Part shown: positions 1-64,000 of the stretch, piece after piece
Layout of the letters: the number at the start of each line of letters is the position of its first letter
Numbering within the stretch: position 1 is the stretch's first letter
Source: Podarcis gaigeae
Lineage: Eukaryota
DNA length: 64,000 nt
Direction: 5' to 3' (one strand)
Assembly (NCBI GenBank): GCA_964106915.2
Contig: OZ066920.1
The notes under the pieces: model-generated
The model's database searches: none
What the model was told of the DNA's origin: nothing
Seen by the model: only the letters and a program-made list of their open reading frames with translations
Position numbers and translations under genes: made by a program

Positions 1-332
1 TCAGCCCATGTTTTGAGCACATTTCATTATTCCACTTCTAGGTAGCTTGTGAAGGGCTTTCAATAACAAAACATGTTAATTTTTAACACTTGTAATCCCA
101 TCTCATTGTGCCATAAACACCAGAGATCTAATCTCCTCTATCTATCTGTCAGCTGTACTTTCTTGACAAATGCTATGGGTGAAGTAAATGTGCCCAGAAG
201 GCGAGGTGAATTAGTGGGAAGAGAGAGAGGGAGGGAGATGGAGAGAGAGCACAAACCAGAAGTCAGCAGGACTCCTCTTCCCCCTAGCATCATCCATTCC
301 CATTCAGACTCACCTCACTTACTCACAGTGTA

Positions 333-661
333 AAAGGTAAAGGGACCCCTGACCATTAGGTCCAGTCATGGCCGACTCTGGGGTTGCGGCACTTATCTCG
401 CTTTATTCGGCGTACAGCTTCCAGGTCATGTGGCCAGCATGACTAAGCCGCTTCTGGCGAACCAGAGCAGCGCGTGGAAATGCCGTTTACCTTCCCACCA
501 GAGTGGTACCTATTTATGTACTTGTACTTTCGAACTGCTAGGTTGGCAGGAGCAGGAACCAAGCAACGGGAACTCACCCTGTCATGGGGATTCAAACCGC
601 AGACCTTTTGATCGGCAAGTCCTAGGCTCTGTGGTTTAACGCACAGCACCACCCGCGTCCC
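333..661 (-). mobile_element. Sauria SINE, full length, with 12-bp TSD
   Basis: Minus strand starts GGGACGCGGGTGG..GTTAAACC (tRNA-like head) and ends in an ACCTTT-type tail; TSD ACTCACAGTGTA at 321-332 and 662-673. Confidence 0.9.
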
Positions 662-3600
662 ACTCACAGTGTAGCAAACTGTTTAATTCTCATCCTTCTG
701 GCATAACTAAGCCAGCATCTCCACAGGTGCTTATACCTTTGAATGACAACAGTCAATTGACAACATCTGAGCTCATTAGGGTGCTGACTTCCCAACACAT
801 GCTAGCCTCATGTATTTTCTTGGTATATGTTTTCTAGTTGTTTCCACTAACCCTTCTCTTTTTCTGTCATGAAGCTCAGGAAGCCAATGTTTGTATGGAT
901 ATGGCAGGCATCCCAGAGTCCACTGCTTCTGAAGCCATGTTAATGTCCAGAGAAAGGATCTTGTCTAAACATATTTTTAGGAGGTCTGTGTTTATGATGT
1001 TCCATCTCTTACCCTGAATTAACTGTTTTTACTTGTGGGAAGCATCTCATCCAATAACAGTGTCAACCAGTTTTCTAGCAAGGTAATTGGTGGGTTATCC
1101 AGGATCAGATACCATGGGAAAGAGTATTCTACCACTGCACCAAAGCACATATATTGTGATATACCTATGCCATACTATGGTGGCCACCCCATTTCATCCC
1201 ATAAGGTCACGACATTCAAGGCCTCCATAGGATTCAGGAGGCAAGAATCATGGCAGCTTTTATATGGGAGGCTTCCAAAATGTGGAATTTCTTAAGTTAG
1301 CTCTCCCAAAACTTTCCTCTTACCTATTTTCCAGGAGCTTGGGGGTGTCGCAGACTAATATGTGATCCTATGCATCTTTACTCAGAATTCCAATGTGGTC
1401 AATAATGCTTACCCCATACAAAGGGTTCACAGGATTGCAGTCTCTGTGTGCCTGTTGGAGAAGTAGGGCAACCAGATTGTCTGAAGTCAGCAATCAAGCC
1501 ATATTCTAGAAACATGAGCTTGAATTTGGGTATTGTAATAGAACTAATCAAGCACAATTACTATATTGCCTGTTTTCATTTAAGATCGCAGGACAAATAA
1601 AACAGATGCACATGCGTTTTGAAATTTCTTTTGCCTTACTAACTAAACCCTTGTGTGTTTTGTCCTATTATTTCATCTAGAAAGAGCTAACCAATGTGCA
1701 TCCTTTTACTGTGTAGCCTTAAATGGTCTCTCTCCTCTTTAGGACTCAAGAAATAAACAAGGTTTTATATCTCTGATCCACAAAAGAACCAAAGTAAATG
1801 TGATTTTACTTATATAATTAGCAACTATGTGGTTTTTGTTTTTTTTAATGGAAGTCATGAAGTGGGAATTACTAATTGTGTGAATAACATATCTGTTTCA
1901 GCCCTTCATAATGAAGAACTGATCAACAGGCAGCTTTACATCAACAGTAATGAGTGCTTAAGACATCTGAAACTCCATCTTGTATTGGGACTTCCAATCC
2001 CTGTATTGGGACTTCCAATCCATATCCTAGAGATAACAGAGAGAACTCTACTAATCAGCATCATTTCTCACAGAAGTTCACTAACATTAACCAAGAATGA
2101 AAATTTATTATCCAGGAACAATGTACATTTGATTACCAAACATAGGGGGAGGGAAGGACAATAGGGTATGTTATTTCATTCAGCATCATTGCAATGCTAA
2201 AGACAGAGTGCAAGATAAGATGGAAATTTAATCTGATTCAAGAAGACAAGTCTTATATTCTTAACAAGCATCAGACAATGTTGCGCTGAAAATAATGCAA
2301 TGTGTCTTCATCAAAGTATCCTAAGACTGATAAGTGGGCTATTCTATTACTATTGTAAGTCACTTTGAGACTACTTTATGGCAACAGGCATGATGGAAAT
2401 TTTACAAACCAGTAAGTCCATTATCCTACACACTATCACTTGTCAGTAAGTCTCACTGAATTCAATAGGATTAACTTCTGCCTAAGATAGCACAGGAAAA
2501 ATCACTTAACCACCTTTTATTACAATCAGAAACTCAAACCTCACAACATGAACTTGCGAGACTGTCATGGGGTGATGTAAAGAAGTGCTGCAGAAAGGCC
2601 AGGTTGTTGGCAACATGGTGGCACAAAGAACCAACAAATGGACTTTAAAGAACTCACAAATTAAGTTTTGACTGTGCAAGTACAGATGTGTTTTGTTGAA
2701 CTTTCCCAAATCGAACCTGAAGAAGCAATGGAAGTTCCACAGCTCCAAGGTGCATATGCAGACTAAATTTGTTAAAATGTTGGTTCCTATTAGAAGGCAA
2801 ACTTTATCTCCTATTTTGAATAGTAGGTGTATGTTTTCATTTTCAGGTTTTTGTATTCATGAGGTGTTCTGAGCATTATATACCTTTTAAAGAAGACCCC
2901 CCCATGCTGTTAATGCTTTAACCATCTAGTGACACACTCACTGTCTCTCTTTTTAAGAAGAGTTGTGCAAATATATTCTTATTAGACTTTCCAAGTAATT
3001 CAAATACCTCAGGCTATCTGTGTGCCAAATTCTACATTTTCAGGTTGTCTGGAAATACCTTACCAATCTGGGGGTGCATTTTTAGCCTCCAGTTTTCAAA
3101 GAGAGGTGTACAAGTGTTCTCTTTTCAGATATTTCTAGTAATCAGGATGTCTTACTTCTACATATATATCAATTTTGGGGGCTTTAGCTCATTAGAAAGG
3201 ATCCTAAATGTCAACCCCCCCATGAATAAGTAATGCACTAACCCAAATCTGCAATCCACTACAGGGGGATGAAAGCCCAGACTAGACCAGCTCCATCAGG
3301 CTCTGCCCAAGAAGTGACACTAGCTTTACTCAGCTGGTACAGATATCCCTGTTCCACCTGTTGAAAAGCTTTCTACCAATGGTAGTCTGCAGAATGTTCC
3401 AAAACAGGGTGCCCCAGAGAAAGGGCTCAGCCAGCCTGGGAGCCACTGAATCCCAAGCCAGCTCCACTACTATCACTTGATGGCACCGGGTCCAATTCAG
3501 GCCAGATTGCTACATCAAGTCCAGATTGGCGTGCCCTGGAGCAGTTTGTGACTCCCCCTCCACATTCTGCATAGGCCAACTTGAATAATGGGGCTCTGGA

Positions 3601-4539
3601 TGTGGCGGTAGCTACACTGCTCCATTGCTACCTGCCATGTGTTTGGATTGCTCTGGCAATCAGGCAGAGACCCAAGAGTACCTTCATATAGATATGTGGC
3701 TGTACCTCCTATTATCAGAAGTAAAAGTAAAAGTAAAACATGACCTAACACTGTGCGTAAACATATCAGACAGTTTTCTTTAACATACGCCATTGCTAAA
3801 GAAAGACATAAAATATGTCAATATTTATGACATCTCAGACTAAAACACATGGTTCTACTTTTTTATTTTAAAAAAATGCTGTTTTAGACTTAACAGCATA
3901 AGATTTTAGAAGATTTGCTAGGCATTTGGTATAGTATGATTAAGTCGTAGCACATGATAGTGGTTGCAAATTCATAAATAATGTGCCAGGCTTTCATGGT
4001 AATCTCAACCAAGACTTCAGCATGATTCCAACATTATGTATTCATTCAGTCATTCATTCATTCATTCAAGTAGCAGTTCAACAAGAGTCCCAGCTCACAA
4101 CATACATTAACGGTCACAGAAGCATTAACAACCCACTGAGCTACATGCATCACAGGCACTACAACCATAGGTTTGAATCAGAGAGCAGACAGCTACATCC
4201 AGAACCCAAGCAACCAAAGTACACGAATTCAAGAAAACCAAAAGCCAGATATACTCAGTTTTACTTTACATCCCATCAATGGGCAGCAAACCCTATGTAA
4301 AGGATTGCAATCTGGGGCCGCTAAAAACCTGCATGCTTGCTTTCAGTGGCTGCTCTTGAGTAAACACTGCCCTGATGACAATAAAAACCCCGTACAATGC
4401 ATGCAGTTATGCTACAAACAGTGGAAGATTACACCCCCACCCCTCCCTCTCTGCTGGAAGGCACCACAGCCGGCATTGATCGTGGGTCACCTCCTACCAC
4501 CAGCTTCCTTTTCCCCGATGCACTGGCAAGCAAGCAAGC

Positions 4540-5500
4540 AAGCAAGCAAGCAGGGCTCGCGAGGCCAAGGGAAACGGGCTTCTCCCTCACCATCTATCTG
4601 GAAGCAGGGGGAGGGGGGTGGGGACCAGAAAGAGAGGAGAGGCGCGCGGCTGCGCCCTGTGACCTCGGTGGGACTCCCTCCTCCTCCTCCTCCGTGCGCA
4701 GCTGTGGAGGCAGCCGCGAGTCCTGAGCTCCTCCGGCGTCTGGTTGGGGTGAGGGACCCAGGCGCGAAGGCGACGCTGGGAAGGGGCGCGTGGTGCGCGC
4801 GGGCAAGGAGGGAAGGAAGGATGCAGAAGCAGCAGCAGCAGAGCCTCCTCAGGACCAGACTCGGAGCTGGAGAGGAAGTGGCGGGGCGGGGGGGGGGGGA
4901 GACGGGGACGTGGTGGCCCCTCGAAGCCGCCCGGTTCCCCGAGGCTGCCTTGGCGAGGAGGTCAGGGGGACTCCCCCTCCTTGCCTACCTTGACTGTCCG
5001 CCCTCCGTGGGATGGAGGCAGGAGAGCGAGAGAAGCTTTGGCGAGGGCGAGGACCAGCCACCGGGCGCTCGAGGCGGCGGTTGAATGAACTGAATGGGCT
5101 GGAAACGCAGCCAGCGCGCGGCGCCGGAGGAGGAGGAGGAGGCGGGGGGGGGTGACGCACGCGAGCGAGCGCGCGCGCCCGGCGGAAATTCCCGCTCTCG
5201 CGCCCCCTCGCTCTCTTGCGCGACGAAGCCACCAACTAGCAGGGGGAGGCGGGGGGGGGAGAGGTGAGGCGCACGTGACGAGGAGTGGGGGTGGGGGCGG
5301 GAGGCCACGGTATTCTCTCTCTCTCGAGCGCGCGCCCAGCATTCCACCCTGCTGCAATGTAAAACGACCCGGGCTAATTAGTGGCAGTGGCGGCGTCGGC
5401 AGGAACAGGGAGGAGCTTTCTTCTTCTTTTCCTCCTCAAGTGGATCGTGTGATCTGTTGCTTGCAGACTCTTGCAAGCGCGGCGGGTGCATCTCCCTTCC
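4540..5500 (-). promoter_or_regulatory. CpG island: promoter and non-coding first exon(s) of a minus-strand gene, probably LPIN2
   Basis: Abrupt GC/CpG-rich block in an AT-rich background; GC box 5294-5301; E-box CACGTGAC 5272-5279; CRE-like TGACGCA 5153-5159; kB site 5184-5193; minus-strand donors AAG|gtaggc (4989/4988) and ATG|gtgagg (4591/4590). Gene identity rests only on recalled MYOM1-LPIN2 tandem synteny. Confidence 0.75.
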
Positions 5501-5670
5501 AGAGTGCATATACAGTAGCCAGCGCCAGCGTGTGCATTGTGCTTCGGGCGTGCAGAAGCCCTATATACAGTTGCATATTATAAGCTACACATTAACATTC
5601 CTGTTACATGTTATGCTTCGAGCCTGGAAGGATAAACACCCACCGCCCTCCACGCAGTGAAGACTTCACC

Positions 5671-5671
<1 letters not shown>

Positions 5672-5699
<28 letters not shown>
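5672..5699. repeat. A28 homopolymer just upstream (in minus-strand terms) of the CpG island
   Basis: Seen directly. Confidence 0.95.
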
Positions 5700-5701
<2 letters not shown>

Positions 5702-7754
5702 CAATCTAGCATGGAGCTGAACATTTGGAGGGCTTCTATCGACTCTCATGTCTGATTTCAGATGAAAGTACTGATAGGTATTGTATTCTCAATGTGAGCT
5801 GCCAGTGTGGGTCCCCGTTTTTTAATATCTTGCTTTTGTTTTTCTTTGTCAATTTAAAACACTTAATAAAATACAAAGCATTCTTGTTAAATGAGAACAT
5901 GCTTGTGAGTAATTCATCAAATGCATCTCTGTTGCACATGTGTATGTTCCTCCAGGGTATTCCTTTTGCATCACCTGCTCCTGCTATCATGCATTCTCTG
6001 TATATTTTCTGCATTTGGCATACAAACACAACAATATGCTCCATTTTATTAATGTTGCATGACTGGCCCACCAGTGAAGCAAGGTGAGGCAACTGCCTCA
6101 GGCAACAAGATCCACAGGGGCAGCAGATCCTAATGTAGATCTTTCTTCCTCACCTTGTTGCTCAAGTAGATCTTCATTCACACCTTCTTCCCTGGCAGTG
6201 AGGGAAGCAGACTATAACAAAGCAATATAAGTGATGATTCATTTCAGTTAAAAACTCTTCATAATTGACAGGATAATTTATACACCCGTTGCTATGCATA
6301 CAGTATATAGCAGGCACTGATCAGGAGCAAGCAGAAACATATTTAGGATTATCTGGCCTTTCGCCTTCCTTTTTTTTGCTATCAGGATACATCTTTTCTG
6401 TGGTGGGTTCATCTGAGATCCCTAGAAGTTATTTGATGAAAATACTACTACAATGTAAGTGCAGGTAGATGCTGTAAAACTCCTCCAAATGGCAGAGGCA
6501 AAATGTTTAAACTTTGCAAAGAGGTTTTGGCATGTTTCCTGTTGTGCAGGAGACACTCGTAATAATCCACTGTATAGTTTACTTACAGTACTGTGGTATA
6601 CATCTCTACTCAGCAGTATGTCTTTTTGTCTTTAAGGGGGCTTACTGGCAAATAAGTGGGTTCTAGATAGCAGGCCAGACTTTGATTTAGGGTTGACACT
6701 GGGGAAAACAGGGTTCTTATGCCATTGATAGTTGTATCTCCACAATCAAAACCAGGTTTTGGGAGGTGTGTGCATGGGAGCAGCAATGACAGTACTCTCT
6801 CTAATTTTGTGTTATGTCATGCCCTCGTAGCAGCCATTTTGTAATGAACCCGTATAACTTTCTCAAAATTTGAAATGTATCCACTGGTCCAGAAAGGTGG
6901 TTGACCCCTGTACTGCAGCATCACTTGTGGTGATCCATTGTGGTGAGGTTCTCCTCACAAGCCACTTACTTGGTAAGGCTGCTTCCAAATTTAATAGTGC
7001 CTCCATCTCCTACACAGCCATATATGTGTCAAATACTACTGTGTGGTGCTCTGTTCTCCCTCCTCGTTTTCTCTTCTCCTTTTCCTCTGGCTAATATAGA
7101 TTGCAACTTTAAGGCTTCTGGGAAGACATTCTATCCCTTTTCCACTTCAGTTTCCACCATGAGAAGACTGCCTATAACCATCTTGTACTGGGAAACACCA
7201 GCATGAATAAGTCAATAATTATTTTAAAATGTCAATAAGTGGAATGATTAAGCTACTAAGTGGGCTGCATTTGACTTTGTTAGTAACCATGTTATAGTCC
7301 ACAGCAGAAGGCCTGAGGCAAGTGCACACAGACCTGGTACACAAGCTAAAGCTTGGGTGTATAGGTTTTTTATGACTATTTATTTATTTAGCAGTGTGTG
7401 GAGGTTTGCATTAAAAAATAAAGCTACAGAGTGGTTTGGTACTGCCTTGTTGCTTTATATAGTGATTTAATATCAGTGTGTAATTGCTTGTGACAATTTG
7501 TGGGGTGGTATCACAGAAACAAGTGCTGAAATAACTGGGAAATACTCTCTATCTATCTTAAGTAAAGGCACATTAGGTACCTGGAAAGCAAAAAACAATA
7601 TGTTCAGCCTTTGTGCTTTATCTTATCAGCATTTCTGTATCAGTACTTCTGTATGCAAAGTCTATATTATGCTGTATATGAAAACCCATCCTTCCCCTGC
7701 ACCAGTTCTTGCAATGGTTAGCCACAATATATATAAATCCAGTTGATGCATACA

Positions 7755-7757
<3 letters not shown>

Positions 7758-7820
<63 letters not shown>
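7758..7820. repeat. Compound microsatellite (TC)n(AC)n
   Basis: Seen directly. Confidence 0.95.
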
Positions 7821-7822
<2 letters not shown>

Positions 7823-8894
7823 CTCATAGTACAGGTAGAGCACAACAGGTGTTGTAATTCCTGCTAGTAATGTTTACCCAGCCTAACCCATTGGCTGCCC
7901 AATCCTGTAACAACAATACTCTAATTACTGTGCAGAGGTTAGTGTTCCCTGTGTCCACTGAACTCAGTTCATCCTTGGTTTTGTTTACACGTTCAGGGTG
8001 TGACTCATAGACTGAAGTGAGTCAAAAGAGGGTCAACAATCCCTACAAGAGTAAAAGCCCTTATCCTGGGATAAGGGATCGTGTAAGCAGTAGGAGGACT
8101 ATAATTTCTGATGAGGGGGGGTTCAGAAGTCCACAGGGAAACACAGGGACAAGTGAAAACTTTAGATAGCAATGGAAATTTTTGTTGAAATGGGCCAAGA
8201 TTTTATATCCAAATGCCAGATCTTGTATCTTAATAATTTAAGCAGTCTCATAGAAAGGCAGGGACAATACATTTGTCAACTGCCCATCTGATGTTCAGGA
8301 GATATGAGTATATTGAGCTGATGGTCAACTAAGTGCAGTGTAGTATTATTACAGACAGATCAGCTGTTTTTACATGTAGTCTGGAAAGCAAATATATATT
8401 GTACACCATTGTATATGGGAACATGATTCTAGATTGGGAAGGTGCAAAGTTATATTGTATACAACCAGCTGTGCAATATGGGCCCCTAGGGTCTGTTCAT
8501 CACTTGTTAAATGAAATCTATTGGAACAAAATGGTTGGTTATCTTTCATATATTGTTTCTATTGTGCAAAATACTTTACTGTACAAAGTATTTTAAAATC
8601 ACAGCTTAACTCCTGCTCACAAGGATATTCCTTTTTAATGATTATAGATATACATATACATACGCACATCCACACACATGAAGGCTGAAAGAAAACAACC
8701 TGCATAAGGCTAAATACTTTGGTTTCTAAAATCCCAAGTCCCAATACAATGTCCACTTGCACTACTAGTTTCTAAGGTTGGGAACCTCTATTTTCATTGG
8801 ATGTTTGTGTCTATACGGTCACAAAAATAATAATGTGATACTATAATAGTAGAGAATATGGACGTCATCTTGTATCTATTGTTTAACTTAGTCT

Positions 8895-9680
8895 CAGAAC
8901 ATAAAAAGAGCCCGCTATGATAGGCCAATCCAGTCCAGCATCCTATTCTCACAGTGGCCAACCAGATGTCTACAAGAAGCCCACAAGTAGGACTTGAGTG
9001 CAACACTATTCTCTTCTCCTGTGGCAGCTCTGTCCCAAGACATTTAGCACCTGAGGCGAACCACAAAATGGCATCCCTCACCAGAGAAAAGGGGGTGAGT
9101 GAAGTTTTACATCGGGAACAATGTGGGGAATGAAGATCTACATTGGGAACAAAAGAAGGAATCGAATCAACTTTACCCAGTGGTTGAAGTGGGAATCAAA
9201 GGCCGTTGCAGGATGCAGGAGTGGCCTGCTCTGAATCATGCTGGGCAAGTGCTAAGTCCAGGAGACCCCAGAAGGCAGCTTTTCTCACCATTTCCTCCCT
9301 CAGGGTGGGAGGAGACCAGCAGTGACTCCTGTTCACTGAGAGGCATGGAGATGAGCTGGTGAGGAGGTGGCAGATACAGTGTGCCGCAGCCATTGCTGCC
9401 ACTGTGGTAGTGGTGGTGGAGACAGCATGCGATGCATTCCTTGGATGCTGGACCTGCTTCTCCTGTGGATCCTGGCGTCTGAGGCAGTCATCTCACCTTG
9501 CCTCATGGGTGAGCTGGTCCTATCCTGCAGTTCCCAGCAACTTGTATTCAGAGGCACACTGCCTTATCCATGAATTTATCTAATCCTCATTTAAAGCCAT
9601 CCAGGTCAGTGGCCATCACTGCCTCTTGTGGGATCAAATTCTATAGTTTAACTATGCTGTGCAAAGAAGCACCTTTTTAA
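8895..9680 (-). mobile_element. CR1-like 3' region interrupted by a ~500-bp DNA-transposon-like insert (~9020-9527)
   Basis: AGAACATAA...CCAGTCCAGCATCCT...GGCCAACCAGATG and TTATCTAATCC..TTTAAAGCCATCC...ATAGTTTAACT segments typical of squamate CR1 3' ends flank a GC-richer block. Confidence 0.55.
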
Positions 9681-10872
9681 GCCAGTTTGCAAATAATACA
9701 GCACACATAGGTATACAGAATGAATAAATCATTTATCCGGCTTGATGCTGACATCATGCTGTTGAAGTACTACAAATGCATAAGAATTTCAGCTTTTATT
9801 TATTGGAAAACAGCCAGTCTGACTCTCTCCTAGTGCTGCAGTGTTGCCTGCCTTTTCTATTTCTCTGGGACTTGTGCCAAAGGAGCACTTTAAGTATTAC
9901 AGTGTAAATGTGTAGCTCTCATAAATTTATAGATATCTTTTAAAAGTGTCACTTTTCAATGACTGTGTACCAAATGCTGATTTAAAAACAAAAATGCTCG
10001 ATATTTTAAAAGTTATGATTTTAACCCAGTCTCTAGCTGCTAGAAGTTAGAACTGACTCACTGATTTTTTAGTACTTGAACTTGACAATCACATTACAGT
10101 TCGGTTTTATGAGATTACAGAAGAGTGGGTATTCAATCTGGTCTTTATTTTAAAACATGTTAATCCATATGGCATGCATGCTCTGCAAATTTATTTTTAT
10201 TACATCTCAGGTTCTCAATATTCCATGAAGCAGAACAGCCATAATGATGGATATGAAATCCTTGTTAGCATTCAAATATACTAAATTATATTTATTACAC
10301 ATCTATCCACATCTTTTTTGCTGTTCGTTGAATTACATATAATAACTTATTTATATTTATAAGAATACCATTAGAGCATAGGAAGAACCTTGGAAGCTGT
10401 CTTATAAGTGCACCACATACACACCTTACATTTCCCCCAAAGCATACTGGGAACTGTAGTTTACCCCTCACAGAACTACAGTCCCCAGCTCCCTTACAGT
10501 TCCCAAGATTATTTAGTGAAGGGAATTGTGCTTTAAACGTGCAGTATGTATACAGCCTATGTCAGACCAACGTTCCCTTTAGCTCTGCGTTCTCAACACT
10601 ACCATGGAAGGGTGAATCTAATAGTTACAGTACAGCAGGACAATCAAGTTTGAGTTTATGACAAAATGCTGTGTTCAGTGAAGCCATTCTCATTTCACCA
10701 CAGACATAGTACTCGGCATGAAATGCTATCTAATATCAACACTATACGTTTCATAATAAGAGTAATATAACAACAATGATCCTATGTTTTAACTCAGTCT
10801 TTTCTCCATGAATCTCAAGAATTTGTCTGCTATGCCATTCTGTCTTACTACCCAGAACATTTTGTGATCCCT

Positions 10873-10946
10873 TTAGTTTGACCAGCTGTCTTTAGGGTCA
10901 TCTCCATCTTCTACAATTGGATTTTCATTTGGATCAGACATCTCTT
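10873..10946 (-). other. Candidate alternative terminal exon of MYOM1 (EEMSDPNENPIVEDGDDPKDSWSN*)
   Basis: attattgcttcag| acceptor, acidic open frame ending TAA (10873-10875); minus-strand AATAAA signals downstream at ~10144-10201 and ~9795-9804. Confidence 0.5.
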
Positions 10947-11846
10947 CTGAAGCAATAATCTATCTTACTTATGGCTTAATGAAATCTGATTCAAGGAAAA
11001 TAACACATGGTTCATGTTGGGGGGGGTGCCCTCACACACTTTCTCTTTAAAGGGACATGTGGGGTTTATTTGTCTCTTCCCATAGTGCTAAGTATTGTGT
11101 TTACCTGAGATAGCACATGATCAGAAGAGTTATGAAAGTCCTTGTCACTAAATTATGATGGGCTCTTCTTGGCAAGATTGCTGACTTCACTATGGAGCAA
11201 CTAAGAAGGATCACAAACATGGCCTTCCCTTGTTATGAAACACCTGCTGTGTTAAAGGAAACTGATATTTATTTGTGCACACCAACCATTTCGATTCATC
11301 TTCCTGAAGTGCTTTAATTTGAGCAAATAAAAATGAAGCAATTTCTGAAACAGTACAAACTGCTAGGATCTATTTCACACACATTTACTTACTTTCTTTA
11401 CTTAATACAATTTCAGTTATGATTACACTGCAATTTAAGTCCATACAGAAGGTTCTCTTGGCCAATTTAGTATAAAATAAAAAAGACTTGCCAGCTGCTG
11501 CTTAAAATAATCAAATTTAACTAGCTGATTTTCCAAACTTGGAGAATCAGGAGCTGTTGTTTAGTCACAAACCACATTTATAATGTAGCAAATAAGGGAA
11601 CACTCTGACCCAGCTAAGCATCTTAAATTATTAATTTCAATGGGAAAATGAAACGTGTCTAATACTCTGTGACTGGAAGCAAAGGGACTTTGAAGGTGCT
11701 TACTCTCCCCGTGTCTCTGCTTAAAAACATTTCAAAAGGCTGAAGAAAAAAACAAACCAAAAAGGCAAAGTACCTTCAGGTTACTTTGGGAAGAAATAAA
11801 GAGTTTTTCTTCTTGGAACTAGATCTAAGCAGCTAAATATTTTTAC

Positions 11847-11950
11847 CTTCTTTCTTCCCTGAGGCTGGTTTCTTTTTACCTATGGCTACTGTATCTAGGC
11901 AAATTCCATGCATCTCAGCAACGAGTGTAGCCAAGCCAGTTTGTTCATCT
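11847..11950 (-). other. Candidate alternative C-terminal exon of MYOM1 (DEQTGLATLVAEMHGICLDTVAIGKKKPASGKKE)
   Basis: ctgactgtatctcatag| acceptor, GAAG|gtaaaa donor, open frame, joins in phase 1 to 10873-10946; not experimentally supported. Confidence 0.5.
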
Positions 11951-12604
11951 CTATGAGATACAGTCAGCTACAGGAAAGCAAGAAGAACGCACAAACAAGG
12001 AAGTCCTGTTAAAAATAGCAACCGTATAATTTGCAAGTTGTGATTAAAGATTCAAAGAGCTGCATTCAGTGAGCGGTAGACTATTTTTCTCTCAGTTTCC
12101 AATGCCGTAACAAACTATGGCTAACATGAACCAGGAAATTGAGGAAGGAATCAGGTACACAAGCACATGTTGACAGTCAAAGCCATGTCTGAAGTAAGCC
12201 TAGGCCTGGAGGAAATATAAAGGTCATTTATCCCTGGAGACTAGAATTCAATAAAACAAACCCAAAGAGAAACAAGTCTTAGCAATTTACTTGAGTTCAC
12301 CTTATCCAAAATTCTGTCTCCAGTGTTACCCAAAAGTTTAAAACTGTTCATAGGCTATCCCCCATATTGTTGCTATGGACCATACATTTAATCTTATACC
12401 ACTATAAGAGTTGCAATTCCCAGCAGCCTTAATAAACTACAGTCAGACTGAATCAGGCAGAAGTTAGTGTAGAATAAATAAAATTGCCAGCACCTCCTTT
12501 CTCTGTGCTGCATTGAAGACCTAAGTGAAGATGTTAGGCGTGGGGTGATGTTAAACTAAAAGGGATGGTAAACAGCCATCAGAGTAGTGAGCAAGTAAAC
12601 AAGT

Positions 12605-12644
12605 CACACGCACACAAAACAAGGCGAAAGAAAAGTGTTTTATT
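12605..12644 (-). terminator. MYOM1 proximal polyadenylation site (3' UTR about 500 nt)
   Basis: AATAAA at 12639-12644 (minus) followed about 20 nt later by the GU-rich element TGTTTTGTGTGCGTGTG. Confidence 0.75.
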
Positions 12645-13134
12645 TCTTTTTGAATACTGAGGAGGGTTCAGTTTTTTTTCACTGACGTTAGTTTGTATTA
12701 ATATCATGTCAACACAAAACATTTGTTTGCTTTAATATCTGTTTTCTAGAGTCCTATCCTACACTACATTCAGTTTATACTAGATTACCAGCAGGCTCAA
12801 ATCTAGATTCCTGGTGAGAAAATCTTCTCCAATAAACGATTGTAATTTTTTCCATCCTTTCACTCACATCACTGATTAAATGACTTGCTTAAATATTATG
12901 CTTCTGCGTTAAGAGCATTATCCTATTATGCTTCTGAGTTAAGTTCATGTGACAGAAAGCCAGGCTGGGAGTGGGAGCATTCCCCATTTTTGCCTGATCA
13001 CAACATCTAAAATGAAGTGAGTGGAAGGGTTCAGATCTACTTCATACTCACAGGCAAAACCATTTACACACACATATTATTAAACCAGATAGAACTCTAC
13101 CTCTCTGCAACACTTGTCCATCTTAGCTTTAGCT

Positions 13135-61575
<48,441 letters not shown>

Positions 61576-63085
61576 CTAAGAAAAAACAGTATTAATATGG
61601 TGCATGAACTATGAATAAAACAATGTATAGATTTGCAAAATAGCATGTATCCCAATACAGAACCGAGTTAGATTATCAGAGTATCACCCATCAGCTGGCA
61701 GAGTGGGAGGCACTAAATTTAATGACCTGCTTTGCATTCTGGCACCTGATTGGCAGTATTTGTAGGATCTAACTGAGAATTCTTGTACACATAGGAATTG
61801 GGCAGGGGAACTTTACACACAGCATCCATTATACTGTACACATGATTTGGGTTCTAGCCAGAGCAGGAAAAATGAGTACAGCAAAACTTTGCTTGATTAT
61901 ATTATCTTGACATTAATCATGGATACATCCATTTTAATATCTCCTGATTTCAGTGTGTTACAACACAGCCATTACTCAACACATAAAACTGAATAAACCG
62001 AGGATGTGGCCACTGTCACACATGAACTGCTTCTGGTAAAGTTTGACTGCTACTCTTTGTGGACCTGCCTTTGAATTCTATTTGGCCACCGTGGATGGTC
62101 CAGGATATGGCAGCAAGGGTTTTAACCTGAACTTTCCACATAAAAACATTGTGATGACTTTTTGTCAATTTTGCTGGTTTCCATTAGATTTCTGGACCCA
62201 AAGTTTTGCTACTGAGCTTTGAAGCTCTAAATAGCATCTGTCCAGCATAACTTAAAACAACCTTCTTCCATACAATTTTGCCCATTCACTCAGATAAAAA
62301 GGTTCTTCTCTGTGTTTCGCCAACATTTTAGGTCTAGTGTGTGATTACACAATACAGAGCCAAGGTTGATTTCTTATTCAAAGTACATGTACCTATTGTC
62401 CTTAGGCAGCAAGCTTTCTTTGTTTATAGCATTTCTAAGGAAGCAGATAGGTGATGTTCCTGGATTCCCCTTACCCATTTAGCTTTAATGGTTTGTTGTT
62501 ATTTGCTCTGTGCTGTAATTACGTTGGTTTTAGCACAGTTTATTTTTATTTGGATGTAGGCTGGCTGGTAGATAATTTGATGGAAAGGTGGGCCATAAAT
62601 ACATACATAAAGAAATATGATGGTTAAATATGAAATATCAGTTTTCATATATACATGTTTGTATACACACACACACACGTATTGATCCGAGCTATTTCAT
62701 TTGATTTGCAGCATAAGTGAATGAACCATCTGCATTTCCCCCACTTGATTCGAAAACCAAAACCAGGAGACCCAGTCCATTTCAACAAACAATAAAGTGA
62801 CACCTTGTTGAACAGCCAGCAGTGTTATATTTAGCTCTTCCAAAACAAAGTTACAACTAAATCTGTCTCTTCTATCAATCTTCTCATAAAAGGCTGCCTG
62901 TCAGCACCTTCTGTGATGGACAATTTAGACTAGTGCACACAGGTGCACATTAAATATAAATGGTGCTGAACTTTAAGACAAAGTCGGGAGTGATACCTTC
63001 ACAAATTATTTGTTGTTTGGCATTTATACTGCACTTAGACTTGGTACATGTGTATAGAACATCTTAAAACAGAGGAAACTTGTGC

Positions 63086-63155
63086 CTCCTGAATGCAGGG
63101 AGTTGGACTAGATGACCCTCAGGGTCCCTTCCATCTCTACAATTCTATGATTCTA
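63086..63155 (+). mobile_element. CR1 3' end (heavily 5'-truncated)
   Basis: GTTGGACTAGATGACCCTCAGGGTCCCTTCC hairpin followed by the ATTCTATGATTCTA terminal repeat. Confidence 0.85.
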
Positions 63156-63939
63156 GGGGAAAGCAAGGAGCAATTTCACTGCAGCAAAACTGGAACAACC
63201 TTTCCCACTTTTTCAGCTGCTCTGTATGAGATGCTGCAGTTATTCCATGTCCTTGTTCAGGCAACCTGCAGAGATGTGATGAAAACCAAGCAGTGTGCTT
63301 GGCTCAGACAATAAATATATTTATGTTCAGATATAAATAAAAAGCTGCACATTTAAGATGGACCATTTAATCTCTGATGAGGAAAATTCCAGGAGAAGTA
63401 AATCATTTGCTAATCTGGGGTTGCAACACTCCTACTCTTACTGTGTCCTAATAGTTTGCACTAACTGCCGAGAGTCTCAAATATCCTGGAGTTTCCATAT
63501 CTTTTTTCATTGAAACCCATAAAGCAGCATGATTAAATGAAACGCATCCCAATGCAATATAAGGAATTCCTCAGAAGAGGCCGCTACAGCCTGTTCGCCC
63601 ACAGCTCTTGTAATTTCTCTATGCTTGTATTAATGCAGTACCCTTCAAGTACATGCATGACATTTGTTTAATCAATGATGAACAAGAGCTGTCAGATCAG
63701 GTTCACTGCATTTGGTATCCCAAAGCAAAACACCTGTTCAGACCCTCCCTCATTCTTTCCATTGGGAGCTAAGTGCACAAAGTGCGATTCTATGCACATT
63801 TACTCCAAAGCAAGTTACATTGCATTCAGTGGGGCTTACTTGCAAGTAAGTTTGGATGGAACTGCCGCCTAAAGACCTAATGGAATCCCAATAAAGTACA
63901 TTATTACATGGATTTCTAAACCATACATATTGATATATA

Positions 63940-64000
63940 CAGTGGTGCCCCGCAAGACGAACGCCTCGCAAGACGAAAAACCCGCTAGACGAAAGAAGAA
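63940..64000. mobile_element. Start of a Tc1/mariner (Tigger-like) element, cut by the window edge
   Basis: TA|CAGTGGTGCCCCGCAAGACGAA with subterminal CGCAAGACGAA repeats. Confidence 0.7.

Follow-up and report, generated by a model that had tools for sequence, protein, structure and literature searches.

Chicken myomesin ends in different C-terminal sequences in heart (H) and skeletal (S) muscle (Bantle et al. 1996, as summarised in PMC8900313). The two variants diverge 'after domain My13', the H form continuing for ~90 residues and the S form for ~20, and the divergence is described for avian muscle only (PMC8900313). The window analysed here, a stretch of 64,000 nucleotides of lizard DNA, carries on its minus strand the 3' end of the myomesin-1 (MYOM1) gene, and the original prediction had placed behind the polyadenylation site of this gene three exon-like units, a, b and c, regarded as the squamate H exons. 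The locus therefore raises the question of whether a lizard possesses, or once possessed, a second tail of this kind, and if so how it would be joined to the rest of the protein. The coordinates of the features discussed are collected in Table 1.

The product of the terminal MYOM1 exon comprises most of the immunoglobulin (Ig) domain My13 followed by an S-type tail, and translation stops at the TGA at 13137-13135. The exon follows an acceptor AG at 13436-13435 and has a phase-0 start. A spliced RNA contig from a related organism (run X2), which covers 12673-13436, runs on into letters that match window positions 18293-18322 exactly; because an AG is shared at both exon ends, the true junction is 18291|13434, also in phase 0. 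Homologous open reading frames (ORFs) from many vertebrates yield I-set Ig matches in Pfam (PF07679) and possess the same short VSVFIPEE…K-rich tail, and the same order of My13 Ig fold, VSVFIPEE…K-rich S tail and stop is found in the terminal exon of the window. In the AF2 model of the exon product (mean pLDDT 83) six strands are predicted, the last of them at residues 65-73 (GTETSDLTI), and the S tail is disordered from residue 84 onward. The ORFs listed from a word search with the terminal exon (18) and from a profile search (the best 120 of 171) all had S-type tails, and no alternative tail was found among them; giant multi-Ig proteins made up the best 150 matches of a representative search with this exon, in which no MYOM1 entry was obtained.

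The proximal poly(A) signal of the gene is an AATAAA at 12644-12639. High-depth RNA contigs end at about 12673-12722 (terminal-exon depth 2139 in X2 and 1182 in run X12), and the similarity of the 3' UTR to three other squamate loci (L001-L003) fades at 12616-12586. Relative to the window, the related species carry insertions of 84 letters (X2) and 16 letters (X1, X2 and X12), and X12 lacks 30 letters of the 3' UTR; the positions concerned are 12407/12408, 12153 and 12894. Much further downstream, a GC-rich island at ~4400-5600 (GC content 0.55 in 4001-6000) contains low-complexity ORFs only, and probably marks the CpG-island promoter of the gene that follows downstream on the MYOM1 strand.

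Table 1. Features at the MYOM1 3' end, in window coordinates
Feature	Position	Strand	Basis
Penultimate MYOM1 exon, 3' end, donor AAG|GTACAG, phase 0	18291..18322	-	Exact match of an X2 contig loose end; sequence
MYOM1 terminal exon, coding part	13135..13434	-	Translation; spliced X2 RNA contig; Pfam of homologues; AF2
Inactivated internal 5' splice site, ATAAGT	13213..13218	-	Codon table (18 loci); alignment; relative L012
S-type 3' UTR, end approximate	12620..13134	-	RNA contig ends; UTR similarity; hexamer position
Unit a, rejected as exon	12494..12520	-	Weakly conserved non-coding, just past the proximal poly(A) site
Exon b', 121 nt, revised from unit b	11847..11967	-	Conserved island; splice sites; open frame; dN/dS versus L001
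Candidate terminal coding exon c, phase-1 entry	10873..10946	-	Sequence; translation
Stretch transcribed continuously, unspliced	10296..12677	(strand not shown by contigs)	RNA contigs of close relatives

All motifs and letters ascribed to the three units are present in the window. Unit a has the acceptor cttag and the donor GAG|gtgctg, unit b (11950-11847) the acceptor catag, the donor GAAG|gtaaaa and, at 11879, another GT, and unit c the acceptor cttcag and a terminal TAA. The AATAAA signals that had been listed along with them were likewise found (12644-12639, 10201-10190, 10149-10144 and 9804-9795), and a further one, absent from that list, is located at 10296-10291. However, this pattern by itself is not above chance: with the weakest predicted acceptor and donor as thresholds, and with splice scores taken from a crude home-made matrix, the 1.8 kb scanned (12630-10800) contains 16 exon-like open units, as against 12.8±5.4 in first-order Markov simulations. 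Translated exon by exon and unjoined, the units read as predicted, namely SSMQHRER (a), DEQTGLATLVAEMHGICLDTVAIGKKKPASGKKE (b) and EMSDPNENPIVEDGDDPKDSWSN followed by the stop (c). The joint reading frame proposed for a-b-c, on the other hand, has no entry in frame from MYOM1, because the two upstream donors, that of the penultimate exon and the conserved internal one, are both in phase 0, and unit a, when read in that phase, leads into a TGA at the start of unit b. Unit a was ruled out as an exon in any case, since its acceptor AG is replaced by TA or TG in L001 and L002 and its donor GT by AA in L001; on these letters, the unit is a product of chance.

A different picture emerged for unit b. 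The comparison DNA consisted of short Logan contigs that code for the same terminal exon and were fetched via protein matches; one of them, from a squamate (L001, contig SRR13336339_324512), whose terminal exon is 75% identical in protein to that of the window, is from the one other species that covers this unit, while no other species' contig covers unit c and the P0018 contigs stop 83 nt past the stop codon, short of unit b. Downstream of the 3' UTR the identity between L001 and the window is 0.3-0.48, and an island of 0.65-0.75 stands out at 11996-11817. Both sequences have there a polypyrimidine tract ending in tgtag|CT, then the donor AAG|gtaa, and the conserved tgtag|CT places the start of the exon in the window at 11967, which is 17 nt upstream of the acceptor originally assigned; the catAG of the latter reads catAA in L001. 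The exon redrawn in this way, designated b', has the acceptor ttcttcttgctttcctgtag|CTG (AG at 11969-11968) and the donor AAG|gtaaaa (GT at 11846-11845), and is 77.5% identical to L001 by blastn. It enters in phase 0 and leaves in phase 1.

From 11967 a single frame is open in both species, encoding LTVSHRDEQTGLATLVAEMHGICLDTVAIGKKKPASGKKE in the window and LIVSHKDEITDLATIVTEAQGLALSNKKNASGNKK in L001, and the 15-nt gap between the two within b' is in frame. In this frame dN/dS is 0.29/0.76 (~0.38) and the mismatches fall 9/6/16 on codon positions 1/2/3, a skew that with 31 mismatches gives a chi-square p of ~0.08; the two other frames contain stops and have dN/dS >1. The splice sites, the frame and the substitution pattern of b' are thus those of a conserved coding exon in the comparison with L001, and there is good evidence for such an exon here, short of conclusive because it comes from one species pair and 31 mismatches. 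No candidates were returned when the aligned b' ORFs served as the query of a word search, and Pfam returned no match for b' or c. The original prediction had accordingly found something real but had drawn it wrongly: a conserved coding-like exon does lie past the S-type poly(A) site, whereas unit a, the 5' boundary of unit b and the frame of entry do not stand, and the conservation of splice sites and frame extends to b', in one further squamate, but not to unit a.

Unit c is plausible as the partner of b'. It would encode (E)EMSDPNENPIVEDGDDPKDSWSN, with its stop TAA at 10875-10873. Among the substitutions listed between the window and the related organism A, one falls inside c and is synonymous, and the listed substitutions leave gaps around b' (11746-12021) and c (10897-11081), the larger of which has p ~0.09 after allowing for the number of gaps. 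If real, these gaps hint at continuing constraint, which argues against a dead relic; constraint on b' and c may thus continue, although this is only a hint. The predicted lengths are 40 residues for b' and 24 for c, or 64 in sum if the pair were entered at the donor in My13 described below. Bird-like contigs, which extend 0.9-1.45 kb past the stop, contain no b'- or c-like sequence. A candidate exon in birds (L005 ~1383-1567, L004 ~4340-4490) was rejected, as it shows 1-nt indels between species and no conservation at the protein level.

The point at which such a tail would be entered was sought in the terminal exon, using a table of donor codons over 18 loci whose taxon labels were guessed from the tail sequences. 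At the Thr|Val-Ser-Val point of My13, eight other species have the codons ACN|GTA AGT, which form a perfect phase-0 donor and match the phase-0 opening of b'. The carriers of GTAAGT are the squamates L001-L003, the bird- or turtle-like L004, L005, L006-L011 and L013/L014, and the frog-like L018, and the synonymous sites beside the hexamer vary among them. The position of the last predicted strand (residues 65-73) means that the donor sits at the end of the domain. The distribution of GTAAGT over squamates, bird- or turtle-like and frog-like species fits an H/S-type switch that extends beyond birds. No H form is known for the frog-like species, so the hexamer may be kept for other reasons.

A working donor directly after My13, as an H variant would have, is absent from the window, which reads ACT ATA AGT: a G to A change at the +1 position (13218) turns GTAAGT into ATAAGT and Val into Ile, so that the internal donor is dead in the window lineage. 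The same ATAAGT is carried by a relative (L012) with 97.4% DNA identity to the window, and thus does not represent an assembly error. The dead donor is probably shared by organisms A and D, the sources of the RNA described below. Inside the terminal exon there is no other good donor in phase 0. The sequence AAG|GCATGA before the S stop (13135-13143) consists of GCA or GCG (Ala) and TGA in every sauropsid contig compared; it gives no sign of ever having been a GT donor, and as a GC donor it would be weak. Entry in phase 1, from a donor TAA|GTGTGT at 13215 to an acceptor at 11948, was ruled out, since the first base of the terminal exon is 13434, not 13436, and its phase is 0.

Other loci vary at the same place. 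The squamate L015/L016 reads GTC AGC and the mouse-like mammal L017 reads GTC AGT. The former differs from GTA AGT by two synonymous changes, both of which weaken the donor, and in L015/L016 the switch may have been lost a second time among squamates, independently of the window lineage. In the bird-like RNA of L013 (470-500) and L014, two bases of an AG run are missing by comparison with L005, so that the S tail ends early (…VSVYIPEEERV and stop) while GTAAGT is intact; these would be contigs of a species with a truncated S tail.

Transcription of the downstream stretch was assessed with RNA contigs of older runs, unassigned to tissue or strand, two of them from organism A (X1 and X2) and one from organism D (X12); as contigs, they drop rare variants. 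In X2 the contigs 10296-11548, 11522-11762 and 11748-12677 have depths of 360-435, compared with 90 in the upstream intron and 59 at 9700-10325; the downstream stretch thus has 4-5 times the intron depth and up to ~20% of that of the terminal exon. In X12 the depth is 41 over 12722-9700 and 18.6 in the upstream intron. In all three sets the interval 12722-9700, or large parts of it, is continuous without a joint. The true junction at 13434 shows as a branch point in X2, whereas no branch points were present in X2 at 13219, 13141, 11967, 11950, 11847 or 10946. The splicing proposed through units b and c was therefore not borne out in this material, as there is no joint at 11950, 11847 or 10946 in three contig sets from two related species, and in no species was b' seen spliced to a donor in any read or contig. 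The unbroken contigs, together with a depth above that of the intron, indicate that in these relatives the stretch is transcribed without detectable splicing, and it looks like read-through or a long 3' extension.

Two details of the RNA contigs lie near the far end of this stretch. Many loose ends and raised depth occur at 10430-10495 in all four runs, including that of a distant species (X9), and the interval is probably a SINE-like repeat. At 10296, the first base of an AATAAA, the X2 depth drops from 435 to 59, and the X2 contig leaves the window sequence and continues for >255 further letters that are not in the window; the 30 letters after 10296 were searched for and are absent. The break may reflect inserted sequence in organism A, a splice, or the point where a transcript ends.

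The reading to which about an even chance is given is that an H-like alternative tail module exists in squamates and was silenced in the window lineage by the one donor mutation, its exons being left within an unspliced 3' extension. Exon b', probably together with c, would supply the downstream part of an H/S-type switch at the MYOM1 3' end, working as a composite terminal exon, and the ancestral layout would persist in other squamates. Where the internal donor is ignored, translation would proceed to the S stop, giving the short tail VSVFIPEE…KKKKA, and polyadenylation would take place at the proximal site. Where the donor is used, transcription would continue past the proximal poly(A) site and the donor would be spliced to b', whose first residues (LTVS or LIVS) would replace VSVF and complete the last beta strand; b' would then be spliced to a terminal exon, presumably c, giving a longer, charged tail. 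In the window and its close relative, the +1 G to A change would leave read-through transcripts unspliced, as there is no other good in-frame donor in the exon, and these would form the long 3' extension. Of the claim that the units are the squamate H exons, what is supported is a conserved coding-like exon past the S-type poly(A) site, whose proposed entry donor is mutated in this very lizard.

It is unlikely that the tail is still in use in the window lizard, being reached by another entry in a tissue or stage outside the sampled RNA, although two routes are in frame with the acceptor at 11967. The penultimate donor AAG|GTACAG could be spliced directly to b', skipping the My13 exon and yielding a myomesin without its dimerising domain, a loss that speaks against this route. 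Alternatively, the weak phase-0 GC site AAG|GCATGA could extend the S tail by b' and c to ~89 residues, a size that would agree with the one published for chicken H (PMC8900313). The -1 base of this site is G in the window and L012 and A in other squamates, which is favourable, but its +4 and +6 bases are poor. Continued use would also agree with the intact splice sites and frames of b' and c, and with the avoidance of b', c and their flanks by the substitutions listed against organism A; intact ORFs, however, say little here, because the mutation is young (the window and L012 differ by 2.6%). The X2, X12 and X1 contigs moreover run unbroken through 13141, 11967, 11847 and 10946, and the 13434 junction was seen as a branch in the same material.

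It is equally improbable that b' is no exon at all but a conserved non-coding element, such as one that regulates the proximal poly(A) site or forms part of a long 3' UTR, with a coincidental frame and with a and c as chance ORFs. The unit count that does not exceed chance, the exclusively unspliced RNA coverage, the lack of a Pfam match and the p value of the codon-position skew would all agree with such an element, and the flank of unit a is weakly conserved too without being an exon. Nevertheless, b' combines in both species an acceptor, a donor, a single open frame, a gap divisible by three and a dN/dS <1 amid surroundings of 30-48% identity, and its phase fits the conserved donor hexamer. 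It is very unlikely that b' and c belong to another transcript. They could then be part of the gene at the ~4400-5600 island, as a 5' or non-coding exon upstream of it, or of an independent lncRNA or small ORF that might even run on the opposite strand. In favour of this, the contigs do not show the strand, the GC-rich island lies ~5 kb further on and an X2 contig departs at 10296 into non-window letters. Against it, the downstream depth tracks the MYOM1-rich runs and drops about seven-fold near 10300, before the island, and both the strand and the phase of the splice signals and open frame are those of MYOM1.

The silenced-module reading can be set beside several known systems. As in the chicken H/S pair, the alternative sequence would begin directly after My13, where the donor lies according to the end of the last AF2 strand; in both cases the S form is short, lysine-rich and mammal-like, and the second form would be the longer one and would depend on transcription continuing beyond the S poly(A) site. 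The lizard case differs in a predicted length of 64 residues rather than ~90, in the mutated entry donor, in that no spliced RNA was seen, and in that it concerns a squamate, not a bird; the suggested correspondence to chicken H is one of position and layout.

Composite terminal exons, in which splicing at an internal donor and polyadenylation at a proximal site compete, are known from the secreted and membrane forms of immunoglobulin mu and from calcitonin/CGRP. The layout proposed here would be the same, with the exon either read to the nearby stop and poly(A) site or cut at the internal donor and joined to downstream exons with a poly(A) site of their own. This is a mechanistic analogy only, and regulation by cleavage factors or tissue is not part of the likeness. 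Alternative polyadenylation giving a long 3' UTR isoform matches the continuous RNA of the relatives, whose coverage extends beyond the proximal site as far as ~10300 and reaches up to 20% of terminal-exon depth, but a plain long UTR leaves the frame-preserving conserved block with its splice signals unexplained. EH-myomesin, which has an embryonic-heart insertion between My6 and My7, is likewise due to a tissue-regulated alternative exon of the same gene that encodes a disordered segment; that exon, however, is an internal cassette far upstream, conserved in mammals, and is unrelated to b' and c in position and sequence.

A wider reading, which is held more tentatively and falls somewhat short of an even chance, is that the heart-type tail represents an old tetrapod, or at least sauropsid, composite-terminal-exon switch that was lost independently in the window lizard, in the squamate with GTC AGC and in the mouse-like mammal with GTC AGT, and that its downstream exons may survive as intact, transcribed fossils. 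My13 is the C-terminal dimerisation site of myomesin, which cross-links thick filaments, and a tail added at this domain could alter the mechanics of the M-band or its binding partners. A squamate exon in the right phase, together with a donor hexamer found from frog-like to bird-like species, would push the origin of the switch much earlier, and closely related lizards with and without a working donor would give a natural comparison. The locus would also illustrate how a single base change can convert coding exons into part of a long 3' UTR.
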